A DNA stretch of 64,000 nucleotides from Bacteroidales bacterium. Lineage in GTDB: Bacteria; Bacteroidota; Bacteroidia; Bacteroidales; F082. The translations under genes were made by a program, and so were the position numbers. Positions within the stretch are counted from its first letter, which is position 1, and the number at the start of each line of letters is the position of its first letter. Positions 1 to 64,000 of this stretch are shown here, in pieces. Location of the stretch: positions 25,266-89,265 of the forward strand of contig JAFGXS010000034.1 in the NCBI GenBank assembly GCA_016936505.1, in the 5' to 3' direction. The notes below the pieces were generated by a model. It made no database searches, had not been told where the DNA came from, and saw only the letters and a list, made by a program, of their open reading frames with translations.

Positions 1-144
1 CAGGTTACACAGCCGGTGAAAATCGTGTTCCAGCAAATCTCTGATAAAAATTGTCAGTTGCCTTTTGAGCTCGTGGATTTCCACTGTTTCAAAATATTTA
101 GCAGGAATATGCTGAAAACGATCAAACTCAATATTATTATCCAT
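1..144 (-). CDS. 5' part of a conserved-looking hypothetical protein running off the window start (MDNNIEFDRFQHIPAKYFETVEIHELKRQLTIFIRDLLEHDFHRLCNL...)
   Basis: Manual translation of the minus strand from ATG at 144 stays open to position 1. Divergent from the gene at 275. Not in the ORF track because it is truncated. Confidence 0.55.
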   Translation of the reverse strand, partial: MDNNIEFDRFQHIPAKYFETVEIHELKRQLTIFIRDLLEHDFHRLCNL

Positions 145-228
145 CTTTCACAAATAAAAATCAACTTCAGAGACAAGGCCAATACAAAGATGAACAGAAT
201 AATTGAAATACGTACCCATCTTTTATTA

Positions 229-236
229 TAACTTTG
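229..236 (+). promoter_or_regulatory. Bacteroidota sigma-A -7 box (TAACTTTG)
   Basis: Exact TAnnTTTG match ~40 nt upstream of ATG 275. Confidence 0.6.
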
Positions 237-274
237 CAGATCTGAACACGGAAGTCATCACAAAAATTAATACG

Positions 275-817
275 ATGAAAAAACAACTTTTATTATCCGT
301 TATTTTCCTGTTCTCATTCATCATTAGTGCAATGGCACAGGACGATTATTACCATAAACCATACAACCAGGTTGTTCGCGACCCAAATATCGGAATGGAC
401 ATTTTGCTCGGCCCTTGCAACGAAATGGGACTAAAAACCAATAGTTTGTTTGCACCGGCGTTTAACTACGAATACAACAGCTACAAACCCAATGCAAATC
501 TTATTAGCGAAATAAAAAAGAACATCAACAAAACCAGGATTACTATTGTTTTTGGAAGCTGGTGTGGCGACAGCAAATTACAGGTAGGGCGTTTTTACAA
601 AATACTGAATGAAGCAGGTTACCCTCCAAAAAACATTAAAGCTTTTGCTGTGAACCGAAAACTGAAAGCAACAGGAACTAAAGTTGATCGTCTGAATATT
701 ACCCGGGTTCCCACATTCATAGTCTATTATAAAGGTAAAGAAATAGGACGCATCACGGAATCTCCAAAAACCAGTTTAGAAGGCGATTTAGCTAACATCT
801 TAAAGAAAGTCAGATAA
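275..817 (+). CDS. Secreted thioredoxin-like protein (WCGDS, CxxS-type)
   Basis: Signal peptide MKKQLLLSVIFLFSFIISAMA, thioredoxin-fold motifs SWCGDS and RVPTFIVY. Start refined from 203 to ATG 275, downstream of the promoter box. Confidence 0.75.
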   Translation: MKKQLLLSVIFLFSFIISAMAQDDYYHKPYNQVVRDPNIGMDILLGPCNEMGLKTNSLFAPAFNYEYNSYKPNANLISEIKKNINKTRITIVFGSWCGDSKLQVGRFYKILNEAGYPPKNIKAFAVNRKLKATGTKVDRLNITRVPTFIVYYKGKEIGRITESPKTSLEGDLANILKKVR

Positions 818-1659
818 TGAAGGTTTTCAATACCATCTCAGATACCAAACAATTTCTGTCAGAAGAAAAACTCAAAGGAAAAAAAGTAGGGTTCGTACCA
901 ACAATGGGCGCTCTGCACAAGGGCCATCTGGAGTTAATGCGTCAGGCAAAAGAAGAAAACGATTTGCTTGTAGTCAGTATTTTTGTGAACCCTATTCAGT
1001 TCAACAATCAGGAAGATCTAAAAAAATACCCCCGAGATCTGGAAAAAGACAAGTCTTTGTTGGAAACGATTGCCTGTGACATTTTGTTTGCCCCTGCTGT
1101 AGAAGAAATGTACCCCGAACCCGTAAATAAAAAATATGGTTTTGGACCACTGGAGGAGGTGATGGAAGGCGCTTTCAGACCAGGCCACTTCAACGGGGTT
1201 GCTGTCGTGGTTCACAAACTTTTTAACATTGTTGAACCAGACAAAGCCTATTTCGGAGAAAAAGATTTTCAGCAACTGGCCATCATAAAAAAGCTTGTCG
1301 AAATGGAAAACCTCCCGGTTGAAGTTGTCGGTTGTCCCATAGTTCGCGAATCAGATGGTTTGGCCATGAGTTCAAGAAATGTCCGGCTGAATACGGAAGC
1401 CAGAAAAGAAGCTCCTTTTATTTACAAAACATTACAAGAAGCCAAACGGCGAAGAGATCATCTTTGTGCAGGCCCTTTACGACAAATGATCATCAATCTG
1501 TTTGAAGCCAATGAACAGTTCAAACTGGAATATTTCGATATTGTGGACGATAAAGAACTTCAACCTATTCAACACTGGAACAACAACAAAGGCACCGTTG
1601 CCTGTGTTGCCGGTTGGCTCGGAGGAGTTCGCTTAATTGATAACATTCGTATTATTTAA
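817..1659 (+). CDS. panC: Pantoate--beta-alanine ligase
   Basis: GFVPTMGALHKGH, SIFVNPIQF, RPGHFNGV, FGEKDFQQ, GLAMSSRN, RLIDN motifs. Confidence 0.97.
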   Translation: MKVFNTISDTKQFLSEEKLKGKKVGFVPTMGALHKGHLELMRQAKEENDLLVVSIFVNPIQFNNQEDLKKYPRDLEKDKSLLETIACDILFAPAVEEMYPEPVNKKYGFGPLEEVMEGAFRPGHFNGVAVVVHKLFNIVEPDKAYFGEKDFQQLAIIKKLVEMENLPVEVVGCPIVRESDGLAMSSRNVRLNTEARKEAPFIYKTLQEAKRRRDHLCAGPLRQMIINLFEANEQFKLEYFDIVDDKELQPIQHWNNNKGTVACVAGWLGGVRLIDNIRII

Positions 1660-1704
1660 TACATTATTTTTGCCAAAAATTTCCGGCCCAAACTCATTTG
1701 AAAA

Positions 1705-2049
1705 ATGATGATTGAAGTCTTAAAATCGAAAATTCACCGCGCTACTGTTACAGAGGCAGACCTGAATTATATCGGCAGCATAACTATTGACGAAGATTTG
1801 ATGGATGCTGTAAATATTATTGAAAACGAAAAAGTCAGCATATATAACATCACCAATGGTAATCGGCTTGATACTTATGTTATCAAAGGTAAAAGAGGTT
1901 CAGGTAAAATTGCCATTAATGGCGCTGCAGCCCGTTTAGTTTCCCCGGGTGATTTGGTAATTATTGTATCCTATGCTTCAATGGATTTTGAAGAAGCTAA
2001 AACCTTCAAACCCTACATTGTTTTTCCAAACACGGAAAATCATATTTAA
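1705..2049 (+). CDS. panD: Aspartate 1-decarboxylase
   Basis: [23 protein letters not shown] with the G-S autocleavage site, NGAAAR. Follows panC. Confidence 0.97.
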
Positions 2050-2061
2050 TTTAGAAATATA

Positions 2062-3084
2062 GTGTTAGCCAAACGACTTATCACCATCCTGCAGTACTTG
2101 TTTTTCCTTTTGTTGGGACTGGGATTACTTTGGTTGAGTTTTCAAAAGCTCAACATGAAAGAAGTGTATCGTGAAATTTTGAATGCAGATTATTGGTGGA
2201 TGGCTGCATCACTGATTCTGACCATTTTTTCACACTTATTCAGAGCAGCCCGGTGGAACCTGTTGATTGGCAGCATGAACTACAAAACAAGGCTTTCCAC
2301 TACTTTTGCAGCACTCATGACCGGATACCTCGTTAATACAGGCGTGCCGCGTTTGGGCGAATTTGTTCGCTGTGGTGTACTGTCGAAAAAAGAAAAAATT
2401 CCTTTCAATGCTTTGTTTGGAACCGTTATTTCCGAACGCATCTTCGATCTGTTGGTATTCTTCATCTTTTTTGTACTGATTATTGTTTTTCAGCTACAAC
2501 TGCTAAGCAACTTTTTGCATGAATTTTTTGATCCCTTTTTAAATAAAATCTTTGCAAATATATGGAGCATCTCCATCTTTTTCGGAAGCCTGATTCTCCT
2601 GTTTGTCATTTTGCTGGTTTACTGGAAAAAGAACCGCACAAAACTAAGAACCAAAGCCTTTTATCAGAAATTCAGCGACTTCATGGTAGGGCTTTTGGAT
2701 GGGATCAAAACCATTAAAAGGATGAAGAAAAAAGGCCTGTTCCTTTTTTATACTTTAGCTATCTGGTTTTTCTATATCATGATGATTTATGTTGGATTCT
2801 TCATGCTGAAAGAGACCAGTCACCTCAACTTCATCGCAGGAATTACAGTGCTTACATTGGGAAGTCTGGGAATTATAGCCCCGGTTCCCGGAGGAATCGG
2901 AGCGTACCACTTCATTGTAAAAGCCATCCTTACCGAAATTTATCACATCAGCCCTGATGCTGCTATTTCATTTGCCACACTCACTCATGCCGGACAAACT
3001 TTGCTGAACGTGGTGGTGGGTGCTCTGGGATACACTTTCTTAATTGTGAGCAAAAAACTTAAACCCAGCAATGACAAATTATAA
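2062..3084 (+). CDS. Lysylphosphatidylglycerol synthase TM-domain / UPF0104 flippase-like membrane protein
   Basis: Multi-TM; RAARW, PRLGEFVR, ERIFD and PVPGGIGAYH motifs. Confidence 0.85.
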   Translation: MLAKRLITILQYLFFLLLGLGLLWLSFQKLNMKEVYREILNADYWWMAASLILTIFSHLFRAARWNLLIGSMNYKTRLSTTFAALMTGYLVNTGVPRLGEFVRCGVLSKKEKIPFNALFGTVISERIFDLLVFFIFFVLIIVFQLQLLSNFLHEFFDPFLNKIFANIWSISIFFGSLILLFVILLVYWKKNRTKLRTKAFYQKFSDFMVGLLDGIKTIKRMKKKGLFLFYTLAIWFFYIMMIYVGFFMLKETSHLNFIAGITVLTLGSLGIIAPVPGGIGAYHFIVKAILTEIYHISPDAAISFATLTHAGQTLLNVVVGALGYTFLIVSKKLKPSNDKL

Positions 3085-3565
3085 CTTCATAGAAAACAAA
3101 ATCCTGTCAAAGGAATTACTGGATGCATCTGTAAAACGCTGGCATTTTTTCAGAAAAAAGGTAGTGTTCACCAATGGCTGTTTCGACCTGCTGCATTTAG
3201 GCCATGTAGATTACCTTTCCAAAGCCAAAGATCAGGGCGACATACTCATTATTGGTGTAAATACCGATCGTTCGGTAAGAACGCTGGGAAAGGGAAATTC
3301 CAGGCCTATTAATGATGAACACGCCAGAGCCACTCTGGTTGCCTCATTACAATTTGTGGATGCTGTAATATTATTTGACGAAGAAACGCCTTACGAGCTT
3401 ATTAAACAGGTTCAACCCGACGTACTCGTAAAAGGGAAAGACTACAAAGAAGAAGATATTGTAGGTTATGACATTGTAAAAGCCAAAGGCGGAGTAATAA
3501 AAACCATCGACCTGGTTCCGGGTTATTCCACTACAGCCATCGAACATAAAATCAAAAACAGTTAA
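3071..3565 (+). CDS. rfaE2: D-glycero-beta-D-manno-heptose 1-phosphate adenylyltransferase
   Basis: VFTNGCFDLLHLGHVDYL, GVNTD, RPIN, PDVLVKG, GYSTT. Confidence 0.9.
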   Translation: MTNYNFIENKILSKELLDASVKRWHFFRKKVVFTNGCFDLLHLGHVDYLSKAKDQGDILIIGVNTDRSVRTLGKGNSRPINDEHARATLVASLQFVDAVILFDEETPYELIKQVQPDVLVKGKDYKEEDIVGYDIVKAKGGVIKTIDLVPGYSTTAIEHKIKNS

Positions 3566-4458
3566 ACTGATTTTTGGGCTATAGTTTCCTTAACCTGTTT
3601 TACAATACTATCGGTAAACGACTGTAACGCTTCCTCACTCAGGTTCAGATATAAATCGGGTTCAAGCAGCTCCACTTCCATAATCAGGAATTTACCGTTA
3701 TGCCAAACTCCATCCAACCGCTGGTAAAGCGTTCTTCTTCCATGGCGCACAAAAAGCCGGTTTGCAATTTGCAACAACTCTTCCGGTGTCTCATGTGCCC
3801 GGTATTGTCCTCCGTGCTGAAACTGAACACGATAATCGCCAGGTTTGGGAACCTTGGTTACCGAATAGGTAAATCCGTTGGCAAATGTCAGCGTTGAAAC
3901 CTCACCTTCTGCAATAGCCGGAAGAAATTCCTGCAACATAAACGGCCTGTTCTGGTAATATTCTTTTATGTACTGATCAAAAGTAATTCTATCATCCGCG
4001 TTCAAAACAAAGGTATGGTATGAACCTCCTGAAATCATCGGCTTTAAAACCATCTTTTCCCAGTTCATGTTTTGAACCCCTGCAAAGGCAACTTCCGGAT
4101 CGTTATAACAAAAAACTGTCGGAATTACATCATATCCTTCTTCCATCAGCGTTTTCAAATAACCCTTCTCCATATTCCAGCTAATGATGTCCAGAGGATT
4201 AGCTGTAGGAACCCCCGAAGCTTTCAGTACATCCAGCAAAATACGAAACCGTTCAGCATTTTTATAATAGTTCCAAACCGTTCGAAAAACAATCAATTGA
4301 TATTTTTGTAACGACTCAGGTTCTACACCAAGTAAATCTTCCCAGAAAAGAACATCACAAACCAGTTTCTGCTTTCTCAGCCTGTCCATCACTTCCTGAT
4401 CGTAAGGCATCAGATCGGGCATTTCACGGGTGGTCAGAATAGCTATTGTCATTTTCAA
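3562..4458 (-). CDS. ATP-grasp ligase, RimK/glutathione-synthetase-like
   Basis: RTVWNY, VLKPMISGGS, MLQEFL, DYRVQFQHGG, LIMEVELLEPDLYL. Confidence 0.8.
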   Translation of the reverse strand: MKMTIAILTTREMPDLMPYDQEVMDRLRKQKLVCDVLFWEDLLGVEPESLQKYQLIVFRTVWNYYKNAERFRILLDVLKASGVPTANPLDIISWNMEKGYLKTLMEEGYDVIPTVFCYNDPEVAFAGVQNMNWEKMVLKPMISGGSYHTFVLNADDRITFDQYIKEYYQNRPFMLQEFLPAIAEGEVSTLTFANGFTYSVTKVPKPGDYRVQFQHGGQYRAHETPEELLQIANRLFVRHGRRTLYQRLDGVWHNGKFLIMEVELLEPDLYLNLSEEALQSFTDSIVKQVKETIAQKSV

Positions 4459-4573
4459 CTTTATTTGAGCGCAAAACTAATAAGTTTCACCACATAAATT
4501 CCTTAAAATACATCCCTGAAAATTGCATCAGGCCAACAATATTGGTAACTTTGGAAAGAAAATTCATCACGTC

Positions 4574-5431
4574 GTGAAACGGAAAAAAACATTCGGACTG
4601 GCACTGAGTGGTGGTGGTGCCAGAGGAATTGCACACCTGGGCATTTTACAGGCTTTGGAAGAAAACGGGGTTGTGCCTTCGGTTATGTCAGGAACCAGCA
4701 TGGGAGCGTTAGTCGCCGTTGGCTATGCTCTTGGTTTTAAGCCTACAGAAATGCTTAAACTAATCGACAAAGAAGTAAAACCGTTTTCTCTTTCCAATGC
4801 TAATTTAAGCCGTAACGGGTTATTCAGCATGAAACGGGTTAAAGATATTCTTACCGAAAAAGCCGAAACCGATGATTTCAGTGTATTGAACCTTCCGGTT
4901 TATGTTACGGTAACCAATATGAACACCGGTAAATTTGAAATTCACTCGCAAGGAAAATTTATAGATTACACCATTGCTTCGGCATCTATTCCTATTTTCT
5001 TTAAACCGGTAGTTATTGACGAGGTTTATTATGTTGACGGAGGTTTAACCAAAAATATGGCTGCGCACATTCTTGAAGGAAAATGCGATATTATCATCGG
5101 TGTTAATGTGAACCATATTGCCGTTCTGACCGACTTTAAACGGATGAAAGACATTGCTTCACGAACCTATCATCTGGCTGTTGACAACACCATTCGCGAT
5201 GAGTTGGACTATTGTAATTACATTGTAGATCCCCCTGAAACACATCAGTTTACTCCTTTTGATTTCAACAAAGCTGAAGAAATATATGAAGTAGGATATA
5301 AGGAAGGGCTACAACTGGCAAATCATTTGAAAGCTGACGAAGAAAACAACCGTTCATTCATGAGTAGAATTTTCGGTAAAAAAACAATGAGAATAACTTC
5401 TTATCATAGGATTTTTCACCTGAATACATGA
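4574..5431 (+). CDS. Patatin-like phospholipase
   Basis: LSGGGARG, GTSMG nucleophile elbow, DGG. Start moved to GTG 4574 because a TAACTTTG box lies inside the longer 4523 ORF. Confidence 0.9.
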   Translation: MKRKKTFGLALSGGGARGIAHLGILQALEENGVVPSVMSGTSMGALVAVGYALGFKPTEMLKLIDKEVKPFSLSNANLSRNGLFSMKRVKDILTEKAETDDFSVLNLPVYVTVTNMNTGKFEIHSQGKFIDYTIASASIPIFFKPVVIDEVYYVDGGLTKNMAAHILEGKCDIIIGVNVNHIAVLTDFKRMKDIASRTYHLAVDNTIRDELDYCNYIVDPPETHQFTPFDFNKAEEIYEVGYKEGLQLANHLKADEENNRSFMSRIFGKKTMRITSYHRIFHLNT

Positions 5432-5450
5432 CAAAAAAAAGACTGGTAAC

Positions 5451-6071
5451 TTATTTTAAAACTTTATTATTTTGAACAATTTTCCCCTTTTTATCAAGCT
5501 CCATAACAACAGAAACTACATTACCCATATAATAACCTTTGATTATATTACCATAATCGTCAGCTAAAAGAATTTCTGCTATCATTTCATCTTTTGTGCC
5601 TGAAAGCACAGCCTCGCCGTTATTTATATCAAGAAAAGTGCCCTGTTCAGTATTACCATCATAATCAAAAAAAGCATTGCAACTATTAATTGTACCCGGC
5701 ATATCAACCGTAGCTGTACCGCTTTCTGTAACATAACGACCCGGAATAAACGAATCTGAGTTTTCCGAAGACAGCATTCCAGCAGAAAGCCCTGCGCCTT
5801 TACCCGTTGCGTCAATAAGAGTATCATCTTTTATAGTTACATCAATACCCGGGGAAAGAAACAACAGACCCGAATAGTAAACCGTATCCTGATTCTGATT
5901 AACTGCGGAACCAATTTTCAAATAAAAGCATTGCGACAGTTCGTATATTCTCCCTTGATATGAAAGATAGTTTTGAAGTGTTTCGTCTACAGGATCGTTG
6001 TCTATTTTGCAACCGGAAAAAATAAGACCTATGAATATTAAAAGAATAAGGGATGTGATTAAACGTTTCAT
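5451..6071 (-). CDS. Hypothetical lipoprotein
   Basis: Lipobox LIFSGC after a hydrophobic signal; beta-rich mature part. Confidence 0.7.
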   Translation of the reverse strand: MKRLITSLILLIFIGLIFSGCKIDNDPVDETLQNYLSYQGRIYELSQCFYLKIGSAVNQNQDTVYYSGLLFLSPGIDVTIKDDTLIDATGKGAGLSAGMLSSENSDSFIPGRYVTESGTATVDMPGTINSCNAFFDYDGNTEQGTFLDINNGEAVLSGTKDEMIAEILLADDYGNIIKGYYMGNVVSVVMELDKKGKIVQNNKVLK

Positions 6072-6090
6072 TTAAAATATTCTTTGCCGG

Positions 6091-6738
6091 TTAGAATCGA
6101 AAAGTTACTGGTAGTATTACTCCTAAAAAAGTAAAACTTGCACTCGAGCTTCCAGAATAAATTACACTAATCTTGGGGTTAATTCCTATCTTCCACACAT
6201 TAAGGTAAACACCCACAGAACTCATTGCTCCTAACCCTCCTGTTGCTTTTTTCTCATATATATCAGCATAAGGTTCGTAAAGATTATCAAAAACTCCAGT
6301 GTACTCCTTGAAAGAAAAAATACCAAGAGCAAACTCCGAGTTAAAACCTGCTATTTTCCAATTTGTTCTGGGTGAAATTCCAAAATACACACCACCTCCA
6401 TTCAAAATATATTCGCTCGAGTTGGTATTTCCTGAACTCCATGAAGTAGAGCTTATCCTATCATTTCCCTTTAACAATAATGCCCCAAAAAACAAGTCAA
6501 TACATTTGATTTTTGTTGGGAGTGAAAATTTCAGGTTTAACCCACTCATACTTGTAATGTTATTATCAGGAGCATTTTCAGCTTTATATCTAAAGTAGTT
6601 TTCGCCATTAAAAAAATTACTATAAAATGCATATCCTATTTCCATTTTAAGTTTAGTATTTATTGGCGTAAAAGTTTGTGCTAAAGCAACAAATGAGGTG
6701 CCAGCGAACAACAAAATAAAAACAATAAATCGTTTCAT
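6091..6738 (-). CDS. Putative outer-membrane beta-barrel protein
   Basis: Signal peptide, alternating amphipathic strands, C-terminal aromatic residue (TFRF). Confidence 0.65.
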   Translation of the reverse strand: MKRFIVFILLFAGTSFVALAQTFTPINTKLKMEIGYAFYSNFFNGENYFRYKAENAPDNNITSMSGLNLKFSLPTKIKCIDLFFGALLLKGNDRISSTSWSSGNTNSSEYILNGGGVYFGISPRTNWKIAGFNSEFALGIFSFKEYTGVFDNLYEPYADIYEKKATGGLGAMSSVGVYLNVWKIGINPKISVIYSGSSSASFTFLGVILPVTFRF

Positions 6739-6858
6739 AACATTTGGTTTTTAAAATCTTTAATTATAAATAATTTAATGGAAACCTCTCCAGAATGAGA
6801 TTACTGAAAGGTTACCACGCCGAATTAATGTCAAAATGGTTTATACCAAACCTCTATT

Positions 6859-7460
6859 TTAAGGAATAATACCAAATTGTAGCCCTATAGTTGACACCCC
6901 TTCATCAAATAAATCATGAACCCCGGCACTAATTCCAACATAATATTTTTTAAAATGATAATTATAATACAACTTAACAGACATAGATTGCCTTACACCA
7001 TTCTTCGAAATAACTCCTATAAATTCGTCAGAATTATTTTCATTTCTATAATTGTAGTAATTATCTGAGTACACACTGAAACCATAACCGGTACCAATTC
7101 CGAAGTCTATTAATGAAACCCTTTGATTATTAAATAAATAAGCGGTTTTACTATGAGATACAATTCAAATAAACCAGCCATGTCATTGCCGTGAGCTTTA
7201 TCTGTATTAACTATGTATTGTTCCCCTTGCATACTATTCCAATAATACTCTATTGGTTTGTTCTTAAGGTTAGACACAAAAGTAAAATTTGGTGATACTT
7301 CAATTCCTTTAATGATCGGCATGCCTACATTAAAAGAAAAATAATAACCGTCAACAGGATTTCCATAACCGGCAAAACCGACACTGGCATTAACAGATAA
7401 GTTCTGAGCATAAAATACGCTTGGAAAGAATAAGAATAGTAATAACAATTGTTTTTTCAT
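6859..7460 (-). pseudogene. Outer-membrane beta-barrel gene broken by a single frameshift near 7135-7142
   Basis: ORF 7460-7110 and ORF 7074-6859 join if one base is restored (span 602 nt = 3n-1), giving ...KPL?LFNNQRVSLIDFGIGTGYGFSVYSDNYY...LQFGIIP. Confidence 0.7.
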
Positions 7461-7574
7461 TGAAATTAATATTTAAATTACTAATTTATTTTATTATAAA
7501 AATTTGAGATCATCCATTCCACGGCTTAGAAATTTTATTATAAAATGTGAAATGGATGATTTCTTTTTATATTT

Positions 7575-7913
7575 CTATGGATAACAAGATTGGTTGTTAT
7601 CGACGGTTGATATTGTCATTTTAAAACCATAATTACCAAACTCTACCACTGTTGTCTCCGGATCATAATATCTTAAATAACCCATACCAATATTATCATC
7701 TCCTGAGTGAAGCAAACTTTTTATAGTAACCGAAACACTCCCATCAACACTAAAACCTGTACTATCAATATTTTTCTGTTTATATGCTGCATTAAGAGTT
7801 ACATCAACATTCGGGAACCTATCCCACTCAATAACTTTCATTGTCAAAACTTCATCCCAATCGGAAGGTTGCCAATTACCTCCTTTCTTTGTTTTGTAGA
7901 TTATTATTTGCAT
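7575..7913 (-). CDS. Hypothetical protein, possibly the C-terminal fragment of a larger secreted protein
   Basis: 112-aa ORF whose first ~15 codons lie inside the direct repeat; the rest is polar and beta-rich (MKVIEWD...DDNIGMG). Confidence 0.45.
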   Translation of the reverse strand: MQIIIYKTKKGGNWQPSDWDEVLTMKVIEWDRFPNVDVTLNAAYKQKNIDSTGFSVDGSVSVTIKSLLHSGDDNIGMGYLRYYDPETTVVEFGNYGFKMTISTVDNNQSCYP

Positions 7914-8075
7914 GGTAATTTCATTTCATTGAGGGGAGGTTTTTCCCCTGTTATTTTTAAAAAAAAATCCTTTGAAAATTAAATTGTGTCTTTTAGGATT
8001 TTCAGTTTGCTAATTGTTTCACAACAAAGAAAAGAAAAAAAAAACGAAAATCTTAAAATTTCTTAAAATTTAAAT
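7869..8075. repeat. ~205-bp direct repeat, copy 1 (copy 2 at 12398-12603)
   Basis: Visual alignment; the block aaaaaaatcctttgaaaattaaattgtg-c-ttttaggattttcagtttgctaattgtttcaca is almost identical in both copies. Confidence 0.92.
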
Positions 8076-8347
8076 CCGGTCTAAATAGTCGTTCCTTATC
8101 AACCAAAATTCGGGCAAATTGTTTCTGATTTTGTAATATTTTTAAGAATTTCCTGAAGGAAAAATAAAGCCAAAGAAATTCTAGTTTTTAATTTCTTCAA
8201 ATCCCAACTATTGCGGCACGCATTGTTGCAAAAGAAAACGTAATGTTATGTATTTTTAAATCCTTCTTTGTGTTAGCTTCGACGGACAGGAAAAGTATGG
8301 TTTAATTCCTCGGAGTTCTACTCTAAAAAAATGAGTTCAGGAGTTCT

Positions 8348-9589
8348 CTATGGTTTAATACCATTTATTTTAACCTTATACGGTTTAAAAAATGACTTAT
8401 CTAATAATTTAATCAATACTTTTAAAACTAAAAATATCACAACAAGGGGAAGAATTAAAGATTCTATAAGTATAATATTTATATTATGATATCTTCCCTC
8501 AAGTATGGCTAACAAAATCGTTTTGATGTTAGCAGGAATCTGTTTGAATAATTCAACGTTCCACACCAGCATATATGAAATAAAAGCTATTGTAAATAGT
8601 AAGTTGAAAACATAATATAATACAAAAGCAATCTGTTGAATTTTACATTGAATTCTCTCTTTAAAAATACATTGAATAAAAAAAAGTGTTTCTTTTTGGG
8701 CTTTTTGTTTTAAATCTGTGATATTTAAAAAATCAGAAAGCAACCAGTATCCATCCATTTTAATAAATGGATTTAGATTAAGAACTCCTATTATAAAAGA
8801 AAAAAATGCAGCAATTAAAAAATCATTGTGGGCTGAGATAAAGAAAATAAATAAGTAAAAGCAAGAAATAATAAACTGGAAATATAATCCGCCAAAATCA
8901 ACAACCATCCGTTTTTTATTGTTTAGCTTCCAACTATCCGTAACATCTGCAAATAAAACTGGGGCAAATAAATATAATCCTATTCCAATTTTGCGCGGTA
9001 CTTCTTCAAAATAGTATAAAGCTGATGCATGTCCAAATTCATGCAGGAAGAAAACAAGGATTAACAATATTGTAACTAAAATGGAACTAAAGTTATTTAT
9101 TCCTGTCAATGTTGGCCTTGTATTCAGAAAGTGAACGCTACTCCATAATAAAACGAATAAGCTAAATAATAAGGATATAATAACAACTTTCCGGTGGAAC
9201 AGAAAAGCTAAGTATTTGCTAATAAAAATGACACTTTTTTCAGGAATAATAGTAAAACTTAAGTTAATATAACTCTTCTTCTTTTTTGTTTTACTTTCTT
9301 CAGTTTCTATAACTCCTTTAGAATACAATGTTACATAGAATAGCTCATGAATTTTTTCTACATTACTGTTGTTTACTGATAGTCCGGCTTTTTCACATAT
9401 TTGTTTTATTGTATTCATCCCCGTGGCTAACTCCAGAAAGTGAACCACATATTCACTAACAATTAAAGGGTTACTTGAATCTTTGTTGTTGATATAATAC
9501 CTCCCATCTGGCAGCTTTTCCCAGTATGTGTTTTTACGTAATTTGGGGGTTTTATGAATAACTTCAACCTGATTAGTTTTGTTTTTCAT
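8348..9589 (-). CDS. RRE(PqqD-like)-fused site-2 (M50) zinc metalloprotease, YydH-like
   Basis: N-terminal ~100 aa with three short strands plus a helical segment (FLELATGMNTIKQI), then a TM domain with LHEFGHA (HExxH) and NLNPFIKMDGY (NxxPxxxxDG). Confidence 0.85.
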   Translation of the reverse strand: MKNKTNQVEVIHKTPKLRKNTYWEKLPDGRYYINNKDSSNPLIVSEYVVHFLELATGMNTIKQICEKAGLSVNNSNVEKIHELFYVTLYSKGVIETEESKTKKKKSYINLSFTIIPEKSVIFISKYLAFLFHRKVVIISLLFSLFVLLWSSVHFLNTRPTLTGINNFSSILVTILLILVFFLHEFGHASALYYFEEVPRKIGIGLYLFAPVLFADVTDSWKLNNKKRMVVDFGGLYFQFIISCFYLFIFFISAHNDFLIAAFFSFIIGVLNLNPFIKMDGYWLLSDFLNITDLKQKAQKETLFFIQCIFKERIQCKIQQIAFVLYYVFNLLFTIAFISYMLVWNVELFKQIPANIKTILLAILEGRYHNINIILIESLILPLVVIFLVLKVLIKLLDKSFFKPYKVKINGIKP

Positions 9590-9591
9590 AT

Positions 9592-10592
9592 TTAAAGTTC
9601 AACATATTTTACATATGTTTTGTAGTCCTTTTTTTGAATTTTATACGTGAGATATTGTTTCTTGTCAAAGACAAAATAGTCTTTACCCAGGCAAAATGGA
9701 GAATATCTAAAGGCATTGAATTTAATGTTTGCTTTATTTAAAAAACAGTCTTCTCCGTTTTTATAATTTTCAAAATTCAGGTTTTCAGTATCGAGCCATT
9801 TATGTATGCCTTCTAATGTATCCCATTTGGATATATCTATTTTTTTCAACAATTCTTCCAGGTCTGAGAAAATCTCAATGATTAGTTTTTTAGCGAATGA
9901 ATTTCTGTCAGAATGGCTAATATTATTGTGCTTAAAGGTGTTAAAAGTGAAATTTTCATCATAAACAGAGCAATCCCTAAAGGGGTTGTTTTAATAATAT
10001 GACTCAAGTATGAAATTCCCTGATGTAAGAAGACGGTTTGAGAAAAAAAAGAGGAAGGGACAAGATTCTTAGGGTTTTTATCAACACCAGAATTCCCATC
10101 AATAAAAACTAATACCTTATTCCCATTCGCGATATCCGATTTAAGTTTCCATATAACGTTCTTTTCCCGACTTGATATAAACCGCAATTTTTGTTTTGAT
10201 TATTTAGAGCCCTTTAAATACTTGTTTAATGAAATAAATAATTCAGATTGTTGACTTTTTATTCGACCTTCCATTAAAATTGTAATGTTATACCCAAGTT
10301 GACTTAATAAAACGGGCAACATTCTATACTCTCCGATACAATATGAATAAATTATGGCTGATTTATCAATTTCATCTATAATTGAGTTGTTGGGCAATAT
10401 TGCATTTAAATATTCAATAGAATTTAGAAAACGATAGTAACTTTCCTCTTTGTAGGAAAGGTAGCGATAAAGGACTTTTCTATGTTCATCTAACGAATCA
10501 TTGCCAAAGAAATGTATCATATTGGCACTAATCTTTGCATAAAGAAATTCAATATTTCCTTTGTAGAGTCTATTTCTTGTCAAATAATTCAT
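9592..10592 (-). pseudogene. LpxL/HtrB-like (lipid A-type) acyltransferase split into three ORFs
   Basis: ORFs 10592-10200 and 10187-9882 are in one frame separated only by TAA 10202-10200; a frameshift after ~9995 links to ORF 9852-9592. Motifs IIYSYCIGEYRMLPVLLSQLGY, LKSDIANGNKVLVFIDGNSG, FFSQTVFLHQGISYLSH, LEELLKK...WDTLEGIHKW follow the LpxL layout. Confidence 0.72.
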
Positions 10593-11652
10593 TTGCGTTT
10601 AAATAAATTAAACCATCAGGGATGTGAGGGGTCTCAATTGCTTTAACCGAAACGTCATAAGTGTTATTTGATAATACTTGTTTCTTTTTAGTTCTATTAA
10701 ATAACATGTTTATACTACCTTCTGAAAATTTGTATCCTTTAATGCCTTCTACGTATGATACACTGACTTCATATCCTTCCAAGTTCGTATAAATAATACC
10801 CATTGATTTTTGTGTTGCTGCTATCCATTTGTTTATTTCCCCTATTTTATAGGTGATATAGGTTATGGCATAATCGTTCTTCCCGATTAGCATATAACCT
10901 GAAATGTTATTGTATTTCTTCTTACGAATAAATGATATTTTGTAAACATCATTTCCCTGATATTTTGTCATTCCATCGTAATGAAAATCAAACTTTTTAA
11001 ACAAACGGATAGGGGCATGATTTTGAACAAAAATGACTGAATAAAATCCACTTGGTGATATTTCATTACCATAATCATAAAAAGAATCATTTATCAAGTC
11101 GTTCTTGATTTCATATTTAGCAGCTAATAAATGATTTTCATCTTTCGTTAAAGCTACTTTTCCTTTGAAATCAGCAATCTTGCTATTTGGACTATCCAGG
11201 AAAATGAAACTCACATTTAGGGCCAGTGTATCACCCTGTAGGGATGGATAGTTTTTACTTATGTTTTCAATTGCTTTCTGTACAATATTGCCGGCATTTG
11301 GAAAGATTATGGTAACTTCAGAAAGTTCAAATATTTTTGGACTTAATAAGACTTTAGCAGGATGATTTGACATAGAAGGAGTAAGACTGATTACTTTACC
11401 AGCATATCCAACATGAGATATGTAGGCATCTTTTTGGTGCGTAATTAAAGTGCTGTCGGGAAAAATAATCTGGCACATTCCATTTCTATCCGAAACTGAA
11501 AGATACTTTTTCTCGTTTGTGTATATATAAACGTTCTCAATTGGTTTGTTGGTTAATGAATCTAGAATTTGAAGATTAATTGTTTGGGCTACGGTAAATG
11601 TTGGAAGAATAAACAACATCTTGAAAAGGATAACAGCTAATAATTTTTTCAT
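10570..11652 (-). CDS. Secreted protein with an N-terminal carboxypeptidase-regulatory-like domain
   Basis: Signal peptide from ATG 11652; ILDSLTNKPIENVYI...SDRNG...ISHVGY...LSEVTI is the Bacteroidota CarboxypepD_reg pattern. Confidence 0.75.
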   Translation of the reverse strand: MKKLLAVILFKMLFILPTFTVAQTINLQILDSLTNKPIENVYIYTNEKKYLSVSDRNGMCQIIFPDSTLITHQKDAYISHVGYAGKVISLTPSMSNHPAKVLLSPKIFELSEVTIIFPNAGNIVQKAIENISKNYPSLQGDTLALNVSFIFLDSPNSKIADFKGKVALTKDENHLLAAKYEIKNDLINDSFYDYGNEISPSGFYSVIFVQNHAPIRLFKKFDFHYDGMTKYQGNDVYKISFIRKKKYNNISGYMLIGKNDYAITYITYKIGEINKWIAATQKSMGIIYTNLEGYEVSVSYVEGIKGYKFSEGSINMLFNRTKKKQVLSNNTYDVSVKAIETPHIPDGLIYLNANELFDKK

Positions 11653-11802
11653 CGGTTTATAAATTTTGCCATCGGTAAAATGTGCTAAAAGTTTCTGCAA
11701 ATTCAGAAACTTTTATGAATCTGTAATAGTCATTCACATGGGTGCTTTTTTGACTAAATAAATTCATGCTTTCTTATTTCAAATAATTTAATTATTGATA
11801 AA

Positions 11803-11832
11803 AATCAGAGCAGGTCGAAACCTGCTCTGATT
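11803..11832 (-). terminator. Intrinsic terminator / stabilising hairpin after the 49-aa ORF
   Basis: Perfect 13-bp stem AATCAGAGCAGGT/ACCTGCTCTGATT with a 4-nt loop, followed by a short U tract on the minus strand. Confidence 0.85.
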
Positions 11833-11850
11833 AAACTGTTGTTACGAAAA

Positions 11851-12000
11851 TCAACCGTTGGGAACATCCAGCAAAACACCATCTCCTCGTCTCCAAAGAA
11901 CAAGCATTTCTTTCCGTTCTTCCAGTTCTTCAACTTTTACTGCTTTTGAATCAAATTGCAATTCTTTTACATCGTTTGATTCTAATTTAAAATTTTCCAT
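11851..12000 (-). CDS. Putative RiPP precursor peptide, 49 aa: MENFKLESNDVKELQFDSKAVKVEELEERKEMLVLWRRGDGVLLDVPNG
   Basis: Below the ORF-track cutoff. ATG preceded by an A/T-rich initiation region; acidic leader-like N-terminus, distinct C-terminal core; followed by a terminator; upstream of an RRE-protease. Confidence 0.7.
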   Translation of the reverse strand: MENFKLESNDVKELQFDSKAVKVEELEERKEMLVLWRRGDGVLLDVPNG

Positions 12001-12397
12001 TTTAAATTAATTTTTTAAATTATACCTACTTCTGATTTAAGGTCTCTTCGGTAAATTCTGACCATGTCTAGACATTTTCTTCTGAAACATTTCTGACTCA
12101 ATTTTTAATTCCGAAAAAGTCGGTGGACTTTGTCATCTTCCCTTTCGTCTTTTATATTGCCCATTACTTTCTTATGAAAGAACTGTTATTTTCCATTTTT
12201 CTCTTTTTGAAAAAAATAGAATTGTTTCAGGTATCAATGGTGAGCCTTCTATTTTCGACAATCTTGGTAGTTGTTTTCATAAAATTTAATGTGTTAAATA
12301 AATTGTACAATCGCATAAGGTTTATTTAGCTGCTTTGTCCAATTTCTGAAACAACACATCATCAATGGGCTGTCAGGAAAAGAATTTTTTAGTATGT

Positions 12398-12603
12398 TTG
12401 CCGACTACCTCCTTTCTTTGTTTTACAGGTTATTACTCGCATGATAATTTTATCTCATTGAGGGGAGGTTTTTATCTCCCATATTTTTATAAAAAAATCC
12501 TTTGAAAATTAAATTGTGCCTTTTAGGATTTTCAGTTTGCTAATTGTTTCACATCAAAGAAACAAAAAAAAACGAAAATCTTAAGATTTCTTAAAATTTA
12601 AAT
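12398..12603. repeat. ~205-bp direct repeat, copy 2 (copy 1 at 7869-8075)
   Basis: Visual alignment from ttgcc-a-t-acctcctttctttgtttt to ttcttaaaatttaaat. Confidence 0.92.
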
Positions 12604-12695
12604 TGAATATAAATTACAGTAAACATGTTTAACCACTTATAATATCAACATTGTAAGTAAAATAATTCCCCCTAAAAATGTGTTAATTTTGCCCC

Positions 12696-13265
12696 ATGAT
12701 TATAATTGACGATACACTGGTTTCTGAAAACCTGAGAAAAGTACATTTCATTTGCGATTTGGGTAAATGCCACGGCGATTGCTGTGTAGAAGGCGATGCC
12801 GGTGCCCCGCTCGAAGAGGATGAAATCAGTATTCTGGAAGATGTAGTGGAAGAAGTTAAACCCTACATGACACCGGAAGGTTTGGCAGTAGTAGAAAAAA
12901 ATGGTGTTTTTGATTACGATATAGACGGAAGTTATGTGACTCCATTGGTTAACGACCGTGAATGTGCTTTTGTATATTTTGAAAACGGCATCAGCTTTTG
13001 TGCGATTGAAAAAGCCTGGTCTGAAGGTAAAATTGATTTTAAGAAGCCCATTTCCTGCCATTTATATCCTGTCAGACTACAAGAGTTGGCCTCAGATACT
13101 ACAGCTGTCAACTATGACCAGTGGGACATCTGCAAAGCAGCTTTGTTAAAAGGCAAAGAAGAGCAGGTTCCAGTTTATCAATTTCTTAAAGAGCCTCTCA
13201 TCAGGAAATTTGGAGAGGAATGGTATAAAAAGTTAACTGTAGCTTTTGAAAACGAACAGGACTAA
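12696..13265 (+). CDS. DUF3109 family protein
   Basis: FICDLGKCHGDCCVEGDAGAPL, KPISCHLYPVR, WDICKAA; TAATTTTG box just upstream. Confidence 0.88.
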   Translation: MIIIDDTLVSENLRKVHFICDLGKCHGDCCVEGDAGAPLEEDEISILEDVVEEVKPYMTPEGLAVVEKNGVFDYDIDGSYVTPLVNDRECAFVYFENGISFCAIEKAWSEGKIDFKKPISCHLYPVRLQELASDTTAVNYDQWDICKAALLKGKEEQVPVYQFLKEPLIRKFGEEWYKKLTVAFENEQD

Positions 13266-13771
13266 GCAGGATTTGCTGCACCGGCAGACATAGTCTCCAG
13301 CTCTTTATCAATATGAAACATCCCGGCTTTATCGGTACCTACTAATCGTATTTTATCCAAAATAGTCCGCATCAGGCTTTCTTCTTCCAGTTGTTCTGTA
13401 ATGAACCATTGCAGAAAATTAGCCGTGGTAAAATCCTTCTCATCAAAAGTAAGTTCATAGAGTTTATTGATGGATGCGGTGATATATTCTTCGTGATCCA
13501 AAACCTGCTCAAACAGCTCCTGTAAAGAATTGAACTCATCGGCAGGTTGCTCCTGATCAAATAACTGAGCTTTACCGCCTCTTTCGTTAACGTAATGTAC
13601 AAACTTCATCTGATGCATGCGCTCTTCATCTGCATGGCGATACAAAAAGGCTGAAGCACCCGGATAACCTTTCACTTCACACCAAATGGCCATAGCCAAA
13701 TAAAGTCTGGAAGAAAATTCTTCTTTTTGAATTTGTTTATTAATTGCAGCTTCAACTTTTGGATTCATCAT
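13262..13771 (-). CDS. ftnA: Non-heme ferritin
   Basis: INKQIQKEEFSSRLYLAM, HADEERMH, HEEYITASIN, FLQWFITEQLEEE ferroxidase residues. Confidence 0.93.
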   Translation of the reverse strand: MMNPKVEAAINKQIQKEEFSSRLYLAMAIWCEVKGYPGASAFLYRHADEERMHQMKFVHYVNERGGKAQLFDQEQPADEFNSLQELFEQVLDHEEYITASINKLYELTFDEKDFTTANFLQWFITEQLEEESLMRTILDKIRLVGTDKAGMFHIDKELETMSAGAANPA

Positions 13772-13798
13772 GACAGTAAATTTTGATCAGCAAATTTA

Positions 13799-13834
13799 CA
13801 AAAAAACCCGGGAGCAAAAGTACGACTCCCGGGT
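13799..13834 (-). terminator. Intrinsic terminator of the atpBEFHAG operon
   Basis: Stem ACCCGGGAG/CTCCCGGGT with an A-run on the plus strand (U-tract on minus) just after the atpG stop. Confidence 0.8.
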
Positions 13835-13856
13835 ATGAATTATGTAAATTGCTTTA

Positions 13857-14744
13857 TCAACCCTTCAATGCTTCGGCACCACTAACAATTTCCAAAATTT
13901 CAGTGGTAATGGCTGCCTGTCTGGCTTTATTGTAAGTAAGATTGAGTTCTTTGAGTAAGTCGGAAGCATTTTCTGTAGCCTGATGCATGGCAGTCATTCG
14001 GGCTCCATGCTCGGCAGCATTGCTATCAAGTAACGCTTTATAAAGCTGAATCTTCAGGCTTTTTGGTATAAGCTCTGTAAGAATCTCTTCTTTTCCCGGT
14101 TCAAACAGGTAATTGGGGTGTGCACTATGAAATGTTTTATCTGAAGCAGGCTTTTCTTCAACAGGAAGAAACTGCTCTGTTTCCAACACCTGAACTCCCA
14201 CGTTCTTAAAACGGTTATACACAAGCACAATTTTATCGTAAGCCCCTTTTTCATAATCGGCCATCAATCCTTCTGCCAATTTGGAAGCATTTTCAAAATT
14301 AAGATTGTTGAAAATATCCACATTTATTTCTTTAGGAGCAACTCCTTTGGATTTCAAAAGGTCAGCACCTTTTTTTCCATAACAAACAACGGAAACATTA
14401 TTCTCCTTATGCAGCTGTGCAAAGTCAGTTTGTAAAAGGTTCACCACCCTTTTTACTACATTTGCATTAAAGGCGCCACACAATCCACGGTTTGAAGTAA
14501 CTACAACAATTAAAGCTTTGTTGAGTTCTCTTTGATCAGAAAAAGCATGCTCATTGGAATCTTCCATGCTTACCGTAAGATCGCCCATTATCTCATGCAA
14601 CTTGGCAGCATAAGGTCTCATTTTGGTAATTGCATCCTGAGCCCGGCGCAATTTTGCTGCTGCTACTAATTTCATTGCACTGGTAATTTGCTTGGTAGAT
14701 TTTACCGAAGCAATCCTGTTTCTTACTTCTTTCAGATTGGCCAT
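13857..14744 (-). CDS. atpG: F1Fo ATP synthase gamma subunit
   Basis: MANLKEVRNRIASVKSTKQITSAMKLVAAAKL, RGLCGAFN, EHGARMTAM, NKARQAAITTEILEIVSGA. Confidence 0.98.
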   Translation of the reverse strand: MANLKEVRNRIASVKSTKQITSAMKLVAAAKLRRAQDAITKMRPYAAKLHEIMGDLTVSMEDSNEHAFSDQRELNKALIVVVTSNRGLCGAFNANVVKRVVNLLQTDFAQLHKENNVSVVCYGKKGADLLKSKGVAPKEINVDIFNNLNFENASKLAEGLMADYEKGAYDKIVLVYNRFKNVGVQVLETEQFLPVEEKPASDKTFHSAHPNYLFEPGKEEILTELIPKSLKIQLYKALLDSNAAEHGARMTAMHQATENASDLLKELNLTYNKARQAAITTEILEIVSGAEALKG

Positions 14745-14761
14745 TGCAACAAGTGTTTCCT

Positions 14762-16345
14762 TTATTTTTTAAATCGTAAAGAAATTTCTCCTGCCACTTT
14801 TTTGAGCACTTCAATTTCTTCATCAGTAAGTTTTCCTTTTTTCAGGTCAGTAAGCAGGTCTTTATATTTTTCATCCAAAACCATAAGAAAACTTTCCTGA
14901 AAATCTTTGATGCTTTCTACCGGAACACTGCGCAACAGGTTTTGAGTACCACAAAAGATCATGGCCACTTGATGTTCTACCGACATAGGAGAATACTGCG
15001 GCTGTTTCAGGATTTCAACATTCCTGCGTCCTTTTTCCAAAACAGCTAACGTAGCAGCATCCAAGTCGGAACCAAATTTAGCAAAAGCCTCCAGCTCACG
15101 GAATTGTGCCTGATCGAGTTTCAAAGTACCGGCTACTTTTTTCATGGATTTGATCTGAGCCGCACCCCCAACACGCGATACTGAAATACCTACGTTAATA
15201 GCAGGACGAATACCAGCATTGAACAAATTGGTTTCCAGGAAAATCTGCCCGTCAGTAATGGAAATTACATTGGTTGGAATGTAAGCCGAAACATCACCGG
15301 CTTGTGTTTCAATAATCGGTAAAGCCGTTAACGAACCTCCTCCCTTTACTTTATCCTTAATGCTTTCAGGAACATTATTCATATTCTTGGCAATTTCATC
15401 GGAGTCGATAATTTTTGCTGCACGTTCCAACAAACGGGAATGCAAATAGAACACATCACCGGGATAGGCTTCACGTCCGGGAGGACGACGCAATAGCAAA
15501 GAAACCTCACGATAAGCTACGGCTTGTTTTGAAAGATCATCATAAACAATTAAAGCCGGACGGCCTGTATCGCGAAAGTATTCGCCAATGGCAGCTCCAG
15601 CAAAAGGAGCATAAAACTGCATAGCAGCAGGGTAGGATGCATTGGCAGTTACAATTACCGTATAAGCCATAGCGCCATGCGATTCTAAGGTTTTTTGTAT
15701 CTGAGCTACTGTTGAACCTTTTTGTCCGGCGGCTACATAAATACAGTAAACAGGTTCTCCCCTGTCGTAAAACTCTTTTTGATTAATGATGGTATCAATA
15801 GCAATGGCTGTTTTCCCGGTTTGGCGGTCACCAATAATTAACTCACGTTGTCCGCGTCCGATCGGAATCATAGCATCAATAGCTTTTACCCCAGTTTGCA
15901 GCGGTTCATTTACAGGCTGACGGAAAATTACTCCCGGAGCTTTTCTTTCCAGGGGCATTTCAAAACGCTCCCCTTCAATCGGGCCTTTTCCGTCCAAAGG
16001 CTCACCCAACGTATTAATAACTCTTCCCAGCAAACCTTCACCGGCTCCAACCGATGCAATTTGTCCGGTGCGTTTTACTTTATCGCCTTCATTAATATCT
16101 TCAGCATCACCCAGCAATACAATACCCACATTGTCTTCTTCAAGGTTCAGCACAATTCCTTTTAAGCCATTTTTCTCAAACTCAACCAGCTCCCCCTGTT
16201 CGGCATTAGATAGGCCGTAAACACGGGCTATACCGTCGCCTATGGTAAGTACCGAACCAATTTCTTCAAGTGCAGCCTCAGATTCAAAGCCTGCCAGTTC
16301 TTTTCGCAGTATAGCTGATATTTCAGCCGGTTTGATGTCTGCCAT
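14762..16345 (-). CDS. atpA: F1Fo ATP synthase alpha subunit
   Basis: GDRQTGKT Walker [35 protein letters not shown]. Confidence 0.99.
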
Positions 16346-16360
16346 ATCTGTATCTTTAGA

Positions 16361-16927
16361 TTAAAATTGTTTCACATATAAATTTTCAGCAAAGGTTTTT
16401 CTGAGCCTTCTCAGCTTGCTGGCAATGCTGGCATCGAATTGATAGTCTTCAACACGAATCACAAAGCCCCCCACCAGACTTTCATCAATAATTTCTTTCA
16501 ATTCCACGTCTTTGTGGGTGATGGTTTTTATTCGGTTCATCAGGTCCTTCTTATTCACTTCATCCAGTGGAAAGGCGGTAATGATCTCAGCCTTAATCAG
16601 GTTTTTGTGATCATAATACAGCACCTCAAAAGCCCTGCAAATATCAAGTAACCAGGCTTCTCTTCTCTTCTTAACAATGAGTTGAATAAAATGCAGGCTC
16701 AGATCTCCAATTAGTTTTTTCTCTCCAAAAATTGCCTGTGTCAACCTCAACTTAACAGAAACATCAAGCACTGGATTATGCATCACTTTTCTCAGATTTC
16801 TGTTTTCTTCCAGAACCGATTGAACCATCGACATATCAGCATACACCTGATCAATAACTTTGTTTTCCAAAGCCAAATCAAACAATGCTTGTGCATAGCG
16901 CTTTGCTAATAACCGAACCCTTGCCAT
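16361..16927 (-). CDS. atpH: F1Fo ATP synthase delta subunit
   Basis: AKRYAQALF, LVGGFVIRV...DASI; operon position. Confidence 0.95.
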   Translation of the reverse strand: MARVRLLAKRYAQALFDLALENKVIDQVYADMSMVQSVLEENRNLRKVMHNPVLDVSVKLRLTQAIFGEKKLIGDLSLHFIQLIVKKRREAWLLDICRAFEVLYYDHKNLIKAEIITAFPLDEVNKKDLMNRIKTITHKDVELKEIIDESLVGGFVIRVEDYQFDASIASKLRRLRKTFAENLYVKQF

Positions 16928-16929
16928 GC

Positions 16930-17424
16930 TTAATTTAAATTGGTTTCTTCTATCAGTTTTTCAACATAATCGTGCTGACGTTGTTTTTCTTTGAGTTCTT
17001 CTTTCAGAACCTTTTCAGCAATTTGAATTGAATAATCAGCAACCAGATTTTTCATTTCGATTAGTGCAGCACGCTTTTCGTTATTGATCTGTTCTCTAGC
17101 GCTCTCCACAATACTGTCCGCTTCCTGAAGCGCTTTCATACGAGCCTCATCAATAATTTTATCTTTTATTTTTCTGGCTTCAGCCAAAATTGCATCGCGT
17201 TCTTCTTTAGCTTCCTGCAACAGTTTTTCATTTTCTGCCTGCATTTGCTTCATTTGATCTCTGGCATCTTTAGCAGCCTCAAGCGATTCTTTAATACTGT
17301 CTTCACGCTCTTTTAGCCCTTTTAAAATCGGAGGCCAGGCAAATTTTCCCAGAATAAAAACGACCAGAATGAAAATTATGGTCATCCAGAAAAAAACGCC
17401 GAAGCCCGGAACAAGAACTGACAT
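16930..17424 (-). CDS. atpF: F1Fo ATP synthase b subunit
   Basis: N-terminal TM with KFAWPPIL, then a long coiled coil. Confidence 0.96.
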   Translation of the reverse strand: MSVLVPGFGVFFWMTIIFILVVFILGKFAWPPILKGLKEREDSIKESLEAAKDARDQMKQMQAENEKLLQEAKEERDAILAEARKIKDKIIDEARMKALQEADSIVESAREQINNEKRAALIEMKNLVADYSIQIAEKVLKEELKEKQRQHDYVEKLIEETNLN

Positions 17425-17455
17425 AACTTATATTTTAATTTAATTCTTTCATATT

Positions 17456-17488
17456 AAAAAGCACTCCGGCCAACCGCCGGAATACTTT
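17456..17488 (-). terminator. Hairpin between atpE and atpF (partial terminator or mRNA stabiliser)
   Basis: TCCGGC/GCCGGA stem (17465-70/17476-81) flanked by AAAG..CTTT, with a U5 tract on the minus strand. Confidence 0.55.
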
Positions 17489-17505
17489 GAAAATTTTGCT
17501 TGTGC

Positions 17506-17769
<264 letters not shown>

Positions 17770-17801
17770 TTAGTTATTTAAAAATGAATAATAGTTACAA
17801 G

Positions 17802-18920
17802 TCAATGATGGGGTTTTTCTACCGCCATTCCAAAATACAAAGCTGATAATATAGTAAACACATAAGCCTGGATAAGTGCAACCAACACTTCCAACATATC
17901 CAGAAAAATTGAGAACATTACCGAAACCACTGAAACGCCATAACCCAAACCGACACTGAATTTCGCAAAAATAAAAATCAATGCCACAAACCCCATAATA
18001 GCGGTATGACCCGCGATCATATTAGCAAAAAGTCGGATCATCAGAACAATCGGCTTAATGAAAAGCCCCATTACCTCAACAATAGGCATGAGTGGAATGG
18101 GAAATTTTAACCACCAGGGAACTCCGGGTGTATTAAAAATATCAGTCCAGTAATGCTTATTCCCATTCACCGTAGTAATAATAAACACGGCAAGAGCCAT
18201 CACACCTGTAATCGCCGTGTTTGCGGTAACACCCACGCTCCACGGAAAGAAAGGAATAATTCCCAGCAAATTATTGAAGAAAATAAAGAAAAATAAAGTC
18301 AGCAAAAATGGTGTGAACCTTTCATAATGATCTTTTCCAATGGATGCCTTGGCCACATCATCACGAATGAAAACAATAAGCGGTTCCATAAAAGACTGAA
18401 AACCTTTCGGTGCCATTTCTTTTCTTCTGCGATAGGTTTTGGCTACCCACAAAAAGATAAAAATTACCATCAGCGAATTAAGCATCAAGGTTCCGACAGT
18501 ACGGGTAATAGAAATATCTAACCGGGGCCTTACCTCAACACCTTCTGCATTTTTCCTTACTATCTTTCCCTGATTGTTTCCTTTCTCAGCTATGTAATAA
18601 CCCTTGTACTCACCATGATGGTGATGAAACTCTGAAGACCAAAAGGTAACCCAATGCCCCTGATCATACAAGATTACAGGTAACGATACTGTAAAATGAT
18701 GTTCCCCAATTTGAAAAATATGGTACTCATAACTATCGGTAATATGCTCTATGATGAGTTTACCTAATTCAAAACCCTCCTGTTCTGCTTCTTTTTGCTC
18801 TTTTTCGAACTCGCTTTCCTGTTTAGCATGTTGCGGAGCTGCAAACACAGGCATAGAAAGACTGAGAAAAAAAATTATAAGCAATACAACCGACTTATTG
18901 ACAAGGTTTTGACGCGCCAT
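17802..18920 (-). CDS. atpB: F1Fo ATP synthase a subunit with an N-terminal periplasmic extension
   Basis: NNLLG, LMIRLFANMIAGH, LIQAYVFTILSALY; TAAAATTG-like box upstream. Confidence 0.97.
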   Translation of the reverse strand: MARQNLVNKSVVLLIIFFLSLSMPVFAAPQHAKQESEFEKEQKEAEQEGFELGKLIIEHITDSYEYHIFQIGEHHFTVSLPVILYDQGHWVTFWSSEFHHHHGEYKGYYIAEKGNNQGKIVRKNAEGVEVRPRLDISITRTVGTLMLNSLMVIFIFLWVAKTYRRRKEMAPKGFQSFMEPLIVFIRDDVAKASIGKDHYERFTPFLLTLFFFIFFNNLLGIIPFFPWSVGVTANTAITGVMALAVFIITTVNGNKHYWTDIFNTPGVPWWLKFPIPLMPIVEVMGLFIKPIVLMIRLFANMIAGHTAIMGFVALIFIFAKFSVGLGYGVSVVSVMFSIFLDMLEVLVALIQAYVFTILSALYFGMAVEKPHH

Positions 18921-19146
18921 GGGATAGAAAAAGACTTTATTTGAGTTATTAGGTGCAATTTTACGAAGAAATGCTGGAAATGGAAAAACTTTTTAAAAAT
19001 AAATTATTTAGCAAATTTATTTTTATTACCTACACTATTACAATCGTTTGAATTATGGTATCAAAGAAAAATACATGAAACATTGTAATCTAATTTAAAG
19101 AATTGTAACTTCACAGAAAATATGTACTCACTAAAAACTTTGGGCC

Positions 19147-19653
19147 ATGAAAAGAATTGCACTTTTATTCACTGGATTTCTGTTGGTTTTTTCGATGGGT
19201 TGCCGACAGGAAGCAAAAAAAAGATTTGATACAGCAAAAGAAAAAGAAGCCGTTAAAAACGTACTGGAAAAATATGTCATTGCCAATGAAAACAAAGACT
19301 TTAACATGTTTAAACAAATCTGGGCGCCTGATTCTGACATTATCATGTATGGTACCGACTCAAATGAAAAATTAATTGGCTGGAATAGTATTCAAAAAGC
19401 AATTAAACAACAGTTTGCAAATGTGTCTCAAACTTACATATCCGTTATCAATCAGGACATTAAACTAAACCGCACCGGAAATACAGCCTGGTTTGCCGAA
19501 GAACTGAACTATAATTTCGTTCACGACAATAAGGCTCAAACATTTGACGGCGTAAGATTTACAGGTGTTCTGGAAAAAAGGCCAAACGGATGGGAAATTG
19601 TCCAGGGACATCTTTCCATACCTGCTGATACAAAACTAGCCCAACCAAAATAA
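19147..19653 (+). CDS. SnoaL/NTF2-like fold lipoprotein
   Basis: Lipobox FSMGC; IMYGTD...GW, AWFAEEL, VRFTGVLEK...WEIVQGHLS. Confidence 0.8.
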   Translation: MKRIALLFTGFLLVFSMGCRQEAKKRFDTAKEKEAVKNVLEKYVIANENKDFNMFKQIWAPDSDIIMYGTDSNEKLIGWNSIQKAIKQQFANVSQTYISVINQDIKLNRTGNTAWFAEELNYNFVHDNKAQTFDGVRFTGVLEKRPNGWEIVQGHLSIPADTKLAQPK

Positions 19654-19695
19654 TTGATTGAGTTAGTTCTTATAAAATCCCATTAAAATTAAATA

Positions 19696-20253
19696 TTAAA
19701 ACGGATTAGCAGTTATAGTAGTTTTAATTACTACATCAAGACTAAACTGAGTGCCTCCTGTAGTGCTAGTAGTTGACCCACTGATTCTTGCCGTAAATGA
19801 TGTTTTATCATCAAGAATTGAATTAACAGTTGCCCACTGACCATTTGTATTGTTTAAGGTCAGTGATCCTGCGTTATCGATTGTAACATTTGTGAATAAC
19901 CAGGTAGCATTTTTTGTATCAGAATACACTTGCAGTTTAAGTGTATCCAGAGTAATAGGAGCATCCACATTACTGTATGTGCCTGTTATTTCATTAATCT
20001 GCCAATCCTTAATGTTATTCAAATACTTTTCAATGTCCGCATTAGAAGTTGGATCTACAGTCAAAGATTGATCAAAACTAATACTTGCCGATTTACCCGA
20101 CTCAATCCCACCGATTGGATTAAGGTTCACATCAAAATTTGCAGGAATATCAGCATTAAATTTAACATCGGCAAGCGACTTAATTTTATCACATCCAGAA
20201 AAGGCCATTCCGGTTACTACAAGCAACGAAACGAGTAAAAATTTTACTTTCAT
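19696..20253 (-). CDS. Hypothetical lipoprotein
   Basis: Lipobox AFSGC; Thr/Ser-rich beta domain. Confidence 0.7.
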   Translation of the reverse strand: MKVKFLLVSLLVVTGMAFSGCDKIKSLADVKFNADIPANFDVNLNPIGGIESGKSASISFDQSLTVDPTSNADIEKYLNNIKDWQINEITGTYSNVDAPITLDTLKLQVYSDTKNATWLFTNVTIDNAGSLTLNNTNGQWATVNSILDDKTSFTARISGSTTSTTGGTQFSLDVVIKTTITANPF

Positions 20254-20503
20254 AACTTTATCGTTTAGAGGTTTAATAAATTAGACAATCAAATATAAAC
20301 GTTTTTAAATTATAATCGTTTAAAATAAAAATTTACAATCATAGTTTAATGAAAAAAAAAATAATCGAACAAAATTACTTTCTAGAGTTTCCTCAAACGT
20401 TATAGGTTGACAACACAACAAAAATTGATCTGTTTTAAGAATTGTTAAGTTTAAATGGCAAAGCCATTACCTACTTAATGGTTTATTTAACAGGATAATT
20501 GAT

Positions 20504-20551
20504 TAATTTTGCGTTCCATAAAATTGAGAACATTAACATTTTAAAGGAGGT
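20504..20551 (+). promoter_or_regulatory. -7 box TAATTTTG (20504-20511) and a strong Shine-Dalgarno AAAGGAGGT (20543-20551) for eno
   Basis: Read directly; the SD ends 7 nt before ATG 20559. Confidence 0.7.
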
Positions 20552-20558
20552 TAAAACC

Positions 20559-21830
20559 ATGTTAAACAACAAAATAACAGGCTTAAGAGCCATGGAAATT
20601 CTGGATTCAAGAGGAAATCCAACCGTAAGAGTTTACATTGAACTTAGTGACGGAACACAGGCAACCGCTTCTGTACCTTCAGGAGCTAGTACCGGTGAAA
20701 ACGAAGCCGTAGAATTGCGCGATGGAGACAAAAGTCGCTACAACGGTAAAGGTGTATTGAAAGCAGTTGAAAACGTAAACAAAATTATTGCTCCTGCAAT
20801 TTCAGGAATGTGCGCTCACAAACAGGCTGCCATTGACAAAGTAATGATTGAGTTAGACGGTACACCAAACAAATCAAAGTTAGGTGCTAATGCCATTTTA
20901 GGTGTTTCGATGGCTGTGGCTCGTGCTGCTGCCAAATCAGCTCGCCTTCCTTTGTATCAGTATTTAGGAGGGCCTGGTGCCTGCCGTATTCCTGTTCCTG
21001 CAATGAACATCATTAATGGTGGTGAACACGCCGACAATAGTGTAGATTTCCAGGAATACATGGCCGTTCCGGTTGGAGCTCCTAACTTCCGTGAAGGTTT
21101 ACGCTACGTTGCTGAAACTTTCCATATTCTGAAAGGAATTCTTAAGAATCGTGGTCTTTCAACCGGAGTTGGCGACGAAGGTGGCTTTGCTCCTAACCTG
21201 AGCAGCAACGAAGACGCCATTGAAACCATCATTCAGGCTATTGAAAAAGCCGGATACAAACCCGGAAAAGATATAGCTATTGCTTTAGACAGTGCAGCCA
21301 GTTCATTTGTAACCGGAACCAATAACTACGACTTAAGATGGTCAGGTGCCGGAAAAATGACCAGTGAAGAACTTACAACACTTGCTGAAGACTGGATTTC
21401 TAAATATCCTATAGTTTTATGGGAAGACCCATTGGGAGAAAACGACTGGGAAGGTTTCAAAAACCTGACCGCTAAACTCGGTAACAGACTTGAAGTGGTA
21501 GGTGATGACCTTTTGGTAACCAATACCAAATACATCGAACGAGGTATTAGTGAAAAATCAGCTAATGCAGCTTTGATTAAATTAAACCAGATAGGTTCAG
21601 TATCAGAAACCATTGAAGCTGTTCGAATGTGTCGCGATAATGGATGGCGCTACTTCATTTCACACCGTTCAGGTGAAACTTCCGATACTTTCCTCGCCGA
21701 CTTTGCAGTTGCTATGGATGGTGGACAGTTGAAAACCGGTTCTGCCAGCCGAAGCGAACGTTTGGCTAAATATAATCGTTTACTCGAAATTGAAGCTGAA
21801 CTCGGAAACAGCGCTACCTACTATTGGTAA
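20559..21830 (+). CDS. eno: Enolase (phosphopyruvate hydratase)
   Basis: [53 protein letters not shown]. Start refined to ATG 20559. Confidence 0.97.
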
Positions 21831-21851
21831 GAAAGATGATTAATATCAAAT

Positions 21852-21882
21852 AAAAAAAGCCGGTTTAAAGCCGGCTTTTTTT
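21852..21882. terminator. Bidirectional intrinsic terminator
   Basis: AAAAAAAGCCGG-TTTAAAG-CCGGCTTTTTTT between convergent genes. Confidence 0.88.
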
Positions 21883-21896
21883 ATTAACTGTATTTC

Positions 21897-22355
21897 TTAA
21901 AGTTTCATCGTCACCCCGATATTACCACTCAGATAATTCCCGTAAACCGACTCAACATTCAAACCCCACTTTTTATTCCAGAACCAACGGCCACCAACTT
22001 CAATACCCGACAATAACCGCCCCCCGTTTCTAAAACCAAGTCCCACTCTCAATCCGCCATAAACATCCCATTCACTCGGAAGGTTAAGCAATTGACCAAA
22101 ATGATAGTCTGCTTTTCCCAGCAAATCAAAAGAGGTGTTCAGAACGCCTACAGAAGGATCATAATAAGCCCAGTTATAACTTATCATAGGACCAACCGTA
22201 ATATTTTGTTGTACTCCAAAATCCACTCCGGCATATAATGGACCGAAGTTCAGTTGTTTACCTCCTAATGGAAATTGCTCATTTCCCTGTGCCACAATCC
22301 AGGTTGATGAAAAAACAAAGAACAAAAGCATAACTACCTTTTTCATAAAACTCAA
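21897..22355 (-). CDS. Small outer-membrane beta-barrel protein
   Basis: Signal peptide; GKADYHF, DVYGG, GGRWFW...GLNVE, C-terminal MKL. Confidence 0.7.
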   Translation of the reverse strand: MSFMKKVVMLLFFVFSSTWIVAQGNEQFPLGGKQLNFGPLYAGVDFGVQQNITVGPMISYNWAYYDPSVGVLNTSFDLLGKADYHFGQLLNLPSEWDVYGGLRVGLGFRNGGRLLSGIEVGGRWFWNKKWGLNVESVYGNYLSGNIGVTMKL

Positions 22356-22505
22356 CTTTTTACTTTTTAAATAAATAAGTTCAAAGCTACTTAAATTTCA
22401 AAAACTCAATTCTTAAAGAAATACAAATTTCTTTATTTAGGAGTAAGCATTTATTTACTAGTGTTTTTTTTAACTAATATTGTATGCCGACTAATCAATA
22501 ATCAA

Positions 22506-24734
22506 ATGGGCTCACCTGCTGTACAGAATAAAAAAGAAATGGGAACAACTCCCGTTTTTTTTACCGCAATTTCAACAATCTTAGGAGCCATCTTATTTCT
22601 ACGTTTTGGGGTTGCCGTTGGAACCGTTGGCATGGCTGGAGTCATTCTATTAATCATTATCGGGCATATGGTTACCCTGCCCACTGCAATGGCCATATCT
22701 GAAATTGCCACTAACCAGAAAGTAGAGGGCGGAGGTGAATATTACATGATTTCCCGTTCTTTTGGTTTAAACATCGGGGCAACCATAGGTATATCACTTT
22801 ACTTATCACAGGCCATCAGTGTTGCTTTTTACATTATTGCTTTTACAGCAGCTTTCGGTCCGGTTATTGACTATGTTCAAACGCTGTATCATATCCAGAT
22901 TCCGACACAGGCTATTAGTATTCCCGCGTTATTAATTCTGGGTGTTTTAATTTGGAAAAAAGGAGCCTCACTGGGTGTTAAATTACTCTACATAGTTGTA
23001 GCTATGCTATTTCTATCACTAGCTTCATTTTTTCTGGGACATCCGGTTCAAACCGACCCAAATCAAATGAGTGCATTAAGCTCTCCGCCTTTCAAGAATT
23101 TAGATCAGTTGTTTATTGTATTTGCCATAATTTTTCCTGCATTTACAGGAATGGATGCCGGAGTTGGGCTATCCGGCGATCTTAAGAAACCACAAAAGTC
23201 CATCCCAAGGGGCACGATTCTGGCTACCATAACCGGAATGATCATCTATATTTTTGTTGTAATAAAACTGAACGCATCAGCATCGGAACAAGACCTTCTG
23301 AGCAACCCGCTTATTATGAGCAAAATTGCACTGTATGGATGGATCATCATTCCGCTTGGACTGGCTGCGGCAACACTTTCGAGTGCTATTGGTTCCATTC
23401 TGGTTGCACCAAGAACACTCCAGGCCATTGCCATAGATTCTTCTTTTCCTTCAAAAAATGTGAACCGATTTCTGGGAAAAGGCGTAGGAAAAACCAACGA
23501 ACCTCAGAATGCAACATTAGTAACCTTGATTCTTGCACTTGTTTTTGTAAGTTTTGGAGGCATTGATGTTGTTGCAAAGATCATCTCCATGTTTTTCATG
23601 ATGACCTATGCTTCAATGAACCTCATTTCATTTTTCAATCATTTCGGCGCCGATCCTTCCTACCGGCCTACCTTCAAATCGAAATGGTATTTTTCTTTGG
23701 CTGGATTTTTTGCAGCTACACTGCTTATGTTTCTTATGAGTCCTCTTTACGCTTTCATTTCCATCGTTTCAATTTTTGTACTTTATCTGATCATCCGACA
23801 CTATCACAAAAAAAGAGAAGGCCTGGAGAGTATTTTTCAAGGTGTTATTTTCCAAATCAGCAGAAAGCTGGCAGTATATCTTCAGAGTTCTGCTAAAAAA
23901 ACTGAAACCTGGAGGCCATCAGCCATTTGTATTTCTTCCGACACTTTTGAACGCGATAAAATCTTCGACCTGCTAAATTGGATATCATTTTCACATGGAT
24001 TCGGAACCTATATTCATTACATAGAAGGATATTATTCCAAAGAAACACATAACGAATCACAAAAGGTTTTACAAAGGCTAATCAAAAAGGCCAACAAAAC
24101 AGCTGGAAATATGATTGTTGATACAGTCATTTCGCCATCCTACACCTCCGCAATTGCACAAATTATTCAAACTCCTGGTGTTTCAGGAATGGAAAACAAC
24201 ATGATCATCTTCGAATACGACAAACAACAGCCGGCTCAATTACCAAGAATTATTGATAATTTGCGCATGGTTGAAGCCGGGGATTTTGACATTTGTATTC
24301 TGGGAACCAGCATGCGCAACATGAACTTTTCCAATGGCATTCACATCTGGATTAGAGACATAAACCGAGACAATGAAAGACTTATGGTATTGCTCAGTTA
24401 TGTCATTATGGGGCACCCTTCATGGAAAGAAGCAACCATGAGTTTATTCATCCTGAGCGAAAAAAATAAAATGGAAGAAACCAGAAACAGCAGCACCCAG
24501 TTTATTTTAGAAGGCCGCATACCTGTTTCGCCTAAAAATATTAGAGTTATTGAGAAAGAACCCGAAGTAAATTTCAGAACCACCATTGGGCAATACTCTT
24601 CTGAAGCAGCACTAACTATTGTGGGATTTTATAACGAACAAATCAAGCACGAAGGAGAAAAACATTTCGAAGGGTTCGAAACCGTAGGTGATATTTTGTT
24701 TGTCAATGCACACAATATCATTGAAATCGAATAG
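22506..24734 (+). CDS. APC-superfamily permease, cation-chloride cotransporter (SLC12/CCC)-like
   Basis: TILGAILFLR, GGGEYYMISRSFG, FAIIFPAFTG..AG..LSGDLK, a WRP-led C-terminal cytoplasmic domain. Exact start uncertain (22461/22506/22538). Confidence 0.85.
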   Translation: MGSPAVQNKKEMGTTPVFFTAISTILGAILFLRFGVAVGTVGMAGVILLIIIGHMVTLPTAMAISEIATNQKVEGGGEYYMISRSFGLNIGATIGISLYLSQAISVAFYIIAFTAAFGPVIDYVQTLYHIQIPTQAISIPALLILGVLIWKKGASLGVKLLYIVVAMLFLSLASFFLGHPVQTDPNQMSALSSPPFKNLDQLFIVFAIIFPAFTGMDAGVGLSGDLKKPQKSIPRGTILATITGMIIYIFVVIKLNASASEQDLLSNPLIMSKIALYGWIIIPLGLAAATLSSAIGSILVAPRTLQAIAIDSSFPSKNVNRFLGKGVGKTNEPQNATLVTLILALVFVSFGGIDVVAKIISMFFMMTYASMNLISFFNHFGADPSYRPTFKSKWYFSLAGFFAATLLMFLMSPLYAFISIVSIFVLYLIIRHYHKKREGLESIFQGVIFQISRKLAVYLQSSAKKTETWRPSAICISSDTFERDKIFDLLNWISFSHGFGTYIHYIEGYYSKETHNESQKVLQRLIKKANKTAGNMIVDTVISPSYTSAIAQIIQTPGVSGMENNMIIFEYDKQQPAQLPRIIDNLRMVEAGDFDICILGTSMRNMNFSNGIHIWIRDINRDNERLMVLLSYVIMGHPSWKEATMSLFILSEKNKMEETRNSSTQFILEGRIPVSPKNIRVIEKEPEVNFRTTIGQYSSEAALTIVGFYNEQIKHEGEKHFEGFETVGDILFVNAHNIIEIE

Positions 24735-24892
24735 ACAATAATTCATGCATCACTCGTTTGAGAAAACACATACAAGTATAATAAACTCGTTTTCAACACT
24801 ATTAATAACAAATCCCGTGAAAGAAACTGATAAGACAGGTTAAAATAAATGAATATTCACTACTTTTGTCGCGATTTTAAAAGAAAAAAAGA

Positions 24893-25588
24893 ATGCCTAA
24901 TAATCAATTTGTTGTTATTGGGATCGGACAATTTGGAGAGGCAATTGCCCTTTCGCTTTCAAAAAAAGGGGCCGAAGTAATGGCCATTGACAAGAGTCAG
25001 GAAAAAGTTGACTACATTGCCAATGAAGTTGCTTATGCCGTAGCCCTTGACTCAACCGACAAAAAAGCACTAATCGCACAAAACATACAAAACTATGACG
25101 CAGTGGTTATTGCCATTGGAGAAGACTTTGAAGAACTGCTGCTCACCGCTGTTAACCTTATCGAGCTCAATGTCAAGCGAATTATTGTACGAGCTAAAGG
25201 AAAAGTCAACCGACTGATATTAAGCAAACTGGGGCTCACTGAAATCTTTTCTCCAGAGTACGAGGTAGGACAAGTGGTAGCCGAAAGATTATTAAACCCC
25301 AGTATTGTTAACTTCCTCGACTTACCCGACGGTTATGTGATCACAGAAATAAAAGCTCCTAAATCTATCGTAGGGCAAACACTTGAATCAATCAAACTGA
25401 GAGAATCATACAATATTAATCTGGTTACCATAAAAAAAGAGGTCGAAGAAATGCAGGGAAATAAAGTCGTAATCAGACAACACATTAAAGGTGTACCTCA
25501 ACCTAACATGGTCATCAGTAAAAATGACTATATTGTAGTATTTGGAACCAATAAAGACATTACAAAATTTCTCGAAATTAACAGCTAG
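24893..25588 (+). CDS. trkA: Trk/Ktr K+ uptake regulatory (RCK) subunit
   Basis: VIGIGQFG Rossmann motif, AVVIAIGED, C-terminal RCK_C domain; TACTTTTG box at 24861-24868. Confidence 0.9.
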   Translation: MPNNQFVVIGIGQFGEAIALSLSKKGAEVMAIDKSQEKVDYIANEVAYAVALDSTDKKALIAQNIQNYDAVVIAIGEDFEELLLTAVNLIELNVKRIIVRAKGKVNRLILSKLGLTEIFSPEYEVGQVVAERLLNPSIVNFLDLPDGYVITEIKAPKSIVGQTLESIKLRESYNINLVTIKKEVEEMQGNKVVIRQHIKGVPQPNMVISKNDYIVVFGTNKDITKFLEINS

Positions 25589-25593
25589 CTGTC

Positions 25594-27393
25594 ATGACTT
25601 CGAAGTTTTTCAAGTTTCGGGAGAAGATCAATCTTAAAATTTTCAACAGTAAAGCATCTGTAATTTTTGTATTTCGGGCGCTCAGTGCTATTGTGTTTCT
25701 GATGGTTATAGCTTCAGGAATATATTACTACGGGTTCCCAAAAACAACCGATTCCTTACTTTTAAACGAAAGAGCCATCGAACTGAGCCTGGCCTTTTTT
25801 AGCCTTCGTTTCCTGGTTTATATGTTTTACGACTTTCATCCTATCGAATTACTCAAGAAGAACTGGATTGAAGCAGCAGTATTGGCCTTTTTCAACGTTT
25901 ATGTCTTGTTTCCATCCTTATTTAACGACATTATCTTTAAGTGGGCTTTCAACGATCTGGTGGAAAACCACTCTCTTTTGCTGTTCCAACTCTACTTCAT
26001 CACCATTTTTATCATGGAACTGGGCAAATCTGGTCCCAAGCTTTCTGCATTAAACCTCAAGCCCGCCACTATGCTGATCTTGTCGTTTATTATCCTCATA
26101 GGAACCGGAACCGGACTTTTAATGTTGCCCGAAATGACGATCGGTGGTCACTTTGGATTTCTAAACGCTCTTTTCACTTCGACCAGTGCCAGTTGTGTTA
26201 CCGGACTCATTGTTGTAGACACAGCCACTTTCTTTACATTAAAAGGTCAGTTCATTATAATGATGTTGATCCAGTTGGGTGGAATCAATATTATTTCGTT
26301 TGCTACATTCTTTGTTACTTTTTCGCGTTCCTCAGGAGGTATTAAATACCAATCCATGATTAAGGATGTTTTGAGCGCTGATCGTTTAGCCGACACAAAA
26401 CATCTGCTACGCAGCATTGTTGAATTCAGTTTGATTAGTGAAGCAATAGGAACACTATTGATTTTCTTTTCGTGGGGAAATGAAACTTTCCAGAACTGGC
26501 AATCCAAACTGTTTGCTTCTGCATTTCACGCAATCTCTGCTTTCAACAATGCCGGGTTCTCCACCTTCTCAAATAATTTATACGAACACGGACTACGACA
26601 TCTTTATGGGTTGCAGATTGTCATCATTCTGCTCATCTTTTTTGGAGGATTCGGATTTATGGGAATGGAAGATATGTTCAGCCCCAAACGAATCCGCGAA
26701 CGCATGAAAACACCTTGGAAGAAAATCAGTGTCAGTACCCGACTTACATTATATATGTCACTTGCATTGATTATTGTAGGAGCCATCGTTTTCTATCTTC
26801 TGGAAAAAAACTCAATGCTAGCCGGCGATGGAGTTTTCCAGACTATTGTAACCTCAGTTTTTCAATCTGTAACCACACGTACTGCTGGATTCAACACGGT
26901 AGATATAGGACAGGTGGCAACTCCGGTTCTCATTTTTTTTATGTTTCTTATGTTCATTGGAGCAGGCTCTGGCTCTACCGGAGGTGGAATTAAGGTGTCA
27001 ACTTTTGCCGTTATTGTAAAATCGGCCGTAGCAACTATTAAAGGACACAAGAACGTGGTAATGTTTAAGCGAACTGTTCCTTTCAGCGCAATTGACAAGG
27101 CCTATTCTATAGCCTTATTCTCTATTTTTGTCATCTTTGTTTCGGCATTTGCACTTACAATTACCGAACCCAACACCCCATTTTTAAAACTCCTTTTTGA
27201 AGAATTTTCTGCTTATGGAACCGTTGGGCTTTCTACAGGAATTACATCCTCACTTTCTGAAGCTGGAAAGATGATCATTATTACTTCAATGTTTATTGGA
27301 AGAATCGGGTCACTTACACTGGCGATGGCGTTGAGTTCAAGAGCCTTCTCAACAAGCTACAGATATGCCGAAGCGTCAATTACAGTTGGCTAA
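25594..27393 (+). CDS. trkH: Trk/Ktr K+ uptake membrane subunit with an N-terminal TM extension
   Basis: Pore-loop motifs TSASCVTGL, SAFNNAGF, TRTAGF, SAYGTVGLSTG; GSTGGGIK, MFIGRIG. Confidence 0.92.
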   Translation: MTSKFFKFREKINLKIFNSKASVIFVFRALSAIVFLMVIASGIYYYGFPKTTDSLLLNERAIELSLAFFSLRFLVYMFYDFHPIELLKKNWIEAAVLAFFNVYVLFPSLFNDIIFKWAFNDLVENHSLLLFQLYFITIFIMELGKSGPKLSALNLKPATMLILSFIILIGTGTGLLMLPEMTIGGHFGFLNALFTSTSASCVTGLIVVDTATFFTLKGQFIIMMLIQLGGINIISFATFFVTFSRSSGGIKYQSMIKDVLSADRLADTKHLLRSIVEFSLISEAIGTLLIFFSWGNETFQNWQSKLFASAFHAISAFNNAGFSTFSNNLYEHGLRHLYGLQIVIILLIFFGGFGFMGMEDMFSPKRIRERMKTPWKKISVSTRLTLYMSLALIIVGAIVFYLLEKNSMLAGDGVFQTIVTSVFQSVTTRTAGFNTVDIGQVATPVLIFFMFLMFIGAGSGSTGGGIKVSTFAVIVKSAVATIKGHKNVVMFKRTVPFSAIDKAYSIALFSIFVIFVSAFALTITEPNTPFLKLLFEEFSAYGTVGLSTGITSSLSEAGKMIIITSMFIGRIGSLTLAMALSSRAFSTSYRYAEASITVG

Positions 27394-27601
27394 GCGTTGT
27401 AAATAATTTATAACGGATTTAAATAGTTTCCTCCGCAACCGTTTGCAACAAGAATTTAACTCACGGACGATATAACCTACTGACTTCCTGATAATTTTAG
27501 ATTTTTTAAATATTGACTTCTTGATGATGTACTAAAGGGACTTATCTTTGTTATTCGGTTTAAACAAACAAAAACCGATATTTTACATCAATTATAAAGT
27601 T

Positions 27602-28075
27602 ATGAATGAAATTATTCAGAACCAGGATCAGGAACTTCAAAGAGTAATCTATCAGATTCCTGCCCTGATTACACTTTATGCTATCAGTCACCGCGGAGAA
27701 AAGCATCTTGATCCAAAAGAAGAAAAATCTGCGGCAATTTATCTGACGGTAATCTGCAATCAGGGACCTGAAAAATTCAAAGATTTTTTCAAAGAAGTGA
27801 AAAAAACTTTCAAGAAAGATTTACACGAATTGAATGAAGAATTACCGGGAGAAACTGAAAACAGAAAAGCTGAAATTGAAAAAAGATTGCTTCCTGTAAA
27901 AACATTCCTTAAAGACTTGCCCGAAACGCACGAAGTACCTTTTAAAGATGCTTTGTTTGGATTTGCTACCCATACCAGAAGCGTTGTTGGCGACACTCTT
28001 GAAAGTGTTATGCTGCCTTTTATATCAGATAACTTAAGAAAGATTGAAGACGAAAGATTACACAGAATTTTATGA
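27602..28075 (+). CDS. Hypothetical helical protein
   Basis: Open ORF (IPALITLYA...D..E...A); TATCTTTG box at ~27543. Confidence 0.6.
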   Translation: MNEIIQNQDQELQRVIYQIPALITLYAISHRGEKHLDPKEEKSAAIYLTVICNQGPEKFKDFFKEVKKTFKKDLHELNEELPGETENRKAEIEKRLLPVKTFLKDLPETHEVPFKDALFGFATHTRSVVGDTLESVMLPFISDNLRKIEDERLHRIL

Positions 28076-28140
28076 AAATTAATTACATTTTATCGATGGC
28101 ATAACCACATACCACCGGTGTTCATTAAAATAATTTAGTT

Positions 28141-30630
28141 ATGGAACAAATAGCAATTGATGACGCCAAACCTATGAATGAAGAAGAGTTATTTAAAAAG
28201 CTCAACACTTCATCAAAAGGACTGACAAAAGAAGAAGCCGAGAAAAGACTCGCAGAGTTTGGAGCCAACGCTCTGCCCGAAGAAAAAGAAAATCCCTTAC
28301 TCCGATTTTTAGGTTATTTCTGGGGTCCTATTCCCTGGATGATTGAAATCGCCGCTATTTTATCAGCAATAATTGGTCACTGGGATGATTTGATTATTAT
28401 CTCAGTTTTATTAATTTTCAATGGCCTGGTTGGCTTTTGGGAAGAACACAAGGCATCTAATGCCCTAAGTGCATTAAAAAACCAGTTGGCCGTTAATGCA
28501 CGAGCCATGCGCGACGGTGTCTGGACTGAAGTGGACTCAAAAGATTTGGTTCCTGGAGATATAATCAGGATCCGGCTGGGTGACATAATACCTGCAGATG
28601 CAAAACTATTAGAGGGTGAATACCTGAGTGTAGATCAGGCTGCATTAACAGGCGAATCTTTACCTGTTAATAAAAGTGTAGGAGAAGTTGTTTATTCAGG
28701 CTCAACTGCAAAACAAGGGGAAATGGTTGCTGTTGTTGTAGCCACCGGAGTTCATACCTTCTTTGGAAATACTGCTAAACTCGTACAAAGTGCCGGTTCT
28801 GTCTCTCACTTCCAGAAAGCAGTATTACGCATTGGCGACTTTCTTATTTTCCTTGCAGTTGGCTTAGCCATAGTGTTGATTTTTGTGGAATTATACAGAG
28901 GAGAAAAATTCCTGGATCTTATTCAGTTTATCCTTGTATTAATCATAGCCTCCATTCCGGTGGCTATGCCCGCAGTACTCTCTGTAACAATGGCACTGGG
29001 AGCTCTGGCACTGTCTAAACTGAAAGCTATTGTATCGCGCCTACAGTCTATTGAAGAAATGGCCGGTATCGATATCCTTTGTTCTGATAAAACCGGAACA
29101 CTTACCCAAAACAAACTCACCATGGGCGAGGCTATATTGTTTGATGCCAAAACTAACCAGGAACTGATTCTGGCAGGTGCACTGGCTTCAAAAGCCGAAA
29201 ACAAAGACGCTATTGATCTGGCTGTAATTGGTGGTTTACACGACGATAAAATTCTGCATGAATATAATCAGACACGCTTTATCCCCTTTGATCCGGTAAC
29301 CAAAAGAACAGAGGCACAGATCACCGATGACAAAGGCAAACATTTCTTGGTTACTAAAGGTGCTCCTCAGGTTATTATGGACCTGGCCAAGATGTCGGAT
29401 AAAGAAGAAGAAAGAGCCAACGAAATTATTAATGATTTTGCATCCAAGGGATACCGTACCATTGGTGTAGCCAGGAGCGACAAAAAAGATAAATGGGTTT
29501 TTCTGGGAATCATTCCATTATTTGATCCCCCAAGAGAAGACTCGGCCGATACGATACGTGAAGCCCAGGAACATGGTATTACCGTAAAAATGGTAACCGG
29601 TGATAATGTTGCCATTGCAAGAGAAATCTCAGGGCAGCTGGGAATGGGTAAAAACATTCAGCCGGCCACCGATCTTTTTGGTCAGTCAGGTAAAGAAAAA
29701 CTGCACGGTACTGCCCGAATGATTGAAAAAGCCGATGGATTTGCTCAGGTTTTTCCTGAACACAAATATGGCATTGTACGTGCTCTTCAGGAAAAAGATC
29801 ATTTAGTGGGAATGACTGGTGATGGAGTAAACGATGCTCCTGCTCTTAAACAAGCTGATGTAGGTATTGCAGTTAGCGGAGCAACTGATGCTGCCAGAGT
29901 TGCTGCCGATCTTATTTTAACAGCACCCGGGCTTTCTGTTATTACCCATGCCGTGGAAGAAGCAAGGCGCATTTTCGAACGCATGAACAGTTATACAATT
30001 TATCGAATTGCGATGACTATTGACATTATGGTTTTTGTTGTGCTGGCCATGATCTCGTTCAACACCTATCCGTTAACAGCTATCATGATTATTATGTTAT
30101 CTCTATTGGATGACATACCGATTATGACCATTGCTTACGACAATACATACCTTAGTCCAACACCTGTTAGATGGCAAATGGACAGAGTTCTTACCGTATC
30201 AACGATACTGGGATTCCTTTCTGTAGTTCAGACCTTCGGACTCCTTTATCTGGGCCATAAAGTTATGTTTATGGATACCGCGCACATTCAGACATCAGTA
30301 TTTCTTCAACTGGTTGTAGGAGGTCACCTATTACTTTTTGTCACTCGAAATAAAAAATCGATGTGGCGAAGTCCTCACCCTTCCTGGCATCTGTTATTAG
30401 CAATTATTGCTACACAGATTTTGGCAGTGCTCATGACTGGTTTTGGTTGGTTAGTACCCCAGTTACCCTGGAAATTTATCGGAATGGTATGGATTTATAA
30501 TCTTGTTTGGGTTCAAATTCTTGACTTTGTTAAATTGGGAACCTATCATATTTTGGATCACAGAAAAAGATTCAAAAGAAGAAGACTGCGTTTTGTTAAC
30601 CAGTATTTACACCCTTTTATCAGAAGGTAA
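28141..30630 (+). CDS. Plasma-membrane proton-efflux P-type ATPase (P3A family)
   Basis: FWGPIPWMIE, DQAALTGES, ASIPVAMPAVL, CSDKTGTLT, KGAPQ, MVTGDN, TGDGVNDAPALKQAD, DDIPIM; the FWGPIPWM and IPVAMP segments are typical of P3A H+-pumps. Confidence 0.9.
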   Translation: MEQIAIDDAKPMNEEELFKKLNTSSKGLTKEEAEKRLAEFGANALPEEKENPLLRFLGYFWGPIPWMIEIAAILSAIIGHWDDLIIISVLLIFNGLVGFWEEHKASNALSALKNQLAVNARAMRDGVWTEVDSKDLVPGDIIRIRLGDIIPADAKLLEGEYLSVDQAALTGESLPVNKSVGEVVYSGSTAKQGEMVAVVVATGVHTFFGNTAKLVQSAGSVSHFQKAVLRIGDFLIFLAVGLAIVLIFVELYRGEKFLDLIQFILVLIIASIPVAMPAVLSVTMALGALALSKLKAIVSRLQSIEEMAGIDILCSDKTGTLTQNKLTMGEAILFDAKTNQELILAGALASKAENKDAIDLAVIGGLHDDKILHEYNQTRFIPFDPVTKRTEAQITDDKGKHFLVTKGAPQVIMDLAKMSDKEEERANEIINDFASKGYRTIGVARSDKKDKWVFLGIIPLFDPPREDSADTIREAQEHGITVKMVTGDNVAIAREISGQLGMGKNIQPATDLFGQSGKEKLHGTARMIEKADGFAQVFPEHKYGIVRALQEKDHLVGMTGDGVNDAPALKQADVGIAVSGATDAARVAADLILTAPGLSVITHAVEEARRIFERMNSYTIYRIAMTIDIMVFVVLAMISFNTYPLTAIMIIMLSLLDDIPIMTIAYDNTYLSPTPVRWQMDRVLTVSTILGFLSVVQTFGLLYLGHKVMFMDTAHIQTSVFLQLVVGGHLLLFVTRNKKSMWRSPHPSWHLLLAIIATQILAVLMTGFGWLVPQLPWKFIGMVWIYNLVWVQILDFVKLGTYHILDHRKRFKRRRLRFVNQYLHPFIRR

Positions 30631-30648
30631 GTTGAATCATTTAATAGC

Positions 30649-30682
30649 AAAAAGGGGAGGTTCGTTTGAACCTCCCCTTTTT
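30649..30682. terminator. Bidirectional intrinsic terminator between the P-type ATPase and atpC
   Basis: AAAAAGGGGAGGTTC-GTTT-GAACCTCCCCTTTTT. Confidence 0.9.
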
Positions 30683-30704
30683 ATTTTTCCCTATAATGAA
30701 ATTA

Positions 30705-30941
30705 TTACTCTGCCAAAACCAGAACTTTATTCTCCAACACCTCAACAACCCCACCTTTTACTTCATAATAGTCCTCATCATCTTTATCAATTTTAATTTT
30801 AATGATGCCTTTCTTTAAAACAGAAATCATTGGGGCATGATGCTCCATAACTTCAAAGGAGCCATCAATACCCGGAAGCTGAACCAGCTCCACTTCTCCT
30901 TTAAACAAGGTTTGATCCGGTGTGGTTATTTCAAGATTCAT
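30705..30941 (-). CDS. atpC: F1Fo ATP synthase epsilon subunit (short form without the C-terminal helices)
   Basis: MNLEITTPD...LPGIDGSFEVMEHHAPMIS...GGVVEV. Start refined to ATG 30941. Confidence 0.93.
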   Translation of the reverse strand: MNLEITTPDQTLFKGEVELVQLPGIDGSFEVMEHHAPMISVLKKGIIKIKIDKDDEDYYEVKGGVVEVLENKVLVLAE

Positions 30942-30963
30942 TTGGGCTGTTTCTAACTTTTTA

Positions 30964-32484
<1,521 letters not shown>

Positions 32485-32618
32485 TTATAAGTATTTATTC
32501 AGGGACAAATATAAAAATAAATAATACGGGAATTGAATTGATTTTCAAATTTTATGCCACAAAACAAGGCCTGTTTTTAGAGCTAAAAATGTCAATATCA
32601 AAAAAAAGGAACCAAAAA

Positions 32619-33290
32619 TTAAAACCTGATGTGTTTCCTTTCAAAAAGAAGCAACCAAAAAACACCAATAGTGATGGCTGAATCCGAAATATTGAAGATG
32701 GGCCTGAAGAATATAAAATGATTGTCTGGCCCGAATAAAAAGCCGGGCATCCATGAAGGAGCGTCAGATCTGGCAATATCTATTAATGGAAAATATAGCA
32801 TATCCACTACTTTTCCATGAAGAAACCCGGCATAGCCATCTCCAAAAGGAACAAAATGAGCTACCGAATAAAATGTACTTTGAGAAAAAATAAGCCCATA
32901 AAGAGCACTGTCAATAATATTGCCTAAAGCACCGGCAAAAATAAGAGAGACTGCGAGTGTAAAACCTGTACTTTTTTTATTCTTCCAAAGCGAAACCAAC
33001 AAAAATCCAATAGCAATAACAGCCAATATGCGAAAAATGCTCAGAAACAGCTTACCCCATCCACCCGCTAACTGAAAGCCAAAAGCCATTCCGTTGTTTT
33101 CAATAAAATATAAATCGAACCAATGATTAAAAACAGGCACCATTTCGCCCAGAGTGAAGTTTAACTTGATATAAAACTTCAATGCCTGATCGATAAACAA
33201 TACCAGCAAAATGATCCCGATGGATTTTTTCAAAACCTGAATATTTTTTGCAGTAAACCTTAAATAACTACCGTTTGTTTTTTGCCTCAA
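32619..33290 (-). CDS. lspA: Lipoprotein signal peptidase II
   Basis: IDQALK, ENNGMAFG, GALGNIID, VVDML, FNISDSAI. True start probably TTG 33233. Confidence 0.93.
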   Translation of the reverse strand: MRQKTNGSYLRFTAKNIQVLKKSIGIILLVLFIDQALKFYIKLNFTLGEMVPVFNHWFDLYFIENNGMAFGFQLAGGWGKLFLSIFRILAVIAIGFLLVSLWKNKKSTGFTLAVSLIFAGALGNIIDSALYGLIFSQSTFYSVAHFVPFGDGYAGFLHGKVVDMLYFPLIDIARSDAPSWMPGFLFGPDNHFIFFRPIFNISDSAITIGVFWLLLFERKHIRF

Positions 33291-33657
33291 TACTTAAGGT
33301 GGCATGAGGAACAGCACGCAACCGCTCCTTGGAAATCAGCTTACCGGTCTCACGACAAATGCCATAGGTACCGTTTTCAATCCTGATCAGCGCAGCTTCC
33401 AGGTTATTAATAAACCTGTGCTGACGATCGGCAAGACGTGCATTTTCTTCTTTCGATAAAACTTGCTGACCTTCTTCCAGTACTTTAAAAGTAGGGGATG
33501 TATCATTTGTATCCGAATCACTGTAATTGGTATACGCTTCGGTAAGTAATTTCAAATCTTCACGAGCTTTTTCAAGTTTAGTTTCAATAATTTCTTTGAA
33601 TTCTGCAAGCTCTTCAGCGGAATATCTGGTCTTTTCTTCTGTCTTGTTGTCTTTCAT
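33268..33657 (-). CDS. dksA: DksA/TraR family protein (single-Cys Bacteroidota type)
   Basis: ALIRIENGTYGICRETGKLISKERLRAVPHATLSIEAK. Confidence 0.85.
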   Translation of the reverse strand: MKDNKTEEKTRYSAEELAEFKEIIETKLEKAREDLKLLTEAYTNYSDSDTNDTSPTFKVLEEGQQVLSKEENARLADRQHRFINNLEAALIRIENGTYGICRETGKLISKERLRAVPHATLSIEAKNKR

Positions 33658-33746
33658 AGCCTCTTCTTTTAATCGTTAACACCGCAATTGTCTGACTAAA
33701 TTTACAAATTAAATCGATTTTAGCGTCTTTTTAGTACGCTTAATTT

Positions 33747-36700
33747 TTACTTTTTTTCCAGTTTAATTTTTGTCTGAATACCTTCAACCAACTCAACCTC
33801 TTCGTAATCTTCATTTCCATCCTGAACCATCACCATATCGGCCAGGGTTTCCGAGCAAATATAGTCTTTAAATTCTGTAAATGCATCTTTGGTTTCATCC
33901 GACTCAACCACCGATAATGAGATTCGGTCTGTTACTTCCAGACCCTTGTCTTTTCTAAGATTCTGGATACGGTTCACCAGCTCACGGGCAAGCCCTTCTT
34001 TTTGTAACGAATCGGTCAAAGTTATATCCAGCGCCACAGTCAGGTTATCAAATGAAGCCACACTCCAGCCCGGAATATCGGCTGTAGTTATTTCCACATC
34101 TTCCAGGCTTATTTCTACAGTCTGATCTGCAAACTTCAACTCATATGTACCCTGACCTTCCAGTTTCTTAATATCATCCTGATTAAACTGGCCAATAGCC
34201 TGAGATAGTTGTTTCATCAGTTTTCCGTATTTCGGACCAAGTGTTTTGAAATTGGGTTTAATCTGCTTAACCAATACATTATCGTCATCAGACAGATATT
34301 TGATAGATTTAATGTTTGTTTCAGACAAAATCAACTCTTCCATAGCCTGAACCTGTCTTTGAAAATGCTCATCCAGTACAGGAATCATAGCAGAGTTTAA
34401 TGGCTGACGCACCCTGATATTAGTTTTCTTACGTAGTGATAATATCATGGATGAAATTTTCTGTGCCAGTTCCATTCTTTCTTCCAGCATCTTGTCTATA
34501 GTCGTTTCATCAGCTACAGGAAAATCTGTTAGGTGAATCGATTCTGCTTTATCTCTTCCTGTTACCGTGTTCAGATCTTTAAACAACCGATCCGCAAAAA
34601 AAGGAGCCACCGGAGCCATCAATTGAGCAACCACTTCAAGCGTACGATATAATGTCTGGTAAGCCTGAATTTTATCGTCTGAATAAGCCCCTTTCCAGAA
34701 CCTTCTTCGTGATAAACGCACATACCAGTTACTCAAATGCTCGGTAACAAAGTACTGAATAGCTCTTGCTCCACGGGTAGGCTCATACTGAGCATATGCT
34801 TCTTCAACAGTTTTGATCAACGAATTAAGCTCAGACAATATCCAGCGATCTAATTCTGAACGCTGTTCAACCGGAACTTCATCTTCGGCATAAGTAAATC
34901 CGTCAATATTAGCATACAAAGCAAAGAATGCATAAGTATTATAAAGTGTTCCAAAGAATTTACGTCGTACTTCATCCACTCCTTCGAGGTCAAAACGAAG
35001 ATTATCCCAGGGCTGAGAGTTGGTAATCATATACCAGCGGGTAGCATCAGCACCGTACTTTTCCAGTGTGGTAAAAGGATCTACCGCATTACCCAGCCGC
35101 TTGGACATTTTATTGCCGTTTTTATCCAGAACCAGCCCGTTGGAAACAACATTTTTATAGGCTACTGAATCAAACAGCATGGTAGCAATGGCATGCAACG
35201 TAAAGAACCATCCACGAGTCTGATCCACACCTTCAGCAATGAAATCAGCCGGGAATTTATTTTCAAAATCTTCTTTATTTTCAAAAGGATAATGCAGCTG
35301 GGCATAAGGCATAGAACCTGAGTCGAACCACACATCAATAAGCGAAGGCTCACGCATCATTTTCTTACCCGATTCTGAAACCAAAACAATTTGATCCACG
35401 TAAGGCCGGTGGAAATCGAAGGTTTCGTAGTTTTCGGCACTCGTATCTCCGGGCTTGAAATTCTCCATCGGATTTTCGGTCATAAAACCAGCTGCAATGG
35501 ATTTTTCAACCTCAGCTTTCAGTTCCTCGGCAGAACCAACACATTTTTCTTCTGTACGGTCTTCTGTTACCCAAACCGGCAGCGGAATACCCCAGAAACG
35601 TGACCGGGACAGGTTCCAGTCTACCAGATTCTCCAGCCAGTTACCAAAACGACCCTCTCCTGTCGCTTTTGGCTTCCAGTTGATGGTTTTATTCAATTCG
35701 ATCATCCTGTCTTTCATGGCAGTGGTTTTTACAAACCATGAATCCAAAGGATAATACAATACCGGTTTATCAGTACGCCAGCAGTGAGGATAATTGTGCG
35801 TATGTTTTTCGATGCGGAACACTTTGTTTTGCTTCTTCAGAGAAACAGCCAAATCCACATCCAGTGTAGCATCTTTTTCTGTTAGTGTTTCGTCGTAGGC
35901 ATTCTTTACGAACCTTCCTGCATATTCGCTATACAGTTCTGTGTTCACATATTCCTTTACAAAATCATCATCCAGTTCTTCCAGTTGAAAGAAACGGCCT
36001 TTCAAATCCACCATCGGGCGTTTTTCTCCCAGCTTGTCAATCAATAACAAGGGTGCAATTCCGGAATCTTTAGCTACCCGGTCGTCATCGGCACCAAAAG
36101 TAGGCGCAATGTGCACAATACCGGCACCATCTTCTGTAGTCACAAAATCACCGGGAATCACTTCAAAGGCATTGCCCATAGTTTTAACCCATGGGAAAAG
36201 CTGTTCATATTTGATTCCTGTGAGTTCAGAACCCTTAAAAGTTCCGGTTACCCTGAAAGGAACATGCTTATCGCCGGCCTTGTATTCCTCGAAAGGTGCA
36301 TTTTCGTGTTTTGGATCGAAATAAGCATTCTGACGATCTTTGGCCAGAACTACAGTTTGTGGCTCTCCTGTATACGGGTTAAATGTTTCAACCCTGACAT
36401 ATTCTATATTTGGTCCAACTGCTAAAGCAGTGTTGGAAGGCAAGGTCCAGGAAGTAGTCGTCCAGGCCAGGAAATAAATGTTTTCATTTTCATGGCTGAA
36501 CAAAAACTCTGATTTTTCGTTGCGTACTACAGCAAATTGAGCCACTGCTGTTGTATCGGCTACATCTCGGTAACATCCCGGCTGGTTCAGTTCGTGGGTA
36601 CTCAACCCTGTACCTGCAGCCGGAGAATACGGCTGAATGGTGTAACCCTTGTACAACATCTTGTTGTCGTACAAACGTTTCAACAAAAACCAAACCGACT

Positions 36701-37175
36701 CAATATATTTATTATCGAAAGTGATATACGGATGATCCTGGTCAACCCAATACCCCATTTTCCGGGTTAAATCATCCCACATATCTTTATATTTCAGCAC
36801 TTCTCTGCGGCAAGCTTTGTTGTATTCTTCCACACTGATTTTCTTGCCAATGTCTTCTTTGGTAATGCCCAAAGTTTTTTCCACACTGATTTCCACAGGC
36901 AAACCATGGGTATCCCAACCGGCTTTGCGTTCTACATATTTTCCTTTCTGGGTTTGAAAGCGGCAAAACAAATCTTTAATGGTACGAGCCATCACATGGT
37001 GAATCCCCGGCTGGCCGTTTGCCGAAGGAGGCCCTTCGTAAAATACATAGGGTTCGCCTTCTTTTCGGTTTTCGAGACTTTTTTCAAAAACCTTGTTCTC
37101 TTCCCAAAACTGTTTTACCTCGTCGGCAATTTGCGACAAGTTCAGTTGCTTGTATTCTTGATATTTCTTACCCAT
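33747..37175 (-). CDS. ileS: Isoleucine--tRNA ligase, type 2
   Basis: FYEGPPSANG, GWDTHGLP, WTTTSWTLPSN, HCWR, DWNLSRSR, EGVDQTRGWF, KMSKR; TAATTTTG box at 37220-37213. Confidence 0.98.
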   Translation of the reverse strand: MGKKYQEYKQLNLSQIADEVKQFWEENKVFEKSLENRKEGEPYVFYEGPPSANGQPGIHHVMARTIKDLFCRFQTQKGKYVERKAGWDTHGLPVEISVEKTLGITKEDIGKKISVEEYNKACRREVLKYKDMWDDLTRKMGYWVDQDHPYITFDNKYIESVWFLLKRLYDNKMLYKGYTIQPYSPAAGTGLSTHELNQPGCYRDVADTTAVAQFAVVRNEKSEFLFSHENENIYFLAWTTTSWTLPSNTALAVGPNIEYVRVETFNPYTGEPQTVVLAKDRQNAYFDPKHENAPFEEYKAGDKHVPFRVTGTFKGSELTGIKYEQLFPWVKTMGNAFEVIPGDFVTTEDGAGIVHIAPTFGADDDRVAKDSGIAPLLLIDKLGEKRPMVDLKGRFFQLEELDDDFVKEYVNTELYSEYAGRFVKNAYDETLTEKDATLDVDLAVSLKKQNKVFRIEKHTHNYPHCWRTDKPVLYYPLDSWFVKTTAMKDRMIELNKTINWKPKATGEGRFGNWLENLVDWNLSRSRFWGIPLPVWVTEDRTEEKCVGSAEELKAEVEKSIAAGFMTENPMENFKPGDTSAENYETFDFHRPYVDQIVLVSESGKKMMREPSLIDVWFDSGSMPYAQLHYPFENKEDFENKFPADFIAEGVDQTRGWFFTLHAIATMLFDSVAYKNVVSNGLVLDKNGNKMSKRLGNAVDPFTTLEKYGADATRWYMITNSQPWDNLRFDLEGVDEVRRKFFGTLYNTYAFFALYANIDGFTYAEDEVPVEQRSELDRWILSELNSLIKTVEEAYAQYEPTRGARAIQYFVTEHLSNWYVRLSRRRFWKGAYSDDKIQAYQTLYRTLEVVAQLMAPVAPFFADRLFKDLNTVTGRDKAESIHLTDFPVADETTIDKMLEERMELAQKISSMILSLRKKTNIRVRQPLNSAMIPVLDEHFQRQVQAMEELILSETNIKSIKYLSDDDNVLVKQIKPNFKTLGPKYGKLMKQLSQAIGQFNQDDIKKLEGQGTYELKFADQTVEISLEDVEITTADIPGWSVASFDNLTVALDITLTDSLQKEGLARELVNRIQNLRKDKGLEVTDRISLSVVESDETKDAFTEFKDYICSETLADMVMVQDGNEDYEEVELVEGIQTKIKLEKK

Positions 37176-37579
37176 CAGGCTATAGTTTCTGCTGTTTTCA
37201 AAAAATAAGGTGCAAAATTAGAAAATTTCGACGCATTCCACACATAAAATTTTGATTAGCTTAAAAATAAAGGGGATAATGAAAGAAATCCGGTTAAGAT
37301 TCTTCAAAGAAATAATACGGAATAAAACCGTAACTTTAGGAAGTTAAGAAAACTGCTTAAGTCTTATCAACAGGCATAACTTAAAGCCCATGATACGCTT
37401 TATGTGATTGAAAATCTTTTCTTAACTTTAGCGAACAAATGAAAACCCGGTGACCAAAATTATTTCAAGTCGGAAATTCATTAACTTATTTATACTGTTA
37501 TAAAGAAATACAGGCTGTAAAACAGTATCTTTTATAGGGGCAAGCGCGGAGAATATCACAAAAATAGTAACCTTCAAAA

Positions 37580-38071
37580 ATGGATAATGATAAGCTAAAG
37601 AAAACATTTCTTAACATAGATAAAAGAGAATGTAAACTGGCATCTATGGAGATGATTAATAATGCAAAAAATCATATAGAACTTGCTAAAAAATTACATT
37701 TATCACATGATTATGGATTAGGTATTTTTCATTTAATAATTGGCAGTGAAGAGACTGTAAAAGCACTTGGCAGCAATATTAAAACTGTTTTTGGCAAACC
37801 CTCCCGTGAAAGTTATACGGGCTTCTCTGAAACAACCTACGGGTTTGAAGATTACATTATAAAAAATTTCGGAAAAACATATTATGAGTCTTTACGGGAG
37901 AAATTTTGAGAAATACCGGCACATCATTTTGCTAATCTCTATTTTTATAAAACTGCTATTGATGATAAAGCCTATCCAACTTATATTTCAATACAGAGGA
38001 ATGGTGTATATGATATGTTAAAGGGAAAAGTTAAAGAGATAAAGAAGAAAAATTTACAAAATGATTTTTAA
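37580..38071 (+). pseudogene. AbiV/HEPN-like abortive-infection gene remnant with an internal stop
   Basis: N-terminus NNAKNHIELAKKL...YGLGIFHLIIGSEETVKAL resembles AbiV. The frame continues 53 codons past TGA 37907-37909 to TAA 38069-38071. Confidence 0.55.
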
Positions 38072-38201
38072 CGGCAAAGCTCAACGGATGTTTCACCATT
38101 TAGAAAACTTGCGACGGTTGTTCAACATTAAAAAAGGGCACGAATGTTGTGTGTATTTTAAAACATCTTAAATACCAAATTTATTATTAAAACCCTAAAT
38201 C

Positions 38202-38798
38202 ATGAAAAAAACATTTATTCTATTTTTAATGTTTTCCATTGCAATAATTGCAAGCGGACAAAACTCTGAAAAAAATGAAGTTTCCGTCAATCTCAAAAAA
38301 GCTTACGCCCAATGGTCGCCTGATACTACAAATTCGAAAAAACAACAGAAAGCCATCAGCTATAATTTATCAGCTAAACCGGCTTACTTCGTTAATAACG
38401 TATTAATTAACGAAGCAACACTAAAGACCATACAACCGGATCAGATAGCAAATATCAATGTAATTAGAGGTTCATATAAAATAAACGACAAGATTTATAA
38501 CGGCAGGGTTTACATTGAACTCAAAAAAGGTTCTTTATTAAAAACAGAACAACTTGATTTAAGTTCTGCTCCCACCAAAATCACTCCTCCAGAGAAAGTT
38601 AAGTCTGCTGTTTATGTTAATAACATTTTACTTGACCAATCCGTGCTTAAGTTGATTAAACCCGACGAAATTGATCATATCAGCGTATTAAAAGGTAACT
38701 GTATAATAAACGGAAAAGTTTACGAGGAAAAGGTTTACATCGAACTCAAAAAAAATTCCACCTTCTTTTCAAGATATAACGGAAAACAAAAAATCTGA
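38202..38798 (+). CDS. Secreted protein with two tandem ~50-aa repeats resembling the TonB-plug C-terminal motif
   Basis: AYFVNNVLI..LKTIQPDQIANINVIRG..INDKIYNGRVYIELKK versus AVYVNNILL..LKLIKPDEIDHISVLKG..INGKVYEEKVYIELKK. Confidence 0.7.
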   Translation: MKKTFILFLMFSIAIIASGQNSEKNEVSVNLKKAYAQWSPDTTNSKKQQKAISYNLSAKPAYFVNNVLINEATLKTIQPDQIANINVIRGSYKINDKIYNGRVYIELKKGSLLKTEQLDLSSAPTKITPPEKVKSAVYVNNILLDQSVLKLIKPDEIDHISVLKGNCIINGKVYEEKVYIELKKNSTFFSRYNGKQKI

Positions 38799-38803
38799 TT
38801 GCA

Positions 38804-39700
38804 TTACTTATAATTTTTGAGCCACTCGAAGTTAGTATTCAGTATTCTTTCTTTTGAATCTCTCACAAATTGTAAATAGGCCATGGCTACAGGCGAAAGC
38901 CTTTTGCTTTTTAGCCAAATCAACCGCCAGTGGGTTTTTAATGGCAGCCCTTCGGCTTCAATAATATGGAGTTCCTTTCTTAACAACGAATGTTTCATTC
39001 CTATCAAGGGTAAAATTGAATATCCTAATCCGGCAACCACAGCCTCCGTTACCGCCTCATTGGAGGTGAGTTCTAATTTTCTCAGGCCCCTTTTTTCAAT
39101 TCTTTGAAAATAATTTTCCATAATCAGCCTGGTGGCAGAACCTGTTTCTCTGTATATTAAAGGCTGATCGGTAGTGTAGTTCGGACTGCTGCCTACTAGA
39201 TAGAATGTATTCTCAACAAGCAGTTCTTCCTCTAAATCCATATTTTCCGGTAAAATAGATACCAAAGCAAAATCTACTTCATTACTTTTAAGCTGTTCAA
39301 CCACTTTTGATTTATTGGTAACATCAAGCATTAAATCTATTCCTTTGTGAATTTCCAGGAATTCAGAAATAAAATAAGGAATTACATACTTGCCCGTTGA
39401 GGCAGAGGCTATTTTTATCCGACCCGTCAAAAGTCCGGTGTATTCTCGGGTTTTGTATTGAATCGCCTGTAATTCAACAAGAGCCCTTTCAACCATATAC
39501 GCAATTTCGTAACCAAATTCAGTAATATGCAATTGCCTTCCGATAACTTCAGTCAAAGGAATCTCAAACTGATCCTGAAACTTTTTTAACTGAATCGAGA
39601 CAGCAGGCTGAGTCATAAAAAGTTCTTCAGAAGCTCTGGTTACATTCTTGGTTTCCACAACTTTGAGAAACACTTGTAATTGATGTAATGTATAATTCAT
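38804..39700 (-). CDS. LysR-family regulator, CbbR/CmpR-like
   Basis: YTLHQLQVF...ASEELFMTQPAVSIQLK HTH; STGKYVIP, RETGSATR, SNEAVTEAVVAGLG. Confidence 0.9.
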   Translation of the reverse strand: MNYTLHQLQVFLKVVETKNVTRASEELFMTQPAVSIQLKKFQDQFEIPLTEVIGRQLHITEFGYEIAYMVERALVELQAIQYKTREYTGLLTGRIKIASASTGKYVIPYFISEFLEIHKGIDLMLDVTNKSKVVEQLKSNEVDFALVSILPENMDLEEELLVENTFYLVGSSPNYTTDQPLIYRETGSATRLIMENYFQRIEKRGLRKLELTSNEAVTEAVVAGLGYSILPLIGMKHSLLRKELHIIEAEGLPLKTHWRLIWLKSKRLSPVAMAYLQFVRDSKERILNTNFEWLKNYK

Positions 39701-39714
39701 AAATAATATTTATG
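39698..39714. promoter_or_regulatory. LysR recognition box CATAAAT-AAT-ATTTATG (T-N11-A; TNA-N7-TNA)
   Basis: Perfect 7-bp inverted repeat overlapping the LysR start codon, upstream of the dabB -7 box TATTTTTG (39759-39766). Confidence 0.7.
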
Positions 39715-39808
39715 ATTTCTATTACAAATATAAATAAACATTTATATAACACATGATATATTTTTGCAAACAAAATTAGGATCCCGTAACAAGAAACAAC
39801 TATAAATT

Positions 39809-41386
39809 ATGAGTCAGGACATGATGGTAAGCATTATCGTATTGGTTTCTCCGTTATTATTTGTTTTAACATCCATTCTGTCTAAGTACTACAACAAACA
39901 GAAAACAACTTCCGTTATAAAATTTGCAAAATTTTCATCTCTTTTTGCATTGTTAGCTGCCATCGTTGCTTCGGTTATTGTCATTAGCCGGGGAGTGATT
40001 AACAGCACGTTTTGGGAGTTTTCAGGACTGGGAATTTCAGTCAGATTAGACAGCGTAAGCCTTATAATGTTTTCGATGGTTGCCCTTTTGTCAATAGTAA
40101 TTATCCGCTACAGCGGGAATTATCTTGATGGCGATGAACGACAGGGAATTTTTATGGGCCGACTTTCGGCCACCATTGCATCTGTTCAGCTACTGGTTAT
40201 TTCCGGAAACCTGTTTTTGTTGTTCATAGCCTGGGTAGGTACCAGTCTGGCACTTCATCGGTTACTAATTTACTATCCTGACAGAAAAAGAGCTCAGATT
40301 GCTGCCAAAAAGAAATTTATTATTGCCCGGCTGGCAGACCTTTTATTGCTTACCTCGATTATTTTACTGTACCTTCATTTTCATACCGCAGAGCTTCGAT
40401 TGATTTTCAGCAGCATTAAGAATAACCCTAACGGAACCTCTGATACCATTGAAATTGCCGCTGTTTTAATGGCATTTTCTGCATTGTTGAAATCTGCACA
40501 ATTTCCTACACACGGCTGGTTAATTGAAGTAATGGAAACCCCCACACCGGTTTCATCTCTTTTGCATGCCGGATTACTAAATGCAGGCCCTTTTCTGATG
40601 GTACGAATGGCTTTTGTTATTCAGTCGAGCACTTATGCTCCGGTAGTACTGATTGTAGTTGGAGGATTCAGCGCTTTATTTGCTTCAGTAGTATTTCTTA
40701 CACAGCCATCTATTAAAACCGCACTCGGATATTCGTCAATGGCGCACATGGGATTTTCCTTAATGTTATCCGGCTTCGGTGTTTATTCTGCGGCCATGCT
40801 CCATTTAGTAGCTCATTCTTTTTATAAAGCCCACAGTTTCCTTTCTTCAGGTAGTATTATTGATAACATTAAGAATTCATCAATAGATTTACCCAAACGA
40901 AAAGGAAGTATACCACGGATTATTCTGGGTTTTATTCTTTCTATTGTTGTTTATTTGGGTATTGCATGGCTTTGGAATGTTAAAACATCAAACGAATTGG
41001 CACTTTTATCTATCGGATTAATTATTGTAGTAGGAACCACAAGACTTATCTCAGCTACAATCGATTCTGAAGGCAGTATAGTTACTACTATTAAGATTAT
41101 TTTACTAACAGGTGTAGTAACATCAGCCTTTTTCTTCCTTGAAAGAGGGATTCACAAACTACTCAGAGGAGAAATTCCAGAACTGTCTTCCCTCAGCCTG
41201 ACAGGTGATATTTTAATCATCTTATTCCTTGTATTATCAATAATTATTGTAGGTGCTCAGCTTAAAGGCCCTCTATTTAAAGCAAATACATTTTGGAAAA
41301 ACCAGGCGGTTCATTTCAGAAATGGCTGGTATTTAAATGCACGGTTTGATAATCTGATAGGAGCACTTAACAGGAAAAATCAATGA
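39809..41386 (+). CDS. dabB: DAB/Mps inorganic-carbon transporter membrane subunit (NuoL/ND5-like)
   Basis: YSGNYLDG, KSAQFPTHGWL..METPTPVSSLLHAGLLNAG, SIKTALGYSS.AHMGF, HLVAHSFYKA; overlaps dabA. Confidence 0.9.
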   Translation: MSQDMMVSIIVLVSPLLFVLTSILSKYYNKQKTTSVIKFAKFSSLFALLAAIVASVIVISRGVINSTFWEFSGLGISVRLDSVSLIMFSMVALLSIVIIRYSGNYLDGDERQGIFMGRLSATIASVQLLVISGNLFLLFIAWVGTSLALHRLLIYYPDRKRAQIAAKKKFIIARLADLLLLTSIILLYLHFHTAELRLIFSSIKNNPNGTSDTIEIAAVLMAFSALLKSAQFPTHGWLIEVMETPTPVSSLLHAGLLNAGPFLMVRMAFVIQSSTYAPVVLIVVGGFSALFASVVFLTQPSIKTALGYSSMAHMGFSLMLSGFGVYSAAMLHLVAHSFYKAHSFLSSGSIIDNIKNSSIDLPKRKGSIPRIILGFILSIVVYLGIAWLWNVKTSNELALLSIGLIIVVGTTRLISATIDSEGSIVTTIKIILLTGVVTSAFFFLERGIHKLLRGEIPELSSLSLTGDILIILFLVLSIIIVGAQLKGPLFKANTFWKNQAVHFRNGWYLNARFDNLIGALNRKNQ

Positions 41387-43902
41387 ACGCCATGAAATCA
41401 ATGACTCAAGACAATGAATCTCTGCAGCATTCTTTCGACAAAAAACATTTTTTGTCTATAGTAAAGACTAGTTGCGAAAAAATTGCTCCTTTTTGGTCAC
41501 TTGAAAACTTTGTGGCGGTAAATCCTTACCTGGGGTTAAGTCATTTGTCTTTTGAGGAGGCTGCTGACGTTTTGGAAAAAACCGCATCCATTCAAATGAC
41601 AATGCCTGTTTCTTTTTATCTCGATAAAATTAAATCAGGTCAAATATCTGTTGAAGACATTGAAAAGGCACAGCTTAAATTAGATAAAACAAGCATAATT
41701 GACGGGAAGCAATTTATCAGAAGTCTGAAACAGAAAAGTAACAATAAGAAAATTATCAGCCTGGTAACTGATGTGGCTTCAAAGGTCACAAAAAAGGATT
41801 GGAACGAATTATTTACCGACCGTATTACCTCATGGGCCTCTGTCTATTTTGATAAAGGACAAACCAGCTGGAGTGCGGTTGACAGAGGCAAAAACCTGTT
41901 TGTAAGCTGGCTCGAATATGCAATGATTGATGCAACTCCGCGAATTATGGGCATCAAATCATTCCGGCGTTCGGTTACTCTTCTTCCTGAGAACCCTGCT
42001 GAGGCTAAGTTATTTTGTATTGAACAACTCAAAGTTCCTGAAGAAGCTGTTGAACATTATCTTCATGCCCTACTGTTACGCATGGGAGGATGGTCGTCAT
42101 ATATATCAGGCTTAGACTGGGATAGCAATCTCTACGGTGGAAAAAAAGACCATTTAAGCGATTTCCTATCCATTTTATTGGGATGGGAATATACTCTGTT
42201 TCGGTTTTTGAAAGAAAACAAACTTGAAAACCATTGGTTAAAAACATCCTGGGAACTTCCCGATGTAATGGAAACCCACAACGAAGAGTTAAGAAGCCGT
42301 CTCATTCTGCATCAGGCTTATGAGTTCGCCCAACGAAAACAAGTGATTTCTGTGTTCAATTCTACAAAGAAATCTTCTGCAAAACCAGGAATCAAACCTT
42401 TGGTACAGGCAATTTTTTGTATTGATGTACGGTCGGAGATTTTTCGCAGAAATATAGAATTAATTGCACCTGAAGTTGAAACCATTGGCGCTGCTGGTTT
42501 TTTCGGATTTCCTGTTCAATACATGCCTCTGGGGCACAACAAAGGACTGAACCAATGCCCGGCTCTTATTCCCAGCACTTTTACTGTAAAAGAAAGCGTA
42601 AAAGGTGACTATAATAATAAAAAAGCCGTAAGAACACGAAAGTTCAGCCACCATCTGGAAAAGACCTGGAAAGGATTCAAACAGGGCGCCGTTTCAAATT
42701 TCAGCTTTGTCAGCCCGTTGGGTCTTACCTACCTGCCCAAAATATTTTTAGATGCCTTTGGGTTCACACGACCGGTTCCACAGACAAAACAATATGCTTT
42801 GCCCGGTAAAATATCAAAAAACCTCACCGTTACTGTTGATTTTAACGAACAACATCGAGAAACATCTGGCATTCCTTTCGACGAACAGGTTAAATTAGCC
42901 AAATCCTCTTTAAAAAGCATGACGCTTACATCAGAATTTTCCCGTCTTGTGCTCATTGCCGGACACGGTTCTTCATCGGTAAATAACCCGCATGCCAGTG
43001 GTCTTGATTGTGGAGCCTGCGGTGGTCATGCCGGTGATGTTAATGCACAGGTTGCAGCTAAAATTCTGAACAACGCTAAAGTTCGGAAAGCTTTGGTACA
43101 ACAGGGGATTACCATTTCCAACGAAACCCATTTTTTGGCAGGATTACACGATACAACTACCGATATTGTTACCCTTTTAAATGAAGAAACTGTTCCTTCA
43201 AGCCATCAGAAGGATTTACATCAGTTAAAAATTTGGTTGAACCTTGCCGGTCAGGCTGCCAGAACAGAACGTGCAGCCCGTTTTCATCAGGACAAGAATG
43301 ACAAAACCGGTTCAGGAATATTTAAAAGAAGTAAAGATTGGTCGCAAATACGTCCTGAATGGGGACTTGCCGGATGCCACACTTTTGTGGTTGCTCCGCG
43401 ACAAAGAACCAGCCCTATCAATTTGGACGGTAAATCGTTTCTACACAACTACGACTGGAAAAAAGACAAAGATTTCTCTGTACTCGAACTCATTATGACA
43501 GCGCCCATGGTGGTAACCAGTTGGATAAACCTGCAATATTTCGCTTCTACCGTTGACAATAAAAATTTAGGTGCGGGAAACAAAACTCTTCATAATGTTA
43601 CTTCAGGAATTGGTGTTTTAGAAGGATATTCGGGTGATTTAAGAATTGGCTTACCTTGGCAGTCAGTGCACGACGGAGAAAATTTCCAGCACCTCCCTTA
43701 CCTGTTAAATGTAATTATCGAAGCTCCTTTGGATGCCATAAACAATGTGTTATCGAAACACTCACAAATAAAAAATCTTTGTGATAACGGATGGATACAT
43801 TTAATGGTCATGCATGAGGAAGGTAAGATTTCACATGTTTATTCCGGAAACCATCACTGGGAAGAACTCCATGAGCCAGCTGAGAAAATGGCTGTAAAAT
43901 AG
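41383..43902 (+). CDS. dabA: DAB/Mps soluble subunit, DUF2309 (beta-carbonic-anhydrase-like)
   Basis: IAPFWSLENFVAVNP, FCIDVRSE, AGFFG, GHGS, LDCGACGG, HDTTTD, DWSQIRPEWGLA, TAPMVVTSWINLQY. Confidence 0.94.
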   Translation: MNAMKSMTQDNESLQHSFDKKHFLSIVKTSCEKIAPFWSLENFVAVNPYLGLSHLSFEEAADVLEKTASIQMTMPVSFYLDKIKSGQISVEDIEKAQLKLDKTSIIDGKQFIRSLKQKSNNKKIISLVTDVASKVTKKDWNELFTDRITSWASVYFDKGQTSWSAVDRGKNLFVSWLEYAMIDATPRIMGIKSFRRSVTLLPENPAEAKLFCIEQLKVPEEAVEHYLHALLLRMGGWSSYISGLDWDSNLYGGKKDHLSDFLSILLGWEYTLFRFLKENKLENHWLKTSWELPDVMETHNEELRSRLILHQAYEFAQRKQVISVFNSTKKSSAKPGIKPLVQAIFCIDVRSEIFRRNIELIAPEVETIGAAGFFGFPVQYMPLGHNKGLNQCPALIPSTFTVKESVKGDYNNKKAVRTRKFSHHLEKTWKGFKQGAVSNFSFVSPLGLTYLPKIFLDAFGFTRPVPQTKQYALPGKISKNLTVTVDFNEQHRETSGIPFDEQVKLAKSSLKSMTLTSEFSRLVLIAGHGSSSVNNPHASGLDCGACGGHAGDVNAQVAAKILNNAKVRKALVQQGITISNETHFLAGLHDTTTDIVTLLNEETVPSSHQKDLHQLKIWLNLAGQAARTERAARFHQDKNDKTGSGIFKRSKDWSQIRPEWGLAGCHTFVVAPRQRTSPINLDGKSFLHNYDWKKDKDFSVLELIMTAPMVVTSWINLQYFASTVDNKNLGAGNKTLHNVTSGIGVLEGYSGDLRIGLPWQSVHDGENFQHLPYLLNVIIEAPLDAINNVLSKHSQIKNLCDNGWIHLMVMHEEGKISHVYSGNHHWEELHEPAEKMAVK

Positions 43903-44053
43903 ACAGATCCTAAGGAAGAATCTAAGAATACAACGTTATCTTCAAACGCCGATTTCTGTTGCGTATAAATTAAATCCGTCTCCTAAAAATGAACCGTTCA
44001 AAAATTTCCTGTCGGTCAAACCCTTAAAAAGATATGTGTTGTACTTTTGTCCA

Positions 44054-45016
44054 ATGAATAATAACAATATTGACGAAGCGGCCCAAATCATTAAAAAAGG
44101 CGGCCTTGTTGCTTTTCCAACCGAAACTGTTTACGGATTGGGAGCCAATGCGCTGAACCCTATGGCGGTCGCCAAAATTTTTGAGTTAAAGGAACGACCA
44201 TCTTTCGACCCACTAATTATTCATATCGCCTCATACGACGACCTGAAAGCTTTATCAACTGAGGTTAACGAAAAAATAATGGCTTTGGCTAAACATTTCT
44301 GGCCCGGGCCTTTAACTATTGTTATGCCAAAAAGTTCAATTGTTCCCGAAATTGTTACTTCCGGACTTGATACCGTGGGCATTCGCATGCCAAACAATCC
44401 TATTGCCCTTGAGTTGATAACAAAAGCAGGTTGCCCGATAGCCGCTCCAAGCGCAAATAAATTCGGACAACTGAGTCCGGTTAATGCTCATCATGTAAAA
44501 AAGCAACTGCCCGATGTTGATTATATTCTTGATGGTGGGAACACTTCGGTAGGAATAGAATCCACCATTGTTTCTATTGATGGCGACATCTGCCATTTAC
44601 TGCGCCCCGGATTTATCACAATAGATGACATTGAAAAAGCGCTGCCCGATACATTTGTATTTGACATTGCAAAACCCGAAAAATTAGTTTCGCCAGGATT
44701 GCTCAAAAGCCATTACTCCCCCAAAAAACCTCTTTATATTCTGAACGATTCCATTCGGAGGCTGCCCGCAAACTCAGGCCTTATTTTACACGGCAGAAAT
44801 AATCAATTGTATTCTGCTGAAAAAATTATTTACACTTCTGAAACCCATGATAAGATAGAAATTACAGCTCATTTGTTTGACTCACTGCACAAAATGGAAG
44901 AAGATGAAAGTGTAAAAAACATTTTTATTGAGCCTGTCGAAGAAAAAGGGTTGGGTATTGCAATTATGGATCGGGTTAAAAAAGCCGCCTATCAATACAA
45001 TAATTCATCACTTTAA
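44054..45016 (+). CDS. sua5: L-threonylcarbamoyladenylate synthase (Sua5 type)
   Basis: VAFPTETVYGLGA, KERPSFDPLIIH, FWPGPLT, AAPSANKFG, GIESTI, SPGLLKSHYSP; own TACTTTTG box at 44042-44049. Confidence 0.95.
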   Translation: MNNNNIDEAAQIIKKGGLVAFPTETVYGLGANALNPMAVAKIFELKERPSFDPLIIHIASYDDLKALSTEVNEKIMALAKHFWPGPLTIVMPKSSIVPEIVTSGLDTVGIRMPNNPIALELITKAGCPIAAPSANKFGQLSPVNAHHVKKQLPDVDYILDGGNTSVGIESTIVSIDGDICHLLRPGFITIDDIEKALPDTFVFDIAKPEKLVSPGLLKSHYSPKKPLYILNDSIRRLPANSGLILHGRNNQLYSAEKIIYTSETHDKIEITAHLFDSLHKMEEDESVKNIFIEPVEEKGLGIAIMDRVKKAAYQYNNSSL

Positions 45017-45207
45017 ATAATACCAGATAACAAGATATCCACCTGAAAAAATAAATTTCAGTTACATTATATGACTTTTATCGGGTTCGAGAAAGATAAC
45101 CTTATCTCAGAATAACACATCAAACACCCAATAGTAACCGAAATATCTCAAACATCCAGCTTATTATTATCTTAACGGATAAATTTTATTTTTGAAAAAA
45201 ACATCTC

Positions 45208-45780
45208 ATGAACAAAGGACGTTTAGAAGCTTTCAGCGATGGTGTTTTGGCCATCATTATCACCATAATGGTATTGGAGATCAAGGTGCCCCACGGCTCA
45301 AGCTTTAAAGATCTCACCCCTATCATCCCTGTATTATTGAGCTATATTTTGAGCTTTATTTACATTGGAATTTACTGGAATAATCACCATCATATGATGC
45401 AAACCGTGAATAAAGTCTCAGGTAGTATTCTTTGGGCTAACCTTCATTTACTTTTTTGGCTTTCACTTATTCCTTTTGTTACAGGCTGGATAGGTGAAAA
45501 TCATTTTGGATCAAATCCAATGGCTTTGTATGGTTTTATTTTACTAATGTCTGCCATAGCCTATTTTATTCTGCAAACCCGAATTATTAAATCACAAGGT
45601 AAAGATTCTATTTTATCTCGGGCAGTTGGAAAAGATATCAAAGGAAAAATCTCTCCTATTCTGTACATCTTTGGAATCGGGTTTAGCTTTATCAGTCCAT
45701 GGATCTCAGGCAGCATTTATGTTTTGGTTGCCTGCCTCTGGCTAATTCCTGACAAAAGAATTGAAAGAATAATCCAATGA
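45208..45780 (+). CDS. TMEM175-family K+ channel (DUF1211)
   Basis: RLEAFSDGVLAIIITIMVLEI signature, SFIYIGIYWNNHH, NLHLLFWLSLIPF. Confidence 0.93.
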   Translation: MNKGRLEAFSDGVLAIIITIMVLEIKVPHGSSFKDLTPIIPVLLSYILSFIYIGIYWNNHHHMMQTVNKVSGSILWANLHLLFWLSLIPFVTGWIGENHFGSNPMALYGFILLMSAIAYFILQTRIIKSQGKDSILSRAVGKDIKGKISPILYIFGIGFSFISPWISGSIYVLVACLWLIPDKRIERIIQ

Positions 45781-45811
45781 AAAATACCAGTCTCCAGAAT
45801 GGAGACCGGTA
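45779..45811 (-). terminator. Intrinsic terminator
   Basis: TACCAGTCTCCA/TGGAGACCGGTA stem with an A6 run on the plus strand; ends the convergent minus-strand gene. Confidence 0.65.
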
Positions 45812-45828
45812 AATCAAAAAGCATCTGC

Positions 45829-46221
45829 TTAACCCTTGCTCAGCTTTCTTTCAATAATATTAGTAGCCACGAACCACAGTATCAACGACACGAGGTAAAT
45901 AAAAAATCCATAAAATGTGACAATCATGGATACTTTAACACCGGCAAATACGACGCTGGGTGAAATATTACCAACTTTTGCTATGTCGCTAAAGGCCATG
46001 TACAACCCGATAAGTTGTCCCAGAATCCCAGTAATAAAAGCGAATAAACCAATGGATCTTCCGTATCCCAGTTTGCGTAACACCTTGTTTGCATCCATTT
46101 TGGAAGTATAGCCGACAATAAAATAATACACAATCCAGGCAACCATGGTAATGAGTAAAATGGTAAGAACACCCATAAAACCAGGGCCTCCCATGTAAAA
46201 TAATTCTCCTAATGTTTTCAT
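45829..46221 (-). CDS. Small MotA/TolQ/ExbB-like membrane protein
   Basis: MGGPGFMG, GILGQLIGLYMAF, I....V..GVKVSMIVTFYG. Start refined from 46254. Confidence 0.7.
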   Translation of the reverse strand: MKTLGELFYMGGPGFMGVLTILLITMVAWIVYYFIVGYTSKMDANKVLRKLGYGRSIGLFAFITGILGQLIGLYMAFSDIAKVGNISPSVVFAGVKVSMIVTFYGFFIYLVSLILWFVATNIIERKLSKG

Positions 46222-46372
46222 AGTAATAAATTTTGTGATGAATACTGGAGCCAAATTACTATGTCAAAGAGGCAATAATCAAGGTCGAATCCGACCCTAA
46301 ACCGGTTGTTTGCCGACACAACATTGCAAGATTCAAAATTTTAACGAATTTCGTGCTAAATATTTGAAAAAA

Positions 46373-47137
46373 GTGAACATCAAATCATCCAATCCATCGT
46401 ATCATATTCTGTATATCATCCTTGTTTTTTTGGTTCTGACCCTCGTATTTGGTCATTCATGGGGAAACAGTATGGCGGCTTTTTATTTTGTGAGTATGCT
46501 CTTGCCTATTGTTTTGGGAACCTCTTATTTTTTCAATTATTTTCTGGTTCCCCATTATTACATGAAAAAAAGATTTGTAAGGTTCGGATTCTACACCTTC
46601 TATACTATGGTAGTTTCGATATACCTTGAAATGATTGTTTTGCTTTTTGCCTTTGTTTATCTTGTAAACTTCCGGTTCAGTAAAATCGGCCCCAATGCTT
46701 CCGATACCATTTTACTGGCAGTTATCCTCTATCTTTTGGTGTTTTTAGGTTCACTACTGTTGATGGCCCGTCAAATTAAAGAAAAACAACAACTCATTTC
46801 AGAACTGATGGCTGATAAGGAAAAAATGGAAAAACCTTTTCTTGAAATCATGTCGAACCGAAAAAAGGTAAAAGTGCCATTTGATGAGATTCTTTTTATT
46901 GAAAGCCTGTCGGATTACATTAAGGTTCATACGGTAAAAGAAGAGATTACCAGCAAAGAAAAAATAAGTAACATAGACGAAAGATTACCCGAAATGTTTT
47001 TGCGTATTCACAGGTCATTTATTGTGAACAAGCAAAGAATCAACAATTTTACTTATAACGAGATTGTTATTGGCGATACTTCACTAAACATAGGCAGAAG
47101 TTACAAGAAAACCGTGCGTGAGTCGCTTCAAAAGTAA
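46373..47137 (+). CDS. Membrane-anchored LytTR DNA-binding protein
   Basis: Four N-terminal TM helices, then ILFIESLSDYIKVH...FLRIHRSFIVN...IGRSYK. Start GTG 46373 inferred. Confidence 0.88.
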   Translation: MNIKSSNPSYHILYIILVFLVLTLVFGHSWGNSMAAFYFVSMLLPIVLGTSYFFNYFLVPHYYMKKRFVRFGFYTFYTMVVSIYLEMIVLLFAFVYLVNFRFSKIGPNASDTILLAVILYLLVFLGSLLLMARQIKEKQQLISELMADKEKMEKPFLEIMSNRKKVKVPFDEILFIESLSDYIKVHTVKEEITSKEKISNIDERLPEMFLRIHRSFIVNKQRINNFTYNEIVIGDTSLNIGRSYKKTVRESLQK

Positions 47138-47214
47138 ACCCACCCAAAAATATTTTCTAATTTCAGACAAAGTTTCGTTCGTCTGTTTTTGCAGAAGTTT
47201 AAATCTTTGATATT

Positions 47215-47615
47215 ATAACTCCAAAAGAACTGATACAACAATGGGTTACTTTATTTAACAATGCAGATTCTGAAAGAATCAGCGAATTGTACACCGACAA
47301 AACCATAACCACCAGGTAACCAACGATTGGGGATAAGGCAAAAAGAATATTCGTAAAATGTTTGAAGCTGAATTTGCTACAGCCGATATGACCTGTATTG
47401 TTGAAAATGTTTTTCAGGATGGAGAGTGGGGTATTCTTGAATGGAAAGATCCACTGGGACTCAGAGGTTGTGGATTTTTTCATGTTGTAGACGATAAAAT
47501 TCAATTCCAAAGAGGCTACTGGGATAAACTTTCTTTTTTACGACAGCATAAATTACCCATTCCCCCGGCATTAAGAAAAAGTATATTTCAAAAAGTTAAA
47601 ACATTGTCCAAATAA
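47215..47615 (+). pseudogene. SnoaL-like/NTF2 gene with ATA at the start position, a frameshift (~47308) and an internal stop (~47335)
   Basis: ITPKELIQQWVTLFNNADSERISELYTDKTI / HQVTNDWG*GKKNIRKMFEAEFA...LEWKDPLGLRGCGFF...RGYWDKLSF. Confidence 0.8.
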
Positions 47616-47686
47616 TCGACAGAGCAATTTATACTGTTTCTTAACAAGTAATTCCATACATTTACCGTAAATTCCGACAGAAAACC

Positions 47687-48343
47687 ATGACTGAATTAAA
47701 ATCCAGTAAAAAAAGAGCACGAACAGCCATTTTAATGATTTGGGTCGTTCTTATCAACCGGCTTATTTTTATTCCTTTTGCATTTCTTCAGTTTGTATTT
47801 ATATTTGGTCTTTATCAGGGTGTTGATTATGAAAAGCTTTATTATTTCAATCTAATATCAACCCTCATCATTAACTCTTCCCTGCTTTTGACATGGATCA
47901 TCTCAGCCATTACTTTTATTCTTTGGTTTCAACGGGCTTACGCAAACCTGCACCGAAAAATCAACTATCTTAACTATGAACCCTATTGGGCAAGCTTAGG
48001 ATGGTTTGTTCCGGTTCTCAACTTAATCAGACCATACCAGATTATGAATGAACTTACTACAGAGACAAAAGACTGGATAGAAAAACACCATCTCAATGTA
48101 ACTGAAAAATACAACACAAAGTATCCGGCTATATGGTGGGGAATCTGGCTTGTTATTATCAGTATAGATTTCCTGATCTATCTAATGTTTTACCAACTTC
48201 ACTCTATGAGCAGTACTGGCTTTCTTTCCTATAGTTTTTTGATTAACCTCCTGTACATTCCGCTTTCCATATTGATCATAAGAATTATTCATCAACATAC
48301 TGAGGCTGAACCTTTACTAAATCAGATTACTGAGAACGACTAA
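47687..48343 (+). CDS. DUF4328-like membrane protein
   Basis: FILWFQRAYANL, WASLGWFVPVLNLIRPYQIMNE, WWGIW. Confidence 0.8.
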   Translation: MTELKSSKKRARTAILMIWVVLINRLIFIPFAFLQFVFIFGLYQGVDYEKLYYFNLISTLIINSSLLLTWIISAITFILWFQRAYANLHRKINYLNYEPYWASLGWFVPVLNLIRPYQIMNELTTETKDWIEKHHLNVTEKYNTKYPAIWWGIWLVIISIDFLIYLMFYQLHSMSSTGFLSYSFLINLLYIPLSILIIRIIHQHTEAEPLLNQITEND

Positions 48344-48352
48344 ATCATAAAA

Positions 48353-49024
48353 ATGGAAGATTACGTAAATATGCTTATTCAGGAATTTGAACGGAATGCT
48401 GATCCGTTAAATGCTAAAGGGCAAAAAGCCTACATGAAAAATCAGTTCGATTTTTTAGGAATTAAGGCTCCCATCCGACAAAATATTCAGAAACCTTTCC
48501 TGGTTCAAACTTATCTTCCTGCTAAAACCCAATTGAATACTCTGGTAAAAAAACTTTGGAATCAACCTTACCGTGAATACCAATATTTTGGACAAGAACT
48601 GACATTAAAGTATTTCAAAACATTCGAAAAACAGGATATTAAACTGCTGGAATTTATGATCACTCACAAATCGTGGTGGGATACCACAGACTTTATCGCA
48701 GCCAAACCCGTTGGTTCTTATCTGAAGATCTATCCGGAAGAAAGAAAAACATTGACCGAAAAATGGCTAAAATCAGGAAATATATGGCTACAGCGTACGG
48801 CTATCCTTTTTCAATTGAAATACAAAAAAGATACAGATACAGAACTACTCTCCCATGTCATTAATTCACTTACCGGCTCCAAAGAGTTTTTCATCAACAA
48901 AGCCATTGGATGGGTTTTACGTGAATACGGAAAAACAAATCCTCAATGGGTTGTGGAATTTACCACAAAAACCAATCTGGGCAAATTAAGCAGCAAAGAA
49001 GCCTTAAGAAGAATAAATTATTAA
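48353..49024 (+). CDS. DNA alkylation repair protein (AlkD-like)
   Basis: AYMKNQFDFLGI, SWWDTTD, NIWLQRTAIL, EFFINKAIGWVLREYGK. Confidence 0.9.
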   Translation: MEDYVNMLIQEFERNADPLNAKGQKAYMKNQFDFLGIKAPIRQNIQKPFLVQTYLPAKTQLNTLVKKLWNQPYREYQYFGQELTLKYFKTFEKQDIKLLEFMITHKSWWDTTDFIAAKPVGSYLKIYPEERKTLTEKWLKSGNIWLQRTAILFQLKYKKDTDTELLSHVINSLTGSKEFFINKAIGWVLREYGKTNPQWVVEFTTKTNLGKLSSKEALRRINY

Positions 49025-49035
49025 CCCAAACCCAT

Positions 49036-50094
49036 ATGAAAAAATTAATCTTTACCCTCTTGCTAAGTACCCTTTTTCTTTCTGTAACAGCACAGGATAA
49101 TTTCAAGAAAGGTTACATCATTTTACTTAGCGGAAAACAAATAGATGGATCCATCAATTACAAAGGAGATATACAGAGCTCTAATATCTGTGTATTCAAA
49201 AACAACGATGGTAAAATTATCCGTTATAAACCTGGTGAAATTAAAGCTTACCGATACCAAAGTGAAGGATATTATGTTTCTAAATTTGTTAAAGAAAACA
49301 ATGAAATCAAACAACTTTTTGTTCGTTATTTGGTAAAAGGAGAAAAAAGCGCTTACTTCTTGAGAAATAATTCAGGATACCATTTCTTGCTTGAATTCAG
49401 CAAAGATACCGTTACCGTAATTCCCTACGAGGTAAATACCATATGGAAAAACGGCAATCCTTATGCACAGGAACCAACAGCCTACAAAGGATATCTTCGT
49501 TACTATTTCAAAGATCAGCCTTCATTGCAGAAGCAAATCAATAAAAATGGGAAACCAAACTTCAATTATATAATCAAGCTTACAAAAAAATACAATCAGC
49601 TCACATGCGGTAATTCCTGTTATACAGTATATTATAAACAGCCATCTATAAAATTTAGTATTGAACCCAGAGTTGAGGTAGTTTTCGGACGTTTATTCGA
49701 CCCTGATGTAGTAACTGAGATTGGGGGCTCACTATACTTACGATTACCTCGTGCAGGAGAAAGATGGGCCATAAGAACCGGATTATTAAATCTATCCGTA
49801 ATCAATAAAAATTCATTCTATTTTTCTGAAATCTTTAAAATCCCTCTTAGAATTCAATATACATTTACAAATAACAAATTAATTCAACCCAGACTGGACC
49901 TTGGATTTGACCTTTATACTTATAAATTTGCCCCAGCAGTAATATATTTTACTGGTTCTGCTGGTTTTCTGATAGAACTCACAAATAAACTTTATCTGAA
50001 CTTAGGTGCTGAAACTATTATTCATTCAGCAACACTTGAAGGAGATTTCTTTATTGGTTACTCAATAGTTAGTGGCGTTTACATAAAATTGTAA
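49036..50094 (+). CDS. Hypothetical secreted/outer-membrane protein
   Basis: Signal peptide from ATG 49036; FKKGYIILLSG..I.G.I pattern, C-terminal barrel-like strands. Confidence 0.7.
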   Translation: MKKLIFTLLLSTLFLSVTAQDNFKKGYIILLSGKQIDGSINYKGDIQSSNICVFKNNDGKIIRYKPGEIKAYRYQSEGYYVSKFVKENNEIKQLFVRYLVKGEKSAYFLRNNSGYHFLLEFSKDTVTVIPYEVNTIWKNGNPYAQEPTAYKGYLRYYFKDQPSLQKQINKNGKPNFNYIIKLTKKYNQLTCGNSCYTVYYKQPSIKFSIEPRVEVVFGRLFDPDVVTEIGGSLYLRLPRAGERWAIRTGLLNLSVINKNSFYFSEIFKIPLRIQYTFTNNKLIQPRLDLGFDLYTYKFAPAVIYFTGSAGFLIELTNKLYLNLGAETIIHSATLEGDFFIGYSIVSGVYIKL

Positions 50095-50202
50095 TCACTT
50101 TTGTTGGATAATTAAACTTTCAGACTTTTTAACTGTGTATTACTATAATGCGCACCGATGATTGTTATCTTTGCATTCCGGTTCATTTATTAACCGATAG
50201 CA

Positions 50203-51450
50203 ATGTCATATATTTACAATCTTCTGATCTATTTGTACAGCCTGACGGTGAGGCTTATATCTCCGTTCAACAAACAGGCCCATGCCTTTGTTCACGGACG
50301 AAAAGACCAGTTCAAAAAAATAAGTGACGCTATCGGGCCTTACGATGAAATTGCATGGTTTCATTGTGCCAGTCTGGGTGAGTTTGAACAGGGGCTACCC
50401 GTAATGGAAGCCTTCAGAAGAACTTTTCCCCGACATAAGATTCTGTTGACTTTTTTCTCCCCATCGGGTTATGAAGTAAAGAAAAACAACGCTCCTGCCG
50501 ATTATGTTTTTTACTTACCCATGGATAAAGCCCGGAATGCTAAACGTTTCATAAAGATTGTAAGACCCCGTATTGCCATTTTTATCAAATACGAATACTG
50601 GTTCAATTATATGAATGAGCTTTACGCAAACAAGATTCCTTTGTTTTATGTTTCGGCTATCTTCAGAAAAAACCAGCACTTTTTCAAAACCTGGGGTTGG
50701 TGGTTCAGAAGCCAGTTGCAAAAAGTAAGCTGGTTTTTGGTTCAAAATGAAAGCTCTGCAGAATTATTGGACAGCATTAAAATATTTCATCATGAAGTAA
50801 GTGGGGACACCCGGTTCGACAGGGTTATAAAAGTTATGGAAACCTCAAAGGAATTATCGGTTCTGGAAAGCTTTAAAGGCAATAATAAAGTCCTGATGGC
50901 CGGAAGCAGCTGGGCACCCGATGAAGATATCCTGAGAAGTTTTATGATACTGGCTCCCGAAAACCTTAAACTGGTAGTTGTTCCACACAAAACAGACGAA
51001 GCACACATCAATGAAATCAAAGATAAGTTTTCAAGATGGAATACGGTTTGTTATTCAAAAGCCGATGAAACAACAATTCCAAATGCAAAAATCCTGATTG
51101 TAGATGTGATGGGCATCCTTTCAGGCCTTTACCGTTATGCAGACATTGCTTACGTAGGTGGTGGTTTCGGAGTAGGTATACACAATATTCTGGAACCTGC
51201 GGTTTTTGAAATTCCTGTGCTGTTCGGCCCCAATCACCAACGCTTTCAGGAAGCTCAGGATATGCTTCAACTGGGAGGTGGGTTTAGCATCAAAAATAAA
51301 GAACAGTTTCAGTCTGTTATGGAGCGTCTACTTGCTGAACCCGAAAGTTATAATAAAGCTTCATTGGCCTCAAAAAAATATGTCAACAGTAACATCGGGG
51401 CCACCGACAAAGTAATCTGGAAAATGAAAGAATACATTGTTGCCGGTTAA
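50203..51450 (+). CDS. waaA: 3-deoxy-D-manno-octulosonic acid transferase
   Basis: WFHCASLGEFEQ, TFFSPSG, YLPMD, KYEYW, GDTRFD, GGGFG..HNILEPA. Confidence 0.95.
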   Translation: MSYIYNLLIYLYSLTVRLISPFNKQAHAFVHGRKDQFKKISDAIGPYDEIAWFHCASLGEFEQGLPVMEAFRRTFPRHKILLTFFSPSGYEVKKNNAPADYVFYLPMDKARNAKRFIKIVRPRIAIFIKYEYWFNYMNELYANKIPLFYVSAIFRKNQHFFKTWGWWFRSQLQKVSWFLVQNESSAELLDSIKIFHHEVSGDTRFDRVIKVMETSKELSVLESFKGNNKVLMAGSSWAPDEDILRSFMILAPENLKLVVVPHKTDEAHINEIKDKFSRWNTVCYSKADETTIPNAKILIVDVMGILSGLYRYADIAYVGGGFGVGIHNILEPAVFEIPVLFGPNHQRFQEAQDMLQLGGGFSIKNKEQFQSVMERLLAEPESYNKASLASKKYVNSNIGATDKVIWKMKEYIVAG

Positions 51451-51500
51451 TCTCCCTACTTTTTAAAATTCAACTTACTTTTGTCAAAATTTAAAAATTT

Positions 51501-52946
51501 ATGACCATGCCTACACTATTGAAAAAAGCACTGAGAAAACCCACAGCGGCCGATATTGTTTTTCTGGTTAAAGACGGTAAAGATCTGACCCAAATCGGGC
51601 TTAGCGAAGACGAAATGGCTTACGTAAAGAAACAGCACCGCGATAAGCAAAGGGTTATTGTGATCAATAGATATAAAAATCTGCTGGTTGTTGTTTATGG
51701 TGATCTTTTGGGAACACTGGCCACCCGGCTCGAGTCTTACCGTATGCGTGGAGACGAAGCTCAGTCAATACTCAACAAGGCTTTGGTAGAACGAACCGTA
51801 ATCTTCAACATTCATGCATCGAAGGAAGAAACCATGGCCTTTGCCGAAGGAATGTTACTGGGAAATTACCAGTTTGTAAAATATAAAAAGGATGGCGAAA
51901 AGAAAGGCAACATGTTAAAGGAAATTGATGTGTACGATCAGCAGATTTGCGATAGCGATCTGGAAGAAGTTTCAGTGTTATCAGAAGCTGTTTGTATTGC
52001 CAGAAACTGGGTAAACGAACCGGTTTCCTATCTTAATGCCGAGCGCTTTTCTGATGAAATGAAAAAACATTGTGAAGCCGCAGGTGTAAAAGTCGAAATC
52101 TTCAATAAAAAGAAAATCGAAAGCCTGAAAATGGGTGGATTACTTGCTGTAAACAAAGGAAGTATTGACCCGCCGACTTTTACCATCATGGAATGGAAAC
52201 CGAAAAACGCAATAAATAAAAAACCATATATTTTGGTTGGGAAAGGCGTGGTTTATGATACTGGTGGTTTAAGTTTAAAACCCAGCAATTTTATGGATAC
52301 CATGAAATGTGACATGGGTGGAGGTGCTGCTGTTGCGGGTGCTATGGTTGCCATTGCAAAAAACAAACTTCCTGTTTATGTCATTGGTCTGGTTCCTGCT
52401 ACCGACAATCGTCCCGACGGTAACGCTTACGCTCCCGGTGATGTGGTACATATGCACGACGGATCTACAGTGGAGGTGCTTAACACCGATGCCGAAGGCC
52501 GTATGATTTTGGCTGATGCACTGAGTTTTGCCAAACAATATAAACCCGAACTGGTTATTGACGCTGCTACGTTGACCGGGGCCGCTGCACGTGCCATAGG
52601 ACCATTAGCCATGGTTGGTATGCAGGCCAAAGCCGATAAGGATTTTGAAACTTTATCGCGTGCAGGTTCAACAGTCCATGAACGTATTGTAGAGTTTCCT
52701 TTCTGGGATGAATACAAAGACATGCTGAAATCCACCATCGCTGATTTGAAAAATATTGGCGGTGCTGAGGCCGGAGCTATTACTGCAGGTAAATTTCTGG
52801 AACACTTTACCGATTATCCTTACATCCATTTGGATATTGCTGCCCCTGCTTTCCTTGAGAAACGTGATGGTTATCGTGGAATTGGAGGAACAGGTGTTGG
52901 AGTCCGATTGTTTTATGAATTTATGAAAGCAAAAGCTTCTGAATAA
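51501..52946 (+). CDS. pepA: Leucyl aminopeptidase (M17)
   Basis: GKGVVYDTGGLSLK, MKCDMGGG, NTDAEGR, ATLTGA, HLDIA. Confidence 0.95.
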   Translation: MTMPTLLKKALRKPTAADIVFLVKDGKDLTQIGLSEDEMAYVKKQHRDKQRVIVINRYKNLLVVVYGDLLGTLATRLESYRMRGDEAQSILNKALVERTVIFNIHASKEETMAFAEGMLLGNYQFVKYKKDGEKKGNMLKEIDVYDQQICDSDLEEVSVLSEAVCIARNWVNEPVSYLNAERFSDEMKKHCEAAGVKVEIFNKKKIESLKMGGLLAVNKGSIDPPTFTIMEWKPKNAINKKPYILVGKGVVYDTGGLSLKPSNFMDTMKCDMGGGAAVAGAMVAIAKNKLPVYVIGLVPATDNRPDGNAYAPGDVVHMHDGSTVEVLNTDAEGRMILADALSFAKQYKPELVIDAATLTGAAARAIGPLAMVGMQAKADKDFETLSRAGSTVHERIVEFPFWDEYKDMLKSTIADLKNIGGAEAGAITAGKFLEHFTDYPYIHLDIAAPAFLEKRDGYRGIGGTGVGVRLFYEFMKAKASE

Positions 52947-52952
52947 TATATG

Positions 52953-52980
52953 AGCCGGTTCACATGAACCGGCTTTTTTT
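52953..52980 (+). terminator. Intrinsic terminator after pepA
   Basis: AGCCGGTTCA-CA-TGAACCGGCT followed by T7. Confidence 0.85.
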
Positions 52981-54742
52981 AACTTGCCATTTTTCCTTCC
53001 ATCAGCATGTTGATGGCATCCTGTAACGAACCGGCACGGGTAATGGTTCCCGTGTTCACAAAGTAAATAACATCGGCATTGGCTATGGTGTTCAAACGAT
53101 GGGCGATGATAACTTTTGTCGTGGTTTCAGGTAGTTTATTTAAAATATCTTCCAACAGTTTCTCTGTAACCGTATCAATATTGGCCGTGGCTTCATCGAG
53201 AATAAGTAAATCGGGTTTACGCAATACCGCACGCATAAAAGCAATCAGCTGTTTTTGTCCCAAGCTGATGCTTTCTCCCGTACTTTCAACCTTAGTTTCC
53301 AACCCCGTATCAAATCTCTGGAGCAGAAGTTCCAGTCCGGCATCGTCAAATATTTTTACCAACTCTTCATTATTCAGATCCTTATACTCTTTATTTCCGT
53401 AAAGAATATTTTCACGCAATGTGCCTGAAAAAAGAAACGGCTCCTGCAAAATAAATCCAATTTTTTGAGCCCTTTCTTCATCTGTATAAGTGCGAATATC
53501 TTTTCCGTCCAAAAAGATTGTTCCTTTCGTTGGATCATACAATCGCGAAATGAGAGATGCAGTCGTAGTTTTTCCTCCACCGGTTGGCCCCACAAAAGCA
53601 TAAGTTTTGCCTTTTTTCAAATCAAAACTAATGTTATGCAAAACCTCTGTCCCATTGGGATAAGCAAATGATATATTGTGAAATGAAACCAGAGACTCGA
53701 TTTCCGTTTCCTTACCTTTTTCCATCAAAAGCAAATTGCTTTCCATATTCAAAATCTTATGAATACGATCCCAGGCTGCCAGTGCCAGTTGAAAGTTGGC
53801 CCACAGCGAAGCCATTTGCCGCAATGGGTTGTAAAAATTACCAATGTAAGCCAGAAAACTAATCAGCATACCAATGGTAAACTGATGAACCGAAATCAAA
53901 TAGATACCAAAAGTGAGTACTACCAACTGGCCGATATTGGAAAACAAAGTATAAACCGGCATAAAAAGGTTGTTGGCAATTCCGGCTTTTACTGCAGCAG
54001 AATAATTTTCTTTATTGGCTTTATCGAACCGCTGCCTGAAATAATCACGTCGATTGAAAGCAACCACTACCTTAAAATTATTCAGGCTCTCCTGGACTTC
54101 CGAACTCAACAGTCCTACATTTTTTAAACTAACAGCATTTGTGTTTTTCACCCAGGGAGAAATCAACTGTGTAAAAATCCAGATAAAAATTGCCGGTGCC
54201 AGAGCTGCCAGTCCCAGCTTCCAGTTAATGGCTACCAAAAATATTGCCGCACCAACCATAATTAAAATAGAGCGGGCAAACTGCATCAACGACTGAGAAA
54301 AAAACTGGTTGATGTTATCCGTGTCGTTGTTGATTCGTGAAATCAAATCCCCGGTTTTGTTCTGATTAAAGAAATCAACGGGTAAATCCTGAAGTTTCTT
54401 AAAAAGATTATTTCGCAAGGTAAACAACATGCGTTGTCCCACGGTTCCCATCAGTTTGGTTTGTATGTAACCTGCTCCCAACGACACAATATAAATCACC
54501 AGCAAAATTCCGCTGAAGATTAAGACCCCGCGGTATTGTTTGGTTACAATATAATGGTTCACCGTATAACCAATCAATATTGGCCCCACAAGGCTCAGGG
54601 CCGCTGCAATCTGCATGGCGACAAAAGCCTGCAACAACGTTCGCTTTTCCTCCACCATATTAGAGACCAGCGTACGTAACAAACCCAGCATATTTTTTTT
54701 ACCCGGCTTATTTTGATTATCGCTGTTAAGATTGTAATTCAT
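52979..54742 (-). CDS. ABC exporter, fused permease/ATPase (heterodimer partner 2)
   Basis: TM domain, GPTGGGKT, ISLGQKQLI, LILDEATAN. Confidence 0.92.
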   Translation of the reverse strand: MNYNLNSDNQNKPGKKNMLGLLRTLVSNMVEEKRTLLQAFVAMQIAAALSLVGPILIGYTVNHYIVTKQYRGVLIFSGILLVIYIVSLGAGYIQTKLMGTVGQRMLFTLRNNLFKKLQDLPVDFFNQNKTGDLISRINNDTDNINQFFSQSLMQFARSILIMVGAAIFLVAINWKLGLAALAPAIFIWIFTQLISPWVKNTNAVSLKNVGLLSSEVQESLNNFKVVVAFNRRDYFRQRFDKANKENYSAAVKAGIANNLFMPVYTLFSNIGQLVVLTFGIYLISVHQFTIGMLISFLAYIGNFYNPLRQMASLWANFQLALAAWDRIHKILNMESNLLLMEKGKETEIESLVSFHNISFAYPNGTEVLHNISFDLKKGKTYAFVGPTGGGKTTTASLISRLYDPTKGTIFLDGKDIRTYTDEERAQKIGFILQEPFLFSGTLRENILYGNKEYKDLNNEELVKIFDDAGLELLLQRFDTGLETKVESTGESISLGQKQLIAFMRAVLRKPDLLILDEATANIDTVTEKLLEDILNKLPETTTKVIIAHRLNTIANADVIYFVNTGTITRAGSLQDAINMLMEGKMAS

Positions 54743-56480
54743 ACTGATTGGTACTGAGTTGTGAATTATAAATCTGAATGTATTCAGGACAGGACTTCAA
54801 CAGTTCGTCGTGCTTCCCTACAGCCACCACCTCTCCCTCCATCAGTAGTACAATCTGATCGAAATCCTTAATCGGTTCAATCTTTTGCGTTACTGAAATT
54901 AAGGTGATTCCCTGGTAATTTTTCTCAACCTTCCGTAATATCTTTTGCTCAGTTTTCTGATCCACGCGGGCCGTAAAGTCGTCCAGCAAAAGTATTTTCG
55001 GGTTCAATGCCAATGCCCTGGCCAGCATAATACGTTGCTTTTGTCCACCCGAAAGGTTGGTACCTCTTTCGGAAGTTACCGTATCCAGTTTTTCTGGTAG
55101 CGTATTAACAAACCCGGTCAGGCCGGAAGTTTCCAACGCTTTTTCCAGCGACTGATCCGTTACCTGATCGCTAAAAGCAATATTTTCCCGCAAACTGATG
55201 TTAAACATCACACTGTCCTGAAAAACAAACCCGATTTGATTATGGAAAAACTCTTTGTTGTACTCTTCAATAGGAACCGAATCAAACAATAACTCTCCTG
55301 CTTCAGTATGATTTAGTCCGGTAAGCAAATAAAGGAGCTGACTTTTTCCTGCTGCAGTTGGCCCAATAATGGCCGTTCGGGTTCCTGACTGAATAGAAAA
55401 AGAAACACTCTTCAAAACAGGTTTTCCGTGGAAAGAAAAAGATACATTTTTTAGTTCTATATTTCCTTTCAATGGAACATCTAGAGTTCCATTATCTATA
55501 GTTTCTTTTGCTGTCATCACCTTGTCTATTCTTTCATAGGAAGCCGAGGCCCGGGCAATAATATTGCTCATAAAGCCAATCATTATGATGGGGAAAATCA
55601 GCAAAGCCACATAGCTGTTGAACGCTGTGAAATTTCCCAGTGTCAAGCTTCCCTGTATTACAAAATGCCCTCCAAGCGCCAAAATAGTGAGCAGTGCCAG
55701 ACTGGCTACAAAAGTAATCGTGGGAATCAGAGTAGCAAAAAGGGTGAGGATGGAGATTCCGATGTTTTTTGCTTCTGAACTTGCCACAATAAATTTCCTG
55801 TATTCCTGCATTTGCGAATTAATTACCCTGATGATAGCAGCACCCAGGATACTTTCGTTAATAATCTTATTGAGCCAGTCAACAACCTCACGGGAACGTT
55901 TAAATAAAACCCGAACTTTCTTTAATACAATGAAAAAAACAATACCAATAATCGGGATAATCATAATAACCGGAATGGCCAGTTTCCAGTCAATGGTAAT
56001 CAGCAAAACACTAATACCTATAATCATAAACAGAGAGGAAACAATACTGGACACTGCCTGAGCCACAAACATTTTTACCGAATCCATGTCGGAAGTGAGG
56101 TTGGTGAGCAACCGTGAAGGATTTGATTTTTGAATAAAAGCATAACTCTGACGGGAAATTTTTTCAGAAAGTTTATTTCTCAAGTCAAAAGCTACCTTTT
56201 CTGATGCGTAAGTCTGCACTATCGACTGCAAATAACTGAAAACAAAAATCACCAATACAGCAGCTAAAAACTCTGTGAGCATCGTGTCCAAAATAAAATG
56301 CCCGTGAGAATAAGCATCAATTCCTTTGGCTATAATTTTAGGAATAACCAGATTGGTTCCGTTGCCAAGCAAAGTAAAAACGATCAATAAGACGATCATT
56401 CCCTTGTAAGGCCTCAGTAAATTAAACAATTTGGCCTGCCCTTTTTTACCTGGTTCTTGTTTTCTGGCTTTCTTCGACAT
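54726..56480 (-). CDS. ABC exporter, fused permease/ATPase (heterodimer partner 1, degenerate Walker B)
   Basis: GPTAAGKS, LSGGQKQR, LLLDDFT (D in place of the catalytic E). Start refined from 56513. Confidence 0.92.
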   Translation of the reverse strand: MSKKARKQEPGKKGQAKLFNLLRPYKGMIVLLIVFTLLGNGTNLVIPKIIAKGIDAYSHGHFILDTMLTEFLAAVLVIFVFSYLQSIVQTYASEKVAFDLRNKLSEKISRQSYAFIQKSNPSRLLTNLTSDMDSVKMFVAQAVSSIVSSLFMIIGISVLLITIDWKLAIPVIMIIPIIGIVFFIVLKKVRVLFKRSREVVDWLNKIINESILGAAIIRVINSQMQEYRKFIVASSEAKNIGISILTLFATLIPTITFVASLALLTILALGGHFVIQGSLTLGNFTAFNSYVALLIFPIIMIGFMSNIIARASASYERIDKVMTAKETIDNGTLDVPLKGNIELKNVSFSFHGKPVLKSVSFSIQSGTRTAIIGPTAAGKSQLLYLLTGLNHTEAGELLFDSVPIEEYNKEFFHNQIGFVFQDSVMFNISLRENIAFSDQVTDQSLEKALETSGLTGFVNTLPEKLDTVTSERGTNLSGGQKQRIMLARALALNPKILLLDDFTARVDQKTEQKILRKVEKNYQGITLISVTQKIEPIKDFDQIVLLMEGEVVAVGKHDELLKSCPEYIQIYNSQLSTNQYELQS

Positions 56481-56511
56481 ATATATAGAAAATTCCATGC
56501 AAAGAAACGGC

Positions 56512-56536
56512 AAAAAGCCGGATCATTCCGGCTTTT
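56512..56536 (-). terminator. Intrinsic terminator after the aldo/keto reductase
   Basis: AAAAGCCGGA-TCAT-TCCGGCTTTT. Confidence 0.75.
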
Positions 56537-56616
56537 GTTCTTCTTTTTCAGATTTACTTTCATCAGCTCATCCTGTTTCTGTTGAACAGAAACAGGATGA
56601 GCCATTATGCTTATCT

Positions 56617-57630
56617 CTACTTTCTTCCTGTACTTTGCCGTTCGATCATCCAGCCAGGGTATTCAGGAGCTAATTTGCTCACCTCATCCAGACTCTTCAT
56701 TTCATCAGCAGTAAACTGCACATCAACAGAATTCAAATTGTCCGACAATTGATGCGTTGTATTCGCCCCGATGATCACTGTTGTTACAGCCGGCTGGTGT
56801 AAGAGCCAGGCCAGTGCCAACTGAGCTACAGAAACGCCTTTTGCATCAGCCATAGGACGCAGTACATCCAGAATATCAAAAGCTTTTTCTTTGTTTACCG
56901 GTGGGAAATCAAAATTGGCTCTTCTGCCGTCACCCGATTTTCCTTCACGGTCGTATTTTCCACTGAGCAGGCCTCCGGCCAACGGGCTCCACACCATCAG
57001 CCCCAATTTCTGATCCAGCAACAAGGGCACTACTTCCCGTTCCAAATCACGGCCTGCAATAGTGTAATATGCCTGTAAAGAAACAAACTTACTCAAATGT
57101 TCCTGTGCAGAAATACCCAAAGCCTTCATGATTTGCCATGCGGCCAGATTACTGCAGCCAATATAACGTACTTTGCCGCTTTGCACCAAACTGTCCAATG
57201 CGCTGAGTGTTTCTTCAAATGGCGTTAACGGATCGAATCCGTGAATCTGATACAAGTCGATGTAATCCATATTGAGCCGCCTAAGGCTTTCTTCGGCTTG
57301 CTGTAAAATATGCTTACGGCTCAGTCCGACATCATTGGGTCCTTCACCCATTTGTCCGCGAACCTTGGTAGCAATAACCAAATCTGAACGGTTCAGACCC
57401 AACTCACGAATGGCCTTTCCTGTCATTTGCTCGCTTAAACCTTCACTATAGATATTAGCCGTATCAATAAAATTAATTCCCCCGTCTACAGATTGCTTTA
57501 CAATATCGTTGACTTGTTCCTGTGGCAATTTACCAATGGCGGTCCACATTCCACGTCCACCAAAGGTCATGGTTCCCAAACAAAGTTCGGAAACTTTAAG
57601 TCCTGTATTTCCTAACAAATTATACTTCAT
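56617..57630 (-). CDS. Aldo/keto reductase
   Basis: LCLGTMTFG, DTANIYS, IATKV, DLYQIHG, GKVRYIGCSN, WSPLAGGLLSGK. Confidence 0.95.
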   Translation of the reverse strand: MKYNLLGNTGLKVSELCLGTMTFGGRGMWTAIGKLPQEQVNDIVKQSVDGGINFIDTANIYSEGLSEQMTGKAIRELGLNRSDLVIATKVRGQMGEGPNDVGLSRKHILQQAEESLRRLNMDYIDLYQIHGFDPLTPFEETLSALDSLVQSGKVRYIGCSNLAAWQIMKALGISAQEHLSKFVSLQAYYTIAGRDLEREVVPLLLDQKLGLMVWSPLAGGLLSGKYDREGKSGDGRRANFDFPPVNKEKAFDILDVLRPMADAKGVSVAQLALAWLLHQPAVTTVIIGANTTHQLSDNLNSVDVQFTADEMKSLDEVSKLAPEYPGWMIERQSTGRK

Positions 57631-57675
57631 AATAATAACTTTTAAATTCTAGTTGATACACAGGTTAATTTCAGG

Positions 57676-59826
57676 TTACAACCAATCGTCGAAATAGGTT
57701 TTAATCTTATTCATCAGGTGAATCCTTGGTTTGCCACGCATATTATGCTCCTGCTGAGGATAAACAAAATAATCGAGCGGTTTGTCCTCGTTAATGGCTT
57801 TTTGCAGAAAGAGCAATCCGTTTTGCCATACCACAATCGGATCAACAGCACCGTGAATCATCAGAATATGTCCGTGAATATTTTGGGTATAATTCAATAA
57901 ACTGGCCTGTTTGTATCCTTCAGGGTTTTCCTGAGGTGTATCCATGTAACGTTCCCCGTACATCACTTCGTAATATTTCCAATCGATAACCGGGCCACCG
58001 GCTACAGCTACTTTAAAAACATCGGGATGGCGCAACATAAGCGACAAGGTCATGAAACCACCGTAACTCCAACCATCAACTCCCAAACGGGTCGTATCAA
58101 CGAAAGGCAAAGTTTTCAGATAGCGAACACCAGCCAGTTGATCTTTCATTTCTTCGGTTCCCAGATGGCGGAAAATTACCTGTTCGAATTTCTTTCCTCT
58201 GTTTTCTGAACCATGATTGTCCAGAGTGAAAACTACATAACCGTGATCGGCCAGATAATTCAAAAACAAACCGGCACCTCCTAACCATGAATCGGTAACC
58301 AATTGAGCATGAGGACCTCCGTACACATAAACAATGGTAGGATATTTCTTTGTGCTGTCGAAATCGGGAGGTATAATCAGGCGGCTGTACAAAGGAACAC
58401 TGTCAATAGGCGAGGGAATAGTGAAAATTCTTGTTTTTCCCAGCTTGTAATCCTTCAAAGGATCTTTGTCTTTCTGAACCACTCTTACCGTTTTCCCTTT
58501 ACTATCGAGCAATTTGTACTCACGGCTCACATCGGTACTGCTGTATGAATCCAGCAAATATTTTCCATCCCGACTAACCTTAACATTATGCGTACCATGA
58601 TCAGGAGTTAGTCTTCTGATTTTCAGACTCCGCATATCAGTAGCATACACGTTTTGCTGCAACGGACTTTCTTTGGTGGCTTTATAATAAACCTTATGTC
58701 CCGGATAGTAACCGATAAACTCTGTCACTTCCCACGGGCCGTTGGTGAGTTTCTTCATCAGCTTGCCATCGGTGTTGTACAAATACAAATGGTTCCATCC
58801 GTCTCTCCTGCTGATCCAGATAAACTGATTAGGGTTTGCCGGATCAAAGAACAAAGGATTTAAAGGTTCAACATATTTGGGATCTTTTTCTTCAAACAGC
58901 GTTTTAACAAACTTTCCTGTTTGCGCATCATATTGATTCAGCCACATATGGTTTTGCCCACGGTTCAGAATTCCGGTATAAATATATTTTCCTTCAGGCC
59001 CCCAGGTTACAGCAGTTAAGTAATGATCCCATTTGCCGAAATTTCCGGAATCAGTATCCAGAAACAGCGTTTTCCCGGTTTTAACATTATAAACACCCAA
59101 AGTAACATGTTCGCTGTTTGTACCAGCCATAGGGTATTTTATATCATCCAGTTTGGCAATACGATGATCAATATCCACCAGCGGATAATCAGCCACTTTG
59201 GTTTGATCTTTACGATAGAAAGCTATTTCATTTCCCGTGGGCGACCAGAAAATTCCCTTTTCAATTCCGAACTCATTGCGCGAAACAAACTGTCCGTTCA
59301 CATTTGCCGAATTGTCGTCGTGAGTGATTTGAGTTACTTTTCCGTCGTTGGCCAGATACAAGTTATTGCCTTCGGTAAAAGCCACCAAAAAATTCTTTTT
59401 GTTCAGCGACATATTTTCGGCATTGTCGGGAACCTGATTTACTTTTTTTACTGAATGTTGCTTATAATTATAAAGATAATAAGCCCCTTGATGTGAAAAT
59501 ACCATTTCATCTGCTGTAACAGAAGTAAGTCCGGGCAGACGTTTTAAAGCTTCGAATCCTGCTTTTTCCATATCAGTGTTCAGTGCTTTCAAATCAAATA
59601 AAACCTCTGATTTGTCAGACTTAATTTGTTGCACATAAACGTTCTGATCTTTAATATAAACAAATTCATCGCTGTTGCCCATCCATTGCAATTGTCGCAT
59701 GGAAGCAGGAAAAACCGCCGGATTCATATAGGCAGCATCAGTGGCAGTAAGCAATTTGGTTTGGGAAAAAGAATAAAATGGCATTGCCAGAAAACCCATT
59801 ACCAGCAGAAAAGTAATTTTTTTCAT
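57676..59826 (-). CDS. Dipeptidyl peptidase IV (S9B)
   Basis: Signal peptide, beta-propeller, GWSYGG nucleophile, IHGAVD, QEH catalytic His. Confidence 0.94.
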   Translation of the reverse strand: MKKITFLLVMGFLAMPFYSFSQTKLLTATDAAYMNPAVFPASMRQLQWMGNSDEFVYIKDQNVYVQQIKSDKSEVLFDLKALNTDMEKAGFEALKRLPGLTSVTADEMVFSHQGAYYLYNYKQHSVKKVNQVPDNAENMSLNKKNFLVAFTEGNNLYLANDGKVTQITHDDNSANVNGQFVSRNEFGIEKGIFWSPTGNEIAFYRKDQTKVADYPLVDIDHRIAKLDDIKYPMAGTNSEHVTLGVYNVKTGKTLFLDTDSGNFGKWDHYLTAVTWGPEGKYIYTGILNRGQNHMWLNQYDAQTGKFVKTLFEEKDPKYVEPLNPLFFDPANPNQFIWISRRDGWNHLYLYNTDGKLMKKLTNGPWEVTEFIGYYPGHKVYYKATKESPLQQNVYATDMRSLKIRRLTPDHGTHNVKVSRDGKYLLDSYSSTDVSREYKLLDSKGKTVRVVQKDKDPLKDYKLGKTRIFTIPSPIDSVPLYSRLIIPPDFDSTKKYPTIVYVYGGPHAQLVTDSWLGGAGLFLNYLADHGYVVFTLDNHGSENRGKKFEQVIFRHLGTEEMKDQLAGVRYLKTLPFVDTTRLGVDGWSYGGFMTLSLMLRHPDVFKVAVAGGPVIDWKYYEVMYGERYMDTPQENPEGYKQASLLNYTQNIHGHILMIHGAVDPIVVWQNGLLFLQKAINEDKPLDYFVYPQQEHNMRGKPRIHLMNKIKTYFDDWL

Positions 59827-60002
59827 ATGATTTTATTTAGTGTCCATTAACGAAAGCGCTGTTTCAAGAAGTTTCATTTGCTTCCGTAATTATTTCCATT
59901 AGCAAACTTAGAGAATCTTTTCCATTTTTCTCTGGCAGTATGGGGTTACATACGTTAAAAATCCTGAAAATTGACTACTTTCGCGTTGCGAAAATTTACT
60001 CC

Positions 60003-60458
60003 ATGCTCAACCTTTTCACCGACGAATACTTCATGAAAGTTGCTTTAAAAGAGGCCGAAACAGCCTTTGCCGAAGGTGAAATACCCGTTGGAGCCGTAGT
60101 AGTGTGCAACGAACAAATTGTAGCCAAAGCCCACAACCAAACCGAGCGTTTAAACGATGTAACAGCTCATGCCGAAATGCTGGCCCTTACAGCGGCTTCC
60201 AATGCTTTGGGAAGCAAATACCTGAAGGAATGTACCCTGTATGTTACTCTGGAACCCTGTACCATGTGCGCCGGAGCTGCCTACTGGACACAGGTAGGCC
60301 GACTGGTTTACGGTGCTACTGACGAAAAAAGAGGGTATTCCCTGCTCGAACACCTTGTTCTGCATCCCACCACATTGATTAAAACCGGAGTACTTCAGGA
60401 AGAAAGCTCAGCACTTTTACAACAATTTTTTAAGCTTCGCCGACCAAAGAAATCATAA
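60003..60458 (+). CDS. tadA: tRNA-specific adenosine deaminase
   Basis: EIPVGAVVV, HAEM, TLEPCTMC. Start refined to ATG 60003. Confidence 0.92.
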   Translation: MLNLFTDEYFMKVALKEAETAFAEGEIPVGAVVVCNEQIVAKAHNQTERLNDVTAHAEMLALTAASNALGSKYLKECTLYVTLEPCTMCAGAAYWTQVGRLVYGATDEKRGYSLLEHLVLHPTTLIKTGVLQEESSALLQQFFKLRRPKKS

Positions 60459-60536
60459 CCAACGGGCTTTGTGTGAGTTATTAACTTTTGTTCAAAACTC
60501 TTGTGAACAGATTGTGTAAAACCACGCTTATAACTA

Positions 60537-60569
60537 TTTGACTTTACTGGTTTTAGTTGCTTATATTTG
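60537..60569 (+). promoter_or_regulatory. Complete Bacteroidota sigma-A promoter: -33 TTTG (60537-40), 21-nt spacer, -7 TATATTTG (60562-69)
   Basis: Exact match to TTTG-N19-21-TAnnTTTG with no protein gene downstream on this strand. Confidence 0.8.
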
Positions 60570-60573
60570 TGTC

Positions 60574-60988
60574 AGCAGATGAAAATAAGTGCAGGTTCTT
60601 AACGGATGATGGGTGACGAAACAAAGGTAAAATGAAAACCGAAAGGTTTTGATGGAACCGGAAACCGAAACATTCAGCGGAAGTCTGAAAAGAAATCCGA
60701 GTCTTACACAAGAGCAACGTTGAAACCGGTTGACATCCTGAAAAAAGTTTATTCTTTCGAAGCTTTTTGGAAACAAAAAGTACGGTTGAACAGCGTGAAC
60801 ACAAAGTGAAACATGATATCTCTAAAGGATACAGAAAGAAAACTTTGGGAGTTAACCTGACATGTCAGAAGCTACGGCTGAAAGACAGAGACTCAGGCGC
60901 CCAACATAATCTGCCATCAATTCGGAAGCTACGGCTGAAGAAAAGGTGACCGGAAAACGATCCCTAAAGATGGTTTTCCGGTTTTTTT
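60574..60988 (+). ncRNA. Candidate large (~415 nt) structured non-coding RNA of unknown class
   Basis: Own promoter and terminator, nested long-range helices, two GAAA and two UACG tetraloop hairpins, purine-rich linkers, no credible ORF. Confidence 0.78.
60949..60988 (+). terminator. Intrinsic terminator of the candidate ncRNA
   Basis: ACCGGAAAAC (60949-58) / GTTTTCCGGT (60973-82) stem followed by a T-tract to 60988. Confidence 0.88.
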
Positions 60989-61018
60989 GTATCCCTACAT
61001 TTCGTTTGAACCTCTGTT

Positions 61019-62527
61019 TTACCAGTTCAGATAGTGAACCTTAAATCCTGATTCTATATAGGATTCTATCATTTGTTTGCGGGAAGCCTCAGCTTGTTCT
61101 TTAGTTAGGAAACCATTGGATGTTCGATGACCGGCATCGGTTTTGCCCCAGTTGGGAATTATCTTAATCAACATCGCATCAAACCTGTAGGTTAAATTGT
61201 ATTTCTTCAGTTCGCGGTGAACATTGCTGATATACATATGATACTGCGGGTGTCCGGTTCCCTCCGGATCACAATAACAGGAGGCCACAACATAATAGTA
61301 AAAAGGCCCTGTTTTATAGTTCGGCAACGGTGCATTAATAAAGATGCTGTTATCACTTTCAACAGGATTTTTCGGAGGATTGATGTTGTTTCTGTAGATT
61401 GCTGCATGAAAACCATAGCACACATCTATTCCGGTCAGCAACAAATCCTGATCTCCATCGTGATCAAAATCGCCCCATAAAGCTTTACCATTGGTTACTC
61501 CGGGTAATCCGGCCATCACCTGCTTAAAACTAAAAGCCAGTTTATTTTCATAAACCAGTGTATACGGACGTTCCATCGATTCACCCGTGATAACAATATC
61601 CAGATCACCGTCGTGATCCATATCGGCAACATCAATATTTCCGTTCTTTAAAGGCCTGATAGGAACCGAAACCTCCCTGAAGCGAAATCCGGTTTCGTTG
61701 GAATACATATGACACTGGGGCACACCATTGCTGTCTTCTCCGGTCATAAAAATATCCACATCGCCATCACCGTCAAAATCGGCACAGGCAACGTCGCCAT
61801 TCTGTAATGGATCAAAGTTCCGGACAAAGGAAAAGGATTTTCCCTGTTCATTTTTATACAAAGCACTCACTGCTCCATTACCGTCATTTCCCATAATTAC
61901 CATATCGGGATAGCCATCGCTGTTAAAATCGCCCCAACGTGCTGCTCCGTTTACCACGCCAGGTATGCGGGTCAGAATTCTGTGAAAAACGCCCTTATCA
62001 TTTCTGTAAATATAAGTAGCCAAACGATTCCTGGCATCTTTTCCTGTTTCCAGGATATCCAGATCGCCATCTTTATCATAATCACCCCAGGCTACAGAAC
62101 CACCCGAAAGACCAATAAAATCAGGGTTAACCACCTCGGTAAACTTTCCATTCCCGTTGTTTCGGTAGAGCTTCATAACCGGAACTCCATACTGGTTCAA
62201 ACCGGTAACTACCACATCGGGCCTGCCGTCGCCATTGTAATCGCCCGCGGCAGCATCGCCATGGTACAAAGCCGGGAACGGAGAATACACCTGAACAAAG
62301 TTTCGGGAGACATTATTTTTTTCCAGTTGAGAAAAAACACTGTGCCGGGTATCCTGATAACGTTCTCCGGCAACATACGCATACGATGGGCCATTTTGTG
62401 CAATGATCCAGGTTTCTACCGGATCCATTACACCTGTAAACTGTGTCGGAATCTTAGTAAAGATCTGTGCCTTTGTAATACCAAAAGTCAAAAGAAAAAG
62501 GACCAACAACAGGTATTTCTTGTCCAT
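61019..62527 (-). CDS. Secreted FG-GAP/VCBS-repeat (beta-propeller) protein
   Basis: Repeated GD(Y/F)(N/D)xDGxxD motifs followed by Y.N; signal peptide from ATG 62527. Confidence 0.88.
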   Translation of the reverse strand: MDKKYLLLVLFLLTFGITKAQIFTKIPTQFTGVMDPVETWIIAQNGPSYAYVAGERYQDTRHSVFSQLEKNNVSRNFVQVYSPFPALYHGDAAAGDYNGDGRPDVVVTGLNQYGVPVMKLYRNNGNGKFTEVVNPDFIGLSGGSVAWGDYDKDGDLDILETGKDARNRLATYIYRNDKGVFHRILTRIPGVVNGAARWGDFNSDGYPDMVIMGNDGNGAVSALYKNEQGKSFSFVRNFDPLQNGDVACADFDGDGDVDIFMTGEDSNGVPQCHMYSNETGFRFREVSVPIRPLKNGNIDVADMDHDGDLDIVITGESMERPYTLVYENKLAFSFKQVMAGLPGVTNGKALWGDFDHDGDQDLLLTGIDVCYGFHAAIYRNNINPPKNPVESDNSIFINAPLPNYKTGPFYYYVVASCYCDPEGTGHPQYHMYISNVHRELKKYNLTYRFDAMLIKIIPNWGKTDAGHRTSNGFLTKEQAEASRKQMIESYIESGFKVHYLNW

Positions 62528-62649
62528 GCAGCGCAAGTTAATTTTAAAAGTTAAAAATAGAAATTATTTTGTAATCCATTCTTCACGCTGAAACAGTAAA
62601 TATCTACAACGCATGGTTAATAAATAGGCAACTCTGCAAAGGTTTTTTA

Positions 62650-63309
62650 TTATTTGATCCATTTCATTATTTCCCGATACTGATAAATATGAACTCCTGC
62701 CGGATCTGATTTGGAAGCCTTTATCATGGCCCGGGCCACATCTTCAGCTTTAACGGGTTTCATTCTGTCGGGGAACAAAAAAGACAACGGTTTCATTATC
62801 ATGGCTCCGATCCGTTCTCCCATCCTGAATTCTTCTCTTTTTCCCAGCAACAACGATGGCCTGAACATCAGCAGCGATGAGAAGCCCAGGCCATTCAGCG
62901 TGTCTTCCACTTCTCCTTTAAGTTGCAGATAAAAATTATTGCTTTTACTGTCGGCACCCAACGAGGAAACCAAAACAAATTGCGGGCAACCGTTTTCTGA
63001 ACTGTATTTTGCAGCATGAACAGGAATGTCGTAATCCACCCTTCTGTATTGTTTTTTATCTCCTTTAACTTTATTGTTTGTCGTACCCACAGCACAAAAA
63101 ACCACATCGGCACCCTTCATTTCAGACCGAAACTGATCTGTGTTATTAAAATCAATAACTGCTGCTTTAACTCCGGAAGTGTTATTTTTTACAGGTCTTC
63201 GAACCAGAATCTTCACTTCCGAAAAGGCGGTGTCTTTCTGCAATAAATCCAACAAATGACCTCCGATCAATCCTGTTGATCCAATTAATATTGCTTTTTT
63301 CTGTTTCAT
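62650..63309 (-). CDS. NAD(P)-binding Rossmann protein (TIP30/YraR-like atypical SDR)
   Basis: GSTGLIG, FCAVGTT, VDYDIP, VSSLGA, YLQLKGEVE, RPSLLLG. Confidence 0.88.
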   Translation of the reverse strand: MKQKKAILIGSTGLIGGHLLDLLQKDTAFSEVKILVRRPVKNNTSGVKAAVIDFNNTDQFRSEMKGADVVFCAVGTTNNKVKGDKKQYRRVDYDIPVHAAKYSSENGCPQFVLVSSLGADSKSNNFYLQLKGEVEDTLNGLGFSSLLMFRPSLLLGKREEFRMGERIGAMIMKPLSFLFPDRMKPVKAEDVARAMIKASKSDPAGVHIYQYREIMKWIK

Positions 63310-63818
63310 TCTGTCGTGTTTTTATGGATTAAATAAATAACTCCTGGAGATCCTTCAAAATTAAAATCCCTGATGTAAGTCATCCCTGTTTTCTCCAGTA
63401 CCCTGATGGATGCCGTGTTGCCTTTCATGGCACGGGCAATAATTTCGTTTCTTTCCAGGTGTTGAAATCCCCATTCCAAAGAAGCGCTGGCCGATTCTGT
63501 AGCATATCCCAGGTTCCAGTATTTTCTAAAAAATCTGAACCCCACATCTACTTCATCACTTTCCGGTGAATACTTCAACCCGCACCAGCCTAAGAACTCC
63601 TCATCGCTTTTACGAATTACTGCCCACCTTCCGAATCCGTATTTCTTGTATTGATCATAGTTTTCAAGGAATATCCTTGCTTCCTCAACACTTTTAAACG
63701 AATCGTCACCCGTAAACCGAATCACTTCAGCATCAAGGTTCAGATGGTAAAAATATAGCGCATCATCAGGTGTTAACTCCCTTAAATATAATCTCTCGGT
63801 TTCTATCCTTTTTTTCAT
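63306..63818 (-). CDS. GNAT acetyltransferase, RimJ/RimL family
   Basis: IETERLYLREL, FLGWCGL, VGFRF...WNLGYATE, NTASIRVLEKTGM. Confidence 0.9.
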   Translation of the reverse strand: MKKRIETERLYLRELTPDDALYFYHLNLDAEVIRFTGDDSFKSVEEARIFLENYDQYKKYGFGRWAVIRKSDEEFLGWCGLKYSPESDEVDVGFRFFRKYWNLGYATESASASLEWGFQHLERNEIIARAMKGNTASIRVLEKTGMTYIRDFNFEGSPGVIYLIHKNTTE

Positions 63819-64000
63819 CAGTCAAGAATAGCAACCACACGCGACGGAGCAGCGGAAGCGCCTACTATTTTAAGCGGAAAAGCAGCTACTTTAAATCCCT
63901 GATAGGGCAAAGCATCGAGGTTCACCAGCTGTTCCATATGTAAGTACTCTTTGTTTTGTCCCACAAGGTGGGCTTCCCAAAAATATTCTTTATTATTCGT
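63818..64000 (-). CDS. C-terminal end of a cyclase-family (kynurenine formamidase-like) protein
   Basis: Manual translation ...WEAHLVG...HMEQLVNLDALP...FPLKIVGASAAPSRVVAILD*; TGA overlaps the GNAT ATG. Confidence 0.8.
   Translation of the reverse strand, partial: TNNKEYFWEAHLVGQNKEYLHMEQLVNLDALPYQGFKVAAFPLKIVGASAAPSRVVAILD

Follow-up and report, generated by a model that had tools for sequence, protein, structure and literature searches.

A 49-residue peptide that heads a conserved operon in Bacteroidota is a likely precursor of a RiPP-type pathway

A short open reading frame on the minus strand of a Bacteroidales contig encodes a 49-residue peptide, termed P0001, which is most readily understood as the precursor peptide of an undescribed RiPP-type pathway of Bacteroidota. 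We put the probability of this reading at roughly 0.7; modification and leader removal are inferred, and there are no expression, mass-spectrometry or binding data. The reading frame itself is a genuine coding gene, and it heads a conserved operon that also encodes a secreted protein, a protein with a predicted acyltransferase-like fold and an intramembrane M50 protease with an RRE-like domain. The peptide and its operon are without a Pfam or NCBIfam family, and together with related loci they define a leader motif associated with an RRE-M50 protease. All coordinates refer to the window, that is, the whole stretch of 64,000 nucleotides that was analysed.

The peptide gene and its operon

The following features make up the peptide gene and the operon.

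11851-12000, minus strand: gene of the 49-residue precursor-type peptide P0001, ATG start, TGA stop at 11851-11853
11905-12000, minus strand: putative leader, approximately residues 1-32, with a motif common to other RRE-M50-linked peptides
11854-11904, minus strand: putative core, approximately residues 33-49
10570-11652, minus strand: 360-residue secreted protein P0022 with a Sec signal peptide
9592-10592, minus strand: disrupted gene for a 333-residue protein with a predicted LpxM/PatA-like (LPLAT) fold
8348-9589, minus strand: 413-residue intramembrane M50 metalloprotease with an N-terminal RRE-like domain

The reading frame translates into the 49 residues MENFKLESNDVKELQFDSKAVKVEELEERKEMLVLWRRGDGVLLDVPNG, identical to the peptide quoted by an earlier sequence-only reading of the window. 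That reading had also claimed a tail free of Cys, Ser and Thr, which holds for the last 17 residues. The core, in all likelihood about LVLWRRGDGVLLDVPNG with the exact cut site inferred, lacks Lys as well and is thus free of Ser, Thr, Cys and Lys. As for the further claim that the gene had been missed by the open reading frame track, gene callers have annotated homologues of P0001 in several public metagenomes. The peptide contains no transmembrane segment, and neither P0001 nor 11 aligned relatives matched any Pfam or NCBIfam family.

The operon is compact, with four tightly packed genes in about 3.7 kb, and runs on the minus strand in the order peptide, 360-residue protein, 333-residue protein and M50 protease. 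The gene of the 333-residue protein overlaps that of the 360-residue protein by 23 nt, and the protease gene begins 2 nt after the stop codon of the 333-residue protein. Contigs L011-L017 from metagenomes have an identical four-gene order; L011 is JGI Ga0259481_10038281, and L013, which is the same as L024, comes from a Paludibacter sp. MAG (JACDZH010000152). A distant branch (L018-L022) keeps this order with a 333-residue protein that is just 42% identical, and its operon is extended by an ABC ATPase and an ABC-2 permease. The gene of the 360-residue protein always follows the peptide gene in the loci compared. Neither a sigma factor nor a transcription factor was detected in the operon by Pfam and NCBIfam.

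Conservation of the peptide family

The P0001 reading frame is beyond chance because it has homologues, is under purifying selection and lies in conserved synteny. A word-indexed search of 5.8 billion proteins returned 10 further short proteins that are 74-92% identical to P0001, and an exhaustive search of 1.84 billion cluster representatives with the P0001 profile gave 13 matches, all but one of them peptides of 38-72 residues (12 of 13). Overall, about 20 short homologues are present in metagenomes; no peptide homologue was found in any of 60 genomes of close relatives.

The family shares a block of about 30 residues, F16-D45, with the pattern F-D/N-S-x-x-x-x-x-E/K-E/K-L/F/I-E-E-R-K/N-E-M-L/I-V-L/I-W-R-R-G-D/E-G-x-F/L-P-D, and varies in the N-terminus ahead of the Phe and in the last 0-15 residues, the C-terminal residue being G, A, E, R, K, N, S, D or Y. 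Over the 30-codon block in seven loci, dN/dS ranged from 0 to 0.24 at dS values from 0.12 to saturation, and codon changes fell on positions 3 and 1, hardly ever on position 2. The codon-position bias and the low dN/dS therefore indicate selection on the frame and strand of P0001.

Inside the P0001 family, conservation of the core equals that of the leader, with LVLWRRG-D/E-G-x-F/L-P-D retained; this is atypical for antimicrobial RiPPs and counts against the RiPP reading. The core differs only between families, and the expectation of a variable core accordingly failed within the family of P0001 itself and held only between families.

The partner proteins

The 413-residue protease matches the NCBIfam model daptide_HExxH (NF041824) over residues 24-351 with an E-value of 6e-37, at 127.6 bits against an equivalog cut-off of 300, and the YydH/LiaK model (NF058609) with an E-value of 4e-14, below the curated cut-off. 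The homology to DapP spans most of the protein, including the RRE region, and that to YydH is weaker. The protease is thus a homologue of DapP but not an equivalog. Its HEFGH (183-187) and NLNPFxKMDG (D279) motifs are intact and are invariant in six family members. Its N-terminal 100 residues can be aligned with the stretch of the DapP model that includes the RRE, with no match to Pfam PqqD. In DapP/MpaP, an N-terminal RRE is joined to an intramembrane site-2 protease, and this fusion protein removes the daptide leader with its conserved ELExMEAP motif (PMC10036551); M50 proteases also serve as leader peptidases of epipeptides (YydH/EpeP) (PMC10885120).

The 360-residue protein P0022 has an N-terminal transthyretin-like CarboxypepD_reg domain (PF13715, 9e-5, below the cut-off), and its C-terminal part is predicted to form an open beta-barrel resembling LolA, RseB and LppX (AF2 model, pLDDT 81). 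The best Foldseek matches were the LolA-superfamily structure 3buu (E 1e-5), RseB 2p4b (7e-5) and the CPD transthyretin domain 5aq0 (8e-4), and the barrel also matched LolA and LppX. The matches to 3buu and 2p4b have a probability of 1.0 with TM values of only 0.24-0.33 and an rmsd above 10 Å.

The 333-residue protein belongs to a tiny family, represented by 10 clusters among 5.8 billion proteins and by two loci in 185,579 species genomes; intact homologues are P0012-P0021. Neither Pfam (PF03279 and PF01553 included), NCBIfam nor PDB sequences gave a match by hmmsearch. An AF2 model built from 8 sequences (pLDDT 71) was matched by Foldseek to LpxM 5kn7 (E 5e-5, probability 1.0, TM 0.48-0.50), followed by PatA 5f2t (4e-3). 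Comparison by hhalign with 13 LpxL sequences from relatives aligned only a DQ...FLGQ...G block of 41-43 columns at a sub-significant E of 0.04-0.11. The catalytic His of HX4(D/E) is not visible in the family, and an invariant S-Y-C-I-G-E-Y-R was placed by eye at the equivalent strand-to-helix position. The LPLAT fold, with a seemingly replaced catalytic His, is hence a model prediction without a significant sequence profile. The genome encodes a separate bona fide LpxL elsewhere.

A leader motif beside RRE-M50 genes

The alignment of the M50 protease was searched against 400 Bacteroidota genomes, and relatives were found in 22, counting the genome of the window itself. Ten RRE-M50 loci, among them L083-L091, were fetched for inspection of their neighbourhood. 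Nine of these contained one to three small open reading frames beside the RRE-M50 gene with the motif x-EELE-E/Q/N-R-x-E-M/L/F, as shown below with a slash after the motif.

L083: ...VEELEERLEL / AEAAPWICVGYVDC...
L084: ...VEELENRLEM / ASISASEIE...
L085: ...VEELEQRLEM / AKWKNESNYACTSGDC...
L087: ...VEELEERVEF / GKWSAEAE...
L088 and L090: ...EELEERIEF / ...
L091, in three tandem copies: ...VVKLEERLEM / VQ...

Similarity to P0001 stops directly after the motif, and the cores in the other loci are unrelated and mostly Cys-rich. Their neighbours include radical SAM/SPASM maturases, squalene-hopene-cyclase-like proteins and proteins with CarboxypepD_reg domains. Ten precursors of these related clusters gave no NCBIfam or Pfam match. 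The strict pattern E-[ED]-[LFI]-[ED]-x-R-x-E-[MLF] occurs once in a six-frame translation of the 3.04-Mb genome, namely in P0001, and seven times across the fetched RRE-M50 loci, which amount to about 100 kb.

A common leader ahead of variable cores and beside differing tailoring enzymes is the usual hallmark of a leader recognized by a common processing protein. The sequence-only reading had placed the end of the leader at ...VEELEERKEM with the core following it, and this division is supported by the occurrence of the motif beside homologous RRE-M50 genes elsewhere. Its proposal that EELEER is the RRE recognition motif is likewise supported by comparison, with the binding itself inferred, and of the conserved EELEER that it expected next to M50 genes of other genomes, the form x-EELE-x-R-x-E-M/L/F was found in at least nine other Bacteroidota genomes. 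Several precursor families have a Trp at +3 to +6, and the true cut site could thus lie a few residues downstream of M32.

The hairpin after the stop codon and the upstream region

Two non-coding features flank the peptide gene.

11798-11832, minus strand: perfect 13-bp stem, UUCG loop and then a U-run (U-run included; stem-loop at 11803-11832)
12001-12165, minus strand: non-coding region upstream of the gene, whose nucleotide sequence is conserved in L011, L012 and L014

The arms AAUCAGAGCAGGU-UUCG-ACCUGCUCUGAUU form 13 perfect pairs and are followed by UUUAU. The spacer between the stop codon and the hairpin is 18 nt, so that the stem begins at the 19th nt, in agreement with the perfect 13-bp hairpin that had been claimed 19 nt after the stop. 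The RNA has a folding energy of -23.3 kcal/mol compared with -9.8 ± 2.7 kcal/mol for shuffled sequences (z = -5.0), and none of 200 shuffles equalled it. A simple terminator scan missed this hairpin at 11803-11832; the fold is unambiguous nonetheless. In all six relatives (6/6), the peptide gene is likewise followed by such a hairpin, at 5 to 24 nt from the stop codon. At the two most distant loci, L019 and L022, the stem is GCUGGUCG/CGACCAGC in place of AGAGCAGG/CCUGCUCU, and the structure is kept. Hairpins also follow six of nine precursors in the related RRE-M50 clusters.

With a GC-containing stem-loop, a U-tract and a conserved position, the hairpin fulfils the criteria of an intrinsic terminator. 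Located between the precursor and the enzyme genes, it probably serves either as a leaky terminator or as a 3' stabilizer, a role inferred from its terminator-like structure. Such a hairpin would raise the level of precursor mRNA above that of the enzyme mRNA. A hairpin-based ratio of precursor to enzyme mRNA is established for the structural genes of lantibiotics.

The strong terminator-like hairpin downstream of the stop codon in all relatives could also be taken to suggest that P0001 is a regulatory leader or ribosome-arrest peptide, whose translation would control read-through of the terminator into the operon. The conserved block of about 30 residues with variable ends would fit the ribosomal exit tunnel in length, and its W...RRG...P is reminiscent of the arrest motifs of SecM and TnaC. 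However, there is no constant geometry between a stall site and the hairpin, given spacers of 5-24 nt and C-terminal tails of 0-15 residues, and no alternative antiterminator pairing was found. Moreover, this explanation leaves unexplained the RRE of the protease and the common leader with variable cores elsewhere. We therefore regard it as very unlikely, and a RiPP-type precursor remains the preferred reading.

The upstream region at 12001-12165 contains a hairpin GGTC...GACC and the block AGTAGGTATAA, and might represent a promoter or a 5' leader. No conserved open reading frame was found in it by alignment with L011, L012 and L014. An Rfam scan of the flanks of the peptide gene gave nothing near any gathering score, and no exact match to the Bacteroidetes -7 promoter motif TAnnTTTG was found upstream of the peptide in any locus.

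The state of the locus in this genome

The operon lies in an island with a duplicated element.

5432-12695, no strand: 7.2-kb island between patatin-like and DUF3109 genes
7869-8075 and 12398-12603, no strand: copies 1 and 2 of a direct repeat of about 205 bp, 89% mean column identity

The island holds the P0001 cluster and a second run of small genes resembling those of outer membrane proteins and lipoproteins, and each repeat copy heads one of the two minus-strand gene runs. Copy 2 keeps a truncated duplicate of the start of a 112-residue open reading frame. In 12 of 15 congeners, the patatin-like and DUF3109 genes lie on the same contig about 50-120 nt apart, and neither the peptide gene nor the gene for the 112-residue protein was found in the relatives. 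The island reading frames of 206, 215, 116 and 112 residues are placed outside the system because no counterpart was found beside the cluster elsewhere.

The gene of the 333-residue protein carries two lesions relative to the intact copy in L011, with which it is otherwise 85% identical at the nucleotide level: TTA has become the nonsense codon TAA at 10200-10202 (TTA>TAA), and near 9964 a T4 run is shortened by one T, a 1-nt deletion. Both lesions may be real or may be assembly errors, and we can say no more than that the pathway is perhaps impaired in this genome. Independent decay is also apparent elsewhere. L027 has the peptide with a broken gene of the 360-residue protein and a stand-alone RRE; L028-L030 have a split gene of the 360-residue protein and no peptide; L031-L033 retain remnants of the peptide, KMIVIWIPKDSLFP, and of the gene of the 333-residue protein; and the 103-kb contig of P0006 carries only the peptide and the gene of the 360-residue protein. 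The peptide is thus retained on contigs where the genes of the 333-residue protein and the protease are lost or broken. This persistence could mean a role independent of the enzymes or merely a slower decay owing to the shortness of the gene.

Such observations raise the possibility that the locus is a decaying, non-functional remnant, in which the reading frame remains intact only through its shortness and yields no product. The nonsense codon and the frameshift in the gene of the 333-residue protein speak for it, as does the independent decay in L027, L028-L033 and the P0006 contig. Against it, the genes for the peptide, the 360-residue protein and the protease are intact with all catalytic residues present, and the two lesions are single-base changes in a MAG, one of them in a homopolymer, for which an assembly error is possible. 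We consider this explanation unlikely, and in any case it bears on present activity and not on the identity of the gene.

Proposed pathway

In the RiPP reading, the cytoplasmic RRE of the intramembrane protease would bind the leader F16-M32, and the protease would cut at M32 or a few residues after it (near M32/L33), freeing a core of about LVLWRRGDGVLLDVPNG; both steps are inferred. The LPLAT-fold protein would acylate the peptide, which is speculative. The new N-terminal alpha-amine would be the most plausible acyl acceptor, given that Ser, Thr, Cys and Lys are all missing from the core. The absence of a usual acyl-acceptor side chain from the core is at the same time a counter-point to lipidation. 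In the periplasm, the lipidated product would be protected or carried by the secreted LolA-like protein, and the ABC transporter would export this product where one is encoded. Acylation, LolA-like handling in the periplasm and ABC export, taken together, are a speculative possibility, as lipidation is deduced from predicted folds only.

Alternatively, P0001 may be an unmodified small protein with a regulatory or signalling function, a soluble substrate or adaptor of regulated proteolysis by the M50 site-2 protease together with an RseB-like sensor of lipids in the periplasm. Its cleavage would report the state of the envelope or its lipids, and the substrate of the LpxM-like protein would be a lipid and not the peptide. 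The 360-residue protein has RseB as its second-best structural match, and in E. coli RseB acts together with the M50 protease RseP. LpxM-like enzymes usually acylate lipids, the peptide core is conserved as in signalling molecules, and the peptide outlasts the decaying enzymes. However, the peptide has no transmembrane segment, and the operon has no sigma or transcription factor. The protease is of the DapP/YydH type of RiPP systems with an RRE, not of the RseP type with PDZ domains. Furthermore, the same leader precedes Cys-rich cores beside radical SAM/SPASM maturases, which follows RiPP logic. A regulatory role thus appears unlikely, and we retain the precursor of a RiPP-type pathway as the preferred interpretation.

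A bolder, tentative reading would extend this interpretation to a phylum-wide RiPP platform of Bacteroidota, in which the leader 'EELEERxEM' and an RRE-fused M50 protease serve several chemistries. P0001 would then represent a Cys-free branch lipidated by a His-less enzyme of LpxM/PatA fold with a dedicated LolA-like periplasmic carrier. If true, this would constitute a ribosomal lipopeptide route without Lgt/Lsp/Lnt, GNAT enzymes or PKS/FAS hybrids. Acylation of the peptide by the LPLAT-fold protein, should it truly occur, would mean a new ribosomal lipopeptide route and would add an activity to those of the lipid A acyltransferase fold. Its small size and the intact copies available in public contigs make the system directly accessible to heterologous expression.

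Comparison with known systems

Within the literature searched, no description was found of the system as a whole, of the leader motif, of a RiPP cluster with an LPLAT-type enzyme or of the L083-L091 clusters. The closest known systems are compared here one by one.

Daptides (MpaA/DapA with DapP/MpaP; Ren et al., 2023, PMC10036551) likewise combine a short precursor with an adjoining RRE-M50 intramembrane protease, and their ABC transporter has a counterpart in the distant relatives of the locus. If cleavage follows M32, the acidic leader of P0001 has E-L-E at -8 to -6, comparable to E(-8)L(-7)D(-6) of MpaA (PMC10036551). In contrast, the invariant C-terminal Thr of daptides is absent from the P0001 family, and across the operon and the 7 kb flanking it on each side, Pfam and NCBIfam detected no DapB (DUF-RRE), oxidative decarboxylase, aminotransferase or methyltransferase. 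The partners here are instead an LPLAT-fold protein and a secreted LolA-like protein, and the hosts are Bacteroidota, whereas those of daptides are Actinomycetota or Bacillota. The resemblance to daptides suggested by the sequence-only reading was partly upheld, through the protease (NF041824, 6e-37, below the cut-off) and not through the peptide.

The epipeptide system YydFGHIJ/EpeXEPAB of Bacillus subtilis also has a 49-residue precursor and an M50 intramembrane protease, and its ABC transporter finds a parallel in the distant branch. However, no radical SAM gene corresponding to the epipeptide epimerase was found in the P0001 operon by Pfam and NCBIfam, and the NCBIfam model of YydH, with 246 positions, lacks the RRE fusion, whereas the protease of the P0001 cluster has an RRE-like domain. 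A direct resemblance of the peptide to YydF had also been proposed (VKNLEF versus VKELQF), and this claim failed in profile comparison: hhalign aligned 8 columns with an E of 0.17, using a YydF sequence entered by hand. The VKELQF segment is moreover not conserved in the wider P0001 family, and the analogy was dropped.

LpxL/LpxM and the mycobacterial PatA share with the 333-residue protein the predicted fold and a local DQ...FFG...G-like block. Unlike these enzymes, the 333-residue protein shows no HX4(D/E) His, and its gene lies in a peptide operon and not in a lipid A synthesis context. The lipidated macrocyclic peptides described in PMC13056109 use a lipobox Cys with Lgt/Lsp/Lnt and are a different system from the P0001 cluster. 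A lasso peptide, considered on account of the Asp/Glu at core position 8, was dropped in the absence of an Asn-synthetase-like cyclase and a transglutaminase-like protease.

The other RRE-M50 clusters of Bacteroidota (L083-L091) have a homologous protease, scoring 110-217 bits against the M50 profile of the P0001 cluster, and share the leader motif, often a hairpin after the precursor and often secreted CarboxypepD_reg proteins nearby. They differ in their Cys-rich cores and in their radical SAM/SPASM and squalene-hopene-cyclase-like alpha/alpha-toroid proteins, whereas the P0001 cluster is Cys-free and has the LPLAT-fold protein. Taken together, the P0001 cluster resembles the logic of daptides and epipeptides, with a precursor, an RRE/M50 leader peptidase and, in some loci, an ABC transporter, and belongs to neither.

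Genomic island and region upstream of the peptide gene

The peptide operon lies in a 7.2-kb insertion (window 5432-12695) that separates a patatin-like gene on one side from a DUF3109 gene on the other; in 12 of 15 congeners these two genes are direct neighbours. The island also holds a second gene run, all of it unannotated.

Second gene run of the island (window 5432-12695)
112-aa ORF
116- and 71-aa OMP-like pieces
215-aa OMP-like ORF
206-aa lipoprotein

At the head of each run stands one of the two copies of a direct repeat, each about 205 bp long (window 7869-8075 and 12398-12603; 89% identical). In the upstream copy, the beginning of the 112-aa ORF persists as a truncated duplicate (MRVITCKTKKGGSRQTY*). 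The repeat at the head of both runs, together with this truncated duplicate, suggests that a promoter region was duplicated when the peptide operon was inserted.

The non-coding region 5' of the peptide gene (window 12001-12165, minus strand) was conserved at the nucleotide level with three contigs having the same four-gene order (L011, L012, and L014), even though synonymous sites within the peptide gene had diverged. This region includes a GGTC...GACC hairpin, and a block, AGTAGGTATAA, is located about 20 nt 5' of the peptide ATG. Neither an Rfam match nor a conserved ORF was found in window 12001-12165 (minus strand).

Interrupted and decayed genes

The LPLAT-like gene (window 9592-10592, minus strand) is interrupted twice: a TTA>TAA change lies at 10200-10202, and a T4 run at about 9964 has lost 1 nt. 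These interruptions could represent either real pseudogenisation or assembly errors of the MAG, and we favour neither.

A degenerate version of the cluster was observed on a 200-kb contig from a different lineage (L027:5926-7830). There the peptide (57 aa) is intact, the 360-aa gene is in fragments, the 333-aa gene is absent, and an RRE-like ORF of 112 aa stands alone, lacking the protease domain.

Separately, the search with the peptide profile retrieved the 991-aa protein P0053, seven distinct stretches of which match the N-terminal part of the profile (E 8e-10). This protein may be a repeat protein built from K/E-rich units.

Related clusters in other Bacteroidota

Small ORFs adjoining homologous RRE-M50 protease genes in other Bacteroidota (loci L083-L091) share the leader motif x-EELE-x-R-x-E-M/L/F, with unrelated cores that are Cys-rich in most. 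None of them matched an NCBIfam precursor family.

Small ORFs with the leader motif beside RRE-M50 genes
L083:8523-8708, minus
L084:7543-7710, minus
L085:8217-8360, minus
L086:5712-5918, minus
L087:4801-4989, plus
L088:3824-3979, minus
L089:5365-5547, minus
L090:3711-3887 and 6222-6452, both minus, two ORFs
L091:4224-4822, plus, three tandem copies

In these clusters, the protease is accompanied by 578-736-aa proteins with a weak squalene-hopene-cyclase-like alpha/alpha-toroid domain and by radical SAM/SPASM peptide maturases.

Partner proteins
Alpha/alpha-toroid proteins: L083:5209-7419; L084:5232-7232; L085:4885-6621; L087:1682-3571
Radical SAM/SPASM maturases: L083:8861-10252; L084:2604-4070; L089:5594-7219

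Because every score of these partner proteins fell below the curated family cut-offs, the related clusters might represent further undescribed RiPP classes.

Follow-up and report, generated by a model that had tools for sequence, protein, structure and literature searches.

A large structured RNA of Bacteroidales encoded as a stand-alone gene downstream of a conserved four-box array

Introduction

Large, intricately folded bacterial RNAs are rare, and the characterised classes, among them RNase P RNA, tmRNA, group I and II introns, 6S RNA, OLE and ROOL/GOLLD, perform sophisticated biochemistry. RNase P RNA of bacterial type A is built around a core of P4 and the conserved regions CR-I to CR-V and is normally present in one copy per genome. 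tmRNA has tRNA-like paired ends with a CCA-type acceptor and carries a tag reading frame. 6S RNA is a rod of ~180 nucleotides with a large central bubble, which binds the sigma-A RNA polymerase holoenzyme and templates pRNA. Among DNA-binding regulators, the replication initiator DnaA recognises a canonical box, TGTGGATAA, and DnaA-regulated promoters and clusters lie outside oriC as well, as in Escherichia coli dnaA, nrdAB and mioC and in Bacillus subtilis sda and the DBCs. We know of no described precedent for a structured RNA that is linked to the control of DNA replication via DnaA.

Here we describe an RNA gene found in the window, the 64,000-nucleotide stretch of Bacteroidales DNA that was analysed. 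Like OLE (RF01071), ROOL, GOLLD and raiA, its product is several hundred nucleotides long and multi-junction, with many tetraloop-capped helices; like them, it has its own promoter and terminator, a patchy but wide spread and a function unassigned at discovery. Unlike them, it is found in hosts of the Bacteroidales and Bacteroidia, not in Firmicutes or phages, its periphery is far more variable (254–640 nucleotides), and the OLE, ROOL, GOLLD and raiA models match neither the locus nor the homologous loci. To our knowledge, a fixed upstream box array has not been described for any of these four classes. With 6S RNA it shares a stand-alone gene of the abundant type, paired 5' and 3' ends and a conserved internal loop between two helices; unlike 6S RNA it is branched and not rod-shaped, is two to three times longer and is missing from most species of the genus. 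We consider it likely that the locus represents a new Bacteroidales family of structured RNAs, transcribed from its own unit and probably controlled through the upstream array; an action in trans is a more tentative proposal.

Results

The locus is a stand-alone transcription unit

The RNA gene occupies positions 60574-60988 of the forward strand, ~415 nucleotides, where the start is predicted 4–7 nucleotides past the -7 element and the 3' end within the U tract. Upstream, on the same strand, lies tadA (59940-60458), which encodes deaminase domains and has its stop at 60458; downstream, a convergent FG-GAP repeat gene (61019-62536, reverse strand) ends at 61019. An initial annotation of the window, made from the letters alone, had placed a Bacteroidota promoter, an ORF-less stretch and an intrinsic terminator facing the convergent gene between the two, and all three are borne out. 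The Bacteroidota-type promoter (60537-60569, forward strand) consists of a -33 element, TTTG/TTGAC, at 60537-42 (TTTG at 60537-40) and a -7 element, TATATTTG, at 60562-69; a sigma-70-style scan also marks 60538-60567 as a promoter. Across 35 aligned homologues from ~25 families, each base of the -33 TTG (T78, T79, G80) and the -7 TA..TTTG is either invariant or conserved to at least 90%, and -33 TTTG/TTG and -7 TAnnTTTG with proper spacing are also kept in a set of 77 sequences. The intrinsic terminator (60949-60988, forward strand) is a G+C-rich hairpin with its stem at 60949-60982 and a U7 tract at 60982-60988, which faces the convergent gene. In 64 aligned 3' parts, pairing is kept in 93% of terminator cells, and double changes are seen in 13 of the 15 pairs.

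Positions 60574-60988 contain only short ORFs with non-ATG starts. Among the homologues no ORF is conserved on either strand, and the longest ones vary in position and in start codon. The element is single-copy in its own genome. By sequence, the locus thus has the promoter, apparently of the sigma-ABfr type, and the terminator of a stand-alone Bacteroidota RNA gene. Alternatively, the RNA could arise from tadA, as a long 3' UTR or by read-through, or could be a cis-regulatory leader or the mRNA of a small protein; no terminator was found between the tadA stop at 60458 and the RNA, and in 17 loci the next gene upstream is tadA, both of which would suit such an origin. Against it, the promoter and the array described below accompany the RNA where tadA is not its neighbour (g13, g40 and most other families), the terminator closes the unit in front of a convergent gene and no ORF is conserved, and we regard this origin as extremely improbable. 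Positions 60574-60988 of the forward strand encode a structured non-coding RNA as a gene in its own right.

The RNA folds into two variable domains enclosed by a conserved core

The forward strand has a minimum free energy (MFE) of -115.1 kcal/mol, compared with -92.8 ± 5.5 kcal/mol for shuffled sequences (z = -4.03; 0 of 100 shuffles as good); for the minus strand the z score is -1.0. Consensus folds computed clade by clade and MFE folds of single sequences share one architecture, and the interior helices given here rest on this clade-by-clade RNAalifold comparison. For seven members of the genus, RNAalifold predicts 65 pairs, and compensatory double changes occur in 27 of these.

The ends of the RNA are joined by P1 (60575-60580, GCAGAU, with 60909-60914, AUCUGC), a helix that is present in the MFE fold, had been proposed in the initial annotation and covaries over six pairs in 79 sequences. 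Inside P1 lies a purine-rich internal loop, whose 5' strand J1/2 (60581-60588) reads GAAAAUAA in the window and GA(R)GAUAAA(A)G in the family consensus, with conserved columns, and whose 3' strand J2/1 (60901-60908) reads CCAACAUA, with the order-level consensus AAUAACAGUA. The loop is followed by the short helix P2 (60589-60592, GUGC, with 60897-60900, GCGC), found in the MFE fold and also predicted by RNAalifold. Enclosed by P2 are two multi-branched domains that vary among homologues and have many helices capped by GNRA and UNCG loops. In the MFE fold, the 5' domain (60594-60727) is closed by P3, in which GGUU (60594-97) and UUAACG (60599-604) pair with AACC (60724-27) and CGUUGA (60718-23), and carries three GNRA-capped arms, including AAAACC-GAAA-GGUUUU at 60635-50. 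The second domain (60728-60857) is closed by P8 (GGUUGAC, 60728-34, with GUUAACC, 60851-57) and contains P4 (60744-58 with 60834-46) and hairpins at 60762-81, 60794-815 and 60817-31. The MFE fold also has an internal hairpin at 60863-60887, UGUC..AGC-UACG-GCU..GACA, and most homologues have a C(UNCG)G hairpin at this site. After P1, at 60915-60948, comes a 3' hairpin, CAUC..UUC..AGC-UACG-GCU..GAA..GGUG, which is supported by the alignment of the R1 and R2 models described below. All these features are read on the forward strand.

This two-domain fold replaces part of the one proposed initially, in which P1 enclosed a helix CAGGTT..AAC / GTTAACCTG (there called P2) and, nested within it, GGATG / CATCC (there called P3). 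Enforcing these two helices together costs 9 kcal/mol, the 3' partner of the former is uncompensated and the latter is kept in the closest relative only. In clade C a G-to-A change in the 5' strand is matched by a C-to-U change in the partner in the middle of the RNA and would leave an A.C mismatch with the 3' partner, and in genus g2 the helix between the 5' strand and the middle of the RNA, our P3, is extended to 10 bp (GGUUUUAAUG/CAUUAAAACC). The energy penalty, the compensation in clade C and the g2 helix together disfavour the initial P2, and the nested pair was dropped for the fold with P3 and P8. Counterparts of P3 are found in clade B (GGUU..UUUAC/GUAAA.AACC) and in clade C (GAUUUUAG/CUAAAAUC), and the helices of the second domain have equivalents in both clades. 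The remaining proposals fared better: P4 and the local hairpins (60635-50, 60763-80, 60817-31 and the two AGC-UACG-GCU hairpins) are in the MFE fold and show compensatory changes in G010, where P4 is retained through AGUU/AACU to GUGG/CCAC. The earlier description of a large multi-junction RNA with its own promoter and terminator therefore stands, less two of its four long-range helices. A separate observation concerns the metagenome contig OFHG01012762.1 (L080), whose copy is missing ~90 nucleotides, including the 3' strand of P3, and in which the 5' strand is able to pair perfectly with the 3' AACUUG copy, as in the helix first called P2. The variant may reflect alternative pairings or an error of assembly.

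Covariation supports the core helices

The 3' part was assessed in a model-fitted alignment of 64 sequences, where 89.7% of cells are paired, compared with 72.2 ± 0.6% in shuffles and 32–46% with the partners slid, an alignment of this kind leaning towards its own structure. Double changes occur in 24 of 27 pairs of the 3' hairpin and terminator in these 64 sequences, and both sides change in 11 of the 12 pairs of helices 1 and 2 of the 3' hairpin.

For P1, the 5' and 3' segments of 79 sequences were aligned by MAFFT with no structure input. Pair 8/98 is GC in 36 sequences and AU in 43, with no mispairs; pair 9/97 is GC in 64, AU in 11 and UA in 2; pair 10/96 is UA in 37 and UG in 26. The other pairs are 7/99 (AU 67, CG 2, A.A 10), 6/100 (CG 77) and 5/101 (GC 49, UG 8, CG 7, UA 4). 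Two of the six pairs are fully covarying, with no mispairs, and pairing over the helix falls from 75% to 15–52% when the segments are slid by one to three columns. P2 covaries too, its variants, read off the alignment, being GGC/GCC, GAC/GUC, GUGC/GCAC and AACUG/CGGUU. Relatives were thus found in which helices are kept through compensatory changes, as the initial annotation had expected of a genuine RNA, and the structure of the family is supported by covariation as read from these alignments.

The RNA belongs to an order-wide family with frequent loss

In a sample of 24 species of the genus, which belongs to the Lentimicrobiaceae (order Bacteroidales), blastn detected the element in six other genomes, with the 5' and 3' ends conserved and spaced by ~430 nucleotides. 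Eight of the 24 genomes carry the RNA at the tadA site, seven found by DNA search and the eighth being G022, whose copy lies downstream of tadA and is shorter and GC-richer. The copies found by blastn share a DPP-IV / tadA / RNA context, mostly with FG-GAP downstream. The other 16 species are without the RNA, and in the 14 of them where tadA was located other genes follow it; from the absence in 16 of 24 species we infer that cells can do without the RNA and that it is no core housekeeping RNA. Exact-pattern scans of genome and metagenome contigs with the 5' motif returned mostly chance matches, the only new ones being L080 and L081, the latter a near-copy of G001 from a metagenome.

Covariance models reached much further than these scans. 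Of 272 Lentimicrobiaceae genomes, 69 contain a match to R1, a model of 98 positions of the 3' part; they represent 15 of 17 genera, and almost all have a single match. Upstream of the R1 matches lie the same promoter, a 5' motif, xCAGCAGGUGAxGAUAAAGxGCAGG, and several GNRA-capped hairpins in succession. R2, which is R1 rebuilt from 60 sequences, was run on an even sample of 401 Bacteroidales genomes and matches 53 of them, from ~30 families; in a phylum-wide sample it also matches a small number of genomes from further families of the Bacteroidia. R3, which models the upstream array, promoter and 5' end by sequence only, matches 125 of the 401 Bacteroidales genomes (78 of 237 genera), and its matches sit 300–600 nucleotides upstream of R2 matches on the same strand. 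Homologue lengths range from 254 to 640 nucleotides with a median of 398. The RNA of the window is hence no orphan and is a member of an order-wide family, with weaker relatives elsewhere in the class Bacteroidia. A few genomes (L136 of G280, contig C60 of G507, and G611) have a partial 3' duplicate or two to three full copies of the RNA gene; in G507, two copies lie ~1.5 kb apart on one contig.

The genes around the RNA differ among lineages. tadA lies upstream in 17 loci, and dnaG, which we take to be primase from its TOPRIM motifs, is the convergent downstream neighbour in 17 (L156 and 16 others) from 9 genera or families; in the genus of the window, including G000, FG-GAP takes the place of dnaG. 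Elsewhere the neighbours differ, and the array and promoter always accompany the RNA. Assigning a function from a conserved neighbour was tried and given up, tadA and dnaG recurring within related lineages only, and among the neighbours (tadA, dnaG and FG-GAP, which vary with lineage) no partner protein was found.

No Rfam 15 family accounts for the RNA

At gathering scores, cmscan of the whole window against Rfam 15 gave no RNA-family match. When the 700-nucleotide region was compared with all 4227 Rfam families at E values up to 10, the only match was to a fungal sRNA, at the chance level of 15 bits. Neighbouring tRNA genes alone were matched at gathering score in 39 homologous loci, and seven diverse members gave no match at E = 1; in all, 46 homologous loci are without an Rfam match apart from neighbouring tRNAs. 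Searches of the literature on Lentimicrobium non-coding RNA, on large Bacteroidota non-coding RNAs and on DnaA boxes combined with structured RNA found nothing relevant. The suggestion of an undescribed class is upheld by these searches at the locus and its homologues, and as judged by sequence comparison the family is new, being absent from Rfam 15 and from the papers searched.

A diverged form of a known RNA, whether RNase P RNA, tmRNA, SRP RNA, a fragment of a group I or II intron or an omega or bridge RNA, would suit the size, RNase P RNA and tmRNA being of similar length. However, the 4227 families give nothing beyond the fungal chance match, and the model of bacterial type A RNase P RNA (RF00010) does not match the locus even at E = 10. 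The genome's own rnpB lies at C3:23398-23772 (255 bits), its single tmRNA (RF00023), located by ARAGORN, lies at other coordinates, and the tmRNA model has no match at the locus; the initial statement that the sequence lacks RNase P signatures and the tRNA-like ends of tmRNA agrees with both being encoded elsewhere. The gene is in addition single-copy and syntenic, with neither a transposase nor a nuclease gene next to it. This explanation is largely refuted, and the chance that it is right is slight in the extreme. As a side observation, the tmRNA that ARAGORN reports in the own genome, c[66225,66619], has a tag peptide, DGPYLRSRTGDGTIRRWRCLIPA, that looks atypical, and its tag frame is probably mis-called.

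The RNA could also be the counterpart of 6S RNA, sequestering RNA polymerase with the P1–P2 internal loop as a mimic of an open promoter. Its internal loop is conserved, rich in A and U and bounded by helices, and RF00013 finds no 6S RNA in the own genome and 20 relatives (21 Bacteroidales), nor in a Bacteroides thetaiotaomicron control. With the control also negative, the 6S RNA of Bacteroidales is therefore not captured by RF00013. On the other side, the fold is multi-branched and not a rod, the length varies 2.5-fold, two thirds of the genus species are without the RNA, and neither RF00013 nor 6S-Flavo (RF01685) matches the locus even at E = 10. We consider a 6S counterpart very unlikely.

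A conserved four-box array precedes the promoter

Upstream of the promoter, at 60477-60521 of the forward strand, lies an array of four boxes: TTATTAACT at 60478-86, TTGTTCAAAA at 60488-97, TTGTGAACA at 60501-09 and TTGTGTAAA at 60512-20. This copy has degenerated somewhat from the family consensus, gagTTATtAACAATTGTTaATAACncnTGTTnATAnaTTGTgnATa, which is found at a fixed distance from the -33 element in 77 of the 77 homologues with enough upstream DNA. The array consists of a 20-bp palindrome, TTATtAACAA|TTGTTaATAA, followed by two direct boxes (TGTTnAT / TGTGnAT), and lies ~50–95 nucleotides upstream of the RNA start (for example in L145, L156 and L161). The array was not found a second time when the own genome was scanned.

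The box consensus, TGT(T/G)nATAA, is one position off the canonical DnaA box. The boxes depart from TTATCCACA at position 6 (TTATnAACA), and when the array consensus TTATnAACA / TGTgnATa is compared with TTATNCACA, a perfect canonical box is found in 1 of 77 arrays. Related boxes occur in front of dnaA itself: in four genomes of the genus its start codon is preceded by conserved copies of TGTTAATAA and TGTTGATAA at positions -43 and -24, and in G000 an array-type box lies at -45 of dnaA, in the leader at the genome's own C77:41571-41700. The dnaA leaders hold 9 strict boxes in 3.5 kb, versus one per 6 kb genome-wide, a density about 15-fold higher. The pattern would fit autoregulation of dnaA. 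In the dnaA-leader loci L178, L179, L181 and L182 we observed the same 9-mers as in the array of the RNA.

The densest box cluster of the genome lies elsewhere, at C58:16350-16880, with five boxes inside 400 bp. It sits in an AT-rich gap of 520 bp that is flanked by an rpiB-like gene and nadA and is near a minimum of the cumulative GC skew. This gap, away from dnaA, is a candidate oriC. Reading the array of the RNA itself as an oriC was considered and rejected, since GC skew stays below zero over 45 kb or more to either side of the locus and across the 134-kb contig.

Regulation of the RNA probably runs through the upstream array, and possibly by DnaA. Like DnaA-box clusters outside oriC, the array places 9-mers that resemble the DnaA box in a set order directly before a promoter, away from any GC-skew switch, and like DnaA-controlled systems it has 9-mers that recur in the dnaA leader. 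Unlike the DnaA-regulated promoters of E. coli and B. subtilis, its putative target is a large structured RNA and not a protein gene, and unlike canonical DnaA boxes, its putative boxes differ at position 6. The degenerate copy in the window and the rarity of a perfect canonical box (1/77) speak against DnaA, and another regulator could bind the palindrome. That DnaA binds the array, so that the output of the RNA would follow the state of the replication initiator, is in our judgement plausible, at rather less than an even chance.

Discussion

The gene unit is conserved in order, comprising the four-box array, the -33/-7 promoter, the RNA, the 3' UACG hairpin and the intrinsic terminator. The RNA folds with its ends paired in P1, followed by the purine-rich internal loop and the short P2. 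We propose that the invariant core of P1, internal loop, P2 and 3' hairpin may form a working surface, for example a protein-binding site, with the variable domains serving as a scaffold. Where DnaA occupied the array, RNA output would track the state of the initiator. An RNA that acts in trans as an accessory RNA or ribonucleoprotein is suggested by the invariant core, the variable periphery, the tetraloops, the regulated strong promoter, the usually single copy and the frequent loss. We put this forward tentatively, as a model with somewhat less than an even chance of being right: the RNA, compact and structured, may work in trans, by itself or within a ribonucleoprotein, with the core as its working surface.

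A catalytic RNA or an RNA-only assembly, such as the homo-oligomers of ROOL, GOLLD or OLE, would be an alternative to a protein-binding RNA. The many GNRA and UNCG tetraloops, the A-rich junctions and the compact multi-junction fold are in keeping with this, as are a size and ornateness like those of RNAs reported from cryo-EM to form RNA-only complexes (PMC12286853). The peripheral domains, at 254–640 nucleotides, would fit poorly into a fixed quaternary lattice, no signature of a cleavage site was seen in the RNA, and there is no match in sequence or structure to ROOL, GOLLD or OLE. We regard a catalytic or RNA-only function as unlikely, and the trans-acting RNA or ribonucleoprotein remains our preferred model.

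A more specific version of this model would have DnaA read the four-box array and switch on the RNA, which would then act on the replication or cell-cycle machinery, for example through binding to DnaA, primase or the replisome. Primase is named as a possible target because dnaG is the most frequent convergent neighbour. We consider this version improbable as a whole. If it is true that DnaA reads the array, a structured RNA would be tied to the control of DNA replication, and the circuit of DnaA, array and RNA would be a previously unrecognised regulatory wire in a unit that is old, reaching to the class Bacteroidia. The strictly conserved operator array and promoter offer a built-in handle for a direct test of expression control. 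The family is present in about a third of the sampled Bacteroidales genera, and the order dominates gut, sediment and digester communities.

Arrays of the same kind were also noticed in a Flavobacteria-like family, f150 (L171-L174), where the box array lies downstream of rplS and before an ORF-poor unit of ~450 nucleotides that ends in a strong terminator and is without an Rfam match. Distant relationship to the RNA of the window, or mere analogy, could account for this unit. The array lies ~12 kb from the start of the record in two of the complete genomes.

What the first reader, a model, noticed from the sequence alone, without database searches (positions are those of the whole stretch)
60857..60942. 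Duplicated UACG hairpin module with tandem sheared G-A pairs, plus a 12-nt palindrome, in the ncRNA 3' domain
Seen: the 15-mer GAAGCTACGGCTGAA occurs exactly twice (60868-82, 60925-39). Each folds as helix / purine-rich internal loop / AGC(UACG)GCU. Copy 1 is closed by UGUC/GACA with an AGA/GAAA loop; copy 2 is closed by UUC/GAA with a GGA/GAA loop. A self-complementary 12-mer CTGACATGTCAG (60857-68) overlaps P2 and copy 1. Established: GGA/GAA 3x3 loops form stable consecutive sheared G-A pairs, often at protein or tertiary docking sites. Inference: repeated binding sites for a protein, and/or a palindrome that allows RNA dimerisation or a conformational switch.
Basis: partly seen in the sequence, partly recalled or inferred. 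Interest (0 to 1): 0.6.

Follow-up and report, generated by a model that had tools for sequence, protein, structure and literature searches.

The report
Two UACG hairpins in new Bacteroidales RNA
The two look-alike hairpins are real, conserved parts of a previously undescribed ~410-nt non-coding RNA found across Bacteroidales, but their exact 15-letter identity, the G-A loop and the 12-letter palindrome occur only in this one genome.

Summary
Observation confirmed. The 15-mer occurs exactly twice (60868-82, 60925-39), nowhere else in the genome, and both copies fold as described.

Context: they lie in the 3' domain of a stand-alone structured RNA, running from the promoter box TATATTTG (60562-69) to the terminator (60949-88). 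It matches no Rfam 15 family. A covariance model of the 3' domain finds it in 58 of 151 Lentimicrobiaceae genomes. A second model finds it in 20 of 150 genomes of other Bacteroidales families, and in 0 of 146 genomes of other orders.

Both hairpins (H1, H2) are supported by compensatory base changes. H2's top, GC-UACG-GC, is kept order-wide, and A at loop position 2 is present in 41 of 41 sequences. H1's UACG is kept only within the family.

Not conserved:
- The 15-nt identity: other genomes share at most 7 nt between the two hairpins.
- The GGA/GAA loop.
- The palindrome: others have at most 8 nt, and 12-nt palindromes occur at chance frequency in the window.

Most likely the hairpins are rigid tetraloop-capped arms of an orphan RNA. 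G000's identical copies probably come from recent local homogenisation.

The gene sits next to tadA in most of the family. TadA recognises UACG loops, but that link failed further tests. The scan earlier noted other orphan ornate RNAs in Bacteroidota; whether they are related is unchecked.

The parts
60477..60498 (.). Degenerate copy of an operator-like palindrome (consensus TTATTAAC-N4-GTTAATAA) upstream of the RNA promoter
   Evidence: Conserved block in the genus alignment. The near-perfect palindrome lies upstream of the RNA in 8 loci, 3 of them from other families.
60537..60569 (+). Bacteroidota-type promoter: TTTG/TTGAC at 60537-42 and TATATTTG at 60562-69
   Evidence: Exactly one TAnnTTTG box lies at a matching distance upstream in every full-length homologue.
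60575..60580 (+). P1 5' strand GCAGAU, which pairs with 60909-14
   Evidence: Compensatory variants GCAGG/CCUGC, GCAAG/CUUGC, GCAGA/UCUGC and GCAAA/UUUGC.
60592..60597 (+). 5' CAGGUU, one of two possible partners of AACCUG (60854-59)
   Evidence: Duplex energies of -9 to -13.7 kcal/mol in most family members. No covariation.
60854..60859 (+). AACCUG segment; its CUG is the first three bases of the palindrome
   Evidence: Pairs either with 60592-97 or with CAGG at 60894-97. The second pairing covaries within the genus, CCUG/CAGG versus CUUG/CAAG.
60857..60868 (+). 12-nt palindrome CUGACAUGUCAG, specific to this genome
   Evidence: Present. No homologue has a palindrome longer than 8 nt here. 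Chance frequency in the window.
60863..60887 (+). Hairpin H1: UGUC / AGA / AGC-UACG(60873-76)-GCU / GAAA / GACA. Contains 15-mer copy 1 (60868-82).
   Evidence: Fold. Stem covariation. Within the family the loop is UACG in about 22 of 30, otherwise UAUG, UCCG or CACG.
60894..60897 (+). 3' CAGG, which closes the H1 arm with CCUG (60856-59)
   Evidence: It is only CAG outside the genus.
60909..60914 (+). P1 3' strand AUCUGC
60915..60948 (+). Hairpin H2: CAUC / AA / UUC / GGA / AGC-UACG(60930-33)-GCU / GAA / GAA / AA / GGUG. Contains 15-mer copy 2 (60925-39).
   Evidence: Fold. Nine of 12 pairs have compensatory changes. CUACGG in 28 of 30 family members and UACG in 8 of 11 distant homologues.
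60949..60988 (+). Intrinsic terminator: long hairpin followed by a U-tract
   Evidence: Ten of 14 pairs have compensatory changes. The downstream gene is convergent.

Best explanation
The flagged stretch holds two peripheral hairpin arms of a new, stand-alone, ornate ncRNA. The RNA is about 410 nt here and 290-600 nt in relatives, and it is found in part of the order Bacteroidales.

H1 branches from the conserved core between helix P1 and the AACCUG segment. H2 follows directly on the 3' strand of P1 and sits just before the terminator.

Each arm is a stack of short helices interrupted by purine-rich internal loops and capped by a UNCG-class tetraloop, cUACGg. The caps most likely act as rigid folding nuclei that do not dock. 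They contrast with the many GNRA loops elsewhere in the molecule (inferred).

In H2 the loop is under extra, sequence-specific selection. Position 2 is the exposed base of a UNCG loop, and it is A in all 41 sequences. H2 therefore probably presents that adenine to a partner, either the RNA's own core or a protein (inferred).

The perfect 15-nt identity of the two modules in this genome is recent homogenisation. Five or six lineage-specific substitutions all make the copies more alike. Short ectopic gene conversion seeded by the shared GAA...CUACGG is the likeliest cause (inferred).

The 12-nt palindrome is a chance by-product of the CUG of a long-range helix lying next to the genome-specific UGUC/GACA stem.
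For: A real RNA gene:
- Conserved promoter and terminator, no ORF, z = -5.1 for the whole fold.
- No Rfam family matches, even at E up to 10.

Distribution:
- Model R1 finds it in 58 of 151 family genomes, in 13 of 17 genera.
- Model R2 finds it in 20 of 150 genomes of other Bacteroidales families and in 0 of 146 genomes of other orders.
- The distant hits share the promoter, the 5' motif, P1 and H2.

Helices:
- 91.5% of cells are paired, against 31-47% when partners are slid.
- 24 of 32 pairs have changes on both sides, and 0 of 500 shuffles reach the observed score.
- H1's outer and inner helices covary in the 12-sequence subgroup.

Loops:
- H2 is CUACGG in 28 of 30 family members, while the terminator loop takes 12 different sequences.
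- The 11 distant H2 loops are UACG (8), UAUG (2) and UAAG (1).

G000-only features:
- The longest string shared by H1 and H2 is 15 nt in G000 and at most 7 nt in the 29 others. The longest palindrome is 12 nt in G000 and at most 8 nt elsewhere.
- Alignment A3 shows the G000-specific changes. In H1: C>G, G>C and C>U. In H2: U>G and G>A. All move towards the other copy.
Against:
- No structure probing and no partner identified, so both the 'non-docking cap' role and the 'presented adenine' role are inferences.
- The invariance of A could partly reflect shared ancestry. The sample is 41 sequences with few independent loop changes.
- The global fold around AACCUG is ambiguous, with three competing partners.
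- Convergent selection for one common binding partner would explain the homogenised 15-mers as well as gene conversion does.
Confidence: 0.6

Rival explanations
1. Repeated protein-binding sites. The two UACG modules each bind one copy of the same protein, or the two halves of a dimer, and the internal loops are part of the site.
For: - The loops are far more conserved than the terminator loop.
- A is invariant at H2 loop position 2.
- In G000 the two modules became identical through 5-6 convergent changes. One of them breaks an A-U pair in H2, which common-partner selection could explain.
Against: - H1's loop is not conserved outside the family: CACG, UUCG, CGCG, GAAA, UAAG and others.
- Internal-loop sequences differ between H1 and H2 in every genome but this one, and vary in size from 1x1 to 4x4.
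- No protein gene is consistently linked across the order.
Confidence: 0.2
2. Anticodon-loop mimicry. The UACG hairpins imitate the U33-A34-C35-G36 loop of tRNA-Arg(ACG). They bind, or are edited by, the homodimeric deaminase TadA encoded directly upstream, so the RNA would be a TadA substrate, sponge or regulator.
For: - The gene lies immediately downstream of tadA on the same strand in 23 of 28 informative family loci, while the outer flanking genes differ between genera.
- TadA needs a UACG motif in a stem-loop (PMC12255301).
- There are two such loops, and TadA is a dimer (the dimer is from my own knowledge).
Against: - The 11 homologues in other families are never next to tadA, yet keep H2.
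- Five family loci are not next to tadA but keep the loops.
- In 29 other-family tadA loci, only one weak UACG-capped hairpin (UUA-UACG-UAA) lies downstream.
- Editing needs the 7-base loop YUACGAA, and single changes abolish it. Here the loop is a closed 4-nt cUACGg with G-C or G-G at the two 3' positions.
- The UAUG and UAAG variants lack the required C.
Confidence: 0.05
3. Conformational switch. The AACCUG segment (60854-59), which overlaps the palindrome, alternates between the 5' CAGGUU (60592-97) and the 3' CAGG (60894-97), re-modelling the H1 arm.
For: - Both partners exist, and both pairings are favourable.
- The 3' pairing covaries within the genus.
- The 5' pairing reaches 8-10 bp in other genera.
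Against: - RNAalifold prefers a third, local partner in the 12-sequence subgroup.
- None of the alternatives varies in that subgroup, so covariation cannot decide.
- The 3' partner shrinks to CAG outside the genus.
- The palindrome itself plays no conserved part.
Confidence: 0.12
4. Palindrome-mediated RNA dimerisation through CUGACAUGUCAG.
For: A 12-bp self-duplex is stable in isolation, at -18.8 kcal/mol.
Against: - Absent from all 29 other family members.
- 12-nt palindromes occur at chance frequency in the window.
- The segment is buried in two helices in the predicted fold.
Confidence: 0.03

Closest known systems
cUNCGg (YNMG-class) tetraloop hairpins, such as the cUACGg and cUUCGg caps of rRNA helices
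   Same: A four-base loop, UACG, closed by C-G (or U-A / U-G). The stems covary while the loop stays fixed. Family variants UCCG and CACG fit the YNMG pattern.
   Different: In rRNA such caps commonly interchange with UUCG or GNRA (own knowledge). Here H2 never does so in 41 sequences and always keeps A at position 2. That points to recognition beyond stability.
Orphan large ornate bacterial ncRNAs: OLE, ROOL, GOLLD, raiA
   Same: A stand-alone promoter-to-terminator gene, several hundred nt long, with many GNRA-capped helices, patchy distribution and no known function.
   Different: No sequence or structure match to any of them in Rfam 15. Confined to Bacteroidales. Not found on phage or plasmid records. 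No associated protein genes.
TadA target hairpins: the tRNA-Arg(ACG) anticodon arm and edited bacterial mRNAs
   Same: A UACG core in a hairpin loop, and a tadA gene directly upstream in most of the family.
   Different: A 4-nt closed loop rather than the 7-nt YUACGAA loop. The tadA linkage is lost outside the family.

Membership tests
UNCG/YNMG tetraloop hairpin | Four-nucleotide loop Y-N-M-G closed by a C-G (or wobble) pair on a Watson-Crick stem | tested here: met
   H1 and H2 both read C-UACG-G. Family variants are UCCG and CACG. UAUG and UAAG are exceptions. The stems covary.
UNCG/YNMG tetraloop hairpin | Characteristic 3D fold: U-G trans-wobble with a syn G | not testable with these tools
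   Needs NMR, crystallography or chemical probing.
Tandem sheared G-A internal loop | 5'-GA-3' opposite 5'-GA-3', flanked by helices | tested here: met
   In G000, H2 has GGA (60924-26) opposite GAA (60937-39). This is met in sequence only.
Tandem sheared G-A internal loop | Motif kept in homologues, as expected of a functional docking site | tested here: not met
   Only G000 has GGA/GAA. The others have AAA/AGA, AAC/AAU, 2x2 or 1x1 loops.
Kink-turn | Three-nt bulge on one strand followed by tandem G-A / A-G pairs between a canonical and a non-canonical stem | tested here: not met
   The loops are symmetric (3x3) or 3x4, and no strand is continuous apart from a G-A pair.
TadA substrate / tRNA-Arg(ACG) anticodon-loop mimic | UACG core in a hairpin loop | tested here: met
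   Both loops. The motif requirement comes from PMC12255301.
TadA substrate / tRNA-Arg(ACG) anticodon-loop mimic | Seven-base loop YUACGAA | tested here: not met
   CUACGGC in H2 and CUACGG[CGA] in H1, with the flanking C and G paired. Single changes abolish editing.
TadA substrate / tRNA-Arg(ACG) anticodon-loop mimic | A-to-I editing or TadA binding | not testable with these tools
Any Rfam 15 family, including OLE, ROOL, GOLLD, raiA and Bacteroidales-1 | Covariance-model score at or near the gathering threshold | tested here: not met
   No hit at gathering score over the window. The only hit at E up to 10 is a spurious fungal sRNA, 15 bits against a threshold of 65.
Housekeeping RNAs (RNase P, tmRNA, SRP, 6S) | Being the genome's copy of that RNA | tested here: not met
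   RNase P, tmRNA and the small SRP RNA are found on other contigs. No 6S model hits this locus. The RNA is multi-branched, and R1 found no match in 14 of the 23 genomes of its own genus. In the two of these whose tadA-downstream region was examined, one a single-contig assembly, it is missing there too.
Loop-palindrome dimerisation site (HIV-1 DIS type) | A conserved self-complementary sequence exposed in a loop | tested here: not met
   Not conserved and lies within helices.

The most novel reading that the evidence does not exclude
The twin UACG hairpins are decoys of the tRNA-Arg(ACG) anticodon loop. They engage the two active sites of the TadA dimer encoded directly upstream. The RNA would then be a dedicated regulator, sponge or edited substrate of the bacterial A-to-I editing enzyme, at least in Lentimicrobiaceae.
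Probability: 0.05. Interest if true: 0.85.

Novelty: new member of a known kind. Interest (0 to 1): 0.45.

Why it matters
The hairpins are ordinary motif types. They do, however, mark the most conserved 3' module of an RNA family that is absent from Rfam 15 and spread over many Bacteroidales families.

Knowing which features are conserved tells an experimenter where to aim mutations, probing and pull-downs:
- Conserved: H2's GC-UACG-GC with its invariant loop A, helix P1, the junction strands, and an upstream operator-like palindrome.
- Accidental: the exact repeat, the G-A loop and the palindrome.

The 3' domain also gives a compact, specific search handle for the family. If H2's exposed adenine proves to be a docking element, it would be an unusual use of a UNCG-type loop.

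Tried and rejected
- **Rfam.** Searched at gathering score and at E up to 10; nothing.
- **Divergent housekeeping RNA.** Rejected, because RNase P, tmRNA and SRP lie elsewhere.
- **6S replacement.** No Rfam 6S model hits the genome. Bacteroidales-1 is not detected anywhere in the family, whether or not this RNA is present, so there is no complementary pattern. The RNA is branched and dispensable.
- **Strict 5'-motif scans of public collections.** The genome collection returned only the same genus. Of 55 metagenome hits, only 3 were real and the rest were chance. A family-level 5' pattern hit 1 of 400 genomes in other families, and that hit was coding sequence. Covariance models were what extended the family.
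- **TadA link.** Tested four ways and weakened.
- **tRNA-Arg(ACG) comparison.** Impossible, because the MAG has no such tRNA assembled.
- **Resemblance to the 16S helix-14 region (cUACGg next to GCAGCAG).** Recalled from memory. It could not be checked because the MAG lacks 16S, so it was dropped.
- **Paralogues in the genome.** None found with crude patterns.
- **Phage and plasmid collections.** No match.
- **Full-length covariance model.** Not possible within the 400-column limit, so only the 3' domain was modelled.

Full report
**Observation**

The 15-mer GAAGCTACGGCTGAA occurs at 60868-82 and 60925-39. It occurs nowhere else in the 3.04-Mb assembly. The palindrome CTGACATGTCAG is at 60857-68.

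- H1: UGUC / AGA / AGC-UACG-GCU / GAAA / GACA.
- H2: CAUC / AA / UUC / GGA / AGC-UACG-GCU / GAA / GAA / AA / GGUG.

The palindrome is statistically unremarkable. The window has 17 perfect 12-nt palindromes, against 21 +/- 5 in Markov simulations.

**Context**

The stretch lies in a 560-bp gap between a tadA-like deaminase gene (59940-60458, + strand) and a convergent FG-GAP gene.

A Bacteroidota-type promoter (TTTG at 60537-40, TATATTTG at 60562-69) and a strong intrinsic terminator (60949-88) bracket about 410 nt with no credible ORF. This stretch folds far better than shuffled sequence (z = -5.1).

Rfam 15 gives nothing at gathering score. At E up to 10 it gives only a spurious 15-bit hit. 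RNase P RNA, tmRNA and the small SRP RNA lie on other contigs.

**Homologues**

BLAST found the RNA in 6 of 23 other genomes of the genus. Record titles place these in Lentimicrobiaceae, Bacteroidales.

I built a covariance model of the 3' domain (R1) from 8 genus sequences. It finds full-length matches in 58 of 151 family genomes, in 13 of 17 genera.

A second model (R2), built from 30 family sequences, gave:
- matches in 20 of 150 genomes of other Bacteroidales families, at E 1e-7 to 1e-13;
- no match in 146 genomes of other orders of the phylum.

The distant hits are genuine. They share several features with the family sequences:
- the promoter;
- a 5' motif, CAUCAAGUGAGCGAUAAAAGG, against CAGCAGGUGAAGAUAAAGGG within the family;
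- helix P1;
- hairpin H2.

Lengths run from about 290 to 600 nt.

The RNA is dispensable. R1 found no match in 14 of 23 genomes of its own genus. In two of these, one a single-contig assembly, tadA is followed directly by other genes.

**Structure of the 3' domain**

On the 30-sequence alignment:
- 91.5% of cells form standard pairs, against 31-47% when partners are slid.
- 24 of 32 pairs show changes on both sides.
- No shuffle out of 500 reaches the observed covariation score.

Both modelled pairs of H1 covary. Nine of H2's 12 pairs covary. In a 12-sequence subgroup, H1's outer helix covaries as well.

P1 is well supported by compensatory variants: GCAGG/CCUGC, GCAAG/CUUGC, GCAGA/UCUGC and GCAAA/UUUGC. 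In the window its strands are GCAGAU (60575-80) and AUCUGC (60909-14).

H2 begins directly after P1. H1 branches between the AACCUG segment and P1.

**What is and is not conserved**

*Loops*
- H2 reads CUACGG in 28 of 30 family members; the other two have CACG.
- Of 11 distant homologues, H2 has UACG in 8, UAUG in 2 and UAAG in 1.
- A at loop position 2 is therefore present in 41 of 41 sequences.
- H1 has UACG in about 22 of 30 family members, otherwise UAUG, UCCG or CACG, and one has an insertion. Outside the family H1's loop is free: CACG, UUCG, CGCG, GAAA, UAAG and others.
- For comparison, the terminator loop takes 12 different sequences within the family.

*Module layout*
- In most genera both arms have the layout outer helix / 3x3 or 4x4 A-rich loop / 2-4 bp / tetraloop.
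- The loop sequences differ between the arms and between genomes. At the position of G000's GGA/GAA, H2 carries AAA/AGA, AAC/AAU, 2x2 or 1x1 loops.

*Exact repeat and palindrome*
- The longest string shared by H1 and H2 is 15 nt in G000 and at most 7 nt in the 29 others.
- The longest palindrome is 12 nt in G000 and at most 8 nt elsewhere.

**Origin of the exact repeat**

In the genus alignment, the relatives read:
- H1: GAACCUACGGGCGAA or similar.
- H2: GAAGCUACGGCUUAG or similar.

G000 alone changed three H1 positions towards the H2 state: C>G and G>C (flipping a pair) and C>U. It also changed two or three H2 positions towards the H1 state. One of these, U>G, breaks an A-U pair.

Five or six substitutions that all converge suggest short ectopic gene conversion between the two arms, which lie 57 nt apart. 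Selection for a common partner would fit as well. This step is inference.

**Alternative pairings**

AACCUG (60854-59) includes the first three bases of the palindrome. It has three candidate partners:
- The 5' CAGGUU (60592-97), with favourable energies and up to 8-10 bp in other genera.
- The 3' CAGG (60894-97). This pairing covaries within the genus, CCUG/CAGG against CUUG/CAAG, and reverts in one lineage.
- A local CCGGG, which RNAalifold prefers in one subgroup.

The data cannot decide among them. A switch is possible but unproven, and the palindrome as such has no conserved role.

**The tadA lead**

In 23 of 28 informative family loci the RNA lies directly downstream of tadA, while the outer flanking genes differ. 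TadA edits A34 in a UACG loop, and bacterial mRNA targets share that motif (PMC12255301). This is a striking coincidence with twin UACG loops.

It weakened on testing:
- Editing requires the 7-base loop YUACGAA, and single changes abolish it. Here the loop is a closed 4-nt cUACGg.
- Five family loci and all 11 distant loci are not next to tadA, yet keep H2.
- The UAUG and UAAG variants lack the required C.
- tadA loci in 29 other families carry only one weak UACG-capped hairpin (UUA-UACG-UAA) downstream.

I keep this reading at about 5%.

**Verdict**

The flagged stretch holds two real, selected hairpin arms in a new Bacteroidales ncRNA, and H2's loop probably has a specific contact. The function of the RNA remains unknown.

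Earlier notes of this scan describe other orphan ornate RNAs in Bacteroidota and Lentimicrobiaceae. I could not check whether they belong to the same family.

Noticed in passing
window 60477-60498; also L074, L075, L087, L095, L100, L149, L153, L155: An operator-like 20-bp palindrome, TTATTAAC-N4-GTTAATAA, lies about 90-130 nt upstream of the RNA promoter in 8 loci. Three are from other Bacteroidales families, and the upstream genes differ. G000 has a degenerate copy. It is probably the binding site of a regulator of this RNA.
   Followed up: partly
window 59940-60458 and 60537-60990; loci L073-L102: The tadA-then-RNA gene order is kept in 23 of 28 informative Lentimicrobiaceae loci, although both outer neighbours change. 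It is absent in all 11 homologues examined from other families.
   Followed up: yes
whole assembly G000: Aragorn finds 48 tRNAs but no tRNA-Arg(ACG). No 16S 341F-region sequence is present either. Both are presumably unassembled in this 92%-complete MAG.
   Followed up: partly
G000 and 150 family genomes: In G000, none of three Rfam 6S-type models (RF00013, RF01685, RF01693) gives a hit. Across the family sample, which was searched only with RF01693 (Bacteroidales-1), no genome scores above that model's threshold. Since RF01685 rang in no control genome, its blank is uninformative. The 6S RNA of this family is therefore undetected or divergent.
   Followed up: partly
window 60575-60597 and 60854-60914: The RNA carries two GCAGRU-like 5' segments and two ACCUG-like 3' segments, so several mutually exclusive long-range helices are possible.
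   Followed up: partly
G122:C100:45767-46414: Two R1 matches lie about 400 nt apart on the same strand in one family genome. This may be a tandem duplicate of the RNA gene.
   Followed up: no
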